Origin: Rhodospirillales bacterium
GTDB lineage: Bacteria; Pseudomonadota; Alphaproteobacteria; Rhodospirillales; UBA2165
Reading direction: 5' to 3'
DNA length: 64,000 nt
Assembly (NCBI GenBank): GCA_965207535.1
Contig: CBDBMR010000011.1
Coordinates: forward strand, 78,276-142,275
Shown here: positions 1-64,000 of the stretch, piece by piece
Position numbering within the stretch: position 1 is the first letter of the stretch
Layout of the letters: each line of letters opens with the position of its first letter
Program-made: the position numbers and the translations under genes
The notes under the pieces: generated by a model
What the model was told of the DNA's origin: nothing
Databases searched by the model: none
Seen by the model: the letters and a program-made list of their open reading frames with translations, nothing else

Positions 1-1672
1 CCAAGCCCAGCCGAGCGCAGCGGACGAGGAAGCTTTCCACCGCCTTGGCGGGCGACTTGATTTGCTCGGCGATGTCGTGGACCACCGGCGGCCTGGTATG
101 CCCGTCTTCGAGAATCGGCTTGATCCGCTTCCACAGCGCTTCGTCCTTGGACGACAGTTGGGGCTCGAAGCCCGGCAGGAAGTAGCTGGCGCCCCGGTTG
201 ACGATGGTTCCGTCGGCGACCAGGGTTTCGAGAATGGGCGTAAACCGTTTGGTCGGCATCCGGACACCGGTCTCGCGGCGGAGCCCGTCGGCACTGGGCC
301 CGGGCTTCTCGGGCGCGTTTTCGTGCCACGCCCGGAGCGCGGCCGTGATGCCGTCCCGGATTTCGGTCCAGTGGGCAGGCGCGTAGCCGGTCTCCAAATT
401 CTCACCGGCGCGGACGATCTCGACCGCCTCCCACAGGGCGGCTTGTTCGTCGCCGTTCAGGTTCCAGCCGACGATGAACGCCGGGAGATCGACGCCCAGC
501 GCCTGCCGGTCGAGAAGCTTGCGGAGCGCATCGGCGGCGGTGCGCTCCTCCATGGCGGCGATGGCGACGAGACGTTCCGGCCTGGCGCGGCCGCGGGCGG
601 GGCCGTGGGGGTCGAGCACCCGGCCGCCGGCGACGGTCCGGGTCGCCGACTGATCGCGAAGAATGAATCCGTCGCCGCAGAGCGCGCCGATCCGCCGGTC
701 GAGAACGATTTGCACCAACGCGCTCCCGCCGGGCGGGATGTTCTTGTCTTCGAGGACCGCCACGCGGCCCGGAATTTCGGCGGCGCCCAGGTGGACATGG
801 ACCGGCGTCCAGTGCTTGAGGGACTTGGCCTCGCCCGGCAGCACCCGGAGCCGGGCATCGAACCGGGGAACCGGATCGTGGATCGCATCGGCGACCAGCC
901 AGTCGCCCCGGTGCACGTCGTCCTTGGTGAGGTTTTGGCCGGTGATGTTGAGGGCGCAGCGCTGACCGGCCGCCCCCGCCTCCGCTTCCTCGTTCTGGGC
1001 GTGGATGCCGCGCACCCGGACGCGCTGGCCGCCAGGGGTAAGGGTCAGTTGATCGCCCACATTCACCGCGCCCGCGAACACCGAGCCGGTGACGATGAGG
1101 CCGGCGCCCTGAAGGGTGAATGCCCGGTCGATGGCGAGGCGGAAATTGCCATGAACCTCCCGGTCGCCGATCAACTCGGACGCGACGGCCAGATGCTCCT
1201 TGAGTTCACCGATCCCATCGCCGGTCACCGCGGACACCGGCAGGATTTCCGATCCCTCGAGGCCGGTCTCCATCAGGAGGAACTCGATCTGTTCGGTGAC
1301 GTCCCTGATCCTCGCCTCGTCGACCCGGTCGATCTTGGTCAGCGCGACCACCCCTTGATCGATTCCGAGGAGGTCGAGGATCGCCAGATGCTCCTCGGTC
1401 TGGGGCATGGGTCCGTCATCGGCGGCGATGACCAGCAGCGCGTAATCGATGCCGGAAACGCCGGCCAGCATGTTGCGAACGAAGCGCTCGTGACCCGGCA
1501 CATCGACAAATCCCATGACCTTGCCGCTGGCCATCGGCTTGTAGGCGAAGCCGAGATCGATGGACATGCCGCGTTTTTTCTCTTCCGGCAGCCGGTCGGT
1601 GTCGACCCCGGTCAATGCCTGCACCAGTAAGGTCTTGCCGTGGTCGATGTGGCCGGCGGTCGCGACGATCAC
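1..1672 (-). CDS. selB: Selenocysteine-specific translation elongation factor SelB (3' end runs off the left window edge)
   Basis: My own translation of the minus strand from the GTG at 1672 gives [44 protein letters not shown]...[10 protein letters not shown]...[10 protein letters not shown], the G1/G3/G4 motifs and the E. coli SelB N-terminal pattern. There is no stop before position 1, so the ORF track omits it. The start overlaps the selA stop as GTGA (1669-1672). Confidence 0.9.
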
Positions 1673-3114
1673 CTGGACGCGCCCCCCGGCGTCAACCGGT
1701 CGAGCTGGCCGACGAAGGCTTCCACGTCTTCGAGACAGCGGAGATCGAGAAGGAAGGCGCCTTCGTGGACCCGGCCGATGACCGGGATGGGGAGCGAGCG
1801 GAACGCCTTGGCGATTCGATTGAGCGCGGCGCCGCTGCCCCGCTTGCCGGTTGACGGGGTAATGCGGAGGGCGACGCTGTCCAGCCGCTCCACCGGCAGG
1901 GAGCCACTGCCGATCTGGCTCTGGCAGCCGGCCAGCTCGACGGCGGCGATCCCGTCAAGCGCCCGGGACACCGGATCGACGATCTGCTTGCCGGCCGCGG
2001 CAATTTCATCGGCCTGGCGCGCCAGCAGCCTGAGCGCCGGCATCCGCTCCACGAGGCGGTCGGGATCGAGATAGAGGCGGAGCACGGCGCTCAGCGCCGC
2101 CATGGTCACCTTGTCGATCCGCAAGGCCCGCTTCATCGGGTTCTTCTTTATTTTGTCGATGAGGTCCTTCTCGCCGACGATCATGCCGGCCTGCGGCCCG
2201 CCCAGCAGCTTGTCGCCGGAGAACGTCACCACGGACATGCCCTGGGCCAGGGCTTCCGCCGCCGTCGGTTCGTGGGGCAGGCCGAATTGGGCAAGGTCCA
2301 CCAATGTGCCGCTGCCGAGATCATCGACGCAGGGAATACCGTGTTTCCGTGCCAGTTGGGCGAGTTCGGAGTCGCTCACCTCCTTGGTGAAGCCCTGCAC
2401 CTCGTAGTTGGAGGTATGGACCTTCAGCAACAGCGCCGTCCTGCCGCTGATGGCTTCCTCGAAATCCTTCAGATGCGTCCGGTTGGTGGTCCCGACCTCA
2501 TGCATTTTGCAGCCGGCCCGGCGGATGATGTCGGGCATGCGGAACGAGCCGCCGATCTCCACCAGTTGGCCGCGGGAAACGGGAACCTCCTTGCCCTTGG
2601 CCAGCGTATTGAGGACCAGCAGGACCGCCGCCGCGTTGTTGTTCACCACCGTCGCCGCCTCGGCTCCGGTCAGCTCGGCCAACAGGTCATCCACGTGAAC
2701 GTCCCGGTCGCCCCGCCTGCCGCTCTCCAGATCGTATTCCAGGTTGGAGGCGCCGCCGGCAACGAGGGTCATGGCCTCGATCGCCTCCCGCGGCAGGGGC
2801 GCGCGGCCCAGGTTGGTGTGCAGGACCGTGCCCGTCAGGTTGAAGACTTTTTTGAGCGACGGCGCCGATTTCGCCGCCAGCAGATCCGCGACGGAAGCCA
2901 GCACGGCCTCTTCCGCGGTATCGGCATTCCCGCCGGCGCCGAGGACTCGCTGCCGCAACTCGCCGATGACGGCGCGGACGGCATCCGTGGTCGCCCGGCG
3001 GCCGTAGGCGTCGGCCAGCGCCCGGCCATCATCATGGCGCAGCAGCTTGTCTACCGACGGCAACACGGCCTGCAGCGGTTTGGAGGTCTCTGTCATGGTC
3101 GAACAGACGCCCAA
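1669..3114 (-). CDS. selA: L-seryl-tRNA(Sec) selenium transferase (selenocysteine synthase) SelA
   Basis: 481-aa ORF. The PLP-lysine region [17 protein letters not shown] and overall length are typical of SelA. It is translationally coupled to selB. The start could instead be the internal Met at 3096 (MTETSKPL). Confidence 0.9.
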
Positions 3115-3202
3115 TTTCCCTGAGTCCCCGGAGGCTATTTCGCCGCCTTGGGCCCGTCAAGGTTCCCAAATGGTGGCAAGCGCACCAAGGGGAGAGCGGG
3201 GT

Positions 3203-3231
3203 TTGACAGGGATTTTGAATTCCGATCTAGT
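3203..3231 (+). promoter_or_regulatory. Candidate sigma70-like promoter for the GrdB-like selenoprotein gene
   Basis: TTGACA at 3203-3208, a 17-nt spacer, then TCTAGT at 3226-3231, about 40 nt upstream of the ATG at 3272. It lies in the selA/grdB-like divergent intergenic region. Pattern match only. Confidence 0.25.
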
Positions 3232-3271
3232 CCCGGCAACGAATTCTCAAACTCATTGGATGGGGTGATAC

Positions 3272-4474
3272 ATGGTTAGGATGGACGCGCTGGCGCCCGC
3301 GATGGCGCAGCGGATGACAGACCTAGTGCTGCCGGAAGTCGAGAGCAGCGCCTGGAGCAAGGCGAAGCCGCTCAACGAAATGCGGGTGGCGATCGTCTCT
3401 TCCGCTGGACTTCATCTCAAAACCGACCGCCCGTTTTTCAGAGGCGACGTGGATTATCGGGTCATTCCCTCCGATACGGACGGCGCGGACCTGTTTATGA
3501 GTCACGTTTCGTCCAACTATGACCGGTCGGGATTTCAGGAAGACATCAACGTGTCCTTCCCCATCGATCGAATCAGGGAACTCGCCGAAGAAGGCTTCAT
3601 CGGCTCGATCGCGAAGAATCATATCTCATTCATGGGCGCGACCGACCCCACCGGCATGGAGCAGAAGGCCAAAGAGGCCGCGGCTATTCTCAAGGAGGAC
3701 AACGTCGACGCGGTCGCCCTGTCGGGCGTCTGACCCATGTGCACGCGCGCCGTGAGCGTGCTGGCCAACTACCTCGAGCGGGAAGGCTTCGTGACGGCGA
3801 TCATCAGCCTGATCAAGCTCCATACGGAGAAGATCGGCGTGCCGCGAGGTCTCGCCGTGCCGTTCGAGCTGGGCCGCCCTTATGGCGCGCCGACCGACGC
3901 CGAGTTCCAGAAACAGGTGCTGAAGCAGCAACTCAAACTCATGGAGAGCCCTTCGGGGCCCGTGCTGGCGGACTTCGATGACGACCCGCCGGACGGCAAG
4001 CCGTCCGACGGCTGGGACTGCGCCGTCGAGCTGCCGCCGGTATTCGAGGACACCGGTGATCTGGCCGGCCTCAGGGCCGCGGTGAACGCCGAGATCGACG
4101 CCCTCCGTCCGGCCTATGCGAAGGCCAGGGCACGCCGCGGAAGAACCACCGTCGGCGTCAGCGGAATGAATATCGAGATGGCGAGCGAGCTGCTCCTGGC
4201 CTTCGTCGAGGACGAGGGTATTCGCAGTCCCAATCCGGAATTCCCGCTGGCCATGGCGCTGAAGCTCGCCAGCGAAGACTTCAAGGCCTACTACTCCGAG
4301 GCCATGGCGGCCGAAGGCTGCATCGCGTCGAGCATGCAGATCGCCGATTGGTTCTGGAACGAAACCACCGGCGCCAAGGTGATGGCCGCGTTCAAGAAGG
4401 CCTGTGACGAGGCCTCGGACGAGAAAATCGTCGATATGGCTTGGGGCGTCGCGCCCGGCGGACGCCTGCCGTAG
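3272..4474 (+). CDS. GrdB/PrdB-family (glycine/sarcosine/betaine/D-proline reductase component B-like) selenoprotein with in-frame UGA (Sec) at 3731-3733
   Basis: Track ORFs 3272..3733 and 3737..4474 share one frame and are separated only by TGA plus one codon (CCC). The read-through sequence is ...NVDAVALSGV-U-PMCTRAVSVLANYLEREG..., which matches my recollection of the U-x-x-C-T-R context of GrdB-family selenoproteins. selA and selB are adjacent, and a hairpin follows the TGA. Confidence 0.8.
3741..3761 (+). promoter_or_regulatory. Candidate bacterial SECIS hairpin for the UGA at 3731
   Basis: GCACGC (3741-3746) and GCGTGC (3756-3761) form a perfect 6-bp GC-rich stem with the 9-nt loop GCGCCGUGA. 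The stem starts 8 nt after the UGA, and the loop contains GU. Confidence 0.45.
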
Positions 4475-4524
4475 GGTCCGGACTCAATCGAGCCGCCACA
4501 GGGTGTTGCGGCGATGAGGACCGG

Positions 4525-4670
4525 CTGGGTGAGGGAGAATTCCATACCCCCCCACCCTCGACGCCCGGCTGATTGCCGGCCGTCTCGACCTCCCCCTCCA
4601 GGGGGGAGGTGATCCAGTCCGCCTCCACCTATTCCCTCCCCCCTTCGAGGGGGAGGGTCAGGGAGGGGGG
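4525..4670. repeat. G/C-rich hairpin repeat cluster (REP/MITE-like), locus A
   Basis: Contains GGGTGAGGG...CCCCCACCC, CCTCCCC-loop-GGGGAGG and CCCTCCCC-loop-GGGGAGGG hairpins. Positions 4544-4578 are nearly identical to 28744-28777. It lies between convergent genes. Confidence 0.75.
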
Positions 4671-4711
4671 CGCAAAACGGGAATCCCCTCATCGAAACCG
4701 GACCGTGAGCG

Positions 4712-5566
4712 TCAGCCGTCGATCACCGGGTTTTCAAGTACGCCGATCCCGGTGATCTCGACGGTGCAGACGTCGCCCGGTTTCATGTACCAGGGCGGGT
4801 TGCGGCGCGAACCGACCCCGCCCGGCGTTCCGGTGGCAATGACATCGCCCGGGTTCAGGGCAACGGCCGTCGACAGGTAGTTGATCAGCTTGTCGATCTT
4901 GTGATCCATCGCGGCGATGCCGGTGTGCTGAACCTGCTCGCCATTGATCCGGGTGGTCAGCTCATGAGCGTAAGGATCGCCAAACTCGTCGGGAGTCACC
5001 ATCCACGGACCAAACCCGCCCGTGTCCTGAAAATTCTTACCCGGTGCGAATTGGCTGGTGTGCCGCTGCCATTCGCGAATCGAGCCGTCGTTGTAGATGG
5101 AATAGCCGGCGATGTGATCAAACGCCTTTTCCTCGGGGATGGCGCGGCCCCGCTTACCGACAATGACCGCAAGCTCGCCTTCCCAGTCCAGCGTATCGGA
5201 GAAACTGGGGCGAACCATGGGGTCGCCGTGCGCGATCTGGGCCTCGGCGATGCGCAGGAAGATCATCGGCTCTTCCTGGGCGCCCCGCCCGGTCTCGTCC
5301 TGGTGGTCCTTGTAGTTGACCCCGACGCACCAGATGGCCTTGGGATTGGGCACCACGGGCAGCAGCTTCACGTCCGCAAGGCTCATCTCGGCGGGCTTTC
5401 CTTCGGCGGCGGCCTTCAAGGCGTCGATGGCGCCGTCCCGCTCCAGCAACCCCAGCATCGTGGCGGGCAAATCGGAGGCGACACTCGCGGCCGGCACGAA
5501 ACCGCTGTCGTCAACCATGACCCCGACGCCCTCGGCGCCGTTCAGTTCATAGGAAATGAGTCTCAT
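4712..5566 (-). CDS. Fumarylacetoacetate hydrolase (FAH) family protein
   Basis: 284-aa ORF with FAH-family features: ...WCVGVNYKDH..., WEGELAVIVGKRG, GDVIATGTPGGVG. Confidence 0.85.
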   Translation of the reverse strand: MRLISYELNGAEGVGVMVDDSGFVPAASVASDLPATMLGLLERDGAIDALKAAAEGKPAEMSLADVKLLPVVPNPKAIWCVGVNYKDHQDETGRGAQEEPMIFLRIAEAQIAHGDPMVRPSFSDTLDWEGELAVIVGKRGRAIPEEKAFDHIAGYSIYNDGSIREWQRHTSQFAPGKNFQDTGGFGPWMVTPDEFGDPYAHELTTRINGEQVQHTGIAAMDHKIDKLINYLSTAVALNPGDVIATGTPGGVGSRRNPPWYMKPGDVCTVEITGIGVLENPVIDG

Positions 5567-5586
5567 GCGTTTCTCCGTCGTTCGGT

Positions 5587-7224
5587 TCAGTCCGCGCCGC
5601 CGCGCATCCGGTAACGCCGCTCCAGCGGCCTCCAGTCGGGCAGCTCATCGAAGGGCACGTCGATCAGCACGGGCGCGTCGGCGGCAAACGCTTGATCGAG
5701 TTTGTCCCCCAGATCCTCGGGGCTCTCTGCCCTCAATCCCATTGCACCGAAGGATTCGGCAAACTTGACGAAATCCGGATTGTCCAGGTCCCAGGCAATC
5801 AGCCGGCCGCCGAAATCCATGGATTGGTTCTTCTTCACGTTGCCGTAGGCGCCGTTGTTGAAAATCAGCGTGACCGTGTTGATCCCGTGGCGCACCGCCG
5901 TCGACAGCTCGGTGGCGGCGAACATGAAGCCGCCGTCTCCGGTCACGCTGATGACCTTCCTGTCGGGGTGCGCCACCTGCGCGCCGAGTGCCGTCGGGAA
6001 CCCGTAGCCGAGGGTTCCCTGGACGCCCGGCTGAATGTTGGTGCGCGGCCCATAGGTGGGAAATCCCCACCAACTGTAGAATCCCATCTGGGTGACCCCA
6101 AAACAGACGATGCCGTCTTCCGGCAAGCGGCTGCGGATCGCATCGCCATAGGCAACCTGCCCCGGCAGCGTTTCGGCCAGGTCCTTGCGCGCGGCCCGCT
6201 GCAAATCGACATACTCGTCCTTGCGTGACTCCCGCGAGCGGTTGTGCCGGGAAAGTCGGTCGGCCATCGCACCAAGGGCCGGCTGGCCGTGCGCCACCAG
6301 ATGGATGTCGGGTTTCCAGCGCGCCACCGATTGCTTGGGGTCGGGGTCCACCCTGATCAGCTTGACGTCGTCATCCCAGCCCCACTGGGTGATGGGCAGC
6401 AGCATCTTGGTACCCACGGCCAAGGCGACATCCACCTTGGGCCAGACATGGGACGCGGCGATGTTGTTTTGCGCCAGGTAGTGCCGGGCATCCACGGCAC
6501 CTAACCCTTGGGGGCTCATGAACACGGGCGCCTGCAGGGCTTCGGCCAGCTCCAGCAATTCGGTCTCGGCGCCGAAGATGCCGCCGCCGACAAATATCGC
6601 CGGGTTCTCCGCATTGCCGAGCAAGGCGGCCGCCTGCTCGATCAGGTCGGGGTCCGGCTCCATTTGCTCGTAGTCGCCGGGCCGCACGGAAATTTCAACC
6701 TCGGCCTCTTGGCGCATCACGTCAGGCGCCATTTCGAGGAATACCGGCCGGTTGCGTCCGGTATTCATCTGCCGGAACGCTTCGGCGACAAGCGCCGGCG
6801 CTTGCTCCGGGCTATCGGCACGGGCCTGCCACTTGGTCATCGCCGACATCGTCCCCTTCTGATCCATCATTTCGTGGAGAAGGCCAATGCTCTTGTCGAT
6901 GGCGCCGCTCGGAATCTGCCCGCCGACGCACAGCATCTTGGCGCCAAGACTGTATCCCGTGAGCAGGGCGGCGCCGGCGTTCAACACGCCCGGCCCGGGA
7001 ACAACGGCGCAAACCCCTTCCCGGCCCGTAGAGTGGGCGTACCCCAATGCCATATAGGCCGCGCCCTGCTCATGCCGGGTATGGACAACCCTCAGCCTAT
7101 CCTGCTCACCATGAAAGCTGTCGAACAGCGGGTCGAGTTGGGCGCCGGGCAGCCCGAATACGGCATCGACACCGTGGCCAACGATGGATTTTGTCAGCGC
7201 CGCCGCGCCGGTCAGTTTCGCCAC
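5587..7224 (-). CDS. Thiamine-pyrophosphate-dependent enzyme (acetolactate synthase large-subunit-like)
   Basis: The N-terminal TPP-pyrimidine domain has HGVDAVFGLPGAQL...HEQGAAYMALGYA...PGPGVLN. The C-terminal TPP-binding region has GTLGYGFP...VTGDGGFMF...NNGAYGNV. I trimmed the start to the GTG at 7224, because the 657-aa track ORF would overlap sat. Confidence 0.8.
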   Translation of the reverse strand: MAKLTGAAALTKSIVGHGVDAVFGLPGAQLDPLFDSFHGEQDRLRVVHTRHEQGAAYMALGYAHSTGREGVCAVVPGPGVLNAGAALLTGYSLGAKMLCVGGQIPSGAIDKSIGLLHEMMDQKGTMSAMTKWQARADSPEQAPALVAEAFRQMNTGRNRPVFLEMAPDVMRQEAEVEISVRPGDYEQMEPDPDLIEQAAALLGNAENPAIFVGGGIFGAETELLELAEALQAPVFMSPQGLGAVDARHYLAQNNIAASHVWPKVDVALAVGTKMLLPITQWGWDDDVKLIRVDPDPKQSVARWKPDIHLVAHGQPALGAMADRLSRHNRSRESRKDEYVDLQRAARKDLAETLPGQVAYGDAIRSRLPEDGIVCFGVTQMGFYSWWGFPTYGPRTNIQPGVQGTLGYGFPTALGAQVAHPDRKVISVTGDGGFMFAATELSTAVRHGINTVTLIFNNGAYGNVKKNQSMDFGGRLIAWDLDNPDFVKFAESFGAMGLRAESPEDLGDKLDQAFAADAPVLIDVPFDELPDWRPLERRYRMRGGAD

Positions 7225-7241
7225 GGACCCGGTCCCCCCGC

Positions 7242-8414
7242 TCAATTTTGATTGACGTAAAACTCGCGCAGTATAGCCACCACTTCCGGCCGGCTGAACT
7301 CGGTTGGGATTTCCTCGCCGCCGGCCAGCATCTCCCGCTGGCGGGTCCCCGAGATCTGGATCCTGTGTTCGTCGCCGTGCGGGCAGGAACGCGCCGTCGC
7401 CATACCGCCGCAGGCCCTGCAGTAAAACGTGATGTCGATCTTGAGGGGATGAATTTCGATCGCGCCTTCCCACAGGGTGTCGAAGATATTCTGAGCATCG
7501 AACGGCCCGTAATAGCTTCCGACGCCCGCGTGGTCCCGCCCGACGATCAAATGCGAGCAACCGTAGTTCTGCCGGACCACGGCGTGCAGCAGCGCTTCGC
7601 GGGGTCCCGCATAGCGCATCTCCAGCGGGACCCCGGCTTGAATGGCCGTGCCCTCCCGGAAGTAGTTCGAAATCATGGCGTCGATGGCCTGCACGCGGGT
7701 CTCCGCCGGGATGTCCCCCGGTTTGAGCTTTCCCAGCACCTGATGGATGAAGACACCGTCGGTCACCTCGATGGCAATTTTCACCAGGTGTTCGTGACTG
7801 CGGTGCATGGGGTTACGAGTTTGAAATGCCGCGATCCTCGACCAACCGAGTTCCTCGAACATAGCTCGGCTTTCGTGAGGATAGACGCAGAGTTCAGTGT
7901 ACTGCGCCCGGAACGGCCCCTCATCGAAAACCGTCACCGTCCCGCCGAGATTTACCGGCGGCTGTGCGAGGACCTTTTCAGCCCCGGGATGGGCCGGGTC
8001 CCCGGTCTTGAAGACGTTCGCATTCTCGAATGCGTGATCCGGTTCATACCGCTCCGACACCGCCATGGTGCCCATGACGGTGCCGGTTTCGCCGTCAACC
8101 AGTGCAACCTCATCCCCATCGTCGACGGTCTCCGCCAGATCCCGGGCCGCCGACAGGGTGATGGGAATGGGCCAGAATGTTCCATCGGCCATTTTCATGT
8201 CCCCGGCAACACCTCGCCAGTCGGCCTCCCCCATGAAACCGGTCAGCGGCGTATAGGCCCCCATACCCATCAGAATAAGGTCGGATGTCTCGCGGCTGGA
8301 CATGGGAACCTGGATGAGGCCTGCGGCGGCGGCCCGGCGCGCCTCGCGCTCGGACTCCTCGATCAGCAACGGGCGTAGAGCGTCTCCACCATGGGGAGAA
8401 ATCAGGTGCGGCAT
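7242..8414 (-). CDS. sat: Sulfate adenylyltransferase (ATP sulfurylase), homo-oligomeric Sat type
   Basis: Shows the QTRNPMHRSHEHL and GRDHAGVG motifs and a PUA-like N-terminal region. The start is set at the internal Met MPHLISPHGG (8414). Confidence 0.85.
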   Translation of the reverse strand: MPHLISPHGGDALRPLLIEESEREARRAAAAGLIQVPMSSRETSDLILMGMGAYTPLTGFMGEADWRGVAGDMKMADGTFWPIPITLSAARDLAETVDDGDEVALVDGETGTVMGTMAVSERYEPDHAFENANVFKTGDPAHPGAEKVLAQPPVNLGGTVTVFDEGPFRAQYTELCVYPHESRAMFEELGWSRIAAFQTRNPMHRSHEHLVKIAIEVTDGVFIHQVLGKLKPGDIPAETRVQAIDAMISNYFREGTAIQAGVPLEMRYAGPREALLHAVVRQNYGCSHLIVGRDHAGVGSYYGPFDAQNIFDTLWEGAIEIHPLKIDITFYCRACGGMATARSCPHGDEHRIQISGTRQREMLAGGEEIPTEFSRPEVVAILREFYVNQN

Positions 8415-8517
8415 CGTGGCTCCGGGTTCGGCTGGCTGGGAGACGGTGAAGGTCGAATTCGGCGCTCTTATTGTCCGGCGGCGCGGCAACGTCAAGCACT
8501 ACTGAAAGACCAGCCGC

Positions 8518-9558
8518 CTACATGGTCTCCAATGCCGGCATGATGTCGGATGCAAACCGCTGCATGGACTCCAAGGCATGTCCGTGGGCGATGTCGCCGA
8601 AGTAGAAACCTAGGATCATGTAGTTGAGGCCGAGCGCTTCGGCATGGGCCGCGAGGGTCTCCTTGACCGTCTCGGCCGTCCCGACGACCACCGACCCCCG
8701 CTGCTGCGCTTCGGCGAGTGTCGGCGGAATGAATTGGGCGATGTTCGGACCCGGCACCTTGTTGACCCGCCAGAGTTTCGTCAGGCTCGCCTCCCAAGCC
8801 TGGTAGGCGGGCTCGGCCCGCTTCAGCGCTTCGTCCTCGGTCTCGGCGATCACAAGATGCCGCATGATGCCGACCGCCGCGCCCTCCTTGAAACCGCCGT
8901 CACCGCCGTCACCCGGCCGGCCGCGCTTCGCCAGCGCCTCCTTGAACGACTCGACCCCGGGCCGGGCGAATTCGACACCGCCCAAGGTAACGAAGTGATA
9001 GCCGTTCTCGCCGCCGAATTGCCCGCCTTCGGCGTGGTTGGTCGGATACCAGATCGGCGGGTGGCGTTTTTGCAGGGGCCTCAGCTCCATGGGCACATCG
9101 ACGTACGAATAGTTGTCGCCTTGATGATCGAGCACGTCATGGGACAATCCGTAAACCACCGCTTCGAGGCACTCCCGAAAGATGGGCCGAGACGTGTCCG
9201 GATCCACATCGTGAAATTTGAGTTCGAAGGGCGACACGCCGCGCCCCACGCCGACATCGAGCCGCCCGTGGCTGAGGTGATCGAGAATGCAAATCTCCTC
9301 GATCAGGCGAAGGGGCGTATAGAGCGGCAGAAGGTAGCACAGCGGACCGAGCCGGATGTTTTTGGTCGCCCGGGCTATCGCGCCCAGATAGACGCCCGGC
9401 ACCGGCACCATGTTCAGCGGCGTCGCATGGTGCTCGGCAACGTGATAGCAGTAGAAACCGGCTTCATCGGCGGCGGAAACAAACTCGAGCCGCTCATCGA
9501 ACTCCTGAGCCAGCGGACGATTGTTGACGTCCACGTGATCGAATAGTCCGAATTTCAT
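8518..9558 (-). CDS. LLM-class (luciferase-like) flavin-dependent oxidoreductase
   Basis: 346-aa ORF beginning MKFGLFDHVDV..., with AEHH...LGPLCYLLPLYTPLRLIEEICILDHLSHGRLDVGVGRG, typical of the luciferase-like monooxygenase family. Confidence 0.8.
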   Translation of the reverse strand: MKFGLFDHVDVNNRPLAQEFDERLEFVSAADEAGFYCYHVAEHHATPLNMVPVPGVYLGAIARATKNIRLGPLCYLLPLYTPLRLIEEICILDHLSHGRLDVGVGRGVSPFELKFHDVDPDTSRPIFRECLEAVVYGLSHDVLDHQGDNYSYVDVPMELRPLQKRHPPIWYPTNHAEGGQFGGENGYHFVTLGGVEFARPGVESFKEALAKRGRPGDGGDGGFKEGAAVGIMRHLVIAETEDEALKRAEPAYQAWEASLTKLWRVNKVPGPNIAQFIPPTLAEAQQRGSVVVGTAETVKETLAAHAEALGLNYMILGFYFGDIAHGHALESMQRFASDIMPALETM

Positions 9559-9713
9559 CGCCCCGCCTCCCCGGCGCCGCCCATCCTTGCTTCGCGGTCT
9601 CGGCCGCCGCCGTCACTCATCCGGTTTGCCCGGAGTGCATTCCATGCCGCGTCCTGATCCTATAGGGTTCATCGGCAACCGCACAACCAGCACGCAACAA
9701 TTACGGGGAATCC

Positions 9714-10697
9714 ATGGAAACGCGGCAACTCGGCAACTCGGGAATCGAAATTCCGCCGTTCGGCATTGGCTGCAACCGGTTGACGGATTCCTCCGATCCC
9801 GGGCTTTTCGCGACCGTTGACGAAGCGCTCTCGCGGGGCGTCATGCATTTCGATTCCGCCGAGTCATATGGCGACGGAAAAAGCGAGGAATTCCTGGCTG
9901 CCGCGCTCAAGGGACGCCGGGACCGGGCGTTCATCGCCAGCAAGTTCGGCATGCGGCGCGGCGGCGGTAAAGCGGTCATCTGTGGAACGCCCGAATATCT
10001 GAGGGAGGCCTGCGATCTCAGCCTCGGACGGCTTCGGACCGACCGTATCGACCTCTACTACCAGCATCGCGTCGACCCGAACGTCCCGGTGGAAGAGACC
10101 TGGGGCGCCATGAAGGAACTGGTCAAAGCGGGCAAGGTTCGGAGCCTGGGGATCTCCAATCCCAGCGTGGAAGAAATCCGCCGCGCCCACGCCGTCCATC
10201 CCGTATCCGCGTTGCAGATGGAGTACTCTCTCTTCACCCGTGGGGTCGAAGACGAATTCCTGCCGCTTTGCGCGGAACTGGGTATCACCTTCGTCGCCTA
10301 TGGGCCGCTGGCCTTCGCCCTTCTGTCGGGCAAGATCACCAGCAAGGAGGACTTTCCCGAAACCGACCGTTACCGGCGAAACATGCCCCGTTTTCAGGAC
10401 GAAAACATCGGCCACAATCTGGAATTGCTGCGGACCCTCCGGGAGGTGGCCAGCGAGCTCGGCGGAACGCCCGGTCAGGTCGCCCTCAAGTGGCTGATGG
10501 ATAACCCGGTCCACGTGGTGCCGATCCCGGGATCGCGCCGCAAGGCGCATCTAGTCGAGAATGCCGAGGCCTGCGGCCTTGAACTGACCGCCGAGCAGTA
10601 TCGGCAGCTCTCAGACGCGTATCCCGCCGGTGCCGCCAAGGGAGATAATCGGCCGCAAACGGGCGCTAGGCATTCTGGGCGCGATAGAAGTCGCTGA
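9714..10697 (+). CDS. Aldo/keto reductase
   Basis: 327-aa ORF with AKR hallmarks: FDSAESYGDGKSEE, IDLYYQHRVDP, VRSLGISN, IPGSRR. Its 3' end overlaps the convergent AhpD-like gene by 32 nt. Confidence 0.85.
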   Translation: METRQLGNSGIEIPPFGIGCNRLTDSSDPGLFATVDEALSRGVMHFDSAESYGDGKSEEFLAAALKGRRDRAFIASKFGMRRGGGKAVICGTPEYLREACDLSLGRLRTDRIDLYYQHRVDPNVPVEETWGAMKELVKAGKVRSLGISNPSVEEIRRAHAVHPVSALQMEYSLFTRGVEDEFLPLCAELGITFVAYGPLAFALLSGKITSKEDFPETDRYRRNMPRFQDENIGHNLELLRTLREVASELGGTPGQVALKWLMDNPVHVVPIPGSRRKAHLVENAEACGLELTAEQYRQLSDAYPAGAAKGDNRPQTGARHSGRDRSR

Positions 10698-11775
10698 TCC
10701 CGATTTCATCCCGCATCTCGGTCGAGTCGGTGCCGCCCGCGGCTCCCTCGTAGGGAATCCCGATCGCATCGGCGAGCCGTACAAAGCCGTGGAATGCCGC
10801 GGCAATAGCCGCCGCGTCCACCGTTGCCGGCTCACCCATCAGTTCGAGCATTTTTTGCCGGTGAGCCGATGTCCCGTTCTCGTCCCGCCGCGCGACCGCC
10901 TCCGCGAAGCCCATCAGCAATTCGGCGTGCTCGATGTCGGTGTCGTGCCGGTATCCCTCCGTAATGTCGTGGAGGTCGACCTCGTTGTCGGCGGCGTTGC
11001 TGCTCTCACGGAGCATGTAGGCATGCGCCGTCGTTCAGTAGAGGCACTGATGAAGCGCCGATATCCGCGCCGCGATGATCTCGATCTGAGGCCGGCTGAT
11101 CGCACGCACGCTGTTACCGAAATCATAAACCTGCCCGCCCTCCAGATAGTGGGCGCCGGCAAGATTCCAATAGTCGCGCTTCGATTGGGGAACCATGCTG
11201 AGAGCCCGCTGGATGTAGCCGGCCGTCGGCGTGGGATACAGGGGACCGTCCTCCGGCACCTCGTCGCCCGGCTCGACGATAGGGAGCCACGCCGCCTCGC
11301 GCCGGGCGCCCGGCGGCAAATAGCGTGAGGGTTCACCGGCGGCGGGCCCGGACAGGACAGCCTCCGGAAGACCCAGGCCGAACGCGAAGGTATCCATGAT
11401 CATGGTCATGGCGATGACGCCGATCATCTCGACGAATTCGCCCTCGAGCATGCCGTCATCGATATGTCTCCGGCACCACCTCTCACTGAGCCGGCCGGGA
11501 TCGGTGACCACCCGGTGAACGATATCCACTTGCGCCGGAGTGAGATTGCCCAATGACGTATGTTCCAGGGACAGATTGTCGGGTGACAGCGCCTCCTTGA
11601 GTTCGGCGCAGGCCGGACAATTCCGGGCATTGCGGACTTCTTCGGCAATCCACACCCGCTGCTCGCCGGTGAGCCAGGTGCCGGGACGGGCAATGCAGGC
11701 GAACGCGGCCTCATGCGCACTCAACAGATCGCTCCGGATGTCATACGGGCTATCCGGGTACGGGTTACCTGCCAT
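10666..11775 (-). CDS. Two-domain carboxymuconolactone-decarboxylase/AhpD-like selenoprotein with in-frame UGA (Sec) at 11035-11037
   Basis: Track ORFs 11035..11877 and 10666..11016 share one frame, joined by TGA plus six sense codons. The read-through sequence is ...IIAARISALHQ-C-L-Y-U-TTAH-AYMLRE, the CMD/AhpD C-x-x-C-x3-H motif with Sec in place of the second Cys. An N-terminal repeat carries C-P-A-C. The start is set at MAGNPYP (11775), preceded by AAGGGGGAGAG. Confidence 0.75.
11008..11031 (-). promoter_or_regulatory. Candidate SECIS hairpin for the UGA at 11035-11037
   Basis: The mRNA reads ACGG-C-GCAUG-CCUA-CAUGC-U-CCGU, giving 4 + 5 bp with a C/U mismatch and a tetraloop. It starts 4 nt after the UGA. 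The loop has no GU, so this is only tentative. Confidence 0.3.
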
Positions 11776-11798
11776 CTCTCCCCCTTTCGTGGTCTGAA

Positions 11799-13334
11799 TC
11801 AAAGTTTGGTCCGGGAGCCGAAGCGGGCGAGGAACTTGGCCTCGGAGCCCCCGTCGTTGATCAGCGTCACCGCGCAACCCAACATCCGGTCCTTGTCGCC
11901 GGTACCGGCGCCGGGGCAGTCATCCAAACGGATTTTCGCCTGTGCCGGTTTGGGCTGATGCTTCTCGACCTGTAATGCGTGCGGCAAATCGGCCTCTTTC
12001 TTTTTACCGGGGACGAGGCGGTCGAGGAAATCCCCGCGCCGTGGATGAGGCGGCCCGTTGCCGCCGGTGATGATGATATCCGGCTCGACACCGCTTCCCT
12101 GGATCGAGCGCCCGCTCGGCAAATAGTAGAGCGCCGTGGTCAGGCGCAGCGCCCCGTCCCAGTCCAGCGGCGTGATCGTCTGAACCGATCCCTTGCCGAA
12201 GGAGCGTGCGCCGATCACCGTCGCCCGGTTTTGATCCTGCAGGGCGCCCGCGAGGATTTCGGACGCCGAGGCGGACCCGCGGTTGATCAGCACGACGATG
12301 GGCAGTCCGTCGGCGAGATCGCCGGTTTCGGCGTTGAAGGCGCGGCCATTGCCGTCCCGGTCCCGTACCGAAACGATATCGCCCCGGTCGAGGAAGGAAT
12401 CCGTCACCGCCACCGACTGACTCAGCAGGCCGCCGGGATTATTTCGGAGGTCCAGAACGAAGCCCCGCAGCTTGCCGCCGAGTTTGCGGCGTATCGCACT
12501 GACGGCGCGGCGCATTTCGTCATCGGCCCGCTGATTGAAACTGACGATGCGGATGACCCCGACATCGCCCTCGATGCTCCACTTGATCGGCCGGACCCGG
12601 ATGATTGCCCGGGTTACCGTGACGTCGAATTCCCCGGCACCCGCCCGCCGGATGGTCAGCCGCACATCGGTCTTGGGCTTGCCCCGCAACAGGCGGACCG
12701 CCTCGATCAACGACATCCCTTTGATTCCGGTGCCATCAACATGGGTGATCAGATCGCCTGATTTGATGCCCGCGCGGCTCGCCGGCGTATCCTCGATGGG
12801 GGCGATCACCTTGACGAACCCGTCCTCCATGTTGACCTCGATGCCCAGACCGCCGAATTCGCCGCGGGTGGTCACCTGGCTCTCACGGAATTCGTCGGGG
12901 TTCAGATACGAGGAATGGGGATCCAGATTGGTCAGCATGCCGTCGAGGGCGGCTTCGGTGACTTGGGCCGCGGTGAATGTCCCGGGCTTGCCCTCGAGCT
13001 TCTTGACGCCGTCCACGGCGGCCTTGATCAGCACGGCATCATCGATGGACTGCACATACTCCTGACGGACCCGCAGATAAGCATCACGGAAATGGCGCAA
13101 CTGCTGGTTACGCGAGGAATCCCGTTTGGCGTACTGGTCGAAGAGCTGGCGGAAGGTCTCGACGCTCTCGGCCGATTTCTCGTCGGCGGTAAACGCGTTG
13201 GTGAATCCGCCGAAGACCCGGGCAACCTCGGTGCCGCCGCTCGCGCAAGCCGTCAATCCACCGGCGCCGGCGAGCACAACGGCGACGGCTACGATGGCCA
13301 ATCGGGTCGATCGGGACCTCACGGTTTGCTTCAT
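11799..13334 (-). CDS. S41-family carboxy-terminal processing peptidase
   Basis: Has a signal/anchor N-terminus, a PDZ region (GGLGIEV...IEDTPASRAGIKSGDLITHVDG) and a catalytic region (DLRNNPGGLL, GSASASEILAGALQD). Confidence 0.85.
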   Translation of the reverse strand: MKQTVRSRSTRLAIVAVAVVLAGAGGLTACASGGTEVARVFGGFTNAFTADEKSAESVETFRQLFDQYAKRDSSRNQQLRHFRDAYLRVRQEYVQSIDDAVLIKAAVDGVKKLEGKPGTFTAAQVTEAALDGMLTNLDPHSSYLNPDEFRESQVTTRGEFGGLGIEVNMEDGFVKVIAPIEDTPASRAGIKSGDLITHVDGTGIKGMSLIEAVRLLRGKPKTDVRLTIRRAGAGEFDVTVTRAIIRVRPIKWSIEGDVGVIRIVSFNQRADDEMRRAVSAIRRKLGGKLRGFVLDLRNNPGGLLSQSVAVTDSFLDRGDIVSVRDRDGNGRAFNAETGDLADGLPIVVLINRGSASASEILAGALQDQNRATVIGARSFGKGSVQTITPLDWDGALRLTTALYYLPSGRSIQGSGVEPDIIITGGNGPPHPRRGDFLDRLVPGKKKEADLPHALQVEKHQPKPAQAKIRLDDCPGAGTGDKDRMLGCAVTLINDGGSEAKFLARFGSRTKL

Positions 13335-13493
13335 ACTTAATACTTACTCCCGTTTCTCAGCCATTCGCGTTGATCCGCCGGACAGGCTCTTCGAGAATTC
13401 GCGGAAATATATACTTCCGGGAACAGCGCATGGACCATAAACCCGTTCCCCGGAAATATAATCTCTTCGTCCCGCAAATCCAGAACGATCGGG

Positions 13494-14627
13494 TTATTGC
13501 GAACCGTCGGACACCGGCGAATTTCCCCGGCGAATCCCTCCCGGCGGCTCTCGCGAAGGCCTGCCATACCAGACCACGAGCATGGCGGCCGTCAGCAGCA
13601 CGAGCGCGAATGCCTGATGGATCGCGGCAAGGGAGACGGGCACCACCAGCAGCAATGTCGAGACGCCCAATACGACCTGCAGGAGACCGACGCCGGCCAA
13701 CAGGTGAAACCGGGTCATTTCAGGGGGCGACAACCGGGCCCGCAAGGCCAATGCCCAGGTGACCGCGATCAGCAGCAGCGCGCCGATCGCCAGCACCCGG
13801 TGGTCGAACTGCACCGTCGTCACGTTCTCGAAGAAGTTGCGCCACGCCGGATCCTGAAGGAACAGCCCGTCGGGTATCCATTTGCCGTCCATCAGCGGAA
13901 ACGTGTTGTAGGTCTTCCCGGCGTTGAGACCGGCGACAAATCCGCCCGACAACATGGTGGCGAAGACCCATCCGAGAATGACCGCCGACAGGCGCCGGAG
14001 GTGCATGGGAAGGGCCCGCCGCGCGCCCTGCTCCACCGCCAGATCGAGCGCGGTCCAGAACATGGCGGCGTAGATGGCGATGGCCAGTCCGAGATGAGCG
14101 GTCAGCCGGTACGGGCTGACATCGGGATCGTCCACCAGACCGCTCTTGACCATGAACCAGCCCAAAACGCCTTGCGCCCCGCCGAGCACGAAGAACAATA
14201 CCAGCCGCCAGGCGAGGGGCCGGTCGACCCGGCGTTTGACCAGGAAGTAGAGAAACGGCACCGCGAAAGCGATACCGAGCAAGCGGCCCCAAAGCCGGTG
14301 AACGTATTCGAGCCAAAAAATGCCCTTGAAGCCTTCAACATCCATATGGGTGTTGATCTTCAGGAATTCCGGCGTCTGTTTGTAGGCCTCGAAAAGGGCG
14401 AGCCAAGCCGCGTCGCTCATCGGCGGCAGCCAGCCCGTTACCGGACGCCAGTCGACGATGGAGAGCCCCGATTCGGTCAACCGGGTTACGCCGCCGATGA
14501 CCACCATGACGAAGACCATCCCGCACATGGCAAAAAGCCAGTAGCCGATCAGTTTCCGGCCTCGGGCCAGATCGGCCGACCTTGCCGCATCCGCGGCCCA
14601 TTGGGCGGTCTTTCCTGCCGCTGTCAC
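13494..14627 (-). CDS. ctaA: Heme A synthase (COX15/CtaA family)
   Basis: Polytopic membrane ORF with GGVTRLTESGLSIVDW...EYVHRLWGR and a second His-containing half, typical of COX15/CtaA. Confidence 0.85.
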   Translation of the reverse strand: MTAAGKTAQWAADAARSADLARGRKLIGYWLFAMCGMVFVMVVIGGVTRLTESGLSIVDWRPVTGWLPPMSDAAWLALFEAYKQTPEFLKINTHMDVEGFKGIFWLEYVHRLWGRLLGIAFAVPFLYFLVKRRVDRPLAWRLVLFFVLGGAQGVLGWFMVKSGLVDDPDVSPYRLTAHLGLAIAIYAAMFWTALDLAVEQGARRALPMHLRRLSAVILGWVFATMLSGGFVAGLNAGKTYNTFPLMDGKWIPDGLFLQDPAWRNFFENVTTVQFDHRVLAIGALLLIAVTWALALRARLSPPEMTRFHLLAGVGLLQVVLGVSTLLLVVPVSLAAIHQAFALVLLTAAMLVVWYGRPSREPPGGIRRGNSPVSDGSQ

Positions 14628-14746
14628 GTCACCTCCAATTCAAGCCCGGCCACGTTTTATCCGGCGGACGCCGGTTGGTCGAGACCCGCGGCGATGCCGT
14701 CGGCTGCTTCCTCCTCGAACGTGACCGGAAGCTCCCTAGATCGGGT

Positions 14747-14786
14747 CATGTTTTGACGGAACCACGGCGGGTTTCGTCAAAACATG
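14747..14786. repeat. 12-bp perfect inverted repeat (CATGTTTTGACG / CGTCAAAACATG) with 16-nt spacer
   Basis: Read directly from the sequence, in the divergent ctaA / VOC intergenic region. Confidence 0.7.
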
Positions 14787-14810
14787 TGAATCCGATCTAT
14801 TTCAATAGTG

Positions 14811-14874
14811 TAGAGCCGATTCACATGGATTGTCGGCATCGCAAAGCGATTCCGACAAACCATGATCGGCTCTA
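14811..14874. repeat. 64-nt nested palindrome / extended hairpin
   Basis: TAGAGCCGAT-tca-CATGG-a-TTGTCGG-c-ATCGC-aaa-GCGAT-t-CCGACAA-a-CCATG-ATCGGCTCTA. That is 27 paired positions, 65 nt upstream of the VOC gene start. Confidence 0.7.
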
Positions 14875-14938
14875 GGGTAGACACGGCATGCCCGCTGGAA
14901 CAAACTGCCGAAAAGCAACGGTACGGGGTAGCCGGGAC

Positions 14939-15322
14939 ATGAAAATTTCATTACTGGATCACGTGAATATCGAAGCGGTCGACGTGGACTTGTCGGCCAA
15001 ATTCTATGAAGACGTACTGGGCCTGAAATCGGGGGAGCGGCCGCCGTTCGACCGGCCGGGCCATTGGATGTACTGCGGCGACCGGCCCATCATCCACATC
15101 ATCTCGCCGTTGCCCGACAACAAGCTGCTCACCGGCTCCAAGGATGCCGCCATCTCGCATTTTTCAATGCAAATCGAGGACTTTGACGCAGCCAAAAAGC
15201 GCCTGGACGATTTCAACGTCGAGTATGAGGAAACCAACGTGCCCGATACCGAACTCCGGCAGCTGTTCTTTCCCGATCCCGATGGCGTTCTGATCGAACT
15301 TCTCTACAACCCGAACCGCTGA
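14939..15322 (+). CDS. VOC (glyoxalase/bleomycin resistance/dioxygenase) family protein
   Basis: MKISLLDHVNIEAVDVDLSAKFYEDVLGL... is typical of VOC-fold proteins. The start is trimmed to the Met at 14939. Confidence 0.7.
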   Translation: MKISLLDHVNIEAVDVDLSAKFYEDVLGLKSGERPPFDRPGHWMYCGDRPIIHIISPLPDNKLLTGSKDAAISHFSMQIEDFDAAKKRLDDFNVEYEETNVPDTELRQLFFPDPDGVLIELLYNPNR

Positions 15323-15332
15323 TCCACTAGCC

Positions 15333-15815
15333 TTAAAGCGGGATAGCGAGCAGAGTGTCCACCCGTTCACTGTCCATGATCACGACCTTCTCGGCGAACA
15401 ACGGTTGGTCGCCCGAGATATCTATACGGTCCCGGTAGATGCCGGTGGCGAAGACGGAGGTCTCGCCGTCCTGCATGATGCGCGCCACAAGAAATGACGT
15501 CGAAGCATCGATCAACGTGCCGTTGATTTGCTCGATCAGACTGGCGCCGACGATATGCCGGTAACCGTGCGGCTCATAGACGCTGACATTCTCGACGGCG
15601 TTGACGCGGTCCCTGAGCATGCCCCGGGAATCGGCGAATATCAGCGCGTTCTCATATCCCGCCCGGTCATCGGCGCGGTGGGTCACCCGATAGATACAGG
15701 GATCGGTAAAAAATTCGGGCCACGCACCCAAGTCACCGTCATCCAGACAGCGGACGTAGCGGGCAAGCAGGTCGTCCGCCAGCAATTTGGCCTGCAACGG
15801 TTCCGGTGAACTCAC
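15333..15815 (-). CDS. Aromatic ring-hydroxylating dioxygenase beta subunit
   Basis: 160-aa NTF2-like ORF immediately downstream of the Rieske alpha subunit. The sequence pattern (YVRCLDDGDL..W.EFFT, YRDR) fits the family. Confidence 0.8.
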   Translation of the reverse strand: MSSPEPLQAKLLADDLLARYVRCLDDGDLGAWPEFFTDPCIYRVTHRADDRAGYENALIFADSRGMLRDRVNAVENVSVYEPHGYRHIVGASLIEQINGTLIDASTSFLVARIMQDGETSVFATGIYRDRIDISGDQPLFAEKVVIMDSERVDTLLAIPL

Positions 15816-15818
15816 GCC

Positions 15819-17069
15819 TCAAACGCCCATCAGGCCGCGGTACATTTTCCAGAACCCCCGGACGGATGTTTCGGTGGCGCGGTAGTCGACCGTCGCCACA
15901 TCGTCGCCACCCATCCGCACAACGCCTGAATCCTCTTCGACGCCGCGGATCGCGCGCTGCACGAACCCGCCGATGGCCCCGTCCTCCAGGGAAATATACC
16001 CGGACGGGCCAACCAGATTGTTCACCTTCACCCGCGTGCGGGTCATCTCTTCACTGTCTCCCTCGAAGCCGACGAAATTCCAGTTGAGATCCGTCCGGTC
16101 GACCGCGGTGGGCAGTATCTGACGTACGGCGATGGAGTTCTGGATGACCTGGATGACCAGGGACGGGAACACGCTCTGGATTTGAACGGTGATGCCGTCT
16201 TCCCATTCGTCGATGGAAGCCAGAAGCGAGGGATCATTGAGCGAAAACCCTTCGCCGGTAGAGCGGATTTCCTGCGACTCATAATCCTGGTTGCCGCGCT
16301 CGGCGTCCATCTTCGAATAGCTCACGTGATGCGCCCCGCTTTCACTCACGATTATCCCGCCTTCGTGTCCGAGACGGTTGAGCCGAAAGCGGGTGAAAAA
16401 CAAATGCAGGATCGTCGCGTGGTAGACGTCCTTCACGTTCTCCAGATAGAGTTTCCAGTTGTTGTGCATGACCTGGGTCGAGCGGCCGATCAGCTTCAGC
16501 GGCGCCTTGCCCAAGGCACGCTTGATGAACCGTACGGATTCCGGCCCGAGGTAGGTTTCGATGTCGGGGACCTTGGGATCGAAGGAACCGAAAACCAGCC
16601 CGCAGAACTCGGTCACCTCGATCGGCCGCAAACCGTGCCGGGACTTGTCGAAATCGTCTGGCATGCCGCCCCGGCCGTCCGCACCGTCCTCGAACGCCAC
16701 GTTTCGGAGGTTGCCCTCGAGGTCATAGGACCAAGCGTGATAGATACAAGTCAGGCGTTTGACGCTGCCCTGCGGCTCCAGGCACAGCAGCGCGCCGCGA
16801 TGGGAGCAGCGATTGAGGAAACCGCGAAGCACGCCGTCCTCGCCGCGAACCACGAAAACCGGCGTCTCGCCGATTTTGGTGGCTTTGTAATCCCCGTTCT
16901 TGGGCAGTTCGGCCGCCAGGCAGAGGAAATTCCACACCGGGCCCTTGTAGATATTCCGAAGCTCCGCCTCATAATTGGCGGTATCCGAGTAGACCCAGAA
17001 CGGTATGTGTGAATAGTCGCCGTCGCGCCAAGCCGGGCGCGCCTTCAGTTCCAGGTCGAAGCCTTCCAT
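15819..17069 (-). CDS. Rieske [2Fe-2S] aromatic ring-hydroxylating dioxygenase alpha subunit
   Basis: Rieske motif CSHRGALLC...CIYHAWSY, followed by a catalytic domain with mononuclear-iron His residues (NWKLYLENVKDVYH..LH). Confidence 0.85.
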   Translation of the reverse strand: MEGFDLELKARPAWRDGDYSHIPFWVYSDTANYEAELRNIYKGPVWNFLCLAAELPKNGDYKATKIGETPVFVVRGEDGVLRGFLNRCSHRGALLCLEPQGSVKRLTCIYHAWSYDLEGNLRNVAFEDGADGRGGMPDDFDKSRHGLRPIEVTEFCGLVFGSFDPKVPDIETYLGPESVRFIKRALGKAPLKLIGRSTQVMHNNWKLYLENVKDVYHATILHLFFTRFRLNRLGHEGGIIVSESGAHHVSYSKMDAERGNQDYESQEIRSTGEGFSLNDPSLLASIDEWEDGITVQIQSVFPSLVIQVIQNSIAVRQILPTAVDRTDLNWNFVGFEGDSEEMTRTRVKVNNLVGPSGYISLEDGAIGGFVQRAIRGVEEDSGVVRMGGDDVATVDYRATETSVRGFWKMYRGLMGV

Positions 17070-17237
17070 TTCCCGTCCCTTCGATGCGGAAGTTCAGCGA
17101 GAGTAGCGTTTTTGCGGGTATCGTTGCAATTGCATCTACCCAACCGAGGCCGTGTCCGTTAACATCCCATCGTTAGGATAATAGCCGGCAGGTCAAAAAT
17201 TGTCCTGCCAAGACGTAGAACTGGGAGGAATCCGGAA

Positions 17238-18791
17238 ATGAAATTCGCACGTTACGCGTTGTCCGCAGGGGCAGCGGTACTTCTCGCGACGACCGCGGAT
17301 CCCGCCGCGGCGCAAAAATCCAAGGACACGCTGAGGGTCGCTGGGTTGCAGCCCGTTCGGGTGGTCGACGCGGTGTTCGATCCGAACCCGCAGACCAACC
17401 TGTTGGACCGGATGGTCTTCGACACGCTGGTCTACTACGACGTCGAGGCGCGCAAGGTGGTGCCGCTGTTGGCCGAATCGTATACCCGCGTCGATCCACT
17501 GACCATCGAGTACAAGCTCCGCAAGGGGCTCAAATTTCACAATGGCATGCCGGTGACCGCCGACGACGTGGTGTACACCTTCGACTTCGTCAAGGACCCC
17601 AAGGTCAACTTCCGGTTCAAGGGCACCCGCTATGGGGTCTACAACAAGGCGGTAAAGGTGGACGATCACACGGTGCGGATTTCCACCAAGGCGCCGTACG
17701 CGCCGTTCGAATCGCGAATAATGTCGCTGCCGATTTTCCCCAAAGCCGTTCACAGCAAGCTTGAGGATCGCAGCAAGTTTGGCCTCAAGCCCATCGGGAC
17801 GGGCCCGTACATGGCCACACAGGTCGACGCGACCGCAGGCGTGGTGCTGGAAAAGAACCCGAATTTCAAGCTCGCCGCGAAGGGCTCGAAATCACCGGCG
17901 AAAATCGGCCGCGTCGAATTCAAGACCATCGGCAACAAACAGACCCAGATCGCCCGGCTGATCGCCGGTGAGCAGGACCTGGTCTACCAGATCACCAAGG
18001 ATCAGGCCGAGAACCTCTCCAAGATGCCGAACCTGCAGGTCACCGTCGGGAGCACCATCCAGTTCATCTATTTCATGGTGGATGCCGCCGACCGGTCGAA
18101 GATCGGCATCTTCAAGGACAAGCGGGTGCGGGAGGCATTGATGCATGCCATCGATCGCCGGGGGCTGGCCAAGGCGCTGGTGCCGGAACCGGTCGCCAGC
18201 GAGCCGTTGCAAATCTCCATGTGTCATGAATGGCATACCGGCTGCAAGGCCACCAAGTCGCCGCCGGCTTACGATCCCGCACGGGCGAAGGCCCTGCTCA
18301 AGGAAGCGGGCGTCGACCCCAACTTCTCCCTGGCGCTCACGACGTGGGGTCCGTCGCGCCCAACCGCCGAGGCGGTTGCCGGCCAGCTGCGCAAGCTGGG
18401 GATCAAGGCGACGGTGGACAACAACGCCATCGGCGGCTTCGTGAAGAAGCGCGCCCAGGGCAAGGTTCAGGCCTTCGTCAGCCTGTGGGACAACGGCGGC
18501 GGTCAAGCCGACGTGGTCTCCACCTCGGGATTCTTCTATTTGCCGGGCTCGCGGAACTACAACGGCGACAAGCAGCTTGCGGCGTGGCACAAGCAGGGCC
18601 AGACCGAACTGGATCTCGCCAAGCGCGAGGCCATTTACCAGAAGCTGTTCGACCGGGTCACCGAGGAGCGCTACTCCATGCCGATCGTACCGATCGCCTC
18701 CGCGGTGGCGCATACCAAGGAGGTCAAGCTGCCGACCTGCTGTCACCGTAAGCCCGAAGGCTTCCTGTTCAATTTGATCGAGTGGAACTGA
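17238..18791 (+). CDS. ABC transporter substrate-binding protein (family 5, peptide/nickel/opine type)
   Basis: 517 aa with a signal peptide (MKFARYALSAGAAVLLATTADPAAA). Length and composition are typical of SBP family 5. No permease or ATPase genes are adjacent. Confidence 0.8.
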   Translation: MKFARYALSAGAAVLLATTADPAAAQKSKDTLRVAGLQPVRVVDAVFDPNPQTNLLDRMVFDTLVYYDVEARKVVPLLAESYTRVDPLTIEYKLRKGLKFHNGMPVTADDVVYTFDFVKDPKVNFRFKGTRYGVYNKAVKVDDHTVRISTKAPYAPFESRIMSLPIFPKAVHSKLEDRSKFGLKPIGTGPYMATQVDATAGVVLEKNPNFKLAAKGSKSPAKIGRVEFKTIGNKQTQIARLIAGEQDLVYQITKDQAENLSKMPNLQVTVGSTIQFIYFMVDAADRSKIGIFKDKRVREALMHAIDRRGLAKALVPEPVASEPLQISMCHEWHTGCKATKSPPAYDPARAKALLKEAGVDPNFSLALTTWGPSRPTAEAVAGQLRKLGIKATVDNNAIGGFVKKRAQGKVQAFVSLWDNGGGQADVVSTSGFFYLPGSRNYNGDKQLAAWHKQGQTELDLAKREAIYQKLFDRVTEERYSMPIVPIASAVAHTKEVKLPTCCHRKPEGFLFNLIEWN

Positions 18792-18811
18792 CCACTCGGT
18801 TGGTCGTTTAT

Positions 18812-18839
18812 GGGGCCGCCGAAAGGCGGCCCTTTTTTT
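18812..18839 (+). terminator. Rho-independent terminator
   Basis: GGGCCGCC-GAAA-GGCGGCCC followed by TTTTTTT, 20 nt after the SBP stop codon. Confidence 0.75.
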
Positions 18840-18937
18840 GCCGCTCCGCCGCAACATGAGATGCCTCGCCGCCCGGTAATCGCCTGCGGCGTGCGTGAAC
18901 GCCCGGCCGGCGCTAAGATGCCGTGCGGGAGAGTTCA

Positions 18938-19519
18938 ATGGGAAACGTCGAGCAGGCCCTCGAGATGATCGACGCCGCCAATGCGCGGGATCCAAATCTG
19001 GAGACCGCCGACGGCGAAAAGCAGCCGAAGGAACTGGTCTATGGCCGCCGGATGTCCGCTTGTCTCGAACGGCTGGCGCCCGAGGCCTCGGATCTCGTTC
19101 GGATCGCCGCCCGGGCACAGCACATCGAACGTTGGACGGTGCCTCGTGACGGCTACCCGGAAGGGAAGAAGGGCTACCACCGTTGGCGCACGGACCTCGG
19201 GCGATTTCACGCGGACCGGGCGGGAGAAATCATGGCGGCCTGCGGCTACGCCGAGACCGAGATCGAAAAAGTCCAGGCCATGCTGCGGAAGAAGAACCTC
19301 CGGTCCGATCCCGACACCCAGCTTTTGGAGGACACCATTTGCGTGGTGTTCCTGGAGAATTACCTGTCCGGCTTCTCGGCCAAGCATGATCCGGAGAAAA
19401 TCGTCGACATTCTCCGCAAGACCTGGGGGAAGATGAGCCCGCGGGGACGAGAGGCGGCGCTCGCCCTCGAACTGAGCGAAGACGCGCGGCAGCTTGTCGA
19501 ACGGGCGCTTGCCCAATAG
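18938..19519 (+). CDS. DUF4202-like hypothetical protein
   Basis: Complete ORF with good coding character. I recognise the family only from recalled sequence patterns (HIERW, HRWRTDLGRFHA). Confidence 0.55.
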   Translation: MGNVEQALEMIDAANARDPNLETADGEKQPKELVYGRRMSACLERLAPEASDLVRIAARAQHIERWTVPRDGYPEGKKGYHRWRTDLGRFHADRAGEIMAACGYAETEIEKVQAMLRKKNLRSDPDTQLLEDTICVVFLENYLSGFSAKHDPEKIVDILRKTWGKMSPRGREAALALELSEDARQLVERALAQ

Positions 19520-19528
19520 GGTGCGGCC

Positions 19529-20314
19529 ATGTCCGCGAGCACACCCCATACCGTGTATCTGGTCGGCGCCGGGCCCGGCGATCCGGACCTTCTGACGGTC
19601 AAGGCATTGCGCCTGCTCCAAACGGCCGAGGTGGTGGTCTACGACCGGCTCGTTTCGGATGCGGTTCTGGACCTTGTCCCCGCCGGCGCGACCCGCATTT
19701 TTGCCGGCAAGGCGAGCCGCCGCCGGGGAGTGCCGCAGGAGGAGATCAACGACATGCTGGTCCGCTTGGCCCGCGAGGGACGAAGCGTGGTCCGGCTGAA
19801 GGGCGGTGATCCGTTCGTCTTTGGACGGGGCTCGGAGGAAGCCGTGCATCTGGTGGAGAATGGCATCCCGTTCGAAGTGGTGCCGGGCGTGACGGCGGCG
19901 ATCGCCTGTGCCGCCTATTCCGGAATTCCGCTGACCCACCGGGGGCTGGCCAAGAGCGTCCGGGTTATCACCGGGCACCGCCGGGACAACCAGGCTCTCG
20001 ACTTCGATTGGCCGAGTTTGGCGGATGGCGAGACGACACTGGTCGTCTATATGGGCCTCGCCAATCTCGGATTGATCGCCCGGGAACTGATGGACGCGGG
20101 AGCCGAAAGCGACCGGCCCGCCGCCGCCGTCTACCGCGGCTCGACGCCGGACCAGCGCGTCGTGCACGCCACTCTCGGAACCCTCGCCGACCGGGTCCGA
20201 GACGCGGGCCTCACCGCCCCTACCCTGGTCATCATCGGCGAGGTGGCGTCGCTCGGCGAGACGCTCGCCTGGTTCGAGCCGGCGCGTTCCGGCGACCGTC
20301 AGGCTCATGGCTAG
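19529..20314 (+). CDS. cobA: Uroporphyrinogen-III C-methyltransferase (SUMT)
   Basis: VYLVGAGPGDPDLLTVKALRLLQTAEVVVYD...RLKGGDPFVFGRGSEE matches the tetrapyrrole methylase signature. Confidence 0.85.
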   Translation: MSASTPHTVYLVGAGPGDPDLLTVKALRLLQTAEVVVYDRLVSDAVLDLVPAGATRIFAGKASRRRGVPQEEINDMLVRLAREGRSVVRLKGGDPFVFGRGSEEAVHLVENGIPFEVVPGVTAAIACAAYSGIPLTHRGLAKSVRVITGHRRDNQALDFDWPSLADGETTLVVYMGLANLGLIARELMDAGAESDRPAAAVYRGSTPDQRVVHATLGTLADRVRDAGLTAPTLVIIGEVASLGETLAWFEPARSGDRQAHG

Positions 20315-21047
20315 TCTTGCGGACACCGTCCTATTGATCGTCGGACACGGTGCCGCGGATGCGCCCACGGCGGCCGACGCGGTGACGTCGCATGCGCGGA
20401 ACATAGCGTCACGGGAGATTTTCGCCGACGTCCGTTCCGGTTTCCTGCGGCAGGAACCGTTCGCCAAATCCGTCCTCGATCAAATCGGCGGCCGGTCCGT
20501 CGTCGTCGTGCCTCATTTCGCGGCCGACGGCTACGTCGCCGGCGAAGTCCTGCCGGGCGAGCTGGGCATCGAGGACGGAACCGCCCTGACCAAGGCGGTC
20601 GGCTCCCACCCGAATATTCCGGCGGTCGCGGTGGACCTGGTTCTCACCGAAGCACGGGACGCCGGCATCGATCCCGGCAGGACCGATATCGTCGTCGTGG
20701 GCCACGGCACCAGGCGCAACGATCGCTCGGAAACGTCGACCGCCCGCCTCGCCGAATTGGTTCTCGCCGAAACCGGCGCCGCTTCCTGCACGGCGGCGTT
20801 TCTGGAGATCGATCCGTTGATCGAGGATTGGCGGGAGTTCACCAGCCGGCCCCATGTGATCGTGCTCCCCAACCTGTTCGCCGCGGGGTTTCACGGCGCC
20901 GAGGACATCCCCGCCCGGCTTGGCGCGCCCGGCAAGCGGCAATTGCACCTGTGTCCGCCGCTGGGGACGGCGCCGGTCATGGCCGACCTGATCGTCGACC
21001 AGGCGTTGTCGTGTTTGGCGGGAACCGAAGAGACCGCGCATGCTTGA
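20307..21047 (+). CDS. CbiX/SirB-type sirohydrochlorin chelatase (two-domain)
   Basis: Two repeats of the (L/V)(I/V)VGHG...(P)(H/N)(F/L)FA(A/D)G pattern. It overlaps cobA by 8 nt, so the two are probably one operon. Confidence 0.65.
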   Translation: MASLADTVLLIVGHGAADAPTAADAVTSHARNIASREIFADVRSGFLRQEPFAKSVLDQIGGRSVVVVPHFAADGYVAGEVLPGELGIEDGTALTKAVGSHPNIPAVAVDLVLTEARDAGIDPGRTDIVVVGHGTRRNDRSETSTARLAELVLAETGAASCTAAFLEIDPLIEDWREFTSRPHVIVLPNLFAAGFHGAEDIPARLGAPGKRQLHLCPPLGTAPVMADLIVDQALSCLAGTEETAHA

Positions 21048-21076
21048 AGATGCGGTGCGATTGGCCGAATTCGGCC

Positions 21077-22060
21077 TCACGGCAGCATGATCACCTGACC
21101 GGTGGTCTTGCGGGCTGCCGCGTCCCGGTGGACCTTGGGCGCGTCCCGCAGTTTGTACCGGTGATCGATGGTAATCCTGACTTTGCCGCTCTTGATCATG
21201 CGTATCACCAAACGGGCGCTCGCATCGGCGATTTCGGGCGACGTCATGTAGTTGACCGTGGTCGCCCGGTGAATGAAGGGGGACTTGGCCTGACCTTCCT
21301 TTAGCAGATCGAGGGGCGGCGGCGGTCCCGATGCGGCGCCGAAGCTGACCGCCAGCCCGAGGACCCTCGTGCATTCGATGGAGCCAGCCCACGTGGTCCT
21401 GCCGACCGAATCGTAAACCACGTCCGCCCCCTCGCCTTTGGTCAGGCGCATGACCTCCTTGACGAAGTCCTTCTTGGCATAATTGATCACGTGCGCCGCG
21501 CCATGGCGTTTGGCCAACCGGCACTTGGCGTCGGTGCCCGCGGTGCCGATCAGCGTCGCGCCCACCGCCTTCGCCCACTGGCAGGCGATCAGGCCGACCC
21601 CGCCGGCGGCCGCGTGAAACAGGATGACGTCGCCCTTCTTGAGCTTGCGGGTCCGGTTGAACAGATATTCGACGGTGCGGCCCTTCGACAGCATGGCCGC
21701 CGCGGTCTCATCGTCGATCCACCCGGGCAGCCTGATCAAATGATCCGCCTCGATGAGCCGCGCCTCCGAGTAGCTGCCCGGCATGCCCGTGGCGTAGGCG
21801 ACCCGGTCGCCGGCTTTCACCCGCGTGACGCCGCGCCCGACCGCCTCGACCACGCCCGCGCCCTCGATACCGATACCCATCGGCAAGGGCCCGCGCGGCG
21901 GATAGAGGCCGCTCCGTATATACGTGTCCACCAAATTGAATCCGACGGCGGTGTGGCGGACGATCGCCTGCCCTGCTTTGGGTTTCGGCAGTTCCACCTC
22001 TTCCCACTTCATCGCCGCCGGCGGCCCGGGCTTGTGAACACGAAAGGCGTGGGTCTTCAT
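21077..22060 (-). CDS. NADPH:quinone oxidoreductase (zinc-type ADH superfamily)
   Basis: 327 aa with GVNFxD-like VGFNLVD, a GxGxxG-like AAAGGVG Rossmann motif, and the family-typical ending TGQVIMLP. Confidence 0.85.
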   Translation of the reverse strand: MKTHAFRVHKPGPPAAMKWEEVELPKPKAGQAIVRHTAVGFNLVDTYIRSGLYPPRGPLPMGIGIEGAGVVEAVGRGVTRVKAGDRVAYATGMPGSYSEARLIEADHLIRLPGWIDDETAAAMLSKGRTVEYLFNRTRKLKKGDVILFHAAAGGVGLIACQWAKAVGATLIGTAGTDAKCRLAKRHGAAHVINYAKKDFVKEVMRLTKGEGADVVYDSVGRTTWAGSIECTRVLGLAVSFGAASGPPPPLDLLKEGQAKSPFIHRATTVNYMTSPEIADASARLVIRMIKSGKVRITIDHRYKLRDAPKVHRDAAARKTTGQVIMLP

Positions 22061-22161
22061 CTCGTTTCTCCCGACGTTATGGGCGCTATAGCCGCCTGGC
22101 GGGGCGTCATTTGGACGTAGTCGAGCTTCTCCGGGCGGCGGGTCATTCGGCTATTGGGCGG

Positions 22162-23181
22162 CTACTGCGCGGCGTCGGCCTGGGTTTCGAACGCCGGCAT
22201 GATTTCGCGCGAAAACTCCCGCAACGTCTCGGCGCTGCCGGGAAGCAGGATCAGAACATACTCCACGCCCCACAATTGGAGCTGTTGAAGCCGCTCGACG
22301 ATGCGTTCGGGCGTGCCGATCAGCGCGCTGTCCGGATTGCTCATATCCTGAACCGCGAATGTTTCCGGCTGCGCGTCACGGCGCAGTCCCGGCAGAGCGC
22401 CGTAATCCTCGGCCATTTTGGCGTTGCGTTCGATACGCGCCCGGATCGCTTCTTCGTACTCTTCTTGCGTCCGGGTAATCGTCAGTCCCCGGGCGACGGC
22501 CAACTCATCGGGCAGCAAGGGCCGGCCGATCTCGGCGCAGGTGTCCCGCCATACTTTCAGGCGCTCCCGGGTTCGGGCATCCGTGGCGAAATGATCGAGC
22601 AGAATATTGAATCCCGATTTGGCCACCCGGGCGATGGACTCGTCGGTGCCGGCGGCCGACCACAGCGGCGGGTGGGGTTTCTGGACGACCGGCGGCTCGA
22701 CGACGATATTCCGGAAGCTCCAGAACCGGCCGTCATGGTCGAAACGTTCATCGGACAGCCACGATTTCCGGATCAGCTCGACGGACTCCTCGTAGCGCGG
22801 CAGTCCCTCTTCCTTGGGGATGCAGAACCCCTCGAACTCGATGTCGCGGTAGCCTTTCCCGACACCAAAATCCAACCGGCCGCCGGACAGCAGATCGACG
22901 GTCGCCGCCTGCTCCGCGATCAGCACCGGGCTGTGCCACGGAAGCACGGTAACCGCCGTGCCGAGACGAATGGCGCTGGTCTTGGCGGCGAGATAGGACA
23001 ACAGGTTCAGGGATGAGGAAACCTGGCCGGAGCCGGAAAAATGGTGTTCGACGAGAAAGATGCTGTGAAAGCCCAGGCTTTCCGCCTCGACGACGAGATC
23101 GACGAATTTTCGGTAGCCCTGGCTGTCCGCCGTTTCGTCGCCGCGCTTCGCCACGGCGCCGCCGAATAATCCGAATCGCAT
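22162..23181 (-). CDS. LLM-class flavin-dependent oxidoreductase
   Basis: MRFGLFGG...FHSIFLVEHHF...LGTAVTVLPWHSPVLIAEQAATVDLLSGGRLDFGVGKG. The start is trimmed to the Met at 23181. Confidence 0.8.
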   Translation of the reverse strand: MRFGLFGGAVAKRGDETADSQGYRKFVDLVVEAESLGFHSIFLVEHHFSGSGQVSSSLNLLSYLAAKTSAIRLGTAVTVLPWHSPVLIAEQAATVDLLSGGRLDFGVGKGYRDIEFEGFCIPKEEGLPRYEESVELIRKSWLSDERFDHDGRFWSFRNIVVEPPVVQKPHPPLWSAAGTDESIARVAKSGFNILLDHFATDARTRERLKVWRDTCAEIGRPLLPDELAVARGLTITRTQEEYEEAIRARIERNAKMAEDYGALPGLRRDAQPETFAVQDMSNPDSALIGTPERIVERLQQLQLWGVEYVLILLPGSAETLREFSREIMPAFETQADAAQ

Positions 23182-23299
23182 ATGAGATCCCAACCCGATC
23201 GCGTCAGTTGCCGCTTTCGGCGTCGAGCCTAAGGCTCCGTTCCGGCCTTTGCAAACGAGGGACGATGGAGGCAGTTTGGCTGATCGTAGCATCTTTATG

Positions 23300-23458
23300 A
23301 CCCCCTCGCCCCCCTTTTGGGGGGAGAGGGATGCGGAGGCTTGGCGAGGCGAGCGCCGAGCCTCAGCCGTAGCTGGGTGAGGGGGGAATTTTCATATCGC
23401 CCTCACCCCTATTGACCCCCTCACCCCGACCCTCTCCCCCTGAAGAAGGGGGAGAGGG
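23300..23458. repeat. G/C-rich hairpin repeat cluster, locus B
   Basis: GGGTGAGGG (23375-23383) pairs with CCCTCACCC (23400-23408). CCCTCTCCCC (23430-23439) pairs with GGGGAGAGGG (23448-23457), a perfect 10-bp stem. Confidence 0.75.
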
Positions 23459-23563
23459 AACTCGACCGCCGGCAATTGCATATGCCGGGATTTAGGCATA
23501 TTTACGGGCTAGTTTATGGGCCAGGTTTATGGGCGAGGCCCGACGCCGGAGGAGAATTCGATC

Positions 23564-23878
23564 ATGGACGACCGGACCCGAATCGAGCTTGAAGCCGCCG
23601 CATTCCGCGGCCTCGTCGAGCATCTGCAAAACCGCACCGACGTGCAGAATATCGATTTGATGGGGCTTGCGGGCTTTTGCCGCAACTGCCTCGCCAAGTG
23701 GTATGCGGCGGCCGCCGAGAAGCGGGATGTGGAGATGGACTACGATCGCGCCCGGGAAATCGTCTACGGCATGCCGTTCCCCGAATGGAAGGAAAAGCAC
23801 CAGTCCGAGGCCAGCGGCGAGCAGAAGCGGAAATTCGAGGAGACGAAGCCGCTGCACGCCAAGATCAGCGGCCATTAG
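23564..23878 (+). CDS. DUF1244-like small protein
   Basis: A GGAGGAG RBS precedes the ATG at 23564. FCRNCLAKWY is a conserved-looking motif. The family assignment rests on memory only. Confidence 0.6.
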   Translation: MDDRTRIELEAAAFRGLVEHLQNRTDVQNIDLMGLAGFCRNCLAKWYAAAAEKRDVEMDYDRAREIVYGMPFPEWKEKHQSEASGEQKRKFEETKPLHAKISGH

Positions 23879-23974
23879 AGGGACGGCGATTAATCGGACA
23901 GACCCGTCTCCCCTCTTGATCGGCGGCGCAGAGCGCACGATTATAGAAATCAAGCATTTCTCGAGGATGGCAAA

Positions 23975-25039
23975 ATGGCACCGCCCGATACCGCAGACAC
24001 CACCTCGGAACGCCAAGCGTTCAACGAGGAAATCAAGAGCCTCGGCGCCGCGCCCTTGTGGGACCAATATCACGGCGTCCTGACTTCGGAGCCTCAGGTC
24101 CAGGGAGTTCCGCATATCTGGAAGTGGGACGGCATTCGCGACAAAATCCTTCGGGCCGGCGACCTGATTACCGCCAAGGAAGCCGAGCGCCGCGTGCTGA
24201 TGCTCGAAAATCCGGCCTACCCCGGCGAGGCCAAGGCGACGGAGACCTTGTTCTCGGGCATACAAATGATCCTCCCCGGCGAAGTGGCGCCTGCCCACCG
24301 GCATTCGCCCAATGCGCTCCGCCTGATTCTCGAAGGGTCCGGCGGCTACACGTCGGTCAACGGCGAGAAGACCTTCATGGAATTCGGGGACTACATCATC
24401 ACCCCGAACTGGTGCTGGCACGACCACGGCAATGAGGGCGATGAGCCGGTGATTTGGCAGGATATATTGGATTTGCCCCTGGTGCGCAGCATCGGCGCCA
24501 TCTTCCACAACCCCTATCCGGACGATCAGTTCCCGCCCGGCCCGCCGGAAGGAGACAGCCTCGTGCGGTACGGCTCCAACATGGTTCCGGCGGAGGGACT
24601 GGCGCCAGACCGGATGGCGTCGCCGATCTTTTCCTATCCCTACGCCCGGTCCCGGGAAACCATGGAGAAGCTCGCCGAGACCACCGATCTCGACCCCTAT
24701 CACGGGCTGAAGATGGAGTTCATCGATCCAACGACGGGCGGCGCCGCCATGTCGTCCATCTCGACCTTCCTCCAGCGCCTGCCCAAGGGCTTCAAGGGTG
24801 AGCGCTACCAGACCACCGAGGGCTGCATCTTCACCTGCCTCGAGGGCGGCGGCCGGGCCGTCATCGATACCGGTGGAACCGAAACCGCCATCGAGTTCCA
24901 ACCCAAGGACGTGTTCTGCGTGCCGTGCTGGTATCCCTTCCGGCTGGAAGCCGACGAGGACACGTACCTCTTCCAGGGCACCGACAAGGTGGTGCAGACC
25001 AAACTCGGCCTGTGGCGGGAGAAGCGCGGCAACGCGTAG
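23975..25039 (+). CDS. Gentisate 1,2-dioxygenase (bicupin)
   Basis: 354 aa with PLWD...MLENP...GEVAPAHRHSPNALRLILEG...WHDHGNEG, the characteristic cupin metal-binding motifs. Confidence 0.8.
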   Translation: MAPPDTADTTSERQAFNEEIKSLGAAPLWDQYHGVLTSEPQVQGVPHIWKWDGIRDKILRAGDLITAKEAERRVLMLENPAYPGEAKATETLFSGIQMILPGEVAPAHRHSPNALRLILEGSGGYTSVNGEKTFMEFGDYIITPNWCWHDHGNEGDEPVIWQDILDLPLVRSIGAIFHNPYPDDQFPPGPPEGDSLVRYGSNMVPAEGLAPDRMASPIFSYPYARSRETMEKLAETTDLDPYHGLKMEFIDPTTGGAAMSSISTFLQRLPKGFKGERYQTTEGCIFTCLEGGGRAVIDTGGTETAIEFQPKDVFCVPCWYPFRLEADEDTYLFQGTDKVVQTKLGLWREKRGNA

Positions 25040-25088
25040 CATGACGGCCGGTGCGAACCGGCGCGCCGGCGATCAGGGGGGATTGACG

Positions 25089-26342
25089 ATGACCGGCAGC
25101 TTGCCGCCATTTCATATTGACGTCTGCGATACCGCCCGGCGGGAGCCGGGCATGATGGTGTTCAACGTTCGGCCCGGCGGCCGGGCCGACAATACGGTCG
25201 GCAGCGGATGGCTGCTGGGCGTCGACCAGCGGGGCGACATCGCGCTCAATTACTCGGGCGGTGAGCCTGTACAGGACAATCGGCGCCTGCCGAACGGCAA
25301 TGTCCTCTTCTCCGAGACCGGCATCGGGCGAATTTACGAAATGACCCGGGGCGGCGAAATCGTCCGTCACTGGTACGTCACCGGAAAATGGCGGGACAAG
25401 GAGCCGCCGGTCGGCGGCATCCCCATCGATCTTTACCTCACCCATCACGCCATCAACATGCTGGGCAACGGCAACCTGCTTCTGATGTCCGCCGAGGTCC
25501 GAACTTTCGACGACTGGCCGGGCAGCGAAACGGATCCCGGCGCGCCGCCTGAGACCGCGAACGTGGTCGGCGACATAATTTGCGAGGTAACCCCCGACGG
25601 CGCCGTCATCAATCGATGGCGCATCCTGGATATGCTGGATCCCTACCGGATGTGCTACGGCTCCCGGTCGGGCTACTGGCGCAGCCGCGGCTTCGCCGAT
25701 TCCTTCGATTGGTGCCATGGCAACGCCACCGCCGAGGATCCCAAGGACGGCGGCATTCTCGTCTCCCTTCGGACCCAGGACTGCATCATCAAATTCGACC
25801 GGGCCTCGGGCGGCCTCATGTGGATTCTCGGCACCCACGACAATTGGCGGCCGCCGTGGTCCGAAAATCTGCTCAAGCCCGTCGGCGATGTGGGCTGGCA
25901 GTTCCATCAGCACGACTGCTCGGTGACGCCGTCGGGCACGGTCATGTGTTTCGACAACGGGAACTTCCGGGCAACGCCGTTCAATCCCGGTATCCCGGCG
26001 GAAGAAAATACCAGCCGCGTGGTCGAGTTTCGCATCGACGAAGACGCCATGACCATCGAACAGGTCTGGTCCTATGGCGATGCGCCCGGCGAGCGGCTTT
26101 ACGCCACCTACCAGTGCGGCGCCTGCCGGTTGCCCGAGACGGGCAACACGTTCATCACCTACGGCGGGATCGTCACCAAGGACGGCGTTCCCCATATGGA
26201 TGTCGAGGCCGGATTTTGCCGGGCCCGGCTGATCGAAGTCACGCCGGACAAGGAAATCGTCTTCGACATGTGGATCGAGGATACCGGATCCGACCCGATG
26301 CCGCTCTCGGCGTTTCGCGCCGAGCATTTCCCGGAGGCGTAG
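25089..26342 (+). CDS. Arylsulfotransferase (ASST)-like beta-propeller protein
   Basis: The start is set at the ATG at 25089 (MTGSLPPF), because the upstream part of the track ORF overlaps the dioxygenase. Repeated NGN(L/V) propeller-like motifs appear. The family call is moderate. Confidence 0.6.
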   Translation: MTGSLPPFHIDVCDTARREPGMMVFNVRPGGRADNTVGSGWLLGVDQRGDIALNYSGGEPVQDNRRLPNGNVLFSETGIGRIYEMTRGGEIVRHWYVTGKWRDKEPPVGGIPIDLYLTHHAINMLGNGNLLLMSAEVRTFDDWPGSETDPGAPPETANVVGDIICEVTPDGAVINRWRILDMLDPYRMCYGSRSGYWRSRGFADSFDWCHGNATAEDPKDGGILVSLRTQDCIIKFDRASGGLMWILGTHDNWRPPWSENLLKPVGDVGWQFHQHDCSVTPSGTVMCFDNGNFRATPFNPGIPAEENTSRVVEFRIDEDAMTIEQVWSYGDAPGERLYATYQCGACRLPETGNTFITYGGIVTKDGVPHMDVEAGFCRARLIEVTPDKEIVFDMWIEDTGSDPMPLSAFRAEHFPEA

Positions 26343-26353
26343 CCCCATCGTGT

Positions 26354-26602
26354 TCCCTCTCCCCACCAATTCCCTCCCCAAAACCGGTCCCTCTCCCCTG
26401 GAGGGAGAGGGATGCGAAGATAAGGTCATTCCCCGCCGGGGATTGACCGACTTGGCGGGCGGGAGCCCGGCTTAGCCATGCCTGTCCTCCGGCCAGCGAA
26501 GCTGGTCCGGTGGGCTGGGTGAGGGGGAGTTTTCGTTTCACCCCCACCCTGGTCAATTCCCTGTGGGAAATGACCGACCTCCCCCTTCAAGGTGGAGGGG
26601 AA
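26354..26602. repeat. G/C-rich hairpin repeat cluster, locus C
   Basis: CCCTCTCCC-CTGGA-GGGAGAGGG (26389-26411) is a perfect 9-bp stem. Also present: a GGGTGAGGGGG...CCCCCACCC hairpin and TCCCC-GCC-GGGGA. Confidence 0.75.
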
Positions 26603-26767
26603 TTGGTTTGGGCGTCCGCACGGGCCCCCTTGGCGCAATTCGGAAGCCCTTTCGCTTTCAGGACTAACGATGTGTCCGGAAATGCATGAAAGTAGTAGGT
26701 GCATTGAGCCAACCGGACCGGAGCAAGCGGCTTGTCGCGTGGCGTCGGCCGCCTGCTCCGGCGCCGG

Positions 26768-26801
26768 ATTGCTCCCGATAGCTGTTGCTATCGCGCGTAA
26801 T
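26768..26801. other. lox-like 34-bp recombination site (13-bp arm / 8-bp spacer / 13-bp arm), left copy
   Basis: ATTGCTCCCGATA-GCTGTTGC-TATCGCGCGTAAT. It matches the reverse complement of the site at 28119-28152 at 31 of 34 positions. Confidence 0.6.
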
Positions 26802-27097
26802 ATTGTCAAGACCGCGCTCGCACCGGCAGTGCGCCGCGCCTGCGGCGGGGACCGATAGCCCGCCTCCGACCACCGGCAACCCGTTGAACTTCCGCCACTT
26901 TTCCGGGAGCGGCCGACGCATGCCGGGCGATGCCGCCGGGACGCCGGACCCACCGTCCGTGCCGAATATTACTCCCGATAGCATTTTATGAATCCGCGCC
27001 CTTGACGCCCGCAAGGACCGGATTCGGTTGCCCGTGCGCCGCCACGGCCGCCCCGCCATTATAACCCGGCAGCCCCGTCCGTCCAATCCGGCGCGGC

Positions 27098-28081
27098 TCA
27101 GGTCCGTCCCTGCATCCGCGCCAACTGCGCCGCGCCGCTGCGCCGCGCCAGCAACCGCTCGCCGTAGCGGTTCACCATCGCGGTGGACTTCCACCGCCCG
27201 GCATGGAGGATCGCCGGCAGCTCAATGCCGGCGGCGACCATGTCCTGGGCCGCGCCGACGCGCGCCGAGTGCCCAGACAGGCCCCCCGCCACTGTGTCCG
27301 GCAATCCGGCGTCCCGCGCCATCGCCTTGAAGATGCGCGGCACCTGGCTCGGGTCGAGCCCCTCGCCGATCCGCCCGCCCTTGCCGACCGAACGAAACAG
27401 CCGCCCGTCCTCGATCCCGCCCCGGTCGAGCCACAGGCGAACCAGCCGGACCGTGTCCGGGCCGACCCAAACGATCTCGCCCGCACCCTCGCCGTCGGTC
27501 TTGGAGCGGCGCACTAGAAGGCTGCCGTCGCCCGGCAATTCTTCAAGCAGATCAATGACTTGCAGTGATATCAGTTCAGTCCGCCGAAGCATCGCGTCGT
27601 AGGCGACGGCAAGCAGCGCCCGGTTACGGTCGTCGATCAGCCTGTCGCCCGCGGCCTCCAGCAAGCGCCGGCGCAGCGGCCAGGTCAGTCCCGCCGCCTG
27701 GTCCTGGCGGCGGCCCTTCCTGCGGTGCATGCGCTTGAGCGCAAGCTGCACCGGTGGACTTCCGAGGGGCTTCTCCAGCCCGAGGGCCCGCTGGGCGATG
27801 TCGATGCTGGTCACGTAACGGCGCACCGTGGCCGGCGCCCTGACCTCCGCCTTGGCGTCGACGAAGGCGGCAACGGTCTCGGGGCTGGCCGGCAGCGCCC
27901 TTTCCCCGCGCTCGGCGCACCACTTGGCGTAGATGGCGAGATCGGACTTGAGCGCCCGTTCGGTGTTGCTCGAGAATGCGCCGCTCGCTGCTTGCACGAA
28001 CTGTTGGAGCCGCTTCGCGAGCGCCGGTGCGCGTTCCGCTCCCGGCTCCCCACGGGGGTCGAACGGGGGTTCGAGATACAT
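27098..28081 (-). CDS. Cre-like tyrosine site-specific recombinase
   Basis: SGHSARVGAAQDMVAAGIELPAILHAGRWKSTAMVNRYGE resembles Cre SGHSARVGAARDMARAGVSIPEIMQAGGWTNVNIVMNYIR. DDRNRALLAVAYDAMLRRTELISLQVIDL resembles Cre DIRNLAFLGIAYNTLLRIAEIARIRVKDI. The start is set at MYLEPPF (28081). Confidence 0.85.
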   Translation of the reverse strand: MYLEPPFDPRGEPGAERAPALAKRLQQFVQAASGAFSSNTERALKSDLAIYAKWCAERGERALPASPETVAAFVDAKAEVRAPATVRRYVTSIDIAQRALGLEKPLGSPPVQLALKRMHRRKGRRQDQAAGLTWPLRRRLLEAAGDRLIDDRNRALLAVAYDAMLRRTELISLQVIDLLEELPGDGSLLVRRSKTDGEGAGEIVWVGPDTVRLVRLWLDRGGIEDGRLFRSVGKGGRIGEGLDPSQVPRIFKAMARDAGLPDTVAGGLSGHSARVGAAQDMVAAGIELPAILHAGRWKSTAMVNRYGERLLARRSGAAQLARMQGRT

Positions 28082-28118
28082 GTGCGCGCCTCCGGTTCGT
28101 CCAATCGCGAGCCCGCAG

Positions 28119-28152
28119 ATTACGCGCGATAGCAACAGTTATCGCGCGCAAT
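28119..28152. other. lox-like 34-bp recombination site, right copy (inverted relative to the left copy)
   Basis: ATTACGCGCGATA-GCAACAGT-TATCGCGCGCAAT. The arms match each other's reverse complement at 12 of 13 positions. The site lies 38 nt upstream of the recombinase start codon. Confidence 0.6.
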
Positions 28153-28319
28153 ACGGATGCAGGTGGAGTCGGATGACGCGGGATGTCACGGTCGGTTCAG
28201 CGGCGCCTCGGCGTGACAGTCGGGCGCATCTCTGCATACCGCAACTCCTGCGTAGGCTTGCGCCGTCGCCCGGGTTTGCTGCATGCCAATTGTACCTTAA
28301 ACGGAGACAACCCGACAAC

Positions 28320-28652
28320 ATGCTGGCACGGGCCGCGGTCCGTTTCGGGTGCGCTGTGGGGCACGCTCTGGCTGTCCTTGCGCTGGCGGTCGGGCTCGCC
28401 GGGGCGGCGCAGGCGCAGACGGAGCCATGCAGCTCAAACACCGGGAACGAGCACGGGGTCATGTGCATAGAACCGGCGACCTCCGATAGGGATATCAACA
28501 TCCGGCAGGGCGGCACCGAGATTTCGATCACCGGGGGTGGGCTGAACGGCCACCACGGCGTTTACACGCTCGGCGGCTCGGTCGGGGCGGGCGGTCTGGG
28601 TTCCGACGACACGTCCTCTTCCGCCCGCCTCGAAGCGCGCATCGGGTTCTGA
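28320..28652 (+). CDS. Hypothetical small secreted Gly-rich protein
   Basis: Signal-peptide-like N-terminus (MLARAAVRFGCAVGHALAVLALAVGLAGAAQA) followed by Gly-rich repeats. It could be a gene fragment. Confidence 0.35.
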   Translation: MLARAAVRFGCAVGHALAVLALAVGLAGAAQAQTEPCSSNTGNEHGVMCIEPATSDRDINIRQGGTEISITGGGLNGHHGVYTLGGSVGAGGLGSDDTSSSARLEARIGF

Positions 28653-28685
28653 CGGCATGCGTGCCGGACGGGCGGTTCCCCTAAA

Positions 28686-28812
28686 CCCTCCCCGTGGAGA
28701 AGCGGGGGGACGGTCAGGGTGGGGGGTATGGCGTGAACCTGACATACCCCCCACCCTCGACGCCCGGCCGGTTGCCGCGTCGTGTCCCCTCTCTCCTGGA
28801 GGGAGAGGGAGA
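28686..28812. repeat. G/C-rich hairpin repeat cluster, locus D
   Basis: Perfect 15-bp stem: AGGGTGGGGGGTATG (28716-28730) with CATACCCCCCACCCT (28743-28757). Also an imperfect CCCTCTC...GAGAGGG hairpin. Positions 28744-28777 are nearly identical to 4544-4578. Confidence 0.8.
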
Positions 28813-28919
28813 AGGGGCTTGCCGTGCGTTCCCTTGTTGCAGGCCGCACCTCGTCGGGGAGCGCGCCTTTTAGGTGGAACTTTTGGGCGCACTTCCCGCT
28901 TTTCAGGAAAGAGAGAAAG

Positions 28920-29267
28920 ATGATTGTGAAAATGCCGGACCTGACCCGGGACGATGGACGCGATTTCCTGGTCTCGCTGAAACCCGACCAGGTCATCATT
29001 CAGCCGACCGGCCTGAACGCAAGGCTGCTGGACTGCTATCGAGACGCTTTCGCCGATGACTTCTGTTTTGAACTGTTTGGCGAGACGGAGGAAGTCATGG
29101 GGAATTGGATTTTCGGAAGCCGGCATTCCTGCCGGTCCTGTATTACCTATTTCATTTCCAGCCGGATAGCGGATGTGAAGGAACAGGAAAATATATTCGG
29201 TATTCTGGAAAGCTATGATTGGGCGGAACGGCTGGAAATAAATTTACCGGTAGTGGCGCGGCAATAG
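28920..29267 (+). CDS. Hypothetical protein (lower-GC ORF)
   Basis: 115-aa ORF with a purine-rich RBS (GAAAGAGAGAAAG). GC content is visibly lower than in neighbouring genes. I recognise no family. Confidence 0.4.
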   Translation: MIVKMPDLTRDDGRDFLVSLKPDQVIIQPTGLNARLLDCYRDAFADDFCFELFGETEEVMGNWIFGSRHSCRSCITYFISSRIADVKEQENIFGILESYDWAERLEINLPVVARQ

Positions 29268-29390
29268 CCATGCCGCTCCGTGGCGCGTTCCAGATGGACT
29301 ACGTCATACCCCGGCGCAAGTCCGGGGTATCCAGTGAACGACCCCCTCCCCTTGCCGCCACCCGCGCACGGGCTAAATGAATAGGCATCT

Positions 29391-29421
29391 GCCGCCCTCA
29401 CCGGGGCGGCGTTTTGCATTT
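29391..29421 (+). terminator. Candidate Rho-independent terminator
   Basis: GCCGCCC-TCACCG-GGGCGGC followed by GTTTTGCATTT. Confidence 0.4.
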
Positions 29422-29740
29422 GGAGGGGGAGCTATGCATTTTTGTACGAACTGTTTGGGGGGCACCTCCCAAACGGAGGCCAATAAATGTCCATGAATGC
29501 CTATAAATGCCTATACCGGCGAAAATAGCCAACTTGGAAAATATTTATAAATTATGGCATTTCAACATCTTACCGATATGCGCCCAGTGCATGGCTCGCG
29601 CCCTCCCACGCCCCTGGGATTGCGGCCGCGGAGGACAGGCGAATTTCGCCCAATATCAGCGATAGCAAATGGGCATATATGAGCCGCCCGCCGGGCGCGC
29701 TACATGTCGGCAAATCATGACCCCTGGAGGCCCCCCGCTC

Positions 29741-31330
29741 ATGGGCAAGACCAAGAACATTCTGTTCATCATGTGCGACCAGCTTCGCTGGGACTATCTG
29801 TCCTGCGCCGGTCATCCGCGGCTCGAAACGCCCAACATCGATGCCCTGGCGGCGAAGGGCGTGCGGTTCACCCATGCCTATTGCCAGGCCCCGGTCTGCG
29901 GCGGGTCGCGCATGTCGTTCTACACCGGGCGCTACGCCTTCACCCATGGCGCAGTGTGGAACGGCGTCCCCCTGTCGGTCGACGAATTGACCATTGGCGA
30001 CTACCTGCGCCCGCTGGGCCACCGGGTGGCGCTGGTCGGCAAGACCCATATGGTCGCCGACCGAGGCGGGATGGAGCGCCTCAAGATCGACCGCAATTCC
30101 ATCGAGGGCGTGCTGGTCGCCGAATGCGGCTTCGAGCCCTACGAGCGGGACGACGGCCTGTGGGGCACCGCCGAGACGGCGCCGGAAAACCTCGCCTACA
30201 ACAATTGGATGCGGGAACAGGGCTACGACGGCCCGAATCCATGGCACGACTTCGCCAACTCGGCCGAGGGGCCCAACGGCGAGATCCTCTCAGGCTGGTA
30301 TCTGCGCAACAGCAAGTATCCGGCCAGGGTGAAGGAAGAGCATTCCGAGACCGCCTATATGACCGGCCGCGCCATGCAGTTCATCGAAGAAAGCGGCCAC
30401 GAACCGTGGACCATGCATCTCAGCTATATCAAGCCCCACTGGCCGTATATCGCGCCGGCACCCTACCACGACATGTTCGGCGGCAACGACATACTGCCCG
30501 CCAACCGTCACCCGAAGGAACTGGAGACCGACCACCCGATCTACCGGACCTATCACCGGCGCGAGGACTGCCAGGCCTTTTCCCGGGATGAAGTGCGGGA
30601 AACGGTCATCCCCGCCTATATGGGACTAATCAAGCAGATCGACGATCACCTGGGCCGGCTGTTCGCCTTCATGGAAGAGAAGGGCCGGATGGACGACACC
30701 ATGATCGTTTTCACGTCGGACCACGGCGATTACCTGGGCGACCACTGGCTCGGCGAGAAGGAACTGTTTCACGAAGAGAGTATCCGGCTGCCGTTCATCG
30801 TCTACGATCCGGATCCGGCATCGGACGCAACCCGCGGCACCGTCGACGACAGGTTCATCGAAAGCATCGACCTCGTCCCCACCTTCATCGAGGTGGCGGG
30901 GGGCACGGTTCCCGAACACGTGGTGGAGGGCAAATCGTTGCTGCCCCTTCTGCATGGGGAGCAGCCCGGCGATTGGCGGGACTATGTCATCTGCGAATCG
31001 GAATTCGCACCGCGGATAGACCTGGACGCCCTCGGCATCGCCGCCCGCGAAGCACGCGCCATCATGATCCGGACGGCCAAGTGGAAGTACATCCACCACC
31101 TGAAGTTCCGCCCGGAACTTTACGACCTCGAGGACGATCCCAACGAGTTCACCGACCTCGGCGCCGACCCCGCTTATGAGGAAATCCGGAGCCGGATGCG
31201 GGAGATGCTGACGGAGAACTTCCTCGCCCGGAATTTCCGCACCACCGTCGGCGAGGAACCGCTCGCCCGGCGCGGTCACGCGGTCTACCACCCGCCGGAA
31301 CAGCGGCGCGTCTACATCGGGGTCTGGTAG
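29741..31330 (+). CDS. Sulfatase / alkaline-phosphatase-superfamily hydrolase
   Basis: ILFIMCDQLRWD...APVCGGSRMSFYTGRY, and later TSDHGD, are sulfatase-family metal and nucleophile motifs. The nucleophile motif is C-G-G-S-R rather than C-x-P-x-R. Confidence 0.85.
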   Translation: MGKTKNILFIMCDQLRWDYLSCAGHPRLETPNIDALAAKGVRFTHAYCQAPVCGGSRMSFYTGRYAFTHGAVWNGVPLSVDELTIGDYLRPLGHRVALVGKTHMVADRGGMERLKIDRNSIEGVLVAECGFEPYERDDGLWGTAETAPENLAYNNWMREQGYDGPNPWHDFANSAEGPNGEILSGWYLRNSKYPARVKEEHSETAYMTGRAMQFIEESGHEPWTMHLSYIKPHWPYIAPAPYHDMFGGNDILPANRHPKELETDHPIYRTYHRREDCQAFSRDEVRETVIPAYMGLIKQIDDHLGRLFAFMEEKGRMDDTMIVFTSDHGDYLGDHWLGEKELFHEESIRLPFIVYDPDPASDATRGTVDDRFIESIDLVPTFIEVAGGTVPEHVVEGKSLLPLLHGEQPGDWRDYVICESEFAPRIDLDALGIAAREARAIMIRTAKWKYIHHLKFRPELYDLEDDPNEFTDLGADPAYEEIRSRMREMLTENFLARNFRTTVGEEPLARRGHAVYHPPEQRRVYIGVW

Positions 31331-31338
31331 ACCGCCCG

Positions 31339-31698
31339 ATGGTCAGACTGCTTGCGGCAATGATGATCCTCCTGGGCGCGAGCTTGTCGGCCGAGGCCCA
31401 GATCAGAGGCACCCAGCCCTTCGGCTACGTTTCGGGCGAGACCTTCCTGAGCTACCCGCAGGCGCGCCGCGAGGACTACATTGCCGGGCTGGCGGATCAG
31501 TTGGTGTCCCTCTATCAGGCCCAATTGGTCGATGGCTTCCGTTGGTTCGAGAACTGCGTGCGGCGCCGGAACCCCGCCGACTTGTCGCGGATGCTGGCCG
31601 ATTTCCTGAACGAGAACGACGCCCGCAAGCCCGAGCCCGCCTCGAACAATTTTATTTGGGCGGCCGCAAAGGGGTGCACTCCGCCGGCGCGGCGCTAA
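31339..31698 (+). CDS. Hypothetical periplasmic protein (possibly Rap1a/Tai4-like)
   Basis: Signal peptide MVRLLAAMMILLGASLSAEA. The pattern YIAGLAD...C...NPADL...AAAKGC resembles Rap1a-type immunity proteins. The assignment is weak. Confidence 0.45.
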   Translation: MVRLLAAMMILLGASLSAEAQIRGTQPFGYVSGETFLSYPQARREDYIAGLADQLVSLYQAQLVDGFRWFENCVRRRNPADLSRMLADFLNENDARKPEPASNNFIWAAAKGCTPPARR

Positions 31699-31774
31699 AA
31701 GCCGAACGGCATGACGGCTGCTTGCCCCACGGGCGTAATACGTATTATGATTCAATTGCTTAAGAGAGGCTGAC

Positions 31775-32386
31775 GTGTCCGAAAACCGGCCAAGACGGAT
31801 CGTGGTAGGCATGACCGGCGCCAGCGGGGCGATCATCGGCGTCCGGCTGCTGGAGGCGCTCGCCCGCTCCGAGGTGGAAATCCACCTGGTGGTCAGCAAA
31901 TGGGCCCAGCAGACGCTTGAGCACGAAACCGGCCAGACGGTCGCCGATCTCCGGGACCTGGCCGACGTCTATCACGGCCCCGGCGACATGGGCGCCAAGG
32001 TCTCGTCGGGCTCCTTCGTCACCGACGGCATGATCGTCGCCCCCTGCTCGGCCCGCTCGGTCGCGGCCATCGCCAACGGGTTCGGCGAACACCTCGTCCA
32101 CCGGGCCGCGGACGTGATCCTCAAGGAGCGCCGGAAACTGGTCCTGATGGTGCGCGAGTCGCCGTTCAACGAGATCCACCTGGAAAACATGCTCAAACTG
32201 GCGCGCATGGGGGTCTGCATCCTGCCGCCCGTTCCGGCGTTCTATAACCACCCCGAAACGCTGGACGATATGGTCGAGCATTTCGTCGCCCGCGCTCTCG
32301 ACCAGATCGGCGTGCCGGCCGAGTTCGCCAAGCGCTGGGACGGCGACATGCGCAACCGGAACCCGAAGGTTGAACAGATCAAGTAG
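31775..32386 (+). CDS. ubiX: Flavin prenyltransferase UbiX
   Basis: RIVVGMTGASGAIIGVRLLEAL...MIVAPCSARSVAAIANG...KERRKLVLMVRESP matches the UbiX/Pad1 signature. Confidence 0.9.
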   Translation: MSENRPRRIVVGMTGASGAIIGVRLLEALARSEVEIHLVVSKWAQQTLEHETGQTVADLRDLADVYHGPGDMGAKVSSGSFVTDGMIVAPCSARSVAAIANGFGEHLVHRAADVILKERRKLVLMVRESPFNEIHLENMLKLARMGVCILPPVPAFYNHPETLDDMVEHFVARALDQIGVPAEFAKRWDGDMRNRNPKVEQIK

Positions 32387-32486
32387 CGGCTCTTAGCGTT
32401 CCCGTGGTCGTTCCCACTGCCGTCCCCATTGCCGCCAAGGCGCTTTGGGTTTACGCTTCATGTTCCCTCATCGAGGAGGTGCGCGA

Positions 32487-32846
32487 ATGTCCACCGCCCG
32501 ACTATGGAGCATCGCCGGTGTCGCCCTCGCCGCCGGGCTTGTCGCCGGCAACGGGCTCGGCCCGCTCGGCAACGATCCCCACGATACCTATGTCGACTGC
32601 CTCATAAACAGCTACGAGGTTAGTCAACTCAACGGCGGCCAGATGATCATGGAGGCGTACGCCAAGTGCCGAATGGCCGAGACCGGGTACTCGGCTTATC
32701 TCAACAACCAGGACATCACCGGGCCGCGTCTCCTGGAGGTCGTCGCCCGGGTAAATGAAGCGGCTTTCGCCCGTTACCGCGGTCTCGAACTGCACGAAAC
32801 CAGGGGATGCTTCGACCGGGCCCGCGCGGGCCTGCCGGTGTCGTAA
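32487..32846 (+). CDS. Hypothetical exported protein
   Basis: A GAGGAGG RBS lies 7 nt before the ATG at 32487, and the N-terminus is hydrophobic. No family recognised. Confidence 0.45.
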   Translation: MSTARLWSIAGVALAAGLVAGNGLGPLGNDPHDTYVDCLINSYEVSQLNGGQMIMEAYAKCRMAETGYSAYLNNQDITGPRLLEVVARVNEAAFARYRGLELHETRGCFDRARAGLPVS

Positions 32847-32867
32847 GCCGGCCGGGGAAACCAAGCC

Positions 32868-33143
32868 GTGCGCGGGAAAACTGCCGGATTGGGCCTCAGA
32901 TTCCTGGCGACTTTCTGCTATGTCACCGGGACGATGGGGATCATTCTTCTGGTGGTCGAAGTCGCCAAGGGCATTCAAATCCACCCCTATATCCGAGATC
33001 CCCTGATTTCCTACGGCGGCGCTATCGAGGTCGGCGCCCTGACCGTTCTGGCGTTCCTGGCCGCCCGGCTGATCGACCGGGCCTCCAAGAAAATCTATCC
33101 GCCATTGGACCGTGGCCGCGGCTGGGGTGAGTTGGTGGAGTAG
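32868..33143 (+). CDS. Hypothetical small membrane protein
   Basis: 91-aa ORF with two hydrophobic segments. No family recognised. Confidence 0.35.
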   Translation: MRGKTAGLGLRFLATFCYVTGTMGIILLVVEVAKGIQIHPYIRDPLISYGGAIEVGALTVLAFLAARLIDRASKKIYPPLDRGRGWGELVE

Positions 33144-33220
33144 GTTCCGGCCCCTATTGATCCGACACCCGGGCGCACCAAGCTGAAACGCCCCAAAATG
33201 ACCCCCGGAATTGCCGAGGA

Positions 33221-34162
33221 CTACTCCGCGGCGGCCTTCGCCCCTGCGAGGCCCGGCATGTCGAAGCCGCGAGCCAAAAGGGCTTCGACGGTCTTCGACG
33301 CTTTTTCCGCATCCAACGGCATAAGCGGCGGGCGGGTGAGAGCCCAGCCGGGATCGCCGGCGAAATGGGCCACGCAGGCCTTGAGCGCCGGGATCGCCGC
33401 ATATTCGACAAAGATGGCGCGCACCGCGTCCAGATCGGCCTGACGGTCTTCGGCGTCATCGTCCCGCCAGCGTTCGTACAGTTCGTAGATCGCCGCCGGA
33501 TTGACGTTTGCGGTCGCCGAAATACATCCGGAGCCGCCGTTTCGCATGTTGGCGAGCAGGAAGGATTCGGAGCCGACGAAAATGCGGAAATCGTCGAACT
33601 TCGCATCGAGCATGGCCTTGGTGTTGTCCCATTCGCCGGACGAATCCTTGATGCCGACGACGGTCTCGGGATAGGCCTTCAATAGCCGCTCGATAAGGCC
33701 GAGGCTGATGGGCGTCTGGGACATGGGGGGAATATGGTAGAGGTAAATTTTGAGGCCGGCGGACCCGACCTGCTGGATGACCGCGTCGTAAGCGGCGTAT
33801 AGGCCGTCGTCGCTGACGTTCTTGTAGTAGAATGGCGGCAGCATCAGGACACCGCCGCAGCCCAACGCCGCCGCCTTGGCGGATAACGTCACGGTATCCG
33901 AAATGGCGCAGGTCCCGGTCCCCGGCATCATGGAGGCGGCGGGAATCCCGGCGGCAACCAGTCTGTCGAGGATCTCGACCTTCTCAGCCGTGGACAGGGA
34001 GTTGCCCTCGCTGGTGGTGCCGAACGGCGCGAGATTGCAGTTGCGTTCGAGCAGCCACTTGCCGTGGCCGATCAGCCGGTCCACGTCAGGCGACAGGTCT
34101 TCGCCAAACGGCGTCAAGACCGGCGACAGCAGTCCGGAAAAGCGCTCAACCCGTGCCATCAC
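33221..34162 (-). CDS. Dihydrodipicolinate synthase/N-acetylneuraminate lyase family protein
   Basis: 313 aa with GTTSEGNSLS and IVGIKDSSG (Schiff-base lysine), typical of the DapA family. Confidence 0.8.
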   Translation of the reverse strand: MMARVERFSGLLSPVLTPFGEDLSPDVDRLIGHGKWLLERNCNLAPFGTTSEGNSLSTAEKVEILDRLVAAGIPAASMMPGTGTCAISDTVTLSAKAAALGCGGVLMLPPFYYKNVSDDGLYAAYDAVIQQVGSAGLKIYLYHIPPMSQTPISLGLIERLLKAYPETVVGIKDSSGEWDNTKAMLDAKFDDFRIFVGSESFLLANMRNGGSGCISATANVNPAAIYELYERWRDDDAEDRQADLDAVRAIFVEYAAIPALKACVAHFAGDPGWALTRPPLMPLDAEKASKTVEALLARGFDMPGLAGAKAAAE

Positions 34163-34335
34163 GCTCCCTCCTTGAAAACAAACACCCGAAATCCGGCGCG
34201 ACTATAGCAGACCAGTTCCGTGGGTCGATGCCCAGGCCATGATCAGGCCATGATGTTGCCTCGGCACGGGCTCTTTTCTTGTCTAATGGCCGGCGAGCAG
34301 ACACACTTCGCATTCCGATCGGGGGCGTTTGACCC

Positions 34336-35160
34336 ATGACCGCACCAAAACTCATTGCGCCGCCCGGCGCGTGCGACACCCATATGCACGTCTATGAGCC
34401 GGGCTACGGCATGGCGCCGACCGCGCTGCTGCCGCCGCCGGACGGCAGGCTCGAGGACTATCGCCGCGTCCAGGAGCGGCTCGGCCTCGAACGGGTCGTT
34501 GTCGTCCAGCCGACAACCTATGGCAATGACAACCGTTGCACACTGGAAGCAATCGCAGCCCTTGGCGACGGCGCCCGCGGCGTGGCGGTGGTCGGTACGG
34601 GGGCCGGGGATGAGGTCTATGAGGACCTGACGGCACGGGGTATTCGGGGCATCCGGTTCCATATGCTGCCCGGCGGGGCGCTGCCATGGGAGGATTTGGA
34701 CGTTCTCGCCGATCGCGCCACGGCTCACGGCTGGCATATCCAATTACAGCTCGACGGCCGGCTCCTGCCGGATTTCGCAGCCCAGATCAGAGGCTGGCCC
34801 GGAGAGCTGGTGATGGATCACACGGGCAAGTTCCTGGATCCCGTGTCACCGGACCACGCGGCGTTCGAATGTCTCAAGGAGCTCGTCGCCGGCGGCGCCT
34901 GGATCAAGCTTTCGGCCCCGTACGAGACCTCGAAGGCCGGCCCGCCCCGTTTCGATGATGTCGCGGCACTGGCCCGGGAACTCGTTCGGGAATCGCCGGA
35001 CCATATGCTGTGGGCATCCAACTGGCCCCATCCGGGACAGGACCCGAGGCCCGACGACGCCATGCTGTTGGACACCCTGCTGCATTGGGCCGACGATGAA
35101 GCGACCCGCAACAAGATCCTGGTGGAGAATCCAGCGCGGCTATACGGATTTAACGATTGA
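34336..35160 (+). CDS. Amidohydrolase-2 family protein (LigI/2-pyrone-4,6-dicarboxylate hydrolase-like)
   Basis: ACDTHMHVY..., VVVQP, MDHTG and SNWPHP are metal-dependent hydrolase motifs. Confidence 0.75.
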   Translation: MTAPKLIAPPGACDTHMHVYEPGYGMAPTALLPPPDGRLEDYRRVQERLGLERVVVVQPTTYGNDNRCTLEAIAALGDGARGVAVVGTGAGDEVYEDLTARGIRGIRFHMLPGGALPWEDLDVLADRATAHGWHIQLQLDGRLLPDFAAQIRGWPGELVMDHTGKFLDPVSPDHAAFECLKELVAGGAWIKLSAPYETSKAGPPRFDDVAALARELVRESPDHMLWASNWPHPGQDPRPDDAMLLDTLLHWADDEATRNKILVENPARLYGFND

Positions 35161-35181
35161 TGCAGAACGAGGGACATTGAA

Positions 35182-35520
35182 ATGTACGCGGTTATTTTCG
35201 AGGTCGAGCCAACCGAGGACGGCCGAGGGAAGTATCTGAAGATTGCCGGTGAGCTTCGGAACGACCTCGAGAAGACGGACGGCTTCATCTCCATTGAGCG
35301 TTTCCAGAGCTTGAGCAATGAAAAGAAGATATTGTCGCTGTCCTTCTGGCGGGATGAAGAAAGTCTTATTGCCTGGCGGGAACAGTCCGATCATATCGCC
35401 GCGCAACGCCTGGGACGGGAACAGCTTTTCGAAGATTACCGGATTCGTATCGCCGAGGTCGTCAGGGATTACGGCATGACGGACCGGTCCGAAGCGCCGC
35501 AGCGTGGCCTGTTCGAGTAG
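35182..35520 (+). CDS. Antibiotic biosynthesis monooxygenase (ABM)-fold protein
   Basis: The 112-aa ferredoxin-like pattern ...FISIERFQS...LSLSFWRDEESLIAWRE is typical of ABM domains. Confidence 0.65.
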   Translation: MYAVIFEVEPTEDGRGKYLKIAGELRNDLEKTDGFISIERFQSLSNEKKILSLSFWRDEESLIAWREQSDHIAAQRLGREQLFEDYRIRIAEVVRDYGMTDRSEAPQRGLFE

Positions 35521-35869
35521 CCATTGAACGGCATCGACCAGAATAGTCCGGTAGCCGCAACGGAGAAAACGCCGGAAAACCAATAACGGCGGTATGGCCG
35601 AGACCGCATACACATCAACAACCGATGAGGCGGACCCCGGCGAGCCATGCACAGAGCCGATCTAGGGCGCAGGTCTAAAATGCGCCAATGGCCGTCGAGA
35701 TAGCTTTCTTTCCCGAATGCGTGCGCTATATTACCCGGATTGAGACAACGGCAGAACACCCTGTGGGGGGACCGACCGCCTCCGCGTTAGTGGCTGGACA
35801 GCATTGGGCTGGCAGCACCGAATAGCGTCATAATTCCGTAACCCGCCGCAAAATGGCGAGGAAGTCTCA

Positions 35870-36922
35870 ATGGGCATAATCGCGCCAAACGAAGAATCTA
35901 CCTATCGCAGGATGCACGAGGTCTTGAAGAACCTCATCCCGGATTTTGAAATCCAGGAGAAGGCGAAACTCGCCTACAGAATCAACCGTCTCAAAAAAGA
36001 GAAAAACGCGGTCATTCTGGGCCACAACTACATGGAAGCGGCGCTCTATCACTCGGTCCCGGATTTTACCGGCGACTCGCTTGCGCTTTGCCAACAGGCC
36101 GCCACGACCGACGCCGACATCATCGTATTTTGCGGCGTCCGCTTCATGGCCGAATCCGCGAAAATCCTGAATCCGGCGAAAACGGTCCTGCTGCCGGCGG
36201 TGAAGGCCGGATGCTCCCTGGCCGCGGCCATTACGGCGGACGATGTCCGTGCGCTGAAAAAGCGCTTTCCCGGCGTACCGGTGGTGACCTACATCAACTC
36301 CTACGCCGACGTGAAGGCGGAGACCGATGTCTGCTGTACATCCGCAAACGCCGTCAAGGTCATTGAATCCCTCGAAACCGACACCGTCATCTTTCTTCCC
36401 GACGAGTTCATGGCCGGCAACATTGCCGCCGAACTCGGCTGGTCGACCTACTTTCCTCAAGATGATCCGGAGAGGACCAGGCCGCCGGCGAACCTCGAGA
36501 ACACCATCATCTCCTGGCATGGCTCGTGCGAGGTCCACGAACTTTTCACACCGGAGGACGTCACCTCGGTCCGCAAGCAGTTTCCGAATGTCGCCGTCCT
36601 CGCTCACCCGGAGTGCAAACCGGAGGTGGTCCGGGAATCCGATTTCGTCGGCTCCACAAAGGGCATCATCGACTACGTGGGCGCCAACGATGCGCCGGAA
36701 TTCCTGCTGCTGACCGAATGCGCCATGGGCGACAACATCATCGCCGGTCACCCGGACAAGAATATTCTGCGCCTGTGCAGCCATCGATGCCCGCACATGG
36801 CCGAGATTACGCTCGAGGATACGCTCGATGCGCTCGAGAACACGCGCTACGAGATCACGGTGCCCGAAGACATCAGGCTCCGCGCGTTGGGCTCGATCGA
36901 ACGAATGCTGGAGATCGTCTAG
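35870..36922 (+). CDS. nadA: Quinolinate synthase NadA
   Basis: 350 aa with ILGHNYM, FCGVRFMAESAKIL, CSLA, YINS and ECAMG motifs characteristic of NadA. Confidence 0.9.
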   Translation: MGIIAPNEESTYRRMHEVLKNLIPDFEIQEKAKLAYRINRLKKEKNAVILGHNYMEAALYHSVPDFTGDSLALCQQAATTDADIIVFCGVRFMAESAKILNPAKTVLLPAVKAGCSLAAAITADDVRALKKRFPGVPVVTYINSYADVKAETDVCCTSANAVKVIESLETDTVIFLPDEFMAGNIAAELGWSTYFPQDDPERTRPPANLENTIISWHGSCEVHELFTPEDVTSVRKQFPNVAVLAHPECKPEVVRESDFVGSTKGIIDYVGANDAPEFLLLTECAMGDNIIAGHPDKNILRLCSHRCPHMAEITLEDTLDALENTRYEITVPEDIRLRALGSIERMLEIV

Positions 36923-37986
36923 AGCTTCACCCGCCCGGCGATTTCCGGCGAATCTTCCGCGTATCGGAACGCCCTGAACACCCAGTTAACGATGTCGTCA
37001 TCTATCCCGGGGCCCCGGTGCGGGTTGATGAACTCCCACACCAGTTCACCGTCGGGCGTGACCTCGAACAGCCGGCCATTCAGCCCTTCGCAGATCAGCG
37101 TATTGCCGGTCCACAACCGTTCCTGGCCGCTGATGTGGTGGGAATAGAAATGGGTCCGCGGCTGGGCACGGTACTGCCAGACGATTTCGTTGGTCTTGGG
37201 ATCGATCTCGAGAATCAGTGAGTGGGGATGCGCCTCGTAACTGTTCATGCCGTTGGCGAAGACGATGACGTTCCCGTTCGGCAGCAACTGAGGGTCGTGC
37301 TGGCCGCCCAAAATCATGTCGGTGAATTCCCAGCGGAACTTTTTCGTCTGCCGGTCGATAATCGCGATGGTGTTGATCTGCCGCAGACTGATCAGCACAT
37401 CGCCGTTCTCCAGCGGGAACGTCGTATTGCACCACGCGAATACGCGCCGCGGCGCCAAGGGATGAATGGGATATTTTTCGATGTCCATTTCGTAGGTATG
37501 CCACTCCCAGACGGTGTTGCCGTCGGGGTCCACTTCACGCACATAGTCGCCGAAAATTCCGCCCGGGGGCTCCGTGCCCGGACGCCCGCCCTGAACCCGC
37601 TTCTGTGCGTCTTCGGGCATCACGTCCCAGCCGGCATAGACAATATTGCCGTTGGCCAGTTTTCGCGCGTCATGGTGCTGCCAGCCATCGATGAATTCCG
37701 TCAGGACGTTTCCGTCCCAATCCACCTCCCGCAGGATTCCGCCTTGGGCGCCGCCCTTGAACGGCGGCACATCGTCGCCGTCCCACTGGGCGGCGTAGAA
37801 AAGATTGCCGTTGGGCAGCAGCCGCGAGTATCCGCCCGGCGTGCCCGGTAGATCCCACTCGTGAACCGGCTCGCCGTCCATGTTCAACAGATAGGTCTTT
37901 TGCGTCCAAAGCGGCGAATAGAGGGTGAAGCCAGGCGTCGCCTTGCCGTCATCCTTGTAGGTCAGGCCGGTTTGCAGAATTCTCAT
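36919..37986 (-). CDS. Arylsulfotransferase-like beta-propeller protein
   Basis: Repeated (L)PNGN(L/I/V) motifs and ...VWE(W/F)... blades. This is the second ASST-like gene in the window. Confidence 0.6.
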   Translation of the reverse strand: MRILQTGLTYKDDGKATPGFTLYSPLWTQKTYLLNMDGEPVHEWDLPGTPGGYSRLLPNGNLFYAAQWDGDDVPPFKGGAQGGILREVDWDGNVLTEFIDGWQHHDARKLANGNIVYAGWDVMPEDAQKRVQGGRPGTEPPGGIFGDYVREVDPDGNTVWEWHTYEMDIEKYPIHPLAPRRVFAWCNTTFPLENGDVLISLRQINTIAIIDRQTKKFRWEFTDMILGGQHDPQLLPNGNVIVFANGMNSYEAHPHSLILEIDPKTNEIVWQYRAQPRTHFYSHHISGQERLWTGNTLICEGLNGRLFEVTPDGELVWEFINPHRGPGIDDDIVNWVFRAFRYAEDSPEIAGRVKL

Positions 37987-38013
37987 GTGTCTCTCCCTGA
38001 GGTTTCCGCCGGG

Positions 38014-39657
38014 TTACGCCGCAACGCGTGTTTCGGCGGCGGGCAAGGCAGGCTTGCCCAAAATCAAATCCGACGCCTTCTCGGCAATCATCAGGACGGC
38101 GGCATGGATGTTTCCGCTGATCAGGTCCGGCATGGCGGACGCATCGACGACGCGCAGTCCCTGCACACCGCGAACCTTGAGTTCCCCATCCAATACCGAC
38201 GCCTCATCCGCACCCATCCGGCAGGTGCCGCAGGGGTGGTGAACCGTCGTGCAGGCCCTTCGGATATAGGCGTCGAGGCCGCCGTCATCGGTTATGCCGG
38301 CGCCGGGAAGCCGCTCCTCGCCGAGAAACGGGCTGACCTGGGCTTGGGAGAACAATTCCCGCGCCAGCTTGAGCCCCTTCCGGAGGGTGACCATGTCCGT
38401 CGGCTTCTCGAAGAAATTCTGATAGAGCCTCGGCAATTGCCTTGGATCGGAGGACGTCAGCTCGATCCGGCCCCGGCTCTCCGGATGCAACAGCACCGCC
38501 CGGGCGCCCGCACGATCCTCGAATGGCGCCTTGATGCCCGGAAACCAGGGGTGGGCAAAGCGGTTGGTGAAGGTGAACAGGAACTGAATGTCCGGCGCCG
38601 CGAGCGCCGGGTCGGTCCGCAGGAATCCGACGATACCAGTGGGAAAATCGGTCGCCGGACCGACGCCCGACCATCGGGCCCTGGCAACGCTGACGGCCAA
38701 CCGATCCCACCGGGATTGCTTCCGGAATGGTCCCGGTGCAGCCCGGGCATAGTCGACGCCGGCGGAAATATGGTCCTGCAGATTCCGGCCTACCGCCGGG
38801 ACATCGGCGGCCACCGGAATGTCGTGCCGGCGCAGCTGGTCCGCCGGGCCGACGCCGGAGAGCATCAGGATATGCGGCGAATTGAGCGCGCCGCCTGACA
38901 GAATAACCTCCCGGCTAGCCGTCACTCGCCGGTTCTGTCCGCCGCGATGATAGCTGACACCGGCGGCGCGGCCGTTTTCGATCACGATGCGATTGACGTG
39001 GGCCTCGGTCTGGAGCTTGAGGTTGGGCCGGGTCAGAGCCGGCCGCAGGAACGCATCCGCCGCGCTCCAGCGCCGTCCGTGATAGATATTCTGCTGCATG
39101 CGGCTGACGCCCGCATTGTCGCCGCTGTTATAATCATCAAGTCGCGCAAGCCCGATTTCCCCGGCGGCCTCCACGACCGGCTCGATCATTGGATCCCGAT
39201 AGGAACTTCTTCGGATACGCAGCGGGCCCCGGCCGCCCCTGCCGGCGCTCTCCCCGCCCTCCCAGGTTTCGCTGCGATTGAGATAGGGAAGAACGTCGGC
39301 GTACGACCATCCCGTCAGACCGGTCTCAGCCCAGCGGTCATAGTCTGCGGCGTGACCCCGTACATAGGACATGGCGTTTATCGAGGAGCACCCGCCGACG
39401 ACCCGGCCGCGAACGCATTCCAGGACACGATCGTCGGTGTGAGGTTCGGGCTCGGTGTCATAGCCCCAGTCGTGATGCCGTTCGTCGACGAACTTCCTCA
39501 TCCACACCAGCGGCACCTTGATCCACGGGTCGTCGTCCATGCCGCCGGCCTCGAGCACCAGAACCCGAATATCGGGATCCTCGGACAGCCGGTTCGCCAG
39601 CACACAACCCGCCGATCCCGCGCCGATAATGATGTAGTCGAAATCCTGGCCAGCCAA
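38014..39657 (-). CDS. GMC-family FAD-dependent oxidoreductase (choline dehydrogenase-like)
   Basis: FDYIIIGAGSAGCVLANRLSED..., GGCSSINAM, and the C-terminal HPCGTCRMG...DASAMP. Confidence 0.9.
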   Translation of the reverse strand: MAGQDFDYIIIGAGSAGCVLANRLSEDPDIRVLVLEAGGMDDDPWIKVPLVWMRKFVDERHHDWGYDTEPEPHTDDRVLECVRGRVVGGCSSINAMSYVRGHAADYDRWAETGLTGWSYADVLPYLNRSETWEGGESAGRGGRGPLRIRRSSYRDPMIEPVVEAAGEIGLARLDDYNSGDNAGVSRMQQNIYHGRRWSAADAFLRPALTRPNLKLQTEAHVNRIVIENGRAAGVSYHRGGQNRRVTASREVILSGGALNSPHILMLSGVGPADQLRRHDIPVAADVPAVGRNLQDHISAGVDYARAAPGPFRKQSRWDRLAVSVARARWSGVGPATDFPTGIVGFLRTDPALAAPDIQFLFTFTNRFAHPWFPGIKAPFEDRAGARAVLLHPESRGRIELTSSDPRQLPRLYQNFFEKPTDMVTLRKGLKLARELFSQAQVSPFLGEERLPGAGITDDGGLDAYIRRACTTVHHPCGTCRMGADEASVLDGELKVRGVQGLRVVDASAMPDLISGNIHAAVLMIAEKASDLILGKPALPAAETRVAA

Positions 39658-39735
39658 ACGTACGCGCTCCCCTCTGCGGGGATTATGGCAGGCCAGTCTC
39701 TGAGGTAAATCCCCGTAACTCGATGCCGGGGAAAA

Positions 39736-39811
39736 TGGTGGGTGCTATAGGACTCGAACCTATGACCCGCTGCTTAAAAGGCAGCTGCTCTACCACCTGA
39801 GCTAAGCACCC
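39736..39811 (-). tRNA. tRNA-Lys (anticodon UUU)
   Basis: The reverse complement reads GGGTGCTTAGCTCAGGTGGTAGAGCAGCTGCCTTTTAAGCAGCGGGTCATAGGTTCGAGTCCTATAGCACCCACCA. It folds with a 7-bp acceptor stem, a GCTGC/GCAGC anticodon stem, a CUUUUAA loop, a GGTTCGAGTCC T-arm and an encoded CCA. Confidence 0.9.
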
Positions 39812-39872
39812 AACGCCCGGGTTTCTAGGCGTTTTGCCCCTATTGGGCAAGCCCGGAGATCGGGGCCTGCAT

Positions 39873-40268
39873 CTACGATACTTCGGCCAGACGCTGCTGG
39901 ATTTCCTCCAGGTTCGGAACGTCGGTGTAGTCCTCGCTGAGACCGCCGGTCCCGGCCGGGCTCTTGCAGGTAAAGAAGCGGCACGGTCCCTCGAGTATCC
40001 GTATCCCATGGACCACATTGCGCGGAATGTAGACCAAGTCCCCGGGATCGAGCGTATGGACTTCGTCCCCAAGCACATGCGCAAGCCGGCCCTCGAGCAT
40101 GTAGATCCACTGTTCATCGTTCGGATGATAATGCGGCGGCGGGGTCTCACCTTCCTCGTATGTCACGATGCCAACCTTGATGAGTTCGCCGCCAAACTGC
40201 TTCATCATGACCTTCGGATTAACGACGTCGGGCGTCGCCTCCATTTCATCGGCTTTGTAGACCGGCAT
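39873..40268 (-). CDS. Cupin domain protein
   Basis: PPHYHPNDEQWIYMLEG...GDLVYIPRNVVHG are cupin motifs. A GAGGAGA RBS precedes the Met at 40268. Confidence 0.7.
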   Translation of the reverse strand: MPVYKADEMEATPDVVNPKVMMKQFGGELIKVGIVTYEEGETPPPHYHPNDEQWIYMLEGRLAHVLGDEVHTLDPGDLVYIPRNVVHGIRILEGPCRFFTCKSPAGTGGLSEDYTDVPNLEEIQQRLAEVS

Positions 40269-40324
40269 AGCCGTCTCCTCTGCAATCGTTCTGCTTTCAA
40301 CCTCACAGTCATATCGAAGCAAAC

Positions 40325-41260
40325 TCAGTCCGGCTCGACAACACCCCGCTGCTCGGTGATGAGCCCGTAGTGTTCGATCCGCCGGTGCTGTTCGAAGTTC
40401 AGCAGATTGTCCTTCAGGTCACGGGCCAGATCGAGATCGCAATCGGCGCATACGAGTTCCTGCTCCCGGGTCTTGCATTCCGCGACGATTTCACCCGTTG
40501 GCGCAATGATGCACGTCCCGCCGATCAATTCTTCCCCATCCTCGGTGCCCGCCTTGGCGACGCCGACTATCCAACAGCAGTTCTGATAGGCGCCTGCCTG
40601 CATACTCAGATGGTTGTGGAAATCGCTGAGCGGATCTTCCTCATGCGCCCAGTAGGGTTTGGTCGGCGTGTTGTACCCAATGAAGATCATTTCGGCGCCC
40701 TTCAGTGCCAAGACCCGATAGCTCTCGGCCCAACGGCGGTCGTTGCAGATGCATACCCCCATGACGCCATCGAACCCGCGGACCGTCCGGTAGCCCGTAT
40801 CGCCAATATCGAAGTAGCGCTTCTCCAACGCCTGAGCGGGGAATCCCGGATCCGGTTCGAAGCGGCCGGGGAGATGGATTTTCCTGAACTTGTTGATGAT
40901 CCGCCCGTTTTTGTCGGCAAGCACCGACGAATTGAAGCGGCGCTTAACACCGTTCTCCTCCGCCAATTCGGCGTACCCGAGATGGAAGCCGATTTCGAGA
41001 CGCCGAGCCTCGTCGAACAGAGGCTGGGTTGCCCGAGAGGGCATATCCGCCTCGCAAAACCGGTCGAGTTCTTCCTCGTCCTCGATCAGCCACCGGGCGA
41101 AATACGTGGTGAGGGTAAGTTCCGGAAACACGACAATGTCGCATCCCTCGCCGTGCGCCGTTCGCATTTGGCCGAGCAATTTTTCGACCACGCTCTCTTT
41201 CGGCTCGTTGCGCGATATGCCGCCCATTTGAGCGGCGCCAACCCTTACTATTCGGCTCAT
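40325..41260 (-). CDS. N-carbamoyl-amino-acid amidohydrolase (nitrilase/CN-hydrolase superfamily)
   Basis: Catalytic E-K-C pattern: VFPEL..., KIHLPG, GVCICNDRRWAE. It sits next to a hydantoinase gene. Confidence 0.8.
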   Translation of the reverse strand: MSRIVRVGAAQMGGISRNEPKESVVEKLLGQMRTAHGEGCDIVVFPELTLTTYFARWLIEDEEELDRFCEADMPSRATQPLFDEARRLEIGFHLGYAELAEENGVKRRFNSSVLADKNGRIINKFRKIHLPGRFEPDPGFPAQALEKRYFDIGDTGYRTVRGFDGVMGVCICNDRRWAESYRVLALKGAEMIFIGYNTPTKPYWAHEEDPLSDFHNHLSMQAGAYQNCCWIVGVAKAGTEDGEELIGGTCIIAPTGEIVAECKTREQELVCADCDLDLARDLKDNLLNFEQHRRIEHYGLITEQRGVVEPD

Positions 41261-41284
41261 GACGGACTCCCCCCCACCGTCCAG

Positions 41285-42694
41285 CTAGACTTGGCCGGAG
41301 TTGGACCGCGGCAAATATTCACCGCCCCCGGCGCGGCCCAGCCAACGATCGCCATCGACGATCACCTGTCCCCGCAGGAATACCTTTTTGACCCGGCCGG
41401 TCACCTCACGGCCCTCGAAGAGAGAGTAGTCGATCCGGCTGTGGTGCTCCGCGGCCCGGATTGTCCAGCGCTCTTCGGGATCGAACAGGACGATATCGGC
41501 GTCCGACCCCACCGCGATCGTTCCCTTTCGGGGGAACAGCCCGAACAGCTTCGCCGGCGTCGTCGAATTCAACTGTACGAAACGGTTGAGGCCCATACGT
41601 CCGGTGCGGACCCCGCCATCGTAAATCAGCGGCAGCCGGGTTTCGACGCCGGGCGCGCCGTTGGGCATCTGGGCGAAGGATTCCTTGCCGAGGGCCTTGG
41701 AATATTTGAGCCCCCAGCTTTTCTCCTCGAGACAAAACGGGCAGTGGTCGGTCGAAATTATCTGCAAATCGTCCGTCGCAAGACCCCGCCATAGGGCGTC
41801 CTGGTGCTCCTTGGACCGGAGAGGGGGGATCATCGTGTACTTCGCGGCTTCCGCATCCGGGGCATCGTACAGTTCCTCGGTCAGAAACAGGTAGTGGGGA
41901 CAGGTCTCGGCATAGATGGGGGTACCTTCGTCGCGGGCTTCGGCTATATGCCGGACGGCATCCTGCGACGAAACATGCACCACATACATGGGCGCTTCGG
42001 CCAATTTGGCGATCTGGATCGCCCGGTAGGCCGCCTCGCCTTCGGTCGACGCCGGGTGTACCTTCGGATGATTCAGGACCTCGTTTCTGCCCTGCGCCAC
42101 CGCTTCCTTGATCAGCACATCGATAAGCAGGCCGTTCTCGGCATGGACGCAGGACAATCCGCCGTTTTCGCCGGTCATCCGCATGATCCGGTAAAGCTCG
42201 GCATCGTCGATCATCATGATTCCCGGCATGACCATGAACATCTTGAAACTGGTCACCCCGTCGCTTCGAAGCATGGACTTCATGTCGACCAGGGTCTGAT
42301 CGTTGAAGGTGGTGATGATCATGTGCGCGCCGACATCGACGCAGGCCCGGCTCGCTCTCGCCTGCCAATCGTCGAGCCCGGCGATGACACTGCCTCCGTG
42401 GGGCTGCTGGGCAAAATCCACCAAAGTCGTCGTGCCGCCGAACGCAGCCGCCGTCGTCCCGCTCTCGAAGGTGTCGACGGTCATCGCCGGACCGACCTCG
42501 GCTTCCAGGTGCGTGTGCACGTCGACGCCGCCCGGGAGAACCAGGAGGCCGGACGCGTCGTGCACGTCGACATCCTCACCGGCCTCGAAATCCGATCCGA
42601 TGGCATGAACCCTGCCGTTTTCGATCAGGACATCGGCCCGGTAGTCATCGGTCGCGGTAATGACACGCCCGCCCTGGATCAATGTTCTGGTCAT
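41285..42694 (-). CDS. Dihydropyrimidinase / D-hydantoinase
   Basis: LVLPGGVDVHTHLE, a carboxylated-Lys region (SFKMFM), VHAENG and STDHCPF are cyclic amidohydrolase motifs. Confidence 0.85.
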   Translation of the reverse strand: MTRTLIQGGRVITATDDYRADVLIENGRVHAIGSDFEAGEDVDVHDASGLLVLPGGVDVHTHLEAEVGPAMTVDTFESGTTAAAFGGTTTLVDFAQQPHGGSVIAGLDDWQARASRACVDVGAHMIITTFNDQTLVDMKSMLRSDGVTSFKMFMVMPGIMMIDDAELYRIMRMTGENGGLSCVHAENGLLIDVLIKEAVAQGRNEVLNHPKVHPASTEGEAAYRAIQIAKLAEAPMYVVHVSSQDAVRHIAEARDEGTPIYAETCPHYLFLTEELYDAPDAEAAKYTMIPPLRSKEHQDALWRGLATDDLQIISTDHCPFCLEEKSWGLKYSKALGKESFAQMPNGAPGVETRLPLIYDGGVRTGRMGLNRFVQLNSTTPAKLFGLFPRKGTIAVGSDADIVLFDPEERWTIRAAEHHSRIDYSLFEGREVTGRVKKVFLRGQVIVDGDRWLGRAGGGEYLPRSNSGQV

Positions 42695-42726
42695 CCGCCC
42701 CTCCACACTAGCCGGCCACACGAATT

Positions 42727-44124
42727 TCAGGCCGGGATCACCGATTCCTTCTTCAGCATGCCGATGGCCCGCTGGAACGCCTCGGCGGTTTGCCGTAGGT
42801 CCCGATCCTCATGGACAACCGATATCCAGCCGCTGAACCGCGGCGTCACGTCCACACCATTTATGAGCATCGCCAACCGCACCAACCCAACAAGTTCCGG
42901 ATCGTTTCCCGTGAGTTCGGAAGGATCAATCGTAGCCGGATCGAATTCCAACGGCAAAACCTGACGATTGCCGGGATTGGTAAACAGGTTGAACCCGGAG
43001 AACTCGCCGTATACGGACCATGGCACCTTCTCGTCCGTCAGCACCTGGTTCAGCATACGGCGCAGCGCCTCTCCCGAACTATTGGCGCGTTCGCAAACGC
43101 TCGTACCGGCGACGATCTCCAGCGCCGCGATACCGGCCGCGGCACTCAAAGGGTTTCCGTTATGGGTACCGGGATGTCCGACCTTTTCCCGGCCCGCCTT
43201 CTCAGCCGCCTCGAGATCGAGATGGGACAGAATATCCGATCGCCCGGCAACCGCGCCGCCGCCCAGACCGCCGGCCAAAATCTTGCCCAGCGTCGTCAGG
43301 TCCGGCGTCACGCCGAAATGGGCCTGGGCACCGCCTGGAGAGACGCGGAACCCGGTCACCACCTCATCGAAGATCAGCACGATATTGGCACTGCTGGCAA
43401 CGTCGCGGAGGAAGGAAAGGAATGAAGGGTCCAACGGGCCGGCGCCAAAATGGGCACCGGTCGGTTCCAGAATTATCGCGGCAATATCGTCCTCGGCGTC
43501 TATGAGACGGAGGACGGCATCCTCGTCGCCCGGATCGGCAATCAGGGCGGCCGAGGCAGCTTCGGGCGGGACGCCAACCGGAGCCGAAGCATCGAAACGA
43601 GAAACATATCCGGCGACAAACTGATCGTACCAACCGTGGAAATGGCCCTTGAAACGGACAAATTTCGACCGGCCGGAATGGGCGCGCGCGAGCCGCAGCG
43701 CCATCATGGCGGCTTCGGTCCCGGATGCCGTAAAGCGGACTTTTTCAGCGGACGGAATCAGGTCCTTGACCAATTCCGCCCAGCGCAGCTCCTGTTCGTG
43801 GTTACCGCCAAGATGAGTTCCCCGCGCGGCTTGGCGCTGGACGGCGGCAACGATTTCCGGCCGTCCATGACCGAGCAGCAGCGCCCCATGGCCGCCGTGG
43901 TAATCGATGTACTCGTTGTTGTCGACGTCCCATTTTCGGCTCCCCTCGCCGTGTGAGACGTATAGGGGATACGGGTGCTGACGCCGGAGGTCATGCGTGA
44001 TTCCACCCGGCATGGCGCCGACGGCTCGACCGAAAAGCTTCCGCGATTTCGGCGTCCGATTCTTGAACTGCTCTACAATCGACACTGTCCGTCTCTCCGG
44101 ATCGCGGCAACGAATGCCCCTCAC
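42727..44124 (-). CDS. Class-III (GSA-aminomutase-like) PLP-dependent aminotransferase
   Basis: FTASGTEAAMMALRLARA, DEVVTGFR and LGKILAGG (PLP lysine). The exact start is uncertain. Confidence 0.8.
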   Translation of the reverse strand: MRGIRCRDPERRTVSIVEQFKNRTPKSRKLFGRAVGAMPGGITHDLRRQHPYPLYVSHGEGSRKWDVDNNEYIDYHGGHGALLLGHGRPEIVAAVQRQAARGTHLGGNHEQELRWAELVKDLIPSAEKVRFTASGTEAAMMALRLARAHSGRSKFVRFKGHFHGWYDQFVAGYVSRFDASAPVGVPPEAASAALIADPGDEDAVLRLIDAEDDIAAIILEPTGAHFGAGPLDPSFLSFLRDVASSANIVLIFDEVVTGFRVSPGGAQAHFGVTPDLTTLGKILAGGLGGGAVAGRSDILSHLDLEAAEKAGREKVGHPGTHNGNPLSAAAGIAALEIVAGTSVCERANSSGEALRRMLNQVLTDEKVPWSVYGEFSGFNLFTNPGNRQVLPLEFDPATIDPSELTGNDPELVGLVRLAMLINGVDVTPRFSGWISVVHEDRDLRQTAEAFQRAIGMLKKESVIPA

Positions 44125-44171
44125 CGGCCGTACTATAGATGAATCACGGCGCCTGTCGCCCTAGAGCCGAT

Positions 44172-45917
44172 CTAGCGCCGAGGGATCATCGGCAGCAACA
44201 GATAGTTCCGGCGGGCTTCATCGGCGTGCAGCGTGACCTGATTTGCGAATATCTCGGGCGGCCGGTCCCGGGGGTCGTCGTGCAGAAACGGCCCGCAGCC
44301 CGTTAGCTCGTTCTTGAAGTTGCTCAGCCGTTCACCGGCGGTGTCCCCGGCCCATTCATAATCGCATCCGCGCACATTGAGCCGCAGGGTATGGCCCGGC
44401 GGAACGACGATCGACGTCGGCCAAATCTCGATATCCAGTTCCACGACCTCGTCCGGCGCAAGAGGCTGTTTCCCGTCGTGGGTGTGATAAGGGCGATAGG
44501 GTTCACTCAGCACCGGGTCCAGCTTGCGATGGGAGGCCCTGAGCCAGCCCTGGGCGATGGGCGTATGGGGATCGATGGCGCCTTGGAAGACCACTTCGTT
44601 GCCGTCCGGATCGTAAAGGCCGACCACGAGAAAGAGGTCGGCATCTTCGGTCGAGGACGAAACGAAGAGCTTCGACGCCAATGGGCCGGTGATTTCCCTC
44701 GGCGCATCGAACGGCTCGGTCTCGAAGAACAGTCCCGGCGACATGGCCTCGTAGGAAATCTCGGCCGCCCTGCGCGGCGGCTCTCCGGTCAGCTTGCCGT
44801 TTTCAAGATCGAGGTAAAGTTTGGTCCATTCCGTATCGGGGATCGGCCAGTCGGCCTCGCCGCGAGGGACGAACCGCCCGGTCTCGCGGACCAGCAATTG
44901 AACCCGCGGTTCCTCGTCCCATCCGTTCGCTTCGCCCTTAAGGAAATGATCGAAGAACTTCAGCTGAATTTCCCGGCCGTAGTCCGTGTAGAACTCCGTC
45001 CAGTGTTCGATGCCGTGGACTTCCAGCCATTTCCGGTCGCCGGCGGACCTGACATAGCCTTCAAAGTTGCCGCGCGGATGAAGCCCCTGCCCACCCCAAT
45101 TGGCTGAGGAAAGAAGCGGCACATCGATGTTCTCCCAATTGGGAGAGCGCGCCTTGTGGTAATCGTCGTCCAGCGGATGCGCGCAGATTTCATCGCCAAA
45201 GGCACAGCGGTTCCGGGCCAATCGGTCATCGCTCAATGTCTCATCGCCGCATACCAACTCACCGGTCGCCCGGCTCCTGGGTCCGTTCTCGCCCAGACCG
45301 TACTGAACGGTGGTGACCTGCATGTCGTACCAATTGTCCCAAAACGTGCAGAGGATGCCGCCGTGATGGGTCATGTCCCGGTACCAGTCGGCCGCCCCTT
45401 CCCAGACGCACATGGCAGCCAGGTGCGGCGGGTTGAGAGACGCGACATGCCACTGATTGATCCCGTAGTAGGAGATCCCGTTGAGCCCGACCTTGCCGTT
45501 GCTCCACGCCTGTACGCCGGCCCATTCGATACAATCGTAGAAGTCCTTGGTTTCCCGGGGCGAGAAGTGGTCGATGTAGCCGGGCGACCGGCCGCACCCC
45601 CTTGAATCGACCCGTACGCAGGCGTAGCCCTCGGGAACCCACTTCTCCGGATCAACCACTTCCCAGGCTTGGTACAGGTTGGAGGAATTGGCCGGCACGT
45701 CGGGGTGCTCTTCCGCCATCCTTTCCCAGGCGCTCGGATAACCGTCCTGAAACGCCAGGCCCTTGGCATACGGGCCGTAGGAGAGAATGACCGGATTCCG
45801 GCCGCCGCCGGCGGGGCGGAACACATCCGCGCGAACCACCAGCCCGTCATCCATCTCGATCGGGACGTCCCAATCGACGGCCATGCCGTCACGAAGTTCC
45901 GTCTTGTACTCTGACAT
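44172..45917 (-). CDS. CocE/NonD-family (S15 X-Pro dipeptidyl-peptidase-like) hydrolase
   Basis: 581 aa with GYACVRVDSRGCGRSPG and NGISYYG (nucleophile elbow), plus a C-terminal beta-sandwich domain. Confidence 0.8.
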   Translation of the reverse strand: MSEYKTELRDGMAVDWDVPIEMDDGLVVRADVFRPAGGGRNPVILSYGPYAKGLAFQDGYPSAWERMAEEHPDVPANSSNLYQAWEVVDPEKWVPEGYACVRVDSRGCGRSPGYIDHFSPRETKDFYDCIEWAGVQAWSNGKVGLNGISYYGINQWHVASLNPPHLAAMCVWEGAADWYRDMTHHGGILCTFWDNWYDMQVTTVQYGLGENGPRSRATGELVCGDETLSDDRLARNRCAFGDEICAHPLDDDYHKARSPNWENIDVPLLSSANWGGQGLHPRGNFEGYVRSAGDRKWLEVHGIEHWTEFYTDYGREIQLKFFDHFLKGEANGWDEEPRVQLLVRETGRFVPRGEADWPIPDTEWTKLYLDLENGKLTGEPPRRAAEISYEAMSPGLFFETEPFDAPREITGPLASKLFVSSSTEDADLFLVVGLYDPDGNEVVFQGAIDPHTPIAQGWLRASHRKLDPVLSEPYRPYHTHDGKQPLAPDEVVELDIEIWPTSIVVPPGHTLRLNVRGCDYEWAGDTAGERLSNFKNELTGCGPFLHDDPRDRPPEIFANQVTLHADEARRNYLLLPMIPRR

Positions 45918-45944
45918 GGTGGTTCCTTCTTTCCAGCAGGTTCG

Positions 45945-47465
45945 CTAAGCCATTTCGCGCAAGGCCGTCTTCAGGACCTTGCCATAACTGTTCTTCGGCA
46001 GCGTGTCGACAACCCGGTAGGCCTTGGGCCGCTTGAACCTGGCAATTTGTTCCATGCAGAGAGCCTCCAGCTCGGCATCATCCAGCTGCGCGCCGGACCG
46101 GGGGACGACGAAGGCCACGACTTCCTCGCCCCAGTCGGCGTGCGGCCGGCCGATGACCGAACACTCCAGAACGTCGGGGTGGAGCAAAAGCACTTCCTCC
46201 ACCTCCCGCGGATAGATGTTGGATCCGCCGGAGATGATCACATCCTTGGATCGATCCTTCAGGGTGAGATAACCGTCATCGTCGAGAACGCCGAGATCGC
46301 CGGTATGCAGCCAGCCGTCCTTCAGGGCTTGGGCCGTTGCATCGGGGTTCCGCCAGTAGCCCGACATGACGACATCGCCCCGTACCTGAACCTCGCCGAT
46401 GTCCCCCGCCGGCAGGGGATTGTCTCCGGCGTCCGCCACCCTGACCTCGACACCGGTGTGCGCCCGCCCGACAGAGCCGAGACGCTGCAAATAACGCGGA
46501 TGTTCGGCCTCCATGTGCGACGCCCGGTCAAGTACCGTGATGGTCATCGGCGCTTCACCCTGGCCGTAAATCTGAACCAGCTTCGGCCCCAAGGCCGCGA
46601 GCGCCCGCTGACAGTCCTCGGCGTACATCGGCGCACCGCCATAAACGATGGTCTTGAGTCCGGACAGATCGGCGTCCGCCAGCTCCGGCGCGGCCAGAAG
46701 CCGGGTGACCATGGTCGGCGCGAAAAAAAGCGTCGCGCCCCGCCAAGCCGACAGCAGATCGAAGACCTCCGCCGGGTCGAACCCGCCCGAAGGCGGAACG
46801 ACCTGCGCCGCCCCATGGGCGACGTGCGGGACGAGGTAGAGGCCGGACCCATGGGACATGGGGGCCGCATGAATGATGCAGTCGCCGGATGCGACATCAT
46901 CGACGCAGGCGAAATACGAAGCCGTCATCGCCCGCAGATTGCCGTGAGACAGCATGGCCCCTTTCGGCCGGCCGGTGGTGCCCGACGTGTAGAACAACCA
47001 CGCAAGGTCTTCGGCACGCCGATCCGCGAGGGGGGCCGGCCGGGCCTCGCCGAGCATTGCCGACGTCTCGCCGCCGGCGCGAAGGACACGTTCGAGGCCC
47101 GCCGTTTCCCCGCGAACCTCCTCGAGGCCGGCGGCGAGGCCGTCTCCGGCAAAGCAGATTTTTACCCCGGCGTTATCGATTATCCACGCCACCTCTTTGG
47201 GGTGCAGCTTGGCGTTCACCGGTACCGCAACGGCGCCCGCATGCCAGACGGCAAACAGTATTTCGGAATATTCGGGCGCGTTGGCCATGGCGATCGCCAC
47301 CCGGTCCCCGGGCGCGATACCGAAATCCGCCGCCAACGCGCCGGCGATCCGAGCCGAACGCTCGGCATGTTCGGCATAGGTCGCGACGACATCACGTCCC
47401 CGCGCCAGGGCCGGCGCGTCTGGTTGCGCGGTGGCGGAATCCACCAGGAGCCGGGCTAGATTCAT
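45945..47465 (-). CDS. AMP-dependent acyl-CoA synthetase/ligase
   Basis: LFYTSGTTGRPKGAMLSH, TGDLG and SGGSNIYPREVE are adenylate-forming enzyme motifs. Confidence 0.85.
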   Translation of the reverse strand: MNLARLLVDSATAQPDAPALARGRDVVATYAEHAERSARIAGALAADFGIAPGDRVAIAMANAPEYSEILFAVWHAGAVAVPVNAKLHPKEVAWIIDNAGVKICFAGDGLAAGLEEVRGETAGLERVLRAGGETSAMLGEARPAPLADRRAEDLAWLFYTSGTTGRPKGAMLSHGNLRAMTASYFACVDDVASGDCIIHAAPMSHGSGLYLVPHVAHGAAQVVPPSGGFDPAEVFDLLSAWRGATLFFAPTMVTRLLAAPELADADLSGLKTIVYGGAPMYAEDCQRALAALGPKLVQIYGQGEAPMTITVLDRASHMEAEHPRYLQRLGSVGRAHTGVEVRVADAGDNPLPAGDIGEVQVRGDVVMSGYWRNPDATAQALKDGWLHTGDLGVLDDDGYLTLKDRSKDVIISGGSNIYPREVEEVLLLHPDVLECSVIGRPHADWGEEVVAFVVPRSGAQLDDAELEALCMEQIARFKRPKAYRVVDTLPKNSYGKVLKTALREMA

Positions 47466-47480
47466 CGGGCGCGGGCTCTC

Positions 47481-48011
47481 TCAGACGGGTTCGGCGCTCA
47501 CCAGAATGGCAGCCAGAAGGCATGGCTCGTCGGTCCGGACGCTCCACGAATGGTTTGTGCCCCGCTGGACCATCACATCCCCTTGTTTGAGACACACCTC
47601 GCTGTCATCGAGAATCGCCCAGATTTCCCCCTTGAGAACCAGCAGGTAATCGACGGTCGCCGTCTTGTGCATCATCGGATCGTCGCTGGCATCGTCCGTG
47701 GCGTGGTCCGCCCCAATCGATGCGAAGGCATCCTTGGCGTCGGCGCGGTCGCGCCACTGGCTGTCCGGAGGAAACTCCACAACCCGGAAAATGGTGCCGT
47801 TCGCGGGAGGCTCGAGCACCACCGGCCGGTCGGCGGCATCGGCGTTCCCCGCATTGCTCGCCGGCGCGCCGCCGGTTTGCCAGATGTCGGTCAACGCCAG
47901 ACCCGGCATCGACTCCATTTCCTTCACCGCCGTCGCATCACCATCGATGATGAACACCGACTTTCCGTTCTCGTCGTGGCCGGTGATCACCCGTCTGATT
48001 TTCTCAACCAT
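47481..48011 (-). CDS. Cupin domain protein
   Basis: 176 aa with a C-terminal cupin barrel (DYLLVLKGEIWAILDD...GDVMVQRGTNHSW). Confidence 0.65.
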   Translation of the reverse strand: MVEKIRRVITGHDENGKSVFIIDGDATAVKEMESMPGLALTDIWQTGGAPASNAGNADAADRPVVLEPPANGTIFRVVEFPPDSQWRDRADAKDAFASIGADHATDDASDDPMMHKTATVDYLLVLKGEIWAILDDSEVCLKQGDVMVQRGTNHSWSVRTDEPCLLAAILVSAEPV

Positions 48012-48020
48012 AAGCCTTCC

Positions 48021-48986
48021 CTATTTTCTGATGATCCGGTTGCGCAAAATGCCGATCCCCTCGACCTCCAACTCCATGACATCGCCGTCGGAGAGGTAAC
48101 GCTCCTGTTCCAGACCGCTGCCGCCGCCAACGGTTCCCGACGCGATGAATTCACCGGGATACAAGGTTTCGGAGCGGGAAATGTGGGCGATCAAATCCTC
48201 GAAGGTCCAGTGGATCGAGCTGGAATGTCCGCGCGACCACTCCTCCCCGTTAATGCGGGCAATCATGGTGCAGTCGTAGGGATCCAATTCGTCGGCGGTC
48301 ACGATACAGGGGCCGATAACGTTGCCGGTGTCGAAGTCCTTGCCCTTGCCGGGTCCAAGTCCGCCCGGCATCTCGACCGCCTGGGTATCGCGGGCCGATA
48401 TGTCGTTGAAGATGGCGTACCCGAAAATGTGCTCCCGGGCCTTCTCCTTGGGAATGTCCCGTCCTCCCTTGCCGATGAAAAATCCGAACTCGAGCTCGTA
48501 ATCCATCACCTCGGCATAATCGGGCCAGATCACGTCCTCCTCCGGGCCGACGACGGCAAGGCGGTTGGCTTTGTAGTAGAGGGGCTGCCGGTACCAGACG
48601 TCGGGGATGCGAAAGAGCCCCTTGGCCTCGAACTCCTTCAGCGCGGCTTCCGGGTCCGGCTCCATGGCCGCCCGGTTCCTGCGCAGGACATCGTAGGCCC
48701 GCTTCAAATGTTCCTCGAAACACAGGCAGTCCCGGATTTGCGGCGGCGCCGGCAAGGGCGTCAGAAGCTTGGCTCCTTCCGTCATATGGACGGCAACGGA
48801 CGGCGGGTTTTCCACGACCTCCCGGGCGGCGTCCAATGCCTCGGGCCCGCCCTCGATCAGGGCCTGCATGGAACCGAAACAGGGTTCGGGCTCGGCGGCG
48901 AACAGATCGACGATCCGGGTGTCGTCTTCGAGCAGAACACCGGCCCGGGCATCCCCGTCTCGGTGCAGGAAGGTGGCTAGTCGCAT
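48021..48986 (-). CDS. Fumarylacetoacetate hydrolase family protein
   Basis: YELEFGFFIGKGG, IFGYAIFNDISARD and SGTVGGGSG are FAH-fold motifs. Confidence 0.8.
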   Translation of the reverse strand: MRLATFLHRDGDARAGVLLEDDTRIVDLFAAEPEPCFGSMQALIEGGPEALDAAREVVENPPSVAVHMTEGAKLLTPLPAPPQIRDCLCFEEHLKRAYDVLRRNRAAMEPDPEAALKEFEAKGLFRIPDVWYRQPLYYKANRLAVVGPEEDVIWPDYAEVMDYELEFGFFIGKGGRDIPKEKAREHIFGYAIFNDISARDTQAVEMPGGLGPGKGKDFDTGNVIGPCIVTADELDPYDCTMIARINGEEWSRGHSSSIHWTFEDLIAHISRSETLYPGEFIASGTVGGGSGLEQERYLSDGDVMELEVEGIGILRNRIIRK

Positions 48987-49022
48987 GGGCGGTCCCCGGC
49001 GTCGGAATCGGTATGGAGGACC

Positions 49023-49535
49023 TTACTCCGCGGCCGAACCGTCCGCGAGCTTCTCGTTCATCCTTTCGACCACACGGGGGGAGAGGAACGGTTTGATGTC
49101 GCCGCCCAGCATGCCGATTTCCTTCACCAGCCGCGACGAAATGTATTGATGGTGTTCCGAGGCCATGAGAAACACGGTTTCTATGCCGTCGTTGAGCCGT
49201 GCGTTCATGCCGACCATCTGAAACTCATACTCGAAATCGGATACCGCCCTCAGACCCCGCACGATCAGGGATGCGCCGCACTCCTCGGCGAAATGCATCA
49301 GCAGCCCTTCCATGGGCCGGACCTCGACACGGGCGCCGTTGGTATCAATCTCCGCAACCTCGGCCTCGACCATGGCGACCCGCTCAACGAGCGAGAACAG
49401 CGGTCCCTTGCCCGCGTTGACGGCGACGCCGACGATCAGGTGATCCACCACCCGGGTCGCCCGGCTGATGATGTCCTGATGACCGTGGGTGATCGGATCA
49501 AAGGTTCCGGGATATACGCCAGTTCTATCCGCCAT
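49023..49535 (-). CDS. coaD: Pantetheine-phosphate adenylyltransferase
   Basis: GVYPGTFDPITHGHQDII...RGLRAVSDFEYE...SSRLVKEI matches the CoaD signature. Confidence 0.9.
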   Translation of the reverse strand: MADRTGVYPGTFDPITHGHQDIISRATRVVDHLIVGVAVNAGKGPLFSLVERVAMVEAEVAEIDTNGARVEVRPMEGLLMHFAEECGASLIVRGLRAVSDFEYEFQMVGMNARLNDGIETVFLMASEHHQYISSRLVKEIGMLGGDIKPFLSPRVVERMNEKLADGSAAE

Positions 49536-49540
49536 TCGCC

Positions 49541-52393
<2,853 letters not shown>

Positions 52394-52698
52394 AGGCGTT
52401 AATCCTGTTGGAATTTTTGGGCTCGCCGCTGGGCCGGCGGAGGTGGAAATTCATGAAACATTTATAGCAAAACCGGCCGCCCGCAACAACTGAACAAGGC
52501 CTATTTTGAGGCCTGAAAATTTCACCTAACCCATTGATAAAAATGACAAATTTTAAACAGGGCGGGATTGGGCCGGCGATGACCGGCCGAGACCATCCCG
52601 AAGGGCGAAAATCATTCGAATTTGGCCGAATCGGACAACATCGACGGGTCCACGGGAAAGCGCTTGCAGGGGCCTTCCGGCTCCCGTAAAGCACCGGA

Positions 52699-53901
52699 GT
52701 GAGACTATCCCGGGAAAAAAAAAACGTCGGCGTTCTCGGCCTTTGCCAGGTTCTGTTCAACACCGGCCGGGGCCTGACATTCCTCGCTTCCGGACTGGTG
52801 TCCGAAGGCGTGTTCGACGCCGGCGTGCTGGTCACTATTCCGATCACCATGATGCTGATCGGCACGGCCGCGGGGACACTGCCCTCGGCGCTGCTGATGC
52901 GGCGCATCGGCCGCAAGGCCGGGTTTGTCGTCGGCTCGCTGATCGGCACCAGCGGGGCGCTTTTGGGCGCCCTCGCCATCATCGAAGTGCAGTTCGTGCT
53001 TTTCAACGCGTCAATTTTCTTGTTCGGCATCTACTCCGGGTTCGCACAGCAATACCGGTTCGCCGCCGCCGACGTCGCCAGTGCCGACTTCAAGGCAACG
53101 GCCATCGCCCTGGTGCTCGCCGCCGGGGTCATGGGCGCCTTCACCGGCCCCTACTCGGCGATTATCGGCAAGGATTGGATCGACGGCGCCGCCTTTGCCG
53201 GATCGTTCCTCATTCTCGCGGGCTCCACCCTGCTCTCCGGACTGGTGGTGCTGGGAATAGATATTCCCAAACTCACCAAGGCCGAGTTCGACGATCCCGG
53301 CCGGCCGCTCCTCGAGATTTTCAAGACACCGGTGGTCATCGCCGCCGTCATCGCCGCCACGTTCACATACGTAGTGATGAATTTACTGATGACCGTGACC
53401 CCCATCTCCATGCAGTACGGCTATTCCTTCGGCGACGGCGACGTCGCGCTGGTCATTTCCTGGCACGTGGTCGGCATGTTCGCGCCGGGCTTCGTGACCG
53501 GTTCGTTGATCAAGCGGTTCGGCACCCTGCAGATCATTACCGTGGGCCTTGCTCTTCTCACCGGTGCGGTGGCCGTCGCGCTGCTGGGCGTCGAGTTCTG
53601 GCATTTCTGGGTCAGCCTGTTCCTCCTCGGATGCGGCTGGAACTTCGCCTTTACCGGCGGCACCGCCCTGCTCACCGAAATCGATACGCCGTCGGAACGC
53701 GCCAAGCTCCAGGGGACCAACGATTTCGTCGTCTTTACAGCCGTTGCCTTCGCCTCCCTGGTCTCGGGCGCGGTCTACCAGCTGCTGGGCTGGAACTGGG
53801 TCAACATCCTGGCCGTGCCGATGATCGTTATCGCCATGGCCGCGGTCACCTGGCTGGCCCTTACCCGCCGACGGGAGCGCATTGCGGCGCCCGCGGAATA
53901 G
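52699..53901 (+). CDS. MFS transporter
   Basis: About 12 predicted hydrophobic segments. The start region (GTG at 52699) contains an A10 run at 52715-52724, so the exact start is uncertain. Confidence 0.7.
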   Translation: MRLSREKKNVGVLGLCQVLFNTGRGLTFLASGLVSEGVFDAGVLVTIPITMMLIGTAAGTLPSALLMRRIGRKAGFVVGSLIGTSGALLGALAIIEVQFVLFNASIFLFGIYSGFAQQYRFAAADVASADFKATAIALVLAAGVMGAFTGPYSAIIGKDWIDGAAFAGSFLILAGSTLLSGLVVLGIDIPKLTKAEFDDPGRPLLEIFKTPVVIAAVIAATFTYVVMNLLMTVTPISMQYGYSFGDGDVALVISWHVVGMFAPGFVTGSLIKRFGTLQIITVGLALLTGAVAVALLGVEFWHFWVSLFLLGCGWNFAFTGGTALLTEIDTPSERAKLQGTNDFVVFTAVAFASLVSGAVYQLLGWNWVNILAVPMIVIAMAAVTWLALTRRRERIAAPAE

Positions 53902-53933
53902 CGCCCGACATCCATACCCGCTACACTCGGGCG

Positions 53934-54263
53934 ATGGCTTATGACGAACATCTGGCGGAGCGCATGCGCGCCGTCATCCCCGGCGACCCGGCACACGACG
54001 AGAAGAAGATGTTCGGCGGTATTGCCTTCTTCTGTCACGGCAACATCGCCTGCGGCGTCAACCGGGACAACATGATCGTCCGCGTCGGCCCCGACGCATA
54101 CGAAGCCGCCCTCGCCGAAGATCACGTCAAGGAGTTCGACATCACCGGCCGGCCCATGACCGGCTGGGTTGAAGTAGCCCCCGCTGCCTTCGAGGACGAG
54201 ACGGACCTCAAGGCGTGGATCGAACGGGGCTATGCCTTCGCCCGCTCCCTGCCGCCGAAATAA
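53934..54263 (+). CDS. TfoX/Sxy N-terminal-domain family protein
   Basis: Only the last 109 aa of track ORF 52743..54263 look real: MAYDEHLAERMRAV...KKMFGGIAFFCHGNIACGV. The rest of that ORF is a shadow over the MFS gene. Confidence 0.6.
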   Translation: MAYDEHLAERMRAVIPGDPAHDEKKMFGGIAFFCHGNIACGVNRDNMIVRVGPDAYEAALAEDHVKEFDITGRPMTGWVEVAPAAFEDETDLKAWIERGYAFARSLPPK

Positions 54264-55028
54264 CTACGCCGCAAGGAACTTCCGCAGGAGATCGATGGTC
54301 TCTTCGGGTTTGTCCGCGTGCACCCAGTGACCGGCGCCCTTGACTACCGCGTGCCCGGCATTCGGGAACAGGGCGCCGATCAGCTCCTTGTGCTCTTCCT
54401 CAATGAAGTCCGAGGTCTCGCCGGCGACGAACAGCGTGCGGCATTCATATTGCGCACCGTCCATGTCCGGGAAACCGTGGATCAGGTCGACCCCGTCGAG
54501 CAGGCCGTCCAGGTTGATCCGCCAGGCATAGCCGTCCCCGTCGCGGGCAAGATTGGAGAGCAGCAGCGTCCGGACCGCCGGATCACCCACCCCGCCAGCC
54601 AGCATCTCATCGGCGCTCTTGCGGCTGGTCACCCGGTCGAGGGGCAATGCCTGCATCGCCTCCATGTGATTCTGAATCCCGTGGGCGTAGGGGACCGGCG
54701 CGATATCAACCACCACCAGCCCGCCGACCAGATCCGACCGGGTCAGCGCCAGCACCATGGCCACCTTGCCGCCCATGGAGTGGCCGACCACGGCCGCCCC
54801 CTCAAGCTCATGTCCTGTCATGAACTCGGCGACGTTGGCGGCCACCGAGGGGTAGCTCACATCCCCGGTCCAGGGCGAACGGCCGTGGTTGGGGAGATCG
54901 ACGCTGACTAGCCGGTAGTCTTCCGCGAGGCCCCTGGTCACGGCGGCCCAGTTCCGCGCCTGACCGAACAGCCCGTGGAGGATGAGGACCCCGGGGCCCT
55001 CACCGACCTCCAAGTAGTGAAGCTGCAC
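54264..55028 (-). CDS. Alpha/beta-fold hydrolase
   Basis: LILHGLFG..., nucleophile elbow VVGHSMGG, and C-terminal GHWVHADKPEE. Confidence 0.8.
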   Translation of the reverse strand: MQLHYLEVGEGPGVLILHGLFGQARNWAAVTRGLAEDYRLVSVDLPNHGRSPWTGDVSYPSVAANVAEFMTGHELEGAAVVGHSMGGKVAMVLALTRSDLVGGLVVVDIAPVPYAHGIQNHMEAMQALPLDRVTSRKSADEMLAGGVGDPAVRTLLLSNLARDGDGYAWRINLDGLLDGVDLIHGFPDMDGAQYECRTLFVAGETSDFIEEEHKELIGALFPNAGHAVVKGAGHWVHADKPEETIDLLRKFLAA

Positions 55029-55858
55029 TAGTTGAGCCCGCGCTTCAGCTCATCCAGTATGCGTTCGGCGTCCCGGTCATTGAGCGCCGCGCCGCCCAGC
55101 GCGATGTAGTCCTCGAGCACCATCACCGCCGACTTGAGGTTCCCCTGGCCAGCCTCGAGCGCGGCGAGCTCGATGTTGGTCTCGCCATGGCCCGGGGCGA
55201 TCAAGGCCATGCGCCGCAGCACCTCGACGGCGCGGGGCGTATCGCTCTGCTGCAAGGCCCGAGTCTTTATGTTGTTCTGTAAGCGCAGGAGAATGTCCCG
55301 GTTGCCCACCGAACGGACGAAATCGGGCTTCATGGGCAGGTCGGTCCCATAGACGCTCTTCAGCAGCCGCTTGAGCTCGCTCATTTGCAGCATCCGGGCG
55401 CCGTCAAAGGGATCGATGATCGCCGACTCGCCTTGCGCCTGCAGCCGAAGCAGGAAGTGACCGGGGAAATTGATCCCGGCGATGTCCCACTGCAGCGCGC
55501 GGGCGACGTGAATGAGGATGATCCCCAGCGATACGGGAATGCCACGGCGCCGGTCGATCACCCGCATCAGGTTGGCGTTATCCGTGTCGTCATAGGTCTC
55601 GGTGTCCCCCAGGTAGCCGCCGTCGGCGAACACCACGTCATGGAGTACCGCGGCCCGGTCGCGGACGTCGGTCGCCTGCGCCTTCACCGCGTTGGCGTGG
55701 CCCGCCAGTTCGGCCAGATGGTCCCGGTACTGCTCGACCCGCTTGTCCGGATGATCGAGCGCCCCCAGCATCAGCGCCACGTCGGCGAGATCGATCTCGC
55801 CGTCCTCCAGGGAGCCGACGATGTTGAGGTTTACCAGGACATCGGTCAGATCCGACAA
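55028..55858 (-). CDS. SirB1/UPF0162-like protein (transglutaminase-like N-terminal domain plus TPR-like C-terminal domain)
   Basis: 276-aa ORF. The family call rests on a recalled pattern (GIPVSLGIILIHVARAL...NFPGHFLLR). Its stop overlaps the downstream start by 1 nt. Confidence 0.55.
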   Translation of the reverse strand: MSDLTDVLVNLNIVGSLEDGEIDLADVALMLGALDHPDKRVEQYRDHLAELAGHANAVKAQATDVRDRAAVLHDVVFADGGYLGDTETYDDTDNANLMRVIDRRRGIPVSLGIILIHVARALQWDIAGINFPGHFLLRLQAQGESAIIDPFDGARMLQMSELKRLLKSVYGTDLPMKPDFVRSVGNRDILLRLQNNIKTRALQQSDTPRAVEVLRRMALIAPGHGETNIELAALEAGQGNLKSAVMVLEDYIALGGAALNDRDAERILDELKRGLN

Positions 55859-55882
55859 TTGGGTCTCCGAAAACGTGATTGG

Positions 55883-55935
55883 AACGGCCTAGACGGCCTA
55901 GACGGCCTAGAACGGCCTAAAACGGCCTAAAACGG
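55883..55935. repeat. Tandem 9-10-bp repeat (about 5.5 copies) spanning the ssb stop codon
   Basis: Plus-strand units: AACGGCCTAG, ACGGCCTAG, ACGGCCTAG, AACGGCCTAA, AACGGCCTAA, AACGG. On the ssb strand each unit resembles the final codons CCG-TTT-TAG (P-F-stop). Confidence 0.85.
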
Positions 55936-56406
55936 AATGTCGTCGTCGAGGTCGTCGGCGCCACCGCCGCCGCCGGGCGCCGCATAGTCGGGCTCGGCTC
56001 CGGGATCGCCACCGCCGTGGTCGCCACCCCCACCGCCCTGCCCGCCGCCACCGCCGCGGGTATCCAGCATGGTGAGTTCGCCCCGGAAACGGCCCAGCAC
56101 GACCTCGGTGGTGTACCTGTCCTGACCGTCCTGGCCTTGCCATTTGCGGGTCTGGAGCTGGCCCTCCATATACACCTTGGAGCCCTTTTTTAGGTACTTC
56201 TCGGCCACGTCGGCAATACGGTCGTTGAACACCACAACCCGGTGCCACTCGGTCCTTTCCCGGCGCTCGCCGGAGGCGCGGTCGTTCCAGGTCTCGGAGG
56301 TGGCCACCGACATGTTGACGATCTTATTGCCGTCCTGGGAGAAGCGGACCTCGGGATCACGGCCCAGGTTTCCAATCAGAATGACTTTGTTAACGCTGCC
56401 GGCCAT
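55927..56406 (-). CDS. ssb: Single-stranded DNA-binding protein
   Basis: [21 protein letters not shown]... forms the OB fold, followed by a Gly-rich linker and the acidic tip DDLDDDIPF. Confidence 0.95.
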
Positions 56407-56540
56407 GCTCTCCGCCCCCTTCAGGTAGTCGTGGAATTTCGGTCATTGGTTTCTCCTGGTTATGTACCCCGATTCTCCCGGGGGTTCACCCCTATTCTGG
56501 CAACCGGTCTCTCATCACGCCGGCATTGATGCCATTAAAT

Positions 56541-56555
56541 GTTCATGTAATGTTC
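56541..56555. promoter_or_regulatory. Candidate alphaproteobacterial LexA (SOS) box GTTC-N7-GTTC
   Basis: GTTCatgtaatGTTC lies in an AT-rich patch 135 nt upstream of the ssb start. ssb and uvrA are classical SOS genes. Confidence 0.55.
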
Positions 56556-56653
56556 TTATAGCGGGTTTCTTGTTTCAGGGGAAGGGATTAGATGATCCAG
56601 GGAAGTTGTCTGTGTGGCGCGACGCAGGCCGTGACACTGGCGAGAAATGCGGG

Positions 56654-56770
56654 CTAGGTCCCGATAAACAGGTCGGGCTGGACCGACAGGTGGCGGATGA
56701 CGAGGCCGCGCGACTCGAGAGTTTCAGCGATCATGTTGCGGTGACAGCTCTTGGGGTCCCGTTCCAGACA
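56654..56770 (-). pseudogene. DUF488-family gene, C-terminal fragment (separated from its N-terminal part by the IS)
   Basis: The minus strand translates to CLERDPKSCHRNMIAETLESRGLVIRHLSVQPDLFIGT*, which contains the conserved DUF488 C..RDP..CHR motif. Confidence 0.7.
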
Positions 56771-56857
56771 TGGCGTAATTCCGGCGTTCACTCCCCTGGG
56801 CCTATGATGCGGGGTCGTGGGCGCCGCGCCCCGTTAGGCTAAGCAAGGAGAGTGACC

Positions 56858-57889
56858 ATGGGTGAGTACGTTGGCTTTGATGTTTCGAAGGAAGAGACAG
56901 CATTTTGCGTGAAGGACGGTGCAGGAGAGATTTTGGCGCAAGGCAAGGCGGAGACCGACCCTCGGGCGTTGTTTGAGGTGTTGAAGGAGCATTGTCTGTG
57001 TCCGGATCGGATTGTTCTGGAGACCGGGACACTGTCGGGCTGGCTGGCACGGAGTCTGGACGAGATGGGGATTGCGGTGGAAGTGATCGATGCCCGCCAG
57101 GCCCATGCGGTGATGCGTCTTCAACACAACAAGACCGATGCCAAGGACGCCGAGCTTCTGGCGGAGATCGCGCGCACCGGCTTCTGCCGCCCTGTATCGG
57201 TGAAGAGCGAGTTGGCCCAGGAGAGTCGGGTTCTGCTCAAGGCTCGGTCTCACCTGGTGCGCCAGCGCCGCGATACTCACAACACGATCCGGGGTCTTCT
57301 TGCCTCGTTGGGGATCCGTTTTCCCAAGGGCACGAGCAAGCTGCTCCGCGGAGTGCGCGCGCAGCTCGAGGACCGTCCCGAGCTACGCCCGGCGATTGCG
57401 CCGTTGCTGTCCTCGCTCACGGCGCTGGACAGCACGATTGCGGAGCTGGATGAGGCGGTCGCTGCGCGCGTCAAGGACGATCCGGCCTGCCGCCTGCTGA
57501 TGACCGTGCCCGGAGTCGGACCGCTCACGGCGCTGGCCTATGTGAGTACCATCGGCGACGCCGGGCGCTTCGCCCGATCGCGCAGCTTGGGCGCTTATCT
57601 CGGGCTGACCTCCAGACGTTGGCAATCGGGCGAGATGGATTACAGCGGGTGCATCTCCAAGCACGGCGACGCGATGCTGCGCAGCTTATTGTACGAGGCC
57701 GCCAACAGCCTGCTTGTGGTGGTGCGCCGGGCCCATCCGCTCAAGGACTGGGCGCGGCGGATCAAAAAGCGGACCAGCCACAAGAAGGCCTGCGTGGCCC
57801 TGGCGCGCAAGCTTGCGGTGATCCTCCATCGCATGTTGATCACTGGCGAGCCGTTCCGCTGGCCGGCCCGAGAGATTCAGGCGGCATGA
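56858..57889 (+). CDS. IS110-family DEDD transposase/recombinase
   Basis: MGEYVGFDVSKEETAFCV..., LETGTLSGWL, and the C-terminal MTVPGVGPLTALAYVSTIGDAGRFARSRSLGAYLGLTSRRWQSGE, typical of IS110. An AAGGAGAG RBS lies 7 nt before the ATG at 56858. Confidence 0.9.
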   Translation: MGEYVGFDVSKEETAFCVKDGAGEILAQGKAETDPRALFEVLKEHCLCPDRIVLETGTLSGWLARSLDEMGIAVEVIDARQAHAVMRLQHNKTDAKDAELLAEIARTGFCRPVSVKSELAQESRVLLKARSHLVRQRRDTHNTIRGLLASLGIRFPKGTSKLLRGVRAQLEDRPELRPAIAPLLSSLTALDSTIAELDEAVAARVKDDPACRLLMTVPGVGPLTALAYVSTIGDAGRFARSRSLGAYLGLTSRRWQSGEMDYSGCISKHGDAMLRSLLYEAANSLLVVVRRAHPLKDWARRIKKRTSHKKACVALARKLAVILHRMLITGEPFRWPAREIQAA

Positions 57890-58173
57890 GTGAGAGAACG
57901 GACTGCGTAGACGACGGTAACGAGCACGAGGAGACAACATAGTTCCGCACGAGCGGAAAGGCGCGTCCCCGCCGGGACGTCGGCCGAGGCCATCCCGTTT
58001 TATGTGTTGCAAGGCGGCTCAGGCCGCCAACAATGCGTCCTCTGACCCTGGGAGGCCGAAGCCAAAGGGCACCATCATGAAGCAAGCCAGCCAGAGCGCC
58101 GGCAAAGACTTCGTAGACAACCCTGTACCCGGCGGCGGCAAGCCCGGAGGAGTTGACCCGAACGCCGGAATTA
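57890..58173 (+). ncRNA. Candidate bridge (guide) RNA region of the IS1111-type element
   Basis: This is the 284-nt non-coding right end. TTATGTGTTG (58000-58009) is the exact reverse complement of the target flank CAACACATAA (58176-58185). AGACAACA (57932-57939) and TAGACAAC (58114-58121) repeat the junction sequence at 58172-58180. No structure model was run. Confidence 0.35.
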
Positions 58174-58525
58174 GACAACACATAAGGCACGGCAAACCCT
58201 TGGCGGCGAGCGCCGTCACCTCGGCCAGGGCCGCCTCCGCCGGCTCACTCGCAAGCTGACCGGCGTAGATGGAGCGGTAAAGGTCAACGTCGCCCGACTT
58301 GGCCGCGTCCCGCCCCGCTTCCGGGTTACCCAAGGCCTGCAGGTGCTTGTACTCGATCCCCGCGTCGTCGAGCGCGGCGTTCAAGGGGAATTTGCAGAAG
58401 TCGGGCTTGCGGGACCAGGGCACGTCCCGGACATCCACCAGCACGCTCACCCCGTCCCGTTCAAGGGCGGCGACGAACTCGGCGATGCTCGCGCCCTCGT
58501 AGCCGATGGTGGCAACGATGGTCAT
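58174..58525 (-). pseudogene. DUF488-family gene, N-terminal fragment (interrupted by the IS)
   Basis: MTIVATIGYEGASIAEFVAALERDGVSVLVDVRDVPWSRKPDF... is a typical DUF488 N-terminus. The family-like sequence stops at ...GLPCLMCC, where the IS begins. The remainder of track ORF 58019..58525 reads into IS DNA. Confidence 0.75.
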
Positions 58526-58628
58526 GGTTCACCGATGGCCTGTTTTGCACTCCCTCCTCTTCCAGGGGAGGAAACAAATTTCTGCCGGGCATTACGGCAA
58601 ATTGAGACGGCTTCGGGAGTGAAACTCA

Positions 58629-59120
58629 CTACGGAAAGATCCCGTGCCTGGATATCCCGACGCCGGTGCCGATGCCCGTGGCGGGGGCATCCGCGACGAT
58701 GCCCGAGCCCGGCCCATAGACCGACGCGCCCGGCAGGAGGTCCAACCCGCCATAGACAAACGCCACCTTCAAGAACAGCGCCATCACCAGCAGCACGAAG
58801 GCGATCGTCGCCGCCTGTTTGGCGAACCAGAAATAGGTCTCCCGGAGCGCAACCCCGATGACCTGTTGGGCGATCTCGGCCGGCGGGCGGAACTCCTTCT
58901 TGAGGATCAGCCACGCCTCGGTCTTCTTGTAGGGACGGGTGCGGGCGCGAAGCGCGCACCACACAAGAATGAAGGCGAAGATCAGGCTGGCCATGCCGCC
59001 CACCTGGGCGGCGAAGGGCGGATCGAACGAGAGCCCGAAGATCAGGCAGAAGATGGCGAGACCGGTAAACCCGCTGGCCCGGCCGACGGACACGTAGGCG
59101 GCGTTCTCGATCTCGTTCAT
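58629..59120 (-). CDS. Hypothetical integral membrane protein (about 4 TM segments), co-transcribed with the deiodinase-like gene
   Basis: The start ATG is 3 nt after the upstream TAG stop. Four hydrophobic segments. No family recognised. Confidence 0.5.
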   Translation of the reverse strand: MNEIENAAYVSVGRASGFTGLAIFCLIFGLSFDPPFAAQVGGMASLIFAFILVWCALRARTRPYKKTEAWLILKKEFRPPAEIAQQVIGVALRETYFWFAKQAATIAFVLLVMALFLKVAFVYGGLDLLPGASVYGPGSGIVADAPATGIGTGVGISRHGIFP

Positions 59121-59123
59121 CCG

Positions 59124-59816
59124 CTAACCATTCAAGTGCCCCCCGATGGCGTCGGCGAATTCGTCCGGCTTGAAGTCCCTCGGTCCCTCGCCGCCCACAT
59201 AGGCAAGCTGGCCGCCGGCGTCGATGAGGAACAGCCGCATGGGGATGGCGATGTAGCGCTCTTCCACCGCATTGCCGATATCGTCGATCAGCATGGGCAT
59301 CTTGAGGTCGAGCATGTGCTGGCAGGCGCTCGCCACCTCGGTGCGTTCGTCGTCGGTGGTCGGTTCCCTGTAGACGATGCCCTCCTGCAGGTTCTTCGGC
59401 GAGCGCCAGCCGTCATCGGCATGGGCTTCGCGGATGTAAATTGACAGGAACTGCACATAGTCCTTGTACCGGTCGTAAATCTCGTTGAGGCGCACGGCCC
59501 AACCGCGATAGGGCGGTCACGTATAGGAGCCGAATATCAGCGCCACCGGCTTGCCGCGCAGGGATTCGAGGCTCACCGTCTCGCCGGTACGACCCTTTTC
59601 GGGATCGAGCACGTCGAGGGTGAAGGCAGGCGCCTCGTCGCCGACGCCGGGCACTTTCTCGCGGCGCGCCTTCTGCCACGCCATCTTGGCGTCAAATTCC
59701 TCTTCGGTGAGATCGGAGATATCGATCCAAACCTTGCGTTTCTCCGGATAGGGCAGATCGGCGAAAACCTTCACCAACTCACCCGGATCCATCGATCTGA
59801 AATCGCCGTCGGCCAT
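59124..59816 (-). CDS. Iodothyronine-deiodinase-like thioredoxin-fold selenoprotein with in-frame UGA (Sec) at 59517-59519
   Basis: Track ORFs 59517..59855 and 59124..59495 share one frame. The read-through sequence is ...LRGKPVALIFGSYT-U-PPYRGWAVRLNEIYDRYKDYVQFLSIYIREAHADDGW. It matches the deiodinase active site (NFGS(C/A)T-U-PPF) and the downstream (E/D)EAHxxDGW motif. The start is set at MADGDF (59816). Confidence 0.8.
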
Positions 59817-59945
59817 TATTTTGCCCCCCAACCAATGATTTTGTCGTGAAGTCACCCATGTTCGCGCCGGTGGCCTCGGGGGTCAAGACGGGTGCCGGTG
59901 ACATAAACTGCTTGTGAGACCGCGCCCAGCCGCTATGCAGAGGGC

Positions 59946-61124
59946 ATGCGAGGGAAACTGCCGAAAACCTGGAACCGGCACTTCGCGCTGATCCTGGGCT
60001 CGACCATGACGGTTCAGCTCGGCATGCCGATCATCACCCCGTCCTTCCCGGCCGTGCAGCAAGCGCTTGGCGTGGCGGATGCGGACATCGGCCTGATCAT
60101 GGCGGTCTATTCTCTACCGGCTCTGGTCTTCGTGCCGCTGCTCGGCCTGGTCGCCGACCGATTCTCCAAGAAATGGGTCGTGGTGCCGGGCCTGGTGCTG
60201 TTCACCGCGGGCGGCTTCGCCTTCACGGCGGAGAATTTCGAGACCCTGTTGTGGCTGCGCTTCATCCAGGGGATCGGGGCCAGCGGCCTGTCCGGCCTCG
60301 CCCTCGGCCTGGTCGGCGACTACTTCCGGGGAGAAGACCGAACCCGGGTGCTGGCCAGTGCCAGCTTCCTGCAGAATGTCAACGCCGGCCTGCTGCCGGT
60401 GATCGGCGGCGCCCTCGTGGTCATCGCCTGGGAGGCGCCCTACCTGGCGAGCTTCCTGGCCGTCCCGCTGGCGCTGTTCGGGCTGGTTATCATGAAGCCC
60501 GGCGACAACACCCCGGCGCCCGGCGGCAGGGCGCTGCTCGGTCATGCCTGGCGCAACATTACCGACCGGCGGGCGCTCGAACTCATGGGCATGACCGGTG
60601 GATTCATCTTTGTCGGCTTCGGGGTATTCGTGACCTACATCCCGACCTTCCTCGCCAACAACTTCGCCACCGGCTCGTTTGTCATCGGCCTCATCGTCGG
60701 CGCGCGGTCGGTCTCCGGCGCTATCATGTCGTCCCAGATCACCAGGCTGATGCGCGCCGTCTCGCCCCGCTGGCTGATCTTCAGCGCCTTCCTGGTCCAG
60801 TCGGCGGGCCTCGCCGTCGTTCCGGTGCTGCCCAACGACTGGTCGGTGATGATCGCCGCCCTGTGTTATGGCGGGGCATTCGGGATCGTCCGCCCGGCGC
60901 TGCAGATCATGATGCTGGAGAACGCGCCCGAGGATTTGCGGGCCACCTTCGGCGGCGGCATCGCGTTTTCCCTGCGCCTCGCCCAGACCATCGGCCCGTT
61001 TATCGCCGGGCTGGTGATCGGCGCCTGGGGGTTCGACCCGCTGTTTTTCAGCGCCGCCGCGGTGCCCCTGCTCCTCGCCCTCTACGCCCTCAGGGCGGAG
61101 GCGTTGAAGCCGGCAGCGCGTTAG
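59946..61124 (+). CDS. MFS transporter
   Basis: 392 aa with 12 hydrophobic segments and an MFS loop motif (GLVADRFSKK). Confidence 0.8.
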   Translation: MRGKLPKTWNRHFALILGSTMTVQLGMPIITPSFPAVQQALGVADADIGLIMAVYSLPALVFVPLLGLVADRFSKKWVVVPGLVLFTAGGFAFTAENFETLLWLRFIQGIGASGLSGLALGLVGDYFRGEDRTRVLASASFLQNVNAGLLPVIGGALVVIAWEAPYLASFLAVPLALFGLVIMKPGDNTPAPGGRALLGHAWRNITDRRALELMGMTGGFIFVGFGVFVTYIPTFLANNFATGSFVIGLIVGARSVSGAIMSSQITRLMRAVSPRWLIFSAFLVQSAGLAVVPVLPNDWSVMIAALCYGGAFGIVRPALQIMMLENAPEDLRATFGGGIAFSLRLAQTIGPFIAGLVIGAWGFDPLFFSAAAVPLLLALYALRAEALKPAAR

Positions 61125-61528
61125 CCGTCAATCACCGCCGTCACATCGATTTCCACCAGCGCGCCTTCCACCAGCAGCGCTTCGACGCCGACACACGTGG
61201 ATGAGGCGGAGCCATCGTCCCCATAAAAGTCCGTCATGGCCTTCATGATGACCGGCCGGTGATCGAGTTGCAGCCCGACGATGAAGACGCGCTGACGGAC
61301 CACATCGGCGGGCGTCGCACCGACAAGCGCGAGCGAGTCCCTGATGGTGCCGTAGATGTAGGCCATCTGCGCCGCCAAATCGCCGGGGCCGACCAGCTCG
61401 CCGTCCTTGGTGGAGGCGACAAGGCCCGACAGGTGAACGGTGGTGCCCCCCTCGGAGGTCACCAGGTTGGTGAAGTGGGGCTTGTTGTGCAGGAATTCGG
61501 GCCGGTGGCGTTCTATGGTGACGGACAT
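61121..61528 (-). CDS. RidA/YjgF/Endoribonuclease L-PSP family protein
   Basis: ...TTVHLSGLVA...GDLAAQMAYIYGTIRDSL...VEALLVEGALVEIDVTAV is typical of RidA. The start is trimmed to the Met at 61528. Confidence 0.75.
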   Translation of the reverse strand: MSVTIERHRPEFLHNKPHFTNLVTSEGGTTVHLSGLVASTKDGELVGPGDLAAQMAYIYGTIRDSLALVGATPADVVRQRVFIVGLQLDHRPVIMKAMTDFYGDDGSASSTCVGVEALLVEGALVEIDVTAVIDG

Positions 61529-61607
61529 GTGATTTTTCCTCCCCAAAAGGCGGCAAATTCGGGATCAAGACTGGCCATTCCCTGCCTCGGCGGCTTATAT
61601 AACCGCC

Positions 61608-64000
61608 ATGCCAAAAGACAACGTACAAGAGGGGACCAGCGAGCAGGATTCGCGCACCATCGTGGTGCGCGGCGCCCGGGAACACAACCTCGCAAACGTG
61701 GATGTGACCATCCCCCGCGATGCCTTGACCGTGATTACCGGGTTGTCAGGCTCCGGCAAATCATCGCTTGCCTTCGATACCGTCTATGCCGAGGGACAGC
61801 GGCGCTATGTCGAGAGCCTGTCGGCTTATGCGCGCCAGTTCCTGGAACTGATGCAGAAGCCGGATGTGGATTCCATCGAGGGCCTCTCGCCCGCCATCTC
61901 CATCGAACAGAAGACCACGTCCCGGAATCCTCGCTCCACCGTCGGCACGGTGACCGAGATCTACGACTACATGCGGCTGATGTTCGCCCGCATCGGCATC
62001 CCCTTTTCGCCGGCCACCGGCCTCCCCATCGAGGCTCAGACCGTTTCGCAGATGGTCGACCGGGTGATGGAGATGGAGGAAGGGACGCGGCTGTATCTGC
62101 TGGCGCCGATCGTCCGGGGCCGCAAGGGCGAGTACCGGAGGGAAATTCAGGACCTCGCCAAGAAGGGCTTTCAGCGGGTGAAGATCGACGGCGAACATTA
62201 CGAGATCGACGAAGCGCCCGCCCTTGAAAAGAACTTCAAGCACGATATCGAGGCGGTGGTCGATCGGGTGGTGGTCCGTGAAGGTCTCGAGCAACGCCTG
62301 GCCGACAGCTTCGAGACGGCCTTGGAACTGGCCGACGGGCTGGCTTTCGCCGAGGACGCGGCCTCGGGTGACCGGACCACGTTCTCCGCCAAGTTCGCCT
62401 GCCCGGTGTCGGGGTTCACCATCGACGAGATCGAGCCCCGGCTGTTTTCGTTCAACAACCCCTTCGGGGCGTGTCCGGCCTGCGACGGACTCGGCACGGA
62501 GATGTATTTCGACCCCGACCTCGTGGTGCCCGACGAGCGCCTGAGCCTGAAAGAAGGCGCCATCGCGCCGTGGTCCCAATCCTCATCGCCCTACTACCGC
62601 CAGACCTTGGAGAGTCTCGCCAGGCACTACAAGGTGCAGATGACCACCTCGTTCGCCAAACTGCCCAAGAAGGTGCGCGACGCCCTGCTGTTCGGGTCGG
62701 GCAAGACCGCCATCCCCATGACCTACGACGACGGCAAGAACGCCTATGAGATCAAAAAGCCGTTCGAGGGCGTGATCCCCAACATGGAGCGGCGCTGGCG
62801 GGAGACGGATTCGTCGTGGATCCGCGAGGAACTCTCCAAGTTCCAGACCGTTACGAGTTGCGAGGCCTGCGGCGGGTTCCGGCTCAAGCCCGAGGCGCTG
62901 GCGGTGAAGATTGCCGGCAAGCACATCGGCGAAGTCGCCCGCATGTCCATCGATGAGGCCGAAGCCTGGTTCGCCGGGCTGCACCGGCACCTGACCAAGC
63001 AGCAGAACGAGATCGCCCGGCGAATATTGCGGGAAATCAACGAGCGGCTCGGATTCCTCAAGAACGTGGGGCTCGAATACCTGACCCTGTCGCGGTCCTC
63101 CCGCACCCTCTCCGGCGGCGAAAGCCAGCGCATCCGCCTGGCCTCCCAGATCGGCTCCGGCCTCACGGGCGTGCTCTACGTCCTGGACGAACCGTCCATC
63201 GGCCTCCACCAGCGGGACAACCACCGGCTCCTGGAGACCCTCAGGCGGCTTCGGGATCTCGGCAACTCGGTGATCGTCGTCGAACACGACGAGGATGCCA
63301 TCCGCGCTGCCGACCACATCGTCGACATGGGCCCGGGCGCCGGCATCCACGGCGGCAATGTGGTCGCGCAAGGGACACCCGACGATGTCATGTCGAGCAC
63401 CGAAAGCCTCACCGGCCAATACCTCACCGGCTTCCGCCAGATCGAGGTGCCGAAGGAGCGCCGCCCGGGCAAGAAGGGTCATAAGATCACCGTCGAGGGC
63501 GCCACCGAAAACAACCTGCGGAAGATCGATGCCACCTTCCCATTGGGCACGTTCACCTGCGTCACCGGGGTCTCGGGCGGCGGCAAATCGACCCTGGTGG
63601 TGGAGACCCTCTACAAGGCGCTGGCCCGGCGGGTGAACGGCAGCCGGGTCCATCCCGGCGCCCACGACGACATCAAGGGTGTCGAATTCATCGACAAGGT
63701 CGTCGATATCGACCAATCGCCCATCGGCAGGACGCCACGCTCCAACCCGGCGACCTACACCGGCGCCTTCACGCCGATCCGCGACTGGTTCGCCGGCCTG
63801 CCCGAAGCCAAGGAGCGGGGCTACAAGCCCGGCCGCTTCTCATTCAACGTCAAGGGCGGGCGCTGCGAGGCCTGTCAAGGCGACGGCGTTATCAAAATCG
63901 AGATGCACTTCCTTCCCGACGTCTACGTCCAGTGCGATCAGTGCAAGGGCAAGCGCTATAACCGGGAGACCCTGGAGATCACCTTCCGCGGCAAGTCCAT
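61608..64000 (+). CDS. uvrA: Excinuclease ABC subunit A (3' end runs off the right window edge)
   Basis: My own translation from the ATG at 61608 gives [78 protein letters not shown]..., and later [12 protein letters not shown] and [12 protein letters not shown]. It is absent from the ORF track because no stop lies within the window. Confidence 0.95.

Follow-up and report, generated by a model that had tools for sequence, protein, structure and literature searches.

A predicted PrdB-like selenoprotein of the GRDB superfamily encoded across an in-frame UGA beside selA and selB in a Rhodospirillales bacterium

Positions 3272 to 4474 of the 64,000-nucleotide stretch of DNA analyzed here (the window) raise a two-part question: do they hold two short genes, as gene callers report, or one selenoprotein gene read through a UGA codon, and in the latter case what kind of protein is made? 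Frame translation agreed with the sequence-only reading that the ORFs 3272..3733 and 3737..4474 share one frame and are parted by a TGA and a single CCC codon, the order being ATG (3272), 153 codons, TGA (3731-3733), CCC (3734-3736), ATG (3737) and, at the end, TAG (4472-4474). The read-through product is 400 aa long (...DAVALSGV-U154-P-M-C157-T-R-A-V-S-V...), and its complete orthologues (n=80) mostly measure 400-412 aa. The host had been taken for an alphaproteobacterium, and the genome that the window matches best is indeed that of a Rhodospirillales MAG (99%). The features of the gene and of the region upstream are as follows.

3272..4474, plus strand: complete selenoprotein gene of 400 codons plus stop, codon 154 being UGA (frame, colinear Cys homologues, 80 orthologues)
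3731..3733, plus strand: in-frame UGA, read as Sec (U154) (TGA at 83 of 83 sites, Cys column, independent assemblies)
3740..3742, plus strand: codon of Cys157, the partner within the U-x-x-C redox motif (at least 98% of 80 orthologues)
3115..3271, no strand: divergent intergenic region common to selA and the PrdB-like gene (presumed promoters)

In the window the PrdB-like gene is monocistronic and divergent from selA, with a convergent FAA-hydrolase gene (4712..5566) downstream. No match to the sigma-70 consensus was found in 3115..3271, and the promoter positions are putative. Weak evidence for transcription of the gene comes from a sponge metatranscriptome, one 189-nt contig of which aligns to 3503-3691 with two mismatches and stops short of the UGA. 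The intergenic region downstream of the gene (4528-4660) holds G/C-rich palindromic repeats, cctccccctccaggggggagg at 4590-4610 and ccctccccccttcgagggggaggg at 4634-4657; in contigs of the same metagenomes the depth over these repeats reaches ~560 versus 2-7 for the PrdB-like gene, so that they look like a multi-copy REP-like element. A similar G/C palindromic element is present at 3034-3163 of L001, a locus from a close relative.

The expectation that standard callers would split the gene proved right: two ORFs are called, and the databases hold hundreds of fragments of 153 aa and about 245 aa from the PrdB-like family, the former annotated as 'PrdB' or 'GrdB family protein' and the latter as 'hypothetical protein'. 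The TGA itself was reproduced by contigs assembled independently from other sequencing runs, and a related strain keeps it while showing a synonymous difference at 3730. TGA is an ordinary stop in 12 of the 32 other genes of the window, which rules out a genome-wide recoding of this codon.

When the fused sequence was used as a protein query, 13 homologues proved to be full-length (369-470 aa; P0002 and P0004-P0015); they are colinear over the junction and carry Cys exactly at the UGA column, within the motif PVC-PN-C-[TS]-R. The other matches include many fragments of ~245 aa which start directly after the UGA site. The N-terminal half searched by itself gave more than 1100 clusters, and among the 120 listed nearly all are ~153 aa long and end at that same site. 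Moreover, orthologues were sought in one genome per GTDB species, giving at least 557 relatives from which the best 80 loci were taken. Among these best 80 loci, three of them with tandem paralogues, codon 154 is TGA at 83 of 83 orthologous sites, a pattern far beyond chance; the loci span Alpha-, Beta- and Gammaproteobacteria, Desulfobacterota, Chloroflexota, Gemmatimonadota and others, and the motif around the site reads [PG]-[VI]-U-P-x-C-T-x-A-V. Met occupies the second position after U in the window and close relatives alone; most orthologues have N, L, F, Q or A instead, so that a separate start codon for the downstream half is missing there. The proposal of a single read-through protein of the GrdB/PrdB family with a U-x-x-C motif is therefore upheld both by the Cys aligned with U and by the conserved position of the TGA.

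Two further observations concern the active-site codon. L007 (4959, 6192), L046 (6583, 7860) and L072 (8460, 9702) contain tandem paralogue pairs in which each copy has its own TGA and SECIS. The metagenome contigs L087 (3001-4110) and L089 (2620-3729) share an orthologue that is 99.8% identical between them, and the 2 positions that differ among its 1110 nt fall in the active site, which reads TGC CTC in the former (Cys-Leu, P0002) and TGA CCC in the latter (Sec-Pro, at least 24 contigs), the SECIS being identical in the two. This pair is either a very recent, population-level switch from Sec to Cys or an artefact of assembly or polishing.

Directly downstream of the UGA lies a conserved, structured SECIS element.

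3745..3761, plus strand: SECIS hairpin, stem 3745-3750/3756-3761, apical loop 3751-3755 (CGUGA), 11-nt spacer after the UGA

Its stem has five G-C/C-G pairs and one G-U pair, corresponding to nt 15-20/26-31 when numbered from the UGA, and may be extended by an optional lower stem in which 3741-3742 pairs with 3764-3765. When 83 distinct sequences are aligned without gaps, 91% of the cells of this stem are paired, with compensatory double changes at three of the six pairs (10 cells): pair 16:30 changes from C-G to U-A, A-U or G-C and pair 17:29 from G-C to U-G or C-G. The observed covariation was reached by none of 500 shuffles, and all slid registers collapse. The coupling extends over separate codons, a change of Arg159 from CGC to UGC going with a partner codon that ends in A (GCA three times, GGA once) and a change from CGC to GUC or ACC being accompanied by the partner codon GGC or GGU. 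The loop G-U, encoded by A160-V161, is invariant in the Sec forms and varies in the Cys forms (GA, AT, TV, AS); the stem is broken in two Cys-form genes, L083 and L086.

The 6-bp hairpin originally pointed out, GCACGC (3741-3746) paired with GCGUGC (3756-3761) around a 9-nt loop, does exist, and the two stems are of similar stability (-9.4 kcal/mol versus -8.7 kcal/mol for 3745-3750/3756-3761). However, that register shows no covariation, its score being equalled or exceeded by 346 of 500 shuffles, and was rejected as the SECIS; the supported stem shares its 3' arm and starts 4 nt later. Folding of 3725-3790, suggested as a check, gave nothing exceptional, the segment being no stabler than its shuffles (z=+1.9) in a context of 63% G+C, which makes folding energy alone uninformative here. 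The Rfam search of the whole window at the gathering threshold reported only a tRNA-Lys, and neither a SECIS family nor a tRNA-Sec.

The genes for selenocysteine synthesis and insertion are next door. That selA and selB lie directly upstream in divergent orientation was confirmed with Pfam.

1669..3114, minus strand: selA, selenocysteine synthase (Pfam SelA E=2.5e-160)
1..1672, minus strand, running off the window edge: selB, Sec-specific elongation factor (Pfam GTP_EFTU, Beta-barrel_SelB and SelB winged-helix domains)

The GTG start of selB (1672) overlaps the TGA stop of selA as GTGA (1669-1672), suggesting translational coupling of the two genes. Sec-machinery genes (selA, selB, selC/tRNA-Sec, selD fusion) were found within 8 kb in 15 of the 79 other loci, tRNA-Sec in 11 of them; as a rough guide, if a genome of a few Mb has four genes of this kind, they can be expected this close to a given gene only ~2% of the time. 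The 64-kb window and L001 yielded neither tRNA-Sec (selC) nor selD, and the Rfam E-value scan of L001 gave only a spurious miRNA match on a G/C palindrome; both selC and selD stand beside orthologues in other genomes. A gene of ~730 aa adjoins the orthologue in L024, L028, L031, L034, L055, L057, L058, L061, L064, L068, L069 and L072; a reading of its sequence and AIRS-domain matches suggest a product in which a pyridine-nucleotide-disulfide oxidoreductase is fused to SelD, and tRNA-Sec is often next to this putative SelD-fusion gene.

As for the family of the protein, its assignment to GrdB/PrdB held in part: Pfam GRDB matches above its cutoff, but the protein is PrdB-like rather than GrdB-like, lacks the N-terminal half of GrdB and carries an additional C-terminal domain.

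3332..3946, plus strand: PrdB-homologous catalytic domain, aa 21-225 (TIGR04483 E=1.2e-42; Pfam GRDB PF07355 36.6 bits)
3998..4471, plus strand: family-specific alpha-helical C-terminal domain, aa 243-400 (not in PrdB/GrdB; no Pfam match; AlphaFold2)

The NCBIfam PrdB model TIGR04483 aligns in one stretch over the Sec site (profile positions 13-219 of 238) with 145.9 bits, under its equivalog cutoff of 300. Pfam GRDB (PF07355) scores 36.6 bits against a gathering cutoff of 22, aligning aa 16-151 to profile positions 204-345 of 347. The GrdF, GrdH and GrdB models are weaker, with 46-61 bits against cutoffs of 602-800, and their match is limited to profile positions from ~203-224 to 401-424 of 431-435.

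The C-terminal domain gave no Pfam match even at E<=10. An exhaustive HMMER search of 1.84 billion representatives found it in 433 representative clusters, always after the PrdB-like part and in no other architecture. An AlphaFold2 model built on the Cys homologue P0004 (pLDDT 90.4, pTM 0.90) shows an alpha/beta N-terminal domain followed by a bundle of six helices, with the C-x-x-C at a strand-to-helix junction, at the N-terminus of helix 158-173. Sequence searches of the PDB with the single protein and with a profile gave nothing meaningful, and Foldseek found no match of the P0004 model to the PDB at E<0.01. An alignment of 20 sequences shows no variation at Cys250, which lies in the linker ahead of the helical domain.

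The gene had been described as standing alone, with no grdA, grdC, grdD, grdE or prdA nearby, and a survey of the window and of 80 loci supports this description. None of these five genes is present in the 64-kb window; no prdA, prdH, prdC or grd gene was found in the window or in the flanks (up to 8 kb per side) of the 80 loci, nor any prdA/Gly_reductase-type gene among the 140 adjacent neighbours at those loci. A conserved operon partner was likewise not found, by neighbourhood clustering of the 80 loci or by Pfam on 90 adjacent same-strand neighbours, where the commonest family is GST (4 of 90). Outside the Sec machinery, the largest neighbour clusters consist of a CoxL-like molybdenum hydroxylase, seen at 11 loci, and of GST, seen at 6.

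The other genes of the window are ordinary metabolic ones, encoding a sulfatase, arylsulfotransferases, luciferase-like monooxygenases and gyrA among them, and its sequence recurs in sponge metagenomes. Two arylsulfotransferase genes (24798-26342 and 29669-31330), a sulfatase gene (36919-37986) and a phage-type integrase gene (27098-28135) form a set that fits the lifestyle of a sponge symbiont.

We propose that 3272..4474 is very probably one gene for a 400-aa cytoplasmic PrdB-like selenoprotein of the GRDB superfamily, decoded through its SECIS, using U154 and C157 for catalysis and working by itself as a reductase, its substrate being something other than D-proline bound to PrdA. SelB carrying Sec-tRNA(Sec) would recognize the hairpin at 3745-3761, 11 nt past the UGA at 3731, and selenocysteine would be inserted as residue 154 in place of termination. 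At the N-terminus of its helix, the U154/C157 pair would serve as the catalytic selenol and thiol: by analogy with PrdB, the selenolate may attack an electrophilic centre of the substrate, C157 would resolve the Se adduct to a selenenyl-sulfide, and a thiol or an NAD(P)H-linked reductant would presumably re-reduce it. Since there is no PrdA gene nearby and the protein has its own helical C-terminal domain of ~160 aa, a self-contained reductase whose substrate is not PrdA-bound D-proline seems most likely, a PrdA-free way of working that is suggested by comparison with the clostridial enzyme. More tentatively, the helical domain may take the place of a partner of the PrdA/GrdE type, which would make the family one of single-polypeptide, PrdA-independent Sec reductases with another substrate, possibly a marine or host-derived small molecule.

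Among the alternatives, the one that survives best, although we regard it as rather unlikely, is that the U-x-x-C belongs to a general thiol/selenol oxidoreductase (acting on disulfides, peroxides or similar) and does not carry out C-N or C-X cleavage of the Prd/Grd type. The position of the motif at a helix N-terminus in the P0004 model would suit such an enzyme, as would the occasional GST neighbour (4-6 loci) and the fact that no substrate-activating partner was found in the neighbourhoods; the family is moreover classed among thiol-dependent redox proteins in PMC1088965. However, the conservation goes further than this. In the N-terminal domain of the 80 complete orthologues R63, H78, S80, D84-R85, D91, N93, U154, P155 and T158 are invariant, as is the motif F198-x-L-G-R-P-x-G205, with C157 kept in at least 98%; the positions from R63 to N93 in this list and the FxLGRPxG motif are common to the Prd/Grd B proteins, as judged from the profile match. 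Conservation beyond the redox motif suggests a defined small-molecule site.

It is much less probable that the protein is a genuine D-proline reductase PrdB subunit, with the pyruvoyl subunit PrdA (plus PrdH/PrdC) encoded elsewhere in the genome. Such an identity is implied by the JGI annotation 'D-proline reductase (dithiol) PrdB', TIGR04483 is the best family match, the UxxC agrees and the Sec position is close to that of C. difficile (154 versus 151). Against it stand a score of 145.9 bits that is far under the equivalog cutoff, a length of 400 aa including an extra domain versus 25.7 kDa for PrdB and a 238-position profile, and the absence of a PrdA/Gly_reductase-type gene from the window and from the neighbours at the 80 loci, whereas prdA and prdB belong to one cluster in Clostridia (PMC11229817); furthermore, the hosts of the orthologues include surface-ocean, sponge-symbiont and other non-fermenting lineages. 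A score under the cutoff, an additional domain and the lack of a prd cluster together make a genuine PrdB with a distant PrdA unlikely.

Finally, we regard termination at the TGA (two polypeptides of 153 and 245 aa), a pseudogene or an assembly error as all but excluded, for although callers give two ORFs and an ATG happens to stand two codons after the TGA in the window, that ATG is missing from most orthologues, the Cys-containing homologues are single chains, the TGA is kept across phyla and in independent assemblies, the SECIS covaries and the gene is linked to Sec machinery.

Taking 3272..4474 as a single selenoprotein gene, joining the two fragments at UGA=Sec yields the correct product for the window gene and for hundreds of public orthologues. 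The analysis documents that the family differs from bona fide PrdB, that its SECIS has a defined register and that gene callers split it systematically. The Stickland-fermentation function that the name carries is unsupported, because the score is sub-equivalog, an extra domain is present and PrdA was not found. The family is among the most frequent selenoproteins of marine metagenomes and often adjoins the Sec machinery, and this frequent placement may mean that it is a main reason why these aerobic or symbiotic hosts keep selenocysteine decoding. Should the single-polypeptide, PrdA-independent reading be true, one of the most abundant selenoproteins of bacteria from the ocean and of sponge symbionts would have been misnamed 'D-proline reductase' for twenty years.

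With regard to known systems, the recoding signal can be compared with the SECIS of the E. coli fdhF type. In E. coli, the SECIS is spaced 11 nt from the UGA and its loop G-U is required. The PrdB-like element resembles it in being a short G+C-rich hairpin that begins 11 nt past the UGA and in conserving the apical-loop G-U, and the setting is similar as well, a SelB with winged-helix domains being encoded adjacent to the gene. Unlike the fdhF type, the stem is only 6-7 bp long and gives no Rfam SECIS match, and many members show a G-G mismatch at pair 17:29 in contrast to the bulged U of the fdhF-type element.

The protein is related to GrdB, GrdF and GrdH (PF07355, TIGR01917/01918) through its Pfam GRDB match over the gathering score. 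This match ends two residues before the UGA, which is where it should end in case the Pfam model itself runs only as far as the Sec of GrdB. The differences are that only GRDB positions 204-345 are covered, the N-terminal ~200 residues of GrdB being missing, that grdA, grdC, grdD and grdE were not found nearby, and that the motif is UxxC versus the UxxCxxC of GrdB; a review's motif table gives UxxC for PrdB and UxxCxxC for GrdB.

Closer is the PrdB selenoprotein subunit of clostridial D-proline reductase, which was reportedly described by Kabisch et al. 1999. PrdB measures 25.7 kDa, the Sec of the C. difficile protein is residue 151, and the published mechanism has the selenol of PrdB attacking D-proline at its alpha-carbon while this substrate is bound to the pyruvoyl group of PrdA (PMC11229817). 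The likeness covers the homologous aa 21-225 (E=1e-42), the UxxC motif and the nearly equal Sec position, and the chemistry of a selenol nucleophile with a resolving Cys is presumably the same. On the other hand, the window protein differs in its sub-equivalog score, in its ~160 extra C-terminal residues, in having no prdA, prdH, prdC or prdR nearby and in belonging to host taxa and habitats that are not those of Stickland fermenters. No functional characterization of a PrdA-less PrdB-like protein was found in the literature.

The closest counterpart is the 'PrdB' of metagenomic selenoproteomes. 'Proline reductase PrdB' (pfam07355, UxxC) ranked third in abundance among the selenoprotein families of the Sargasso Sea, with 42 Sec and 1 Cys forms (Zhang, Fomenko & Gladyshev 2005, PMC1088965), and 'PrdB' was again among the top families of the GOS data, with 235 Sec and 110 Cys forms (Zhang & Gladyshev 2008, PMC2398784). 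Other lists of selenoproteins name a 'PrdB' in Anaeromyxobacter, in Geobacter uraniireducens and in the Olavius delta-1 symbiont (PMC1794560, PMC1976440), the last being the source of our locus L020. The text available from the metagenomic papers makes no mention of an extra C-terminal domain or of the absence of PrdA. The family is thus no new one, 'PrdB' having figured in metagenomic selenoproteomes since 2005 (PMC1088965 and PMC2398784); the selenoprotein status of the family is already established, and the window gene adds one more member. From name, motif, Pfam family, habitat and taxa we infer that the PrdB-like family described here and the metagenomic 'PrdB' are the same: both are pfam07355-related UxxC proteins, found mostly in the Sec over the Cys form and abundant in marine bacteria.

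Follow-up and report, generated by a model that had tools for sequence, protein, structure and literature searches.

The selenoprotein family NF041238 ('AhpD_rel_CFYUT', alkylhydroperoxidase-related (seleno)protein) of NCBIfam corresponds, according to a 2026 review, to the Sargasso Sea family named 'hypothetical protein 1', with a CxxU motif and a single selenocysteine (Sec) (PMC13188914); the latter was first described in the selenoproteome survey of the Sargasso Sea (Zhang, Fomenko & Gladyshev 2005; PMC1088965). The selenoprotein family called 'AhpD-like', i.e., COG2128/TIGR01926, is the 'AhpD-like 1' of the GOS survey (PMC2398784). The AhpD-related selenoprotein family and its recoding signal are already catalogued, and from this follows that the gene considered here is a correct but ordinary find. 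It lies in a 64-kb stretch of DNA, hereafter the window, where the minus strand from 11775 to 10666 very probably constitutes a single gene with an in-frame UGA that is read as Sec, and encodes a selenoprotein of 369 residues that belongs to the NF041238 family. Its main parts are the following.

10666..11775, minus strand: very probable selenoprotein gene of the NF041238 family, 369 codons plus TAG (translation, NCBIfam match, N-terminus alignment)
11776..11786, minus strand: Shine-Dalgarno-like, purine-rich stretch AAGGGGGAGAG, directly before the ATG (read from the sequence)
11608..11619, minus strand: codons of C53-P-A-C56, the CxxC of the N-terminal domain (alignments, models, hhalign)
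11023..11046, minus strand: codons of the redox motif C244-L-Y-U247-T-T-A-H251 (translation; aligned to AhpD-like structures)
11035..11037, minus strand: UGA codon 247, very probably read as selenocysteine (TGA in all related loci, TGC in two distant homologues)

The open reading frames 11035..11877 and 10666..11016 on the minus strand share one frame, and the TGA at 11035-11037 is the sole interruption of the 369 codons that run from the ATG at 11775 to the TAG at 10668-10666. The likely start is the ATG at 11775-11773, where the N-termini of homologues align with MAGNPYPDS, and the AAGGGGGAGAG stretch in front of it is found 23 nt past the end of the S41 peptidase gene upstream. Between the TGA and the ATG at 11016 are six sense codons (T T A H A Y, 11034-11017), and the read-through product reads ...ARISALHQ-C244-L-Y-U247-T-T-A-H251-AYMLRES.... 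The shared frame, the TGA with its six sense codons and the motif are present in the sequence as a preliminary description of the locus had them. The same description reported an overlap of 32 nt (10666-10697) between the 3' end of the gene and a convergent aldo/keto reductase frame at 9714..10697; the overlap exists, but it is peculiar to the window strain, as in close relatives the gene and the aldo/keto reductase do not overlap and are 6 to 340 nt apart.

When the read-through protein is compared with family models, NF041238 matches with 427.6 bits, where the cutoff is 175, and the match extends end to end, residues 13-364 of the protein covering profile positions 1-356 of 357. The motif by which that family is recognised, C-x-Y-U-T with Sec or Cys in fourth place, followed by x-x-H, is found as C244-L-Y-U247-T-T-A-H251, and NCBI puts the NF041238 family name on homologues too. 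The match to the Pfam CMD model PF02627 is marginal (24.9 bits against 23) and includes only the 34 residues 225-258. The score against TIGR01926 (COG2128) is 38.7 bits, below the cutoff of 81.8, with a match confined to residues 226-341, and the score against TIGR04030 is also under its cutoff. The assignment to the 'AhpD-like' selenoprotein family, as initially proposed, therefore gives way to one to the separate 'AhpD-related' family NF041238.

Homologues were searched for with the exact C-terminal piece, the N-terminal piece and a full-length Cys homologue as queries. In genome and metagenome collections, 86 related loci with 53-95% protein identity were obtained, and in 86 of these 86 codon 247 is TGA; TAA, TAG or a sense codon is found at this position in none of them. 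C244, Y246, position 247 and H251 are invariant alignment columns. After the TGA the frame stays open for 120-131 codons and the protein is conserved wherever the contig is long enough, with one exception (L036), in which the open frame ends 69 codons after the TGA. Invariant residues of this downstream part are H251, M254, L255, R306, F328, R333, G339-I340-P341 and G359. Its conserved codons vary freely at synonymous sites, and from this follows that the segment after the UGA is under selection at the protein level; the 116-residue segment thus carries the conservation and the coding signal that had been asked about at the outset. Orthologues with Cys were also looked for, and Cys is found in the Sec column in homologues that include P0195, P0224, P0239, P0271-P0274 and P0320, of which P0195, P0224, P0239, P0271, P0274 and P0320 have the motif C-x-Y-C. 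In the distant homologues L093 and L094 the Cys codon is TGC. Such Cys forms are rare and distant and run uninterrupted across the junction as single proteins; the family almost always uses Sec. In the one metatranscriptome with a signal, only two contigs are found, of 172-173 nt and from a 92-94% relative; they correspond to the N-terminal part and do not cover the UGA.

In bacteria, a SECIS element is accepted when its apical loop lies 16-37 nt from the UGA, and this loop contains G-U. In the window gene, the MFE fold and the consensus structure give a conserved short hairpin, UGCUC-CGUGA-GAGCA, the CGUGA loop of which begins 24 nt past the A of the UGA, and which we regard, from the sequence comparison, as the SECIS and the predicted target of SelB. 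The elements of this region are as follows.

11001..11015, minus strand: apical hairpin of the predicted SECIS, stem UGCUC/GAGCA, loop CGUGA (MFE fold, consensus structure, pairing across 66 sequences)
11002..11019, minus strand: core of the predicted SECIS, 18-nt block TACATGCTCCGTGAGAGC, inside the coding sequence (codon entropy)
10989..11033, minus strand: extended stem-loop, predicted in the window strain only (MFE -17.8 kcal/mol, z = -2.3)

Since the apical stem is invariant, there is no compensatory covariation for it, and the case for the SECIS rests instead on the invariance of synonymous sites, measured as codon entropy, together with the Cys forms as a control. In 66 distinct sequences every synonymous site of the block TACATGCTCCGTGAGAGC is invariant. 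Of the conserved degenerate codon columns, about 140 in number, only those of residues 253, 255, 256, 257 and 258 have zero codon entropy, and the 18-nt block is missing from the Cys-form (TGC) homologues. In the same 66 sequences, 98.8% of the cells of the apical stem are paired. The divergent CFYU subgroup retains GCUC-CGUG[G/C]-GAGC, and the core for the whole family can be written AUGCUC-CGUGN-GAGC[AU]. The hairpin is short, with 5 bp in the window, and the z-score of the fold, -2.3, is modest. In the clade of the window Ser259 replaces Met, which makes the apical stem 5 bp instead of 7, and the shortened stem goes together with a lower helix rich in G+C. In the window strain this helix, ACGGCG/CGCCGC, flanks the apical hairpin. 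It is the long lower part of that strain's MFE structure and was considered as a family feature, but only 50% of it is paired across the family, and it is therefore clade-specific. The 9-bp interrupted hairpin at 11031-11008 that had been named at first, ACGGCGCAUG/CAUGCUCCGU with one C.U mismatch, does exist, but it is not a conserved element: across the 66 sequences it is 72.7% paired with no compensatory changes, and four of its nine pairs are unpaired in 28-51 of them. It shares bases with the apical hairpin at 11001-11015, with which it would compete, and it is unused in the MFE fold; what is conserved is the apical hairpin. A search of the window with Rfam gave tRNA-Lys as the one match and no other family.

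Genes for Sec incorporation are found about 7.5-11 kb from the selenoprotein gene.

1669..3114, minus strand: selA, L-seryl-tRNA(Sec) selenium transferase (TIGR00474, 591.7 bits, cutoff 267.9)
1..1672, minus strand: selB, Sec-specific elongation factor, partial (TIGR00475, 414.5 bits, cutoff 242.25)

The selB gene runs past the start of the window, matching profile positions 1-516 of 581 of TIGR00475, and its GTG start overlaps the stop of selA (GTGA). Neither ARAGORN nor Rfam gave a tRNA-Sec (selC) in the 64-kb window, and no selD was noticed among its examined genes. Of the 68 related loci with at least 1.5 kb of flank, 19 have selA/selB in the flanking sequence that was obtained. Two further genes of the window with an in-frame TGA are candidate selenoprotein genes; their UGAs are followed, at 17 and 20 nt, by CGUGA and CGUGC loops, in hairpins at 3745-3761 and 59488-59500. 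The window contains 17 hairpins with a CGUG loop, and a TGA occurs 18-29 nt upstream of only three, namely those of the three candidate genes; judged by these shared motifs, one SelB apparently serves three genes with a CGUG loop. Another TGA from the scan for split frames, at 35158-35160, has no CGUG hairpin and seems to be a normal stop that separates two genes.

If the TGA at codon 247 were a true stop, there would be two genes, of 246 and 116 residues, or a pseudogene that a nonsense mutation has disrupted. All gene callers used on metagenomes annotate the locus in this way, as 246 plus about 117 residues, and an ATG is indeed present six codons past the TGA. A nonsense mutation would, however, not recur at the identical codon in all loci over the identity range given above, and division at the TGA would halve the catalytic motif. 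The conserved active-site residues T-T-A-H are encoded between the TGA and the ATG. The Cys-form homologues are continuous over the junction, and the internal ATG is preceded not by a conserved ribosome-binding sequence but by the conserved SECIS block. The true-stop reading is thereby effectively refuted. Read-through in which a residue other than Sec is inserted, either by a near-cognate Trp or Cys tRNA or through reassignment of UGA in the whole organism, draws on the fact that the inserted residue is deduced from sequence and not from experiment. Against it stand the use of UGA as an ordinary stop by the upstream S41 peptidase gene and at the ends of many of the homologues' own genes, the presence of selA and selB in the window, the alignment of the UGA with a redox Cys in a classic Sec/Cys pair, and a hairpin with the same loop after each of the three in-frame UGAs in the window. 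We consider such read-through extremely improbable. The reading of the locus as a single AhpD/CMD-type gene with CxxU-x3-H by means of an in-frame UGA, as first suggested, is accordingly borne out by the family match, the conservation of the TGA and of the coding frame after it, the SECIS, the Cys homologues and selA/selB together.

The product is all-helical, and the fold of its C-terminal half, from about residue 190 to about 340, is that of AhpD and of the 'peroxidase-related' (COG2128-type) proteins. Profile matches in the PDB over residues 190-340 are 6k40, 3c1l, 2pfx, 2oyo and 2prr, and C244-x-x-U247-x3-H251 aligns with the CxxCxxxH of the solved AhpD-like structures 6k40 and 3c1l. The AlphaFold model of the Cys homologue P0239, which is 37% identical to the window protein, has a pLDDT of 93.5 and a pTM of 0.93. 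The model is all-helical, has the AhpD fold and places the CxxC at the N-terminus of a helix, and its best PDB matches are AhpD-like, among them 2prr, 3c1l and 6k40, with TM 0.65-0.74 (target-normalised). On these models, the C-terminal domain is assigned to the AhpD fold. The situation is different for the N-terminal half. The CxxC that had been pointed out there, C53-P-A-C56, is present, at a helix start in the predicted models and with C56 invariant and C53 nearly invariant in two alignments, but the likeness of this half to CMD is only weakly supported. Residues 1-185 have no sequence match in Pfam or the PDB. When the N- and C-terminal domains are aligned with hhalign, CPAC falls in register with CLYU at a weak probability of 32% (E = 4.7e-4), and when the N-terminal model is searched with Foldseek, the top 11 matches are all AhpD/CMD structures, also weak (E = 0.13-2.4, TM 0.32-0.47). 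The N-terminal half (about residues 10-155) is probably a second AhpD-like domain in degenerate form.

From these properties we infer a mechanism in which UGA-247 is decoded as selenocysteine and not as a stop. SelA would supply Sec-tRNA(Sec), and SelB loaded with it would bind the SECIS hairpin inside the coding sequence, so that U247 is inserted. In AhpD it is the second Cys of the CxxC that is the nucleophile, and the selenolate of U247 would attack the substrate, which may be a peroxide, a sulfenic acid or a disulfide. C244 would then resolve the intermediate, giving a selenenylsulfide, and the CxxU centre would be re-reduced by a thiol donor, a part that the CxxC of the N-terminal half may play.

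The protein could also be a selenoprotein with a chemistry other than that of AhpD, such as reductive dehalogenation of the Bmp8 type or the handling of selenium, sulfur or metal(loid)s. Bmp8, a debrominase with CMD fold (6ohi, 6ohj), is among the structural matches with TM 0.67-0.71 (target-normalised), the source organism comes from sponge metagenomes, and halogenated metabolites are common in sponges. Sulfate-activating enzymes are encoded near two unrelated loci (ATP sulfurylase at 7245-8414 in the window, CysD/CysNC in L097), the family is tightly linked to selAB, and no AhpC-like partner is conserved alongside. The best matches in sequence and fold belong, however, to the 'peroxidase-related' COG2128 group, including 6k40, which was deposited as an alkyl hydroperoxide reductase; CxxC-x3-H is the signature of AhpD, and the co-occurrences with neighbours are few and may be due to chance. 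We therefore judge a non-AhpD chemistry unlikely, though not negligibly so. Unlikely too is a composite proposal, in which the protein is a fused pseudo-dimer, like a sestrin, with a C53xxC56 relay that re-reduces the selenenylsulfide, and in which the gene is the preferred cargo of a mobile selA-selB island. Were this true, the pseudo-dimer with its relay would be a self-contained selenol reductase, and a selenoprotein island, with a SECIS co-adapted to the accompanying SelB, would sit in aerobic Proteobacteria; such an island would also account for the frequent place of the gene beside selAB and for the nucleotide invariance of the SECIS.

For the very probable NF041238 selenoprotein, the genomic context is uninformative about the substrate, because neighbours other than selAB are not conserved: near the related loci there is no conserved partner gene except selAB and no conserved ahpC, and neighbouring genes for an S41 peptidase, an aldo/keto reductase and a luciferase-like protein are common only to relatives with more than 90% identity. 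The practical point concerns annotation. It had been expected that the gene would be missed by automated annotation, and this holds for metagenome collections, where gene callers split it into 246 and about 117 residues of 'hypothetical protein' at every examined locus and where, in the collections searched, most entries of the family are such fragments; it does not hold for the pipeline of NCBI, which treats the gene correctly and has a dedicated model and name. The family is real and widespread in environmental metagenomes and MAGs, here of sponge-associated bacteria. What is added to the catalogue is a precise family-wide SECIS core with the Cys forms as negative control, the apparent service, as suggested by the common CGUG loop, of three genes by one SelB, and the finding that the family is often physically linked to selAB. 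These three additions leave the classification of the family unchanged.

When the window protein is set beside the systems described before, it shares with NF041238 the CxxU, the single Sec, the length of about 360 residues and the SECIS just after the UGA, while it has C-L-Y-U-T in place of the C-F-Y-U-T that names the model. With the 'AhpD-like' selenoproteins of COG2128/TIGR01926 it has in common the fold family, CxxU-x3-H and Sec at the second Cys position, and its C-terminal domain aligns to the solved members 2prr, 3c1l, 2pfx, 2oyo and 6k40. Those selenoproteins are, however, single-domain proteins of about 180-190 residues, whereas in the window protein about 190 residues form an additional N-terminal domain, which has a CxxC itself; NF041238 is a sister of that family, and the window protein is not a member of it. 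The AhpD of M. tuberculosis (1gu9/1knc; PF02627) is likewise all-helical with the same CxxCxxxH centre at a helix N-terminus, and by analogy a thiol(selenol)-disulfide chemistry is expected. Its sequence is very distant (E = 0.86 in the PDB profile search), and in contrast to it the window gene lacks an adjacent ahpC and has Sec in place of Cys and a chain of two domains.

A single chain of two AhpD-like helical halves is also found in the sestrins (human Sestrin2, 5dj4/5t0n), the only type of PDB match that spans the whole model (383-408 columns, TM 0.43-0.44, query-normalised). The match is weak, with an rmsd of 15-17 A and 7-9% identity, and this model-based likeness is a lead and not a classification, with common descent unsupported beyond the AhpD fold. 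Finally, the predicted SECIS is, like those of E. coli fdhF and bSECISearch, a stem-loop within the reading frame just 3' of the UGA. Compared with these it is very short, with an apical stem of 5-7 bp and the 5-nt loop CGUGA, and in the family of the window gene it is conserved as primary sequence rather than as a covarying structure.

Two open reading frames of the minus strand, 11035..11877 and 10666..11016, share one frame, and the translation across the UGA between them runs ARISALHQ-C-L-Y-U-T-T-A-H. The preliminary description had read this as an AhpD-like selenoprotein with a CxxU centre and a second CMD-like C-P-A-C motif; the paired frames, the UGA, the CxxU junction, the C-P-A-C (residues 53-56 of the read-through product) and a 32-nt overlap with the neighbouring gene were all recovered where it had placed them.

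Elements of the read-through frame
11775-11773, minus strand: ATG, likely start, with AAGGGGGAGAG just upstream
11037-11035, minus strand: in-frame TGA, after 246 sense codons counted from ATG 11775
between the TGA and ATG 11016, minus strand: six sense codons, translated T-T-A-H-A-Y
11016, minus strand: internal ATG, the start chosen by automatic ORF finders, with 115 more codons to the stop
10668-10666, minus strand: TAG stop, end of the read-through frame

When the 369-residue read-through product, with Cys put in place of the stop, is used in profile searches, it matches NCBIfam NF041238 with 427.6 bits, far above the cutoff of 175, over profile positions 1-356 of 357. This equivalog is named 'AhpD_rel_CFYUT', an 'alkylhydroperoxidase-related (seleno)protein'. 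The Pfam CMD match is marginal (24.9 bits versus 23, residues 225-258 only), and membership in TIGR01926, the classic COG2128 'AhpD-like' group, was rejected at 38.7 bits, under the cutoff of 81.8. An AhpD-type CxxU gene is present, as proposed, but its exact family is NF041238.

That the UGA is read as sense is supported by comparison. A word-indexed search through 5.8 billion proteins gave 572 matches; nearly all of the best 120 have 233-257 residues and end in ...HQC[VAL]Y, and are thus proteins cut short at this UGA. A search with the exact C-terminal piece of 122 residues against 1.8 billion cluster representatives gave three full-length proteins and mostly fragments of about 115 residues beginning at the Met of MLRES, which correspond to the second part of the wrongly split gene. 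DNA was fetched for 86 loci, six from close relatives (MAGs of Rhodospirillales with 92-95% identity) and 80 from metagenomes (53-91%), and TGA occupies the aligned codon in every one, with TAA, TAG or a sense codon in none. Where the contig allows, the frame past the TGA stays open for 120-131 codons, starting T-[TAVI]-[AG]-H-x-[YFN]-M-L-R-E, the sole exception being one locus (L036) where it ends after 69 codons. Residues H251, M254, L255, R306, F328, R333, G339-I340-P341 and G359 are conserved in this segment, and because synonymous codons vary freely at such conserved residues, the aligned sequences indicate that the segment is under selection at the protein level. Full-length homologues with 33-42% identity have Cys at the Sec column, in the motif CFYC (P0195, P0224, P0239, P0271 and P0274) or CTYC (P0320), and the codon there is TGC in loci L093 and L094. 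Such Cys forms are rare, eight among the best 120 matches to the Cys-form profile. A reassigned genetic code is excluded, since UGA also acts as a normal stop, both at other places in the window and within the family.

When 66 distinct segments of 72 nt spanning the UGA are aligned, positions A31-G42 and G44-C45 are absolutely invariant. About 140 columns of the alignment have a conserved amino acid with degenerate codons; of these, the codon entropy is zero only at residues 253, 255, 256, 257 and 258 (TAC, CTC, CGT, GAG, AGC), and 0.2-2.0 bits at all others tested. Residue 254, inside the run, is Met.

Elements of the putative SECIS
11019-11002, minus strand: invariant 18-nt block defined by codon entropy, which folds into a hairpin
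11015-11011 with 11005-11001, minus strand: apical stem, 5 bp in the window sequence
11033-10989, minus strand: extended structure with a G+C-rich lower helix (MFE -17.8 kcal/mol, z = -2.3), strain-specific

The block hairpin has the stem (A)UGCUC/GAGCA(U) and the loop CGUGA, which starts 24 nt downstream of the A of the UGA. The RNAalifold consensus consists of just the four invariant pairs, and for the five-pair version the pairing reaches 98.8%. A function of the block as RNA is supported by three controls. The hairpin site reads ATGCTTCAGATAATC in one Cys-form locus and ATGCTTCGCAGCAGT in the other, and neither forms a CGUG-type hairpin there. A divergent CFYU subgroup retains GCUC-CGUG[G/C]-GAGC at the same distance, although E is replaced by G or A in the protein. 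Finally, the whole window has, on both strands, 17 CGUGN-loop hairpins of at least 4 bp, and in only three of them does a TGA lie 18-29 nt upstream, namely those of the three genes with an in-frame UGA. A conserved hairpin after the UGA is thus present, but not where it had been proposed: the 9-bp interrupted hairpin at 11031-11008 exists in this strain, is only 72.7% paired across the family and would need the bases GCUCCGU, in competition with the apical hairpin. The lower helix, 50% paired across the family, was likewise rejected as a conserved element.

Further candidate selenoprotein genes in the window
3272-4474, plus strand: PrdB/GrdB-like, TGA 3731-3733, divergent from selA
59124-59855, minus strand: deiodinase-like, TGA 59517-59519

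The PrdB/GrdB-like candidate is split by its TGA into 153 and 245 aa at the motif ALSGV-U-P-M-C (UxxC). It scores 36.6 bits with Pfam GRDB (gathering score 22) and 145.9 with TIGR04483 PrdB, below the cutoff of 300, and has the hairpin gcgcgc-CGUGA-gcgugc, its loop identical to that of the AhpD-related gene, 17 nt past the UGA. The deiodinase-like candidate is split into 112 and 123 aa at FGSYT-U-PPYR, scores 72.2 bits with Pfam T4_deiodinase (gathering score 27) and 175.6 with NF038285 deiodinase_rel, below the cutoff of 250, and has the short hairpin gggc-CGUGC-gccu 20 nt past the UGA. The split-ORF scan also gave a TGA at 35158-35160 (plus strand) between the coding-like segments ...LYGFND * CRTRDIEMY...; since no CGUG-loop hairpin was found after it, this TGA probably serves as a normal stop between neighbouring genes.

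Genes of the Sec machinery
1669..3114, minus strand: selA (TIGR00474, 591.7 bits)
from 1672 and off the window start, minus strand: selB (TIGR00475, 414.5 bits)

These two genes, with a 4-nt GTGA overlap of selA stop and selB start, lie 7.5-11 kb downstream of the AhpD-related gene on its strand. No tRNA-Sec was found in the 64-kb window, and no selD was noticed among the genes examined there; selC, if it follows selB, would fall just outside, since selB runs off the window start. The gene order (S41 peptidase, AhpD-related gene, aldo/keto reductase, luciferase-like oxidoreductase, ATP sulfurylase, TPP enzyme, FAA hydrolase, split GRDB-like gene, selA, selB) is the same in L087, a 91% identical relative, and in more distant genomes selA and selB are the only recurrent neighbours. 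One or both occur within the fetched flanks of 19 of the 68 loci having at least 1.5 kb of flank (L016, L022, L024-L026, L028, L030, L032, L034, L052, L054-L056, L068, L072, L077, L079, L087 and L091), near-duplicates included, so that about 13 cases are distinct. Three arrangements occur, divergent upstream, same-strand upstream and same-strand downstream, and selAB is often immediately upstream and divergent or immediately downstream in the same orientation.

Other genes split in the manner typical of selenoproteins lie near the NF041238 gene and selB in distant genomes: two UGSC-domain ORFs of 94 and 77 aa (L090, 10561-11112) and an AhpC-TSA ORF pair of 44 and 109 aa adjoining a DsbA gene (L091, 4112-4594). 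This suggests selenoprotein islands around selAB. An ATP sulfurylase (7245-8414, minus strand) and a TPP-dependent enzyme (5590-7221, minus strand) lie near the gene in the window, and CysD, CysN/C and a TPP-dependent enzyme within a few genes of it in L097 (4845-6470 and 9320-12150); sulfate-activating enzymes nearby in two unrelated genomes could reflect chance or a link to sulfur/selenium oxyanion metabolism.

The convergent aldo/keto-reductase frame, 9714..10697, overlaps the last 32 nt of the gene (10666-10697). The overlap is real in the window but is not conserved: relatives have 6 to 340 nt between the two genes, and in this strain specifically the variable C-terminal tail of the reductase is extended past ...AAKGDNRP, which produces the overlap. 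The sequence of 10300-12300 occurs in sponge metagenomes (runs X1-X21), and one sponge metatranscriptome has two contigs of 172-173 nt with 92-94% identity, at 11098-11269 and 11397-11566, which cover the N-terminal part of a relative's gene with the UGA outside them and suggest that this relative's gene is transcribed.

The gene is an ordinary member of an already known family of selenoproteins, which was described in 2005 and whose NF041238 name NCBI applies to GenBank homologues. A review (PMC13188914) equates the family with 'hypothetical protein 1' of the 2005 Sargasso Sea paper, where it comprised four sequences that share the CXXU motif and for which a SECIS was predicted, functional evidence being absent there (PMC1088965). 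The claim that automated annotation misses such genes is right for public protein collections, where hundreds of 'proteins' of about 115 aa are the C-terminal third only, called from the internal Met of MLRES, and matching N-terminal fragments of about 246 aa also occur, a systematic annotation artefact; it is wrong for NCBI. With four corrections (SECIS position, exact family, annotation, overlap) the original interpretation is supported in its essentials. The additions to the known are modest: a SECIS core sharply delimited across the whole family, with the Cys forms as control, evidence for one loop motif common to three genes of the organism, and the frequent linkage of NF041238 to selAB.

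The family profile matches solved COG2128-type AhpD-like proteins (6k40, 3c1l, 2pfx, 2oyo and 2prr; E = 1e-11 to 3e-8) over residues ~190-340, and C244-x-x-U247-x3-H251 aligns onto their CxxCxxxH. By analogy with the established chemistry of AhpD, the selenolate of U247, at the second motif position, would be the nucleophile, C244 would resolve it, and a thiol donor, possibly the N-terminal CxxC, would recycle the CxxU centre. A non-peroxidase chemistry of this centre is a live rival. In the N-terminal half C56 is invariant and C53 near-invariant, at a helix start; hhalign sets C53-P-A-C56 on C244-L-Y-U247 with a probability of only 32%, and the top 11 Foldseek matches of the N-terminal model are without exception AhpD/CMD structures, though with E of 0.13 or weaker. 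The C-P-A-C is there, then, but the His of the x3-H signature is missing, and a second CMD-like domain is plausible rather than established. For P0239, a full-length Cys homologue, an AlphaFold model built from a 52-row alignment including the window's two exact pieces is confident (pLDDT 93.5, pTM 0.93). Its best PDB matches are the same AhpD-like proteins, with TM 0.65-0.74 normalised to the target over ~195 columns. The model further resembles Bmp8, a debrominase with the CMD fold, and, weakly over its whole length, Sestrin2, a chain of two AhpD-like halves.

Follow-up and report, generated by a model that had tools for sequence, protein, structure and literature searches.

Recombinases of the Cre type are known mainly from the maintenance of phages and plasmids and as laboratory tools. 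Cre cleaves at positions 6 bp apart inside the 8-bp spacer of its site, and the cores of the two partners must be identical. Arrangements comparable to the one described here are found in Flp/FRT of the yeast 2-micron plasmid and in Hin/hix of Salmonella. Flp is a simple tyrosine recombinase whose gene is flanked by two inverted 13-8-13 sites, and the enzyme inverts its own coding segment; the native FRT site has a third 13-bp element adjacent to it, the FRT sites are part of 599-bp repeats, and this eukaryotic plasmid uses inversion to amplify its copy number. In Hin/hix, both the recombinase gene and an outward promoter are located inside the invertible segment; Hin is a serine recombinase that acts on 26-bp hix sites and requires an enhancer and Fis. 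Switches of the fimS type have repeats of ~9 bp, host accessory proteins and enzymes that are not Cre-type.

The E. coli switches fimS, hyxS and ipuS (FimB/FimE, IpuA/IpuB) have a short promoter-bearing element that is turned round by a tyrosine recombinase; the recombinase genes are proximal to the element or distant from it, and several recombinases serve one switch (PMC6083910). Invertase genes inside invertons are also known, and in the type I restriction-modification 'epigenetic invertons' with PsrA/CreX the tyrosine invertase gene often lies within the inverton (PMC7672463). The preliminary description of the present locus did not recognise its arrangement as a described system; invertons with an inner invertase (PMC7672463) and the tyrosine-recombinase switch that controls the autotransporter UpaE (PMC6083910) are precedents for it.

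The locus is a cassette of 1.4 kb in a window of 64 kb (the whole stretch of DNA that was analysed). We consider it probable that the cassette is a self-contained site-specific inversion switch of the Cre type, with its own recombinase and an outward promoter. A self-encoded switch coupling a promoter to the neighbouring gene had been proposed from the window alone; comparison with relatives favours it through recurrent half-sites, matched spacer cores, a TTGACA box and surface-protein neighbours, whereas for inversion itself all intact loci showed a single orientation.

Recombinase, sites and neighbouring gene

The gene at 27098..28081 (minus strand) is intact and encodes a protein of 327 aa. 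Its identification as a Cre-like enzyme was borne out by a match to Pfam PF00589 (Phage_integrase, E 5.6e-12) and by the alignment with Cre, the only strong relative of solved structure (E 2.5e-26, nearly full length). Residues 23-312 were matched by 17 Cre/Tre chains with E values from 2.5e-26 to 2.5e-24; XerD, the next best structure match, reached only 0.011, and all NCBIfam Xer models scored far under their cut-offs. The alignment, in which we placed the positions ourselves, gives R, K, H, R, W and Y at the Cre catalytic positions, which we take to be R173, K201, H289, R292, W315 and Y324. Judged from these comparisons, the protein is closer to Cre than to the Xer, integron and phage-integrase groups in both domains. 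The best 120 homologues listed share 79-100% identity with it, and 118 of them are 327 aa long; relatives at 60-89% identity are spread over several orders. The dN/dS values (0.13-0.36) indicate that the recombinase is under purifying selection.

The two full sites were re-read and agree base for base with the earlier reading. The distal lox-type site D (26768..26801, previously site L) is ATTGCTCCCGATA-GCTGTTGC-TATCGCGCGTAAT, with the outer arm at 26768-26780, the 8-bp spacer (G-CTGTTG-C) at 26781-26788 and the inner arm at 26789-26801. The proximal site P (28119..28152, previously site R) is ATTACGCGCGATA-GCAACAGT-TATCGCGCGCAAT, with the inner arm at 28119-28131, the spacer at 28132-28139 and the outer arm at 28140-28152; from its outer to its inner end it reads ATTGCGCGCGATA-A-CTGTTG-C-TATCGCGCGTAAT. 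Their inverted orientation was confirmed by a repeat search, in which this pair formed the longest inverted repeat of the region (38 nt, 89% complementary, spacing 1317 nt). The 13-8-13 layout holds, whereas the description of the arms as inverted holds only in part: they are complementary at 10 of 13 positions in site D and at 12 of 13 in site P. The gap between site P and the recombinase gene, given before as 38 nt, measures 37 nt to the ATG.

The third half-site, ATTACTCCCGATA at 26968-26980, was also confirmed. This solitary half-site H is oriented like the inner arm of site P, follows an A-rich tract and may serve as an accessory binding site. Five exact matches to the degenerate half-site ATTRCKCSCGATA occur in the 64-kb window, all inside 26768-28152, compared with 0.01 expected from shuffles. 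In the non-coding DNA from half-site H to site D, an alignment consensus identified a conserved block, TTCAACGGGTT (26878..26888, minus strand).

The same layout recurs in more than 30 loci of uncultivated Alpha- and Gammaproteobacteria, with up to ~10 copies per genome (~10 in one assembled genome). Inverted 13-bp arms around an 8-bp asymmetric spacer near the recombinase gene occur in the window and in the relatives alike, and the co-occurrence of related recombinases with 13-8-13 sites, suggested earlier as a check, was found with all five half-sites in more than 30 relatives. Order and spacing are fixed in more than 30 independent loci: a full site is followed after 37-38 nt by the gene, after another ~130 nt by the half-site and, 177-179 nt beyond this, by the second full site. 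Site D keeps its position and polarity, and 37-38 nt separate the end of site P from the start codon of the recombinase. Of the 41 distal-type sites, 37 have a half-site upstream, at a distance of 170-180 nt in 29 of them and of 177-179 nt in 27 of these. The family comprises nine spacer cores and several arm variants, and its recombinases are 75-98% identical to each other.

On the far side of site P lies an open frame of 159 codons (28173..28652, plus strand). The preliminary description treated it as a small secreted-protein gene starting at 28320; the frame is open from the ATG at 28173, 21 nt from the site, and the gene is a truncated autotransporter-like remnant, in which an N-terminal extension precedes a signal peptide that begins at 28320 and is followed by ~80 residues of passenger domain. 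Its leader resembles that of the related locus L023, with differences that we read as largely synonymous, and its mature part is similar to the N-terminus encoded by the L001 gene (>1250 aa). A Pfam search of the remnant gave no match. Between site P and the ATG there is a ribosome-binding-like motif, GGTGGAG (28162..28168, plus strand), which recurs beside the outer arm in other relatives.

In the relatives, the gene leaving the proximal site usually encodes a very large exported protein (autotransporter or Calx-beta). These reading frames span ~300 to >1300 codons, many of them running off the locus, and are open from a start codon ~21 nt off the outer arm. Pfam searches of the neighbours found an Autotransporter beta-domain in one and Calx-beta and Cadherin-like domains in another. 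Intact adhesin genes are present at L001, L004 and L022. The 5' ends of several neighbour genes carry (CCTG)n tracts, which, as a sequence feature, are a second hallmark of phase-variable genes. By these features, the adjacent target is a surface or contingency gene. Target prediction in PMC10250229 assumes a site less than 1 kb from the gene, and the cassette agrees with this.

Spacer covariation, orientation and the proposed switch

Among the 32 elements that have both sites, nine different 6-bp cores occur. In all 32, the two inverted sites agree at spacer positions 2-8, whereas shuffling of the partners gave 9.5 matches on average and 18 at most. The sole differing position is position 1, next to the outer arm, which matches in 15 of the 32; it is A on the surface-gene side in 28 elements and G on the other side in 21. 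Ten copies in one genome carry five different cores. Matched cores with a free flanking position are predicted by recombination between the two sites, and the core identity supports, indirectly, binding and recombination of the sites by the recombinase.

Both orientations of the segment were sought among the intact loci and close strains and were not found. The recombinase gene is divergent from the surface gene in all ~31 intact loci and in the 99%-identical assembly L052 (ERZ26051807); the window, L052 and L001 have the same orientation. The opposite junction was seen only in L018, a decayed element with its 3' part lost, where the usual distal flank is joined to the proximal site as expected from inversion. 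Of the two outcomes suggested earlier as checks, the cassette at other loci was found and an inverted intact copy was not, all being in one orientation. A flipped cassette was also sought in five further members of the arylsulfotransferase cluster, at six places, and none of them carries the cassette. A 1286-bp segment that is opposite in L022 compared with L023 and L017 was rejected as an inversion; it proved to be an unrelated insertion sequence that has terminal repeats of its own and sits inside the cassette. Short contigs of cassette size (1334-1375 nt) have both their ends in the sites. L055-L057 are broken within the inner arms (L056 at one end only), the break point of L056 and L057 being where the inter-site repeat stops being perfect, as in a repeat-induced assembler break, and L054 and L058 alone break at spacer position 1 or 2. 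These contigs are weak and ambiguous evidence, as they could reflect inversion heterogeneity or, equally, assembler breaks at repeats. In L041, two inverted full sites enclose only a TTGACA-bearing segment of 323 bp, which, as in fimS, has the recombinase gene on one side and a (CCTG)n-bearing gene on the other, and a full site is found where other relatives have the solitary half-site. Another variant relative, L004, has a surface-protein gene on either side and is also counted in favour of the switch.

A candidate −35 box, TTGACA (26804..26809, minus strand), lies 2 nt inside the inner arm of site D and points out of the cassette. Exactly this hexamer is present at the 2-nt offset in 31 of the 41 distal-type sites, and in a further 3 it is displaced by 1 nt. 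The candidate −10, AACAGT, agrees with the sigma-70 consensus at only 3 of 6 positions, and a promoter scan of the window made no call at this TTGACA/spacer combination. Because of the A/G difference at spacer position 1, the inverted junction would read TTGACA-N17-NACAGT and not NACAGC. The segment may contain an outward promoter at this place. A second promoter-like match, TGGACG-N16-TATAAT (27058..27085, minus strand), was found just after the recombinase stop codon; its TATGAT/TATAAT block is conserved in close relatives only and is flanked there by complementary G+C runs. It was rejected as the switch promoter, since it is restricted to close relatives and lies in a hairpin loop, and the sequence is more likely a hairpin loop after the gene.

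Directly outside site D there is an inverted repeat that forms a strong stem-loop (26718..26761, minus strand). The RNA fold of 26690-26770 on the minus strand was computed at −43 kcal/mol (z −4.25), and G+C-rich hairpin-like sequences were seen by eye at the same place in the alignment of other relatives. The modelled stem-loop is a candidate terminator or 'parking' hairpin for transcripts that run out of the cassette in its present orientation. An Rfam search of the window and three relatives returned nothing relevant.

Taken together, we propose the following model of the switch. The 327-aa recombinase would occupy all four 13-bp arms in the inverted pair of 34-bp sites; an accessory contact with the solitary half-site is probable. 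Strand exchange would take place inside the identical spacer core CTGTTG, and the 1317-bp segment with the recombinase gene and the outward promoter (−35 TTGACA 2 nt inside the distal site, −10 in the spacer) would flip. In the orientation of the window, the promoter end would face the strong hairpin, which would be the OFF state; inversion would bring the promoter to a point ~45 nt before the ATG at 28173, from where it would transcribe the adjacent surface-protein gene, the ON state. The inverted state of 26802-28118 is predicted to give the junctions GGCGCCGG + site + CTGCGGGCTCGCGATTGG and GCGGTCTTGACAAT + site + ACGGATGCAGGTGGAG. Since the target gene is a truncated remnant of what in relatives is a full-length autotransporter or giant adhesin, the switch of the window is probably vestigial in its output, with the enzyme and sites intact.

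A tentative extension of this model, which we regard as possible though doubtful, is that the cassettes are autonomous Cre/lox modules, each adhesin locus (up to ~10 per genome) having its own recombinase and core, with the different cores partly insulating the switches from each other like engineered lox variants. The promoter would then be split across the crossover, the non-exchanged base (A at the adhesin end, G at the opposite one) completing a usable −10 only in the ON state, and directionality would be set by the half-site, phased at a distance of 17 helical turns.

Alternative explanations

Inversion may also occur without a proximal ON/OFF function, toggling genes or RNAs on the two sides or mainly controlling the recombinase's own expression; we regard this as unlikely. 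A two-sided toggle would suit L004, where surface-protein genes read outward on both sides, and the 16 relatives in which a conserved non-coding stretch of 650 nt past the distal site lies in the path of the outward promoter as oriented. However, this stretch has no Rfam match and no stable reading frame was seen in it, and the distal side of the window and of several relatives offers only the hairpin and a convergent arylsulfotransferase gene. Control of the recombinase by its own inversion is suggested by the 37 nt between its start and the proximal site: at such a short distance, no place is left for its promoter except across the site or beyond it.

The preliminary description offered a minimal mobile element as an alternative, in which the sites would be terminal inverted repeats of a transposon-like unit moved by the recombinase. 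The multi-copy character of the family (~10 copies in one assembled genome), its presence in several orders at the identities given above, the truncated copies (L033, L035-L039), a G+C content of the cassette above that of its flanks (0.70-0.74 versus 0.63 in the surroundings) and the similarity among the window, L001, L004, L005 and L024, which ends near the two sites, speak for such an element. We nevertheless find it highly unlikely. The cassette belongs to a strain-variable islet of 3.3 kb (26350..29637), which also contains the remnant gene, REP-like palindromes and a low-GC ORF and is missing from five related strains; the islet edges are 418 nt and 1485 nt outside the sites. No empty site for a 1.4-kb unit was found in related strains, and a presence/absence polymorphism bounded exactly by the repeats in unrelated flanks was not seen. 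Paralogous copies share DNA beyond both sites, the repeated unit within one genome reaching ~400 nt past the proximal and ~650 nt past the distal site; the neighbours are always of one functional class, and no target-site duplication was noticed at the junctions inspected by eye. Moreover, conservative recombination between inverted sites cannot yield an excised circle. The G+C-rich cassette and the multi-copy family do indicate that some mobility or gene conversion is also at work, in addition to the favoured inversion switch.

We assign very little probability to the reading that no recombination occurs between the sites, which would be operators for autoregulation or leftovers of plasmid-type dimer resolution (Cre/loxP, ResD/rfsF). 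Its basis is that the proximal site overlaps the likely promoter region of the recombinase and that the nearest cultivated relatives (~49% identity) are plasmid-borne; a plasmid search gave no relative above 49% identity. In one plasmid-borne relative, L065, a motif search found just one GATA-N8-TATC site, whose end is 38 nt upstream of the start codon; a palindrome search around two plasmid-borne relatives found no site. Operators would leave unexplained the second, inverted full site 1.3 kb away, as well as the match of the asymmetric cores within elements and their variation between elements. Resolution would imply a single site per plasmid or phage replicon, whereas here each gene has two inverted sites; the family loci are on contigs of 0.5-9 Mb, many per genome, and no recombinase relative was found in a scan of viral contigs.

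We give hardly any credence to the proximal site being an integron-like docking site that captures or exchanges surface-protein gene cassettes: different surface-protein genes with a short shared leader do abut one site, but flanks of up to 4 kb contain no lox-type site beyond the neighbour genes, where an integron would have cassettes that each end in an attC-like site, and the homologous leader and N-terminal coding region fit a paralogous family better.

Comparison with known systems

If the inversion switch is confirmed, the cassette would reveal a native phase-variation role for Cre-type recombinases and a compact inverton, self-sufficient in 1.4 kb with its enzyme, two lox-type sites and promoter. 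The nine natural cores and the arm variants provide a ready panel on which the reading of spacers and arms by Cre-type enzymes could be tested, and the family is a possible source of orthogonal inversion tools. The switch, if real, would also point to extensive sets of adhesins, each turned on and off separately, in uncultivated Alpha- and Gammaproteobacteria, with tetranucleotide-repeat switching as a second layer on some adhesin genes.

The cassette shares its protein family with Cre/loxP of phage P1, Vika/vox, Dre/rox and the systems of PMC10250229, and it also shares the 34-bp site with 13-bp inverted arms and an 8-bp asymmetric spacer and the match of the spacer core between partners. Unlike Cre/loxP, it has two inverted sites per gene, which bracket the gene, and a solitary half-site; it is chromosomal and present in many copies per genome beside adhesin genes, with no phage or plasmid context found, and its presumed role is phase variation and not cyclisation or dimer resolution. 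In Flp/FRT, the third element adjoins the site, whereas in the cassette it is ~178 nt away, and the two proteins are not close relatives. Hin/hix resembles the cassette as proposed here in having the recombinase gene and an outward promoter within the segment and differs from it in the serine enzyme. With fimS, hyxS and ipuS, the cassette would have in common the turning on and off of a surface structure, the target of ipuS being the autotransporter UpaE. The PsrA/CreX invertons also often carry the invertase gene within and occur in host-associated bacteria (PMC7672463); unlike the proposed switch, they shuffle hsdS coding segments through repeats inside genes, with neither a lox-type 13-8-13 site nor a promoter switch. 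Like an inverton, the cassette is a segment bounded by inverted repeats, with its recombinase encoded within.

Recombinase, sites and conserved layout

The cassette gene (27098..28081, (-) strand) encodes a 327 aa protein with a Phage_integrase domain. Its strong matches among solved structures were only Cre and engineered derivatives of Cre (E 2.5e-26, residues 23-312), whereas the next match, XerD, had an E-value of 0.011, which bears out the Cre-like tyrosine recombinase proposed in the preliminary description. In our reading of the alignment, residues R, K, H, R, W and Y fall where we take R173, K201, H289, R292, W315 and Y324 of Cre to lie. Among the best 120 homologues listed, more than 100 were 79-100% identical and 118 were exactly 327 aa long; many of the homologues are encoded on contigs of 0.5 to 9 Mb. 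The recombinase is under purifying selection, since dN/dS was 0.13-0.36.

The distal site D (26768-26801) and the proximal site P (28119-28152) share the 13-8-13 layout, with arms of 13 bp and a spacer of 8 bp. When reverse-complemented, P matches D at 31 of 34 positions, and a repeat search found the two as inverted copies of 38 nt that are 89% complementary and 1317 nt apart, so that sequence and search agree on the two inverted sites of lox architecture first noted around the gene. The degenerate half-site ATTRCKCSCGATA has five exact matches in the 64-kb window, against 0.01 expected from shuffles. All lie in the cassette: the four arms and the solitary half-site H (26968-26980), the third half-site noted earlier. 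Judged by sequence, enzyme and sites are both Cre-type.

A scan of species-representative genomes yielded 39 loci with recombinase relatives, in uncultivated Rhodospirillales, Rhodobacterales, other Alphaproteobacteria and Pseudomonadales, and a metagenome scan yielded 12 more. One assembled genome holds about 10 copies, two of them partial (L006, L008, L011, L012, L014, L019, L028, L033, L034 and L036); recombinases inside one genome are 92-98.5% identical. The 13-8-13 sites co-occur with these relatives, and nearly all loci share one layout, which, with the gene as the + strand, reads P, gene, H, D. The end of P lies 37-38 nt from the start codon, and H lies about 130 nt past the stop codon, oriented like the inner arm of P. 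The distance from H to D is 170-180 nt in 29 of the 37 elements with a half-site, and 177-179 nt in 27. Arm sequences vary by lineage (e.g. ATTACGCGCGATA, ATTACTCCCGATA, ATTGCGCTCGATA and TTTATGCGCGATA), and the arm copies of one element tend to be alike. The arrangement is thus a conserved family, more than a single case.

Some loci depart in detail. Locus L021 has tandem proximal-type sites with the identical spacer ACTGTTGT (2692-2725 and 2739-2772) upstream of one recombinase gene, and its distal site lies 826 nt past the stop codon, compared with the usual ~300 nt. In L022, a 1286-bp insertion sequence (5288-6573; terminal repeats TGACGT..TTATGTGTCAG) occupies the non-coding segment of the cassette; the same element is inverted in L023 (5282-6567) and L017 (5275-5891), and in two copies a rearrangement marked by this element has deleted the distal site.

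Spacer covariation and the proposed switch

We compared the spacers of the 32 elements with both P and D, numbering each spacer from the base next to its outer arm. Positions 2-8 were identical between P and D in all 32, although the elements comprise nine forms of the 6-bp core (CTGTCG, CTGTTG, CTATTA, CTATCG, CTGTCA, CTTTCA, CTGTTA, CTGTAT and CTGTGA); random re-pairing of P and D sites gave on average 9.5 and at most 18 core matches. One further relative, with a degenerate proximal site, has CTCTTA at both sites. At position 1, in contrast, just 15 of the 32 agreed. The two Cre cuts in the 8-bp spacer of loxP are 6 bp apart; the cores of the two partners have to be identical, and the spacer bases beside the core take no part in the exchange. 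A matching core beside a free position 1 is therefore the signature to be expected of P x D recombination, or of homogenisation by it; neither an operator role nor mere shared ancestry of transposon ends would predict it. Since all cores are asymmetric and the sites inverted, recombination between them would have to invert the segment and could not excise it. Inversion is thus strongly suggested by the covariation. The ten copies of one genome have five spacer cores, some of them common to copies on one contig, and recombination between copies with the same core could rearrange the chromosome on a large scale.

In most genome loci, an ORF of several hundred to more than 1300 codons, or one running off the locus, points away from P and carries a signal peptide. 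The neighbour in L022 has an Autotransporter beta-domain and that in L008 Calx-beta and Cadherin-like domains (Pfam). A start codon that follows a GGTGGAG motif, about 21 nt off the outer arm, opens the frame. In our reading of the alignment, many differences between the window and L023 leaders are synonymous, so the leader appears to be translated, in the manner of an extended autotransporter signal region. In the window, the frame is open over 28173-28652 (+), 159 codons before a stop; its leader resembles L023 and its mature N-terminus the L001 protein (>1250 aa). L001, with a flank 92% identical to the window, is the orthologous locus in a related genome. The window gene, earlier taken for a small secreted-protein gene, is therefore a truncated remnant of the target gene. 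Tracts of (CCTG)n of very different lengths occur in the 5' coding part of neighbours in L015, L025, L041 and L053, and the L001 neighbour has about four copies in the flank beside the surface-gene-side site. Such tetranucleotide tracts are a classical signature of slipped-strand phase variation, which would form a second layer of switching on top of the recombinase cassette.

We consider it rather probable that the cassette is a self-contained Cre-type inversion switch for the adjoining surface gene, represented in the window by the remnant. As the surface gene starts so close to the site, its promoter has to lie within the site or on the far side of it. What the observed orientation has on the far side of P is the recombinase gene's 5' end, and nothing promoter-like was found there. 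In 31 of 41 distal-type sites, a perfect outward TTGACA stands 2 nt inside the inner arm, and in 3 more it is shifted by 1 nt. Inversion would bring TTGACA-AT-inner arm-spacer-outer arm upstream of the surface gene, and with a gap of 17 nt the putative -10 would coincide with positions 3-8 of the spacer in the joined site. Because position 1 is mostly A on the surface-gene side (28/32) and G on the other (21/32), this hexamer would read NACAGT at the surface gene and NACAGC where the promoter is parked. NACAGT is a weak match to the E. coli -10 consensus (3/6), and a promoter scan gave no call there; the promoter is inferred, and so is the assignment of ON and OFF. H and D stand a constant ~178 nt apart, about 17 helical turns, which suggests that recombinase bound to H may touch the distal synapse.

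The bulk of the probability left over falls to variants in which the segment inverts with a different output. Beyond D, sixteen relatives share a conserved stretch of ~650 nt (L011 5328-6000 and 15 others), indel-rich and with hairpin-like sequences; it has neither an Rfam match nor a stable reading frame and is apparently non-coding. It could be a long leader or a new RNA transcribed from the putative outward promoter of the cassette. The window shares only ~80 nt of it and has a stem-loop just outside the distal site (-43 kcal/mol, z -4.25, RNA fold), where other relatives show hairpin-like sequences by eye. Locus L004 has a second autotransporter-like gene on the distal side, reading outwards.

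For the surface-gene switch, which the preliminary description had proposed as a self-encoded inversion, the covariation, the conserved layout and the surface-gene neighbours are favourable; a flipped intact copy, however, was not found among the relatives. The 99%-identical assembly L052 has the orientation of the window, and the opposite orientation was absent among all intact relatives. Only the decayed locus L018 has the opposite junction: its usual distal flank is joined to the outer arm of the proximal site, as inversion would create, everything past the stop codon is lost, and convergent-gene-like sequence follows. In L041, a full site takes the position of H. Here a segment of just 323 bp, one end of which bears TTGACA, is flanked by a pair of inverted full sites whose cores match; it separates the recombinase gene from the (CCTG)n-bearing exported gene, a classical inverton layout. 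Several short contigs start or stop in sites, with most of the breaks inside arms at or near the repeat edge, as an assembler would produce without heterogeneity.

The variable islet

A search with the adjacent arylsulfotransferase (25089-26342) gave five other members of its 90% cluster at six places, two with the same protein; both flanks are present in five distinct strains. The upstream gene order is kept at all six, a sulfatase gene follows in the five where the contig continues, and the gap (254 to 1750 nt) holds no recombinase at any of the six. Similarity to the window ends at 26342-26349 and resumes at 29638-29640 (~29300 in related locus L063), so the variable unit is a 3.3-kb islet, with edges 418 and 1485 nt outside the 34-bp sites. 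We therefore reject the alternative that these sites end a minimal mobile element at this locus. The cassette has a G+C content of 0.70-0.74 against 0.63, consistent with foreign origin. In the multi-copy genome, the repeated unit extends ~400 nt beyond P and ~650 nt beyond D, so the copies resemble members of one paralogous family of switch-plus-adhesin loci; duplication, gene conversion and the horizontal transfer of larger segments probably account for their spread.

The only two window copies of the 23-nt palindrome CCCTCTCCCCTGGAGGGAGAGGG (26389-26411 and 28787-28809) bracket the cassette and remnant, and further palindromes lie at 26424-26451 and 26551-26578. Short repeats near the 23-nt palindromes recur in L001, L005 and L022, so this intergenic region looks REP-like. 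Within the islet, 28800-29700 has a G+C content of 0.51-0.57 (surroundings ~0.63) and contains a 115-aa ORF (28920-29267), also called as a gene in L052. A related strain without the cassette (L059) has at the same spot a 180-nt duplicate of the arylsulfotransferase 3' end (8489-8668) and a DUF2147 gene, which marks the intergenic hotspot as rearrangement-prone. The sole Rfam match in the window, a tRNA gene (39739-39811, (-) strand), is unrelated to the cassette.

Comparison with known systems

No published description of this Cre-type cassette family was found in the literature searched, whose coverage was limited; the family is of interest chiefly because its lox architecture is native, its spacers covary and each locus has a recombinase of its own. 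The invertase gene also lies inside the inverted segment in Hin/hix and in Flp/FRT of the yeast 2-micron plasmid, and the native FRT site, too, has a third 13-bp element. The nearest cultivated relatives of the recombinase are ~49% identical and plasmid-borne. One of them (L065, 49% identity), on Methylobacterium radiotolerans plasmid pMRAD01, has a single GATA-N8-TATC site (2366-2399) that ends 38 nt before the start codon, as far from it as P is here, with spacer polarity opposite to P. This is possibly the ancestral single-site state, which suggests that the second, inverted site is derived.

Targets of Cre-type enzymes are predicted by the rule that a lox-like site lies no more than 1 kb from the recombinase gene (PMC10250229), and the cassette, with a site close to its recombinase gene, fits this rule. 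Type I restriction invertons likewise place the invertase gene inside the inverted segment (PMC7672463). The closest functional analogues of the cassette are the tyrosine-recombinase promoter switches fimS, hyxS and ipuS, the last of which controls the autotransporter UpaE (PMC6083910).

Follow-up and report, generated by a model that had tools for sequence, protein, structure and literature searches.

A predicted bridge RNA in the right end of a recently active IS1111-group element from a Rhodospirillales bacterium

In a 64,000-nucleotide stretch of DNA from a Rhodospirillales bacterium (hereafter the window), positions 57970-58134 very probably hold the gene for a bridge RNA (seekRNA), which belongs to a recently active insertion sequence (IS) of the IS1111 group with the core dinucleotide AC. 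From sequence comparison we could establish the structure of this RNA, the positions of its guides and their covariation with the flanks and ends of the element. An earlier note, made from the letters of the window, had proposed an IS1111-type element with a bridge RNA in its right end, and with one 10-nt segment as the guide for the element's own target. Comparative analysis of the RNA and covariation support this proposal. In the mechanism that we propose, the RNA would form a three-way junction in which the loop of a target arm carries both target guides, overlapping at AC, and donor guides in the junction strands would enable this RNA to hold the junction of the circular donor as well, with the DEDD/Ser recombinase exchanging strands at AC. 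The layout of bridge RNAs and seekRNAs was already published in 2024, and the window element is a natural example of it, not a new system.

Table 1. Features of the element, its predicted RNA and its insertion site in the window
Feature	Position	Strand	Basis or remark
Left target (LT) GTTCCAG	56761..56767	+	Contiguous with 58178 onwards in empty sites
Left copy of core AC	56768..56769	+	Single AC in empty site; duplication also in relatives
Left-end terminal extension ATGGCGT, right donor (RD) in the circle junction	56770..56776	+	
Left subterminal inverted repeat AATTCCGGCGTTC	56777..56789	+	Exact inverted repeat of 58160-58172, 13 bp
IS110-family DEDD/Ser recombinase gene	56852..57889	+	345 aa; start GTG 56852 or ATG 56858
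AGACAACA, first same-sense match of the earlier note	57932..57939	+	Upstream of modelled RNA; not conserved
Upstream hairpin UUCCGC-ACGA-GCGGAA	57943..57958	+	Between tnp stop and RNA core; RNAalifold, compensatory changes
Predicted bridge RNA/seekRNA core	57970..58134	+	Three-way junction closed by GCCGGG (57971-57976)/CCCGGC (58128-58133)
Predicted target-binding arm, 82 nt	57982..58063	+	Helices GGC/GCC, GGCC/GGCC, UCCCG/UGGGA, then internal loop
Putative right target guide (RTG), 5′ strand of internal loop	57998..58009	+	Exact 10-nt complement; hypervariable block
Putative left target guide (LTG), 3′ strand of loop, UCCUCUG plus core AC	58038..58046	+	
Putative right donor guide (RDG) CCAU, junction strand	58072..58075	+	Complementary to ATGG of IS left end
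Hairpin arm GAAGC/G-CUUC with variable apical stem	58079..58112	+	98.5% of cells paired
Putative left donor guide (LDG) UAGACAAC	58114..58121	+	Same sense as right end AGACA plus core AC
Candidate -35 box TTGACC	58153..58158	+	TTGAC (58153-57) invariant in all relatives
Right subterminal inverted repeat GAACGCCGGAATT	58160..58172	+	13 bp, pairs with 56777-56789
Right-end terminal extension AGACA, left donor (LD)	58173..58177	+	Boundary from empty sites
Right copy of core AC	58178..58179	+	Empty sites
Right target (RT) ACATAAGG	58180..58187	+	Present in empty sites

The element, its boundaries and its copies

The window element carries the marks of the IS1111 group, i.e. a DEDD recombinase, subterminal inverted repeats (IRs) and a long non-coding region 3′ of the transposase gene (tnp), the latter two of which have been described as traits of this group (PMC11187229, PMC11208160). 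Its non-coding ends measure 82 nt on the left (56770-56851) and 288 nt on the right (57890-58177), and its 13-bp IRs, with 7 nt of terminal extension on the left and 5 nt on the right, fit the subterminal IRs of 7-17 bp expected of IS1111 elements. The predicted recombinase matches PF01548 (DEDD_Tnp_IS110; 2.4e-23) and PF02371 (Transposase_20; 6.1e-22), scores 275.7 bits against NCBIfam NF033542, 'IS110 family RNA-guided transposase' (cut-off 140), and can be aligned to the transposases of IS621 (8wt6) and ISCro4 (9t56). We read D10, E57, D96, D99 and S259 off this alignment as candidate catalytic positions. S259 sits within GLTSRRWQSG, in agreement with the group motif GL-x-P/S-xxxx-SG of the C-terminal Tnp domain, which in these recombinases follows an N-terminal RuvC-like DEDD domain. 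Sequence features of this kind support membership of the IS110 family, IS1111 group.

The IS spans 1408 bp (56770-58177) and is flanked by AC on both sides. It splits a DUF488-like gene (minus strand, 58525 down to 56654) between ...GLPCLMC and LERDPKSCHR..., and this gene is uninterrupted in five genomes of the same genus, where the empty site reads GTTCCAG-AC-ACATAAGG or a close variant. These five empty sites carry one AC, and they fix both termini of the IS as well as its AC core. Duplication of AC was also seen in relatives through their insertions into known sequence. Donor and target thus share only a short core, and insertion is site-specific and without a conventional target duplication.

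The earlier note had assumed a core of 4-5 bp, which the single AC of the empty sites refutes. A core of AGACA or of 4 bp was also rejected since AAACA, GGACA or TGACA is found at the left of other copies, and the empty site that such a core predicts, CCAGACAACACATAAGG, does not agree with the actual empty sites, CCAGACACATAAGG. Judging from these sequences, the appearance of a longer core is an accident of the single site in the window. An alternative core, CA instead of AC, predicts the same empty site in the element's own genome, so that the window alone cannot separate the two. CA was rejected on the evidence of relatives, whose loci we number with the prefix L (slashes mark junctions): the right junction of L024 reads AGACAAC/GG, nested insertions read CTAATAC/ATAGCGT (L019) and AGACAAC/CTTGGG (L021, L051), and LTG and LDG both end in AC. 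By sequence, AC is the only core that fits the relatives.

The element's own genome holds seven full copies of the IS, all 100% identical and located at different sites, plus fragments. The best explanation is that the window element is a recently active member of the IS1111 group. The sequence ACATGGCGT lies 5′ of the left repeat in six of the seven copies, with the left extension ATGGCGT identical in all six, and each of the eight right ends in this genome has AGACAAC-AC 3′ of the right repeat; beyond these the flanks diverge. Relatives have ATAGCGT or ATAACGT as their left extension, and nearly all of them share the right extension AGACA that is constant in the eight right ends. The eight insertion sites in this genome have C-N-R/AC/ACA in common.

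One of the seven full copies (L007; G000:C1:55116-56537) is aberrant. It is without the left extension ACATGGCGT, and its left repeat is preceded by TTATGTGTTGTCT, which is the reverse complement of a right end, the core and a good match to the right target. Both sides of this copy are thus of the right-end type, as would result from an inversion between a left and a right subterminal repeat of two copies. We searched the same genome for the reciprocal partner, with left ends on both sides, and found none among its left ends, of which only the six normal ones are present. The fragments in this genome (L008-L011, L013) include a 704-nt right-hand piece at 100% identity and older pieces at 93-97%. 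The degenerate right end of L010, AGTCA-AC followed by ACATGAAT, again fits the guide described below.

A conserved structure in the right end

A back-translated search, limited to one genome per species, yielded 49 related loci from several alphaproteobacterial assemblies, many of them with multiple copies; recombinase identity ranges from 64 to 81%. All relatives share the AATTCCGG/CCGGAATT repeats, with AATTCCGG as the conserved core of the left repeat, as well as the left end AT(A/G)GCGT and the right end AGACA. Their 3′ non-coding regions align well except for four short blocks, which correspond to the four putative guides described below.

For this alignment, RNAalifold predicted a long arm interrupted by an internal loop, together with a second hairpin and a closing helix, and we built a covariance model, R1, from a curated version of that structure. 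R1 matches the window at 57970-58134 with 148 bits, and the RNA was found in every copy and relative. Because the alignment was fitted to the model, the following pairing counts lean towards the structure: 89.6% of cells are paired, vs 31-47% when the partners are slid, and 18 pairs change on both sides (9.4 in shuffles), a number that none of 500 shuffles attained. The outer pair of the long-range closing helix occurs as G-C, A-U and C-G, and the apical pair of the second hairpin arm accounts for 20 double changes (helices 6 and 7). Beyond its internal loop, the target-binding arm continues with UGCA/UGCG and then an apical stem (58013-18 with 58023-28). Compensatory changes in the separate hairpin upstream of the RNA core fall in alignment columns 19-22 with 35-38. 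A local hairpin that competes with the closing helix, CGUCCC/GGGACG (~57964-57979), is invariant, so it offers no covariation test.

The earlier note had also proposed to fold the right end. As a single sequence, the trimmed window RNA adopts these helices too (z = -2.9), and the whole non-coding region folded as one piece (57890-58185) gives z = -0.96, an uninformative value. A scan of 56500-58500 against Rfam 15 (E <=10) gave no matching family, and the only hits, mir-595, ftsZ-DE and Sphinx_1, are at chance level and all far below their gathering scores. The consensus fold, the R1 matches and the fold of the trimmed RNA point to a conserved structured ncRNA within the long non-coding end.

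Target guides and insertion sites

The three strings singled out in the earlier note are present at the positions it had given. One of these, TTATGTGTTG (58000-58009), is the exact reverse complement, over 10 nt, of CAACACATAA (58176-58185). The latter stretch was described as two core bases plus eight flank bases; the empty sites give another split, i.e. the last two IS bases (CA, 58176-58177), the AC core (58178-58179) and the right-flank target (58180-58185). Within the RTG, the partners would accordingly be ACATAA of RT for 58000-58005, the core AC for 58006-58007 and the last IS bases CA for 58008-58009. The first two bases of the RTG, UU (57998-57999), could form wobble pairs with GG of RT, the other six of its eight bases being paired in Watson-Crick fashion. 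Put differently, the reverse complement of the RTG block is CA-AC-ACATAAAA, and the right junction is CA-AC-ACATAAGG.

We evaluated these matches with 3000 shuffles of a 270-nt non-coding stretch in which dinucleotide content was preserved. A reverse-complement run of at least 10 nt against a 36-nt window at the right junction arose in 6 of the 3000 (0.2%), and such a run in either sense against either junction arose in 55 (1.8%). The earlier estimate of well under 1% thus holds for the narrow search, but not for the search over all four modes. Same-sense runs of at least 8 nt occur in 29% of shuffles, and 8-mers are therefore not significant alone; the 10-mer is the sole string that is notable by statistics alone. 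One of the two same-sense 8-mers, AGACAACA, had been suggested as a guide, which its lack of conservation in relatives contradicts, and its match is probably due to chance. The other, TAGACAAC (58114-58121), is real, given that nearly every relative has AGACAAC at the aligned position, but it would be a donor guide and not a target guide as first thought.

The 1.8% frequency under all four search modes is also what could be said in favour of the 10-nt complement being a chance match in a GC-rich region of 270 nt. We give this explanation next to no credence, since in about 20 other IS types the corresponding segment complements the right junction of the element itself, and these junctions differ. 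A comparison of guide positions with other copies and their insertion sites, suggested in the earlier note, indeed shows the variable blocks tracking the flanks of each element. For the RTG, L027 and L046 have ACUGGUGUUG vs CAACACCAGT (10 of 10), L061 has GUUAAGGU vs ACCTTAAC (8 nt) and L060 matches at 11 of 12 positions; the RTG block matches the element's own junction with CAGAT in L041-43 and with CAAG or CAAC in most other relatives. Against the RTG, runs of 6-11 nt were obtained for the eight right junctions of the window genome, compared to a mean of 4.3 and a maximum of 7 for non-cognate junctions.

In its sense, the LTG corresponds to LT plus the core, and it would pair with the bottom strand. 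In relatives it reads CUAAUAC, CUGAUAC or CUUAUAC and matches the element's own left flank at up to 8 of 8 nt, or over 11 nt in L045. The window LTG is a weak match to its own LT, with 2 of 8 positions agreeing, or GAC plus one C. When guides were permuted among IS types (18 to 22 types), none of 20000 permutations reached the observed cognate match for RT, and none of 20000 for LT; related elements within one genome have guides and targets in common by descent, so these P-values overstate independence. Thus, the sequences support the 10-mer as a real guide segment of the element's RNA, whose guides covary with the targets of related elements, a covariation whose significance their relatedness inflates. 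As in the loops of bridge RNAs and seekRNAs, the RTG and LTG pairings overlap at AC, and the RTG (58000) lies 5′ of the LTG (58038), which is the order of IS1111 seekRNAs, where the match to the top strand precedes that to the bottom strand (PMC11187229).

These observations also bear on the view that the matches are features of the DNA, with internal copies of the ends serving as extra binding sites for the recombinase and no RNA being involved. AGACAAC is indeed found at the right end, at 58115-21 and, in the window element, at 57932-38. However, repeats of the element's own ends cannot explain why RTG and LTG covary with host flanks outside the IS, and the compensatory changes in the surrounding helices are typical of RNA. 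We therefore regard a purely DNA-level role as highly improbable.

Under the preferred reading, in which the 10-mer belongs to an RNA guide, the continuous 10-nt run may be 2-3 nt longer than the functional pairing, because relatives have U, C, A or G in the RTG at the position facing the first core base (A) and the terminal UG is helical in the free RNA. This UG (58008-58009) is positioned like the handshake guide of IS621, and could be handshake-like by analogy; in IS621 the handshake guide pairs with the donor strand after exchange (PMC11208158). In the single-sequence fold, the RTG bases 58002-58009 pair with 58031-58038 (CAAUGCGU) across the apical stem, and the RTG of the window element is therefore predicted to be partly sequestered in the free RNA. 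At the position of this extended helix, relatives have only a 4-bp UGCA/UGCG helix.

The insertion sites in the window genome show where the guides may constrain target choice. To the right of the core, positions +1 to +3 hardly vary (A, C, A). To its left, all sites have C at -3, and the base at -1 is a purine in each of them, as a G-T wobble would allow. The wild-type target sequence is GTTCCAGACACATAAGG. As a separate observation, the right junction of L014, CAACCAGGCGG, matches the guide of an L032-type variant from the same assembly over 11 nt and its own guide more poorly, which suggests either guidance in trans between co-resident variants, or turnover of the guide after insertion.

Donor guides and relation to known systems

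The junction strands of the RNA contain segments that match the element's own ends, as expected of the donor guides of a bridge RNA, with the RDG being short and skipping the core. The RDG comprises only 4 nt, without pairing to the core, and covaries with the left end (CCAU/ATGG, CUAU/ATAG, UUAU/ATAA); the only exceptions are L007, with its aberrant left end, and L044, which is decayed and has a G-U pair. In the LDG, AGACAAC is invariant in relatives except for L044, which has AGACAAU and in which the core of the LTG is also AU. As a single low-coverage copy with mismatched ends, L044 was treated as decayed and given little weight.

These donor segments are at the centre of another explanation, according to which only the 82-nt target arm is a functional guide (seekRNA), the ends are read by the recombinase through the 13-bp IRs, and CCAU and UAGACAAC are conserved for some other reason, such as RNA structure or protein contacts. 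It is consistent with the finding that an 82-nt seekRNA alone supports transposition of ISEc11 (PMC11187229), with the 4-nt RDG that skips the core, and with the invariant LDG, which apart from L044 offers no covariation test. However, in several separate lineages changes of the RDG accompany those of the left end, through three states, the core base of L044 has become U in both LDG and LTG, and donor-binding nucleotides in a multiloop have been described for IS1111 bridge RNAs (PMC11208160). On balance we think it unlikely that the target arm is the only guide, and prefer an RNA in which the junction strands would also contact the donor.

The donor would be a circular form of the element, with the expected junction ...GGAATTAGACA-AC-ATGGCGTAATTCC... 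By analogy with ISEc11, we infer a candidate promoter that would be formed only in this junction, consisting of the -35 box TTGACC, a 17-nt spacer and the -10 box CAACAT, which would span the right end, the core and the left end of the joined circle. The model for such a junction promoter is Pjunc of ISEc11, as cited in PMC11187229. In a sigma-70 scan of the linear element, no complete internal promoter was found.

Compared with the seekRNAs of the IS1111-family elements ISEc11, ISKpn4, ISPa11 and ISPst6 (Siddiquee et al. 2024, PMC11187229), the window element has the same kind of DEDD/Ser transposase of 330-350 aa, subterminal IRs, an RNA downstream of tnp, a top-strand match located 5′ in one stem-loop arm with an overlap at the insertion point, and a -35-like box near the right end that fits a junction promoter. 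Its target arm has the same length, 82 nt, as the short seekRNA that is sufficient in ISEc11 (PMC11187229), to which it may be equivalent. The window element differs in its guide sequences and its target (~C-N-R/AC/ACA(T)), in its alphaproteobacterial host, in inserting at ordinary chromosomal sites instead of REP or attC sequences, and in having an RNA that is predicted from sequence.

As in IS621 (Durrant et al. 2024, PMC11208160; Hiraizumi et al. 2024, PMC11208158), to whose recombinase structure (8wt6) the window protein aligns, there are four predicted guides (LTG, RTG, LDG, RDG). In both, left guides are directed to the bottom strand and right guides to the top strand, each including the core in the general bridge RNA logic (PMC11208160); target and donor share a 2-nt core, and the two bases beside the core complement of the RTG match the last two of the donor, in a handshake-like manner. 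Unlike in IS621, the window RNA lies in the right end and not the left, the strand order in its loop is reversed, with the right guide 5′ and the left guide 3′, and a three-way junction takes the place of the second internal loop as the location of its donor guides. The core dinucleotide is AC, not CT, the IRs are long (13 bp), and the RDG has 4 nt and leaves the core uncovered. A further comparison is with the predicted bridge RNAs of the IS1111 group. ISPa11, ISAzs32 and ISCARN28 are among six elements in Fig. 6 and Extended Data Fig. 10 of Durrant et al., many IS1111 bridge RNAs have donor nucleotides in a multiloop (PMC11208160), and the right-end location, the multiloop donor nucleotides and base-pairing patterns of 8-14 nt agree with what we found. 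Drawing on IS621, ISEc11 and related work, we would expect by analogy that the window RNA is made, is bound by the recombinase and directs insertion.

Several relatives have insertions at their own bridge RNA genes. In a related multi-copy genome (L019:2640-2700), one copy is inserted into DNA encoding the LTG of another copy (CTAAT-AC/ATAGCGT...), and right-end duplications join at AGACA-AC/CTTGGG (L021, L051) or at AC/CCGGCGG (L018). LTG-encoding DNA has the same sense as the left target plus core, and, judging from these sequences, the bridge RNA gene appears to contain a usable half-target that is hit by its own family. In L017, L020 and L051 (~2665), another insertion of ~1.1 kb, starting with CAGTGAGC, directly follows CTAATAC in the non-coding region, pointing to a second element with the same insertion site. 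Separately, most relatives, unlike the window IS, adjoin long imperfectly palindromic repeats (REP- or MITE-like, ~100 nt or more). Their right flanks lie at the edge of a palindrome in L015/16/18, L023, L034/40/50, L039/42/43, L024 and L038, and in L024 the target recurs, intact and inverted, at the far end of the palindrome (CTAAT-AC-CGTTTCCGG).

One could extend the proposed mechanism to a bridge RNA gene that acts as a built-in decoy target, combined with hybrid donor recognition, in the IS1111 lineage of the window element. Each insertion or duplication at LTG DNA would then destroy the target loop of the resident copy, and the RNA would read only ~7 nt at the right end and, without the core, 4 nt at the left, the 13-bp IRs presumably being read by the protein. 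We consider this extension rather doubtful. If self-targeting were frequent, it would amount to an intrinsic brake on copy number for RNA-guided IS elements.

For annotation, the DUF488 gene should be recorded as split by a 1408-bp IS with AC on both sides, and the non-coding end of the element should be annotated as an ncRNA. The understanding of the mechanism is unchanged by our results, which add a cleanly delimited natural bridge RNA of the IS1111 type, in a dataset of seven identical copies, eight right junctions, five independent empty sites and ~20 related guide variants. Such a natural dataset bears on which guide positions constrain the insertion site, here +1 to +3 on the right and -1 and -3 on the left.
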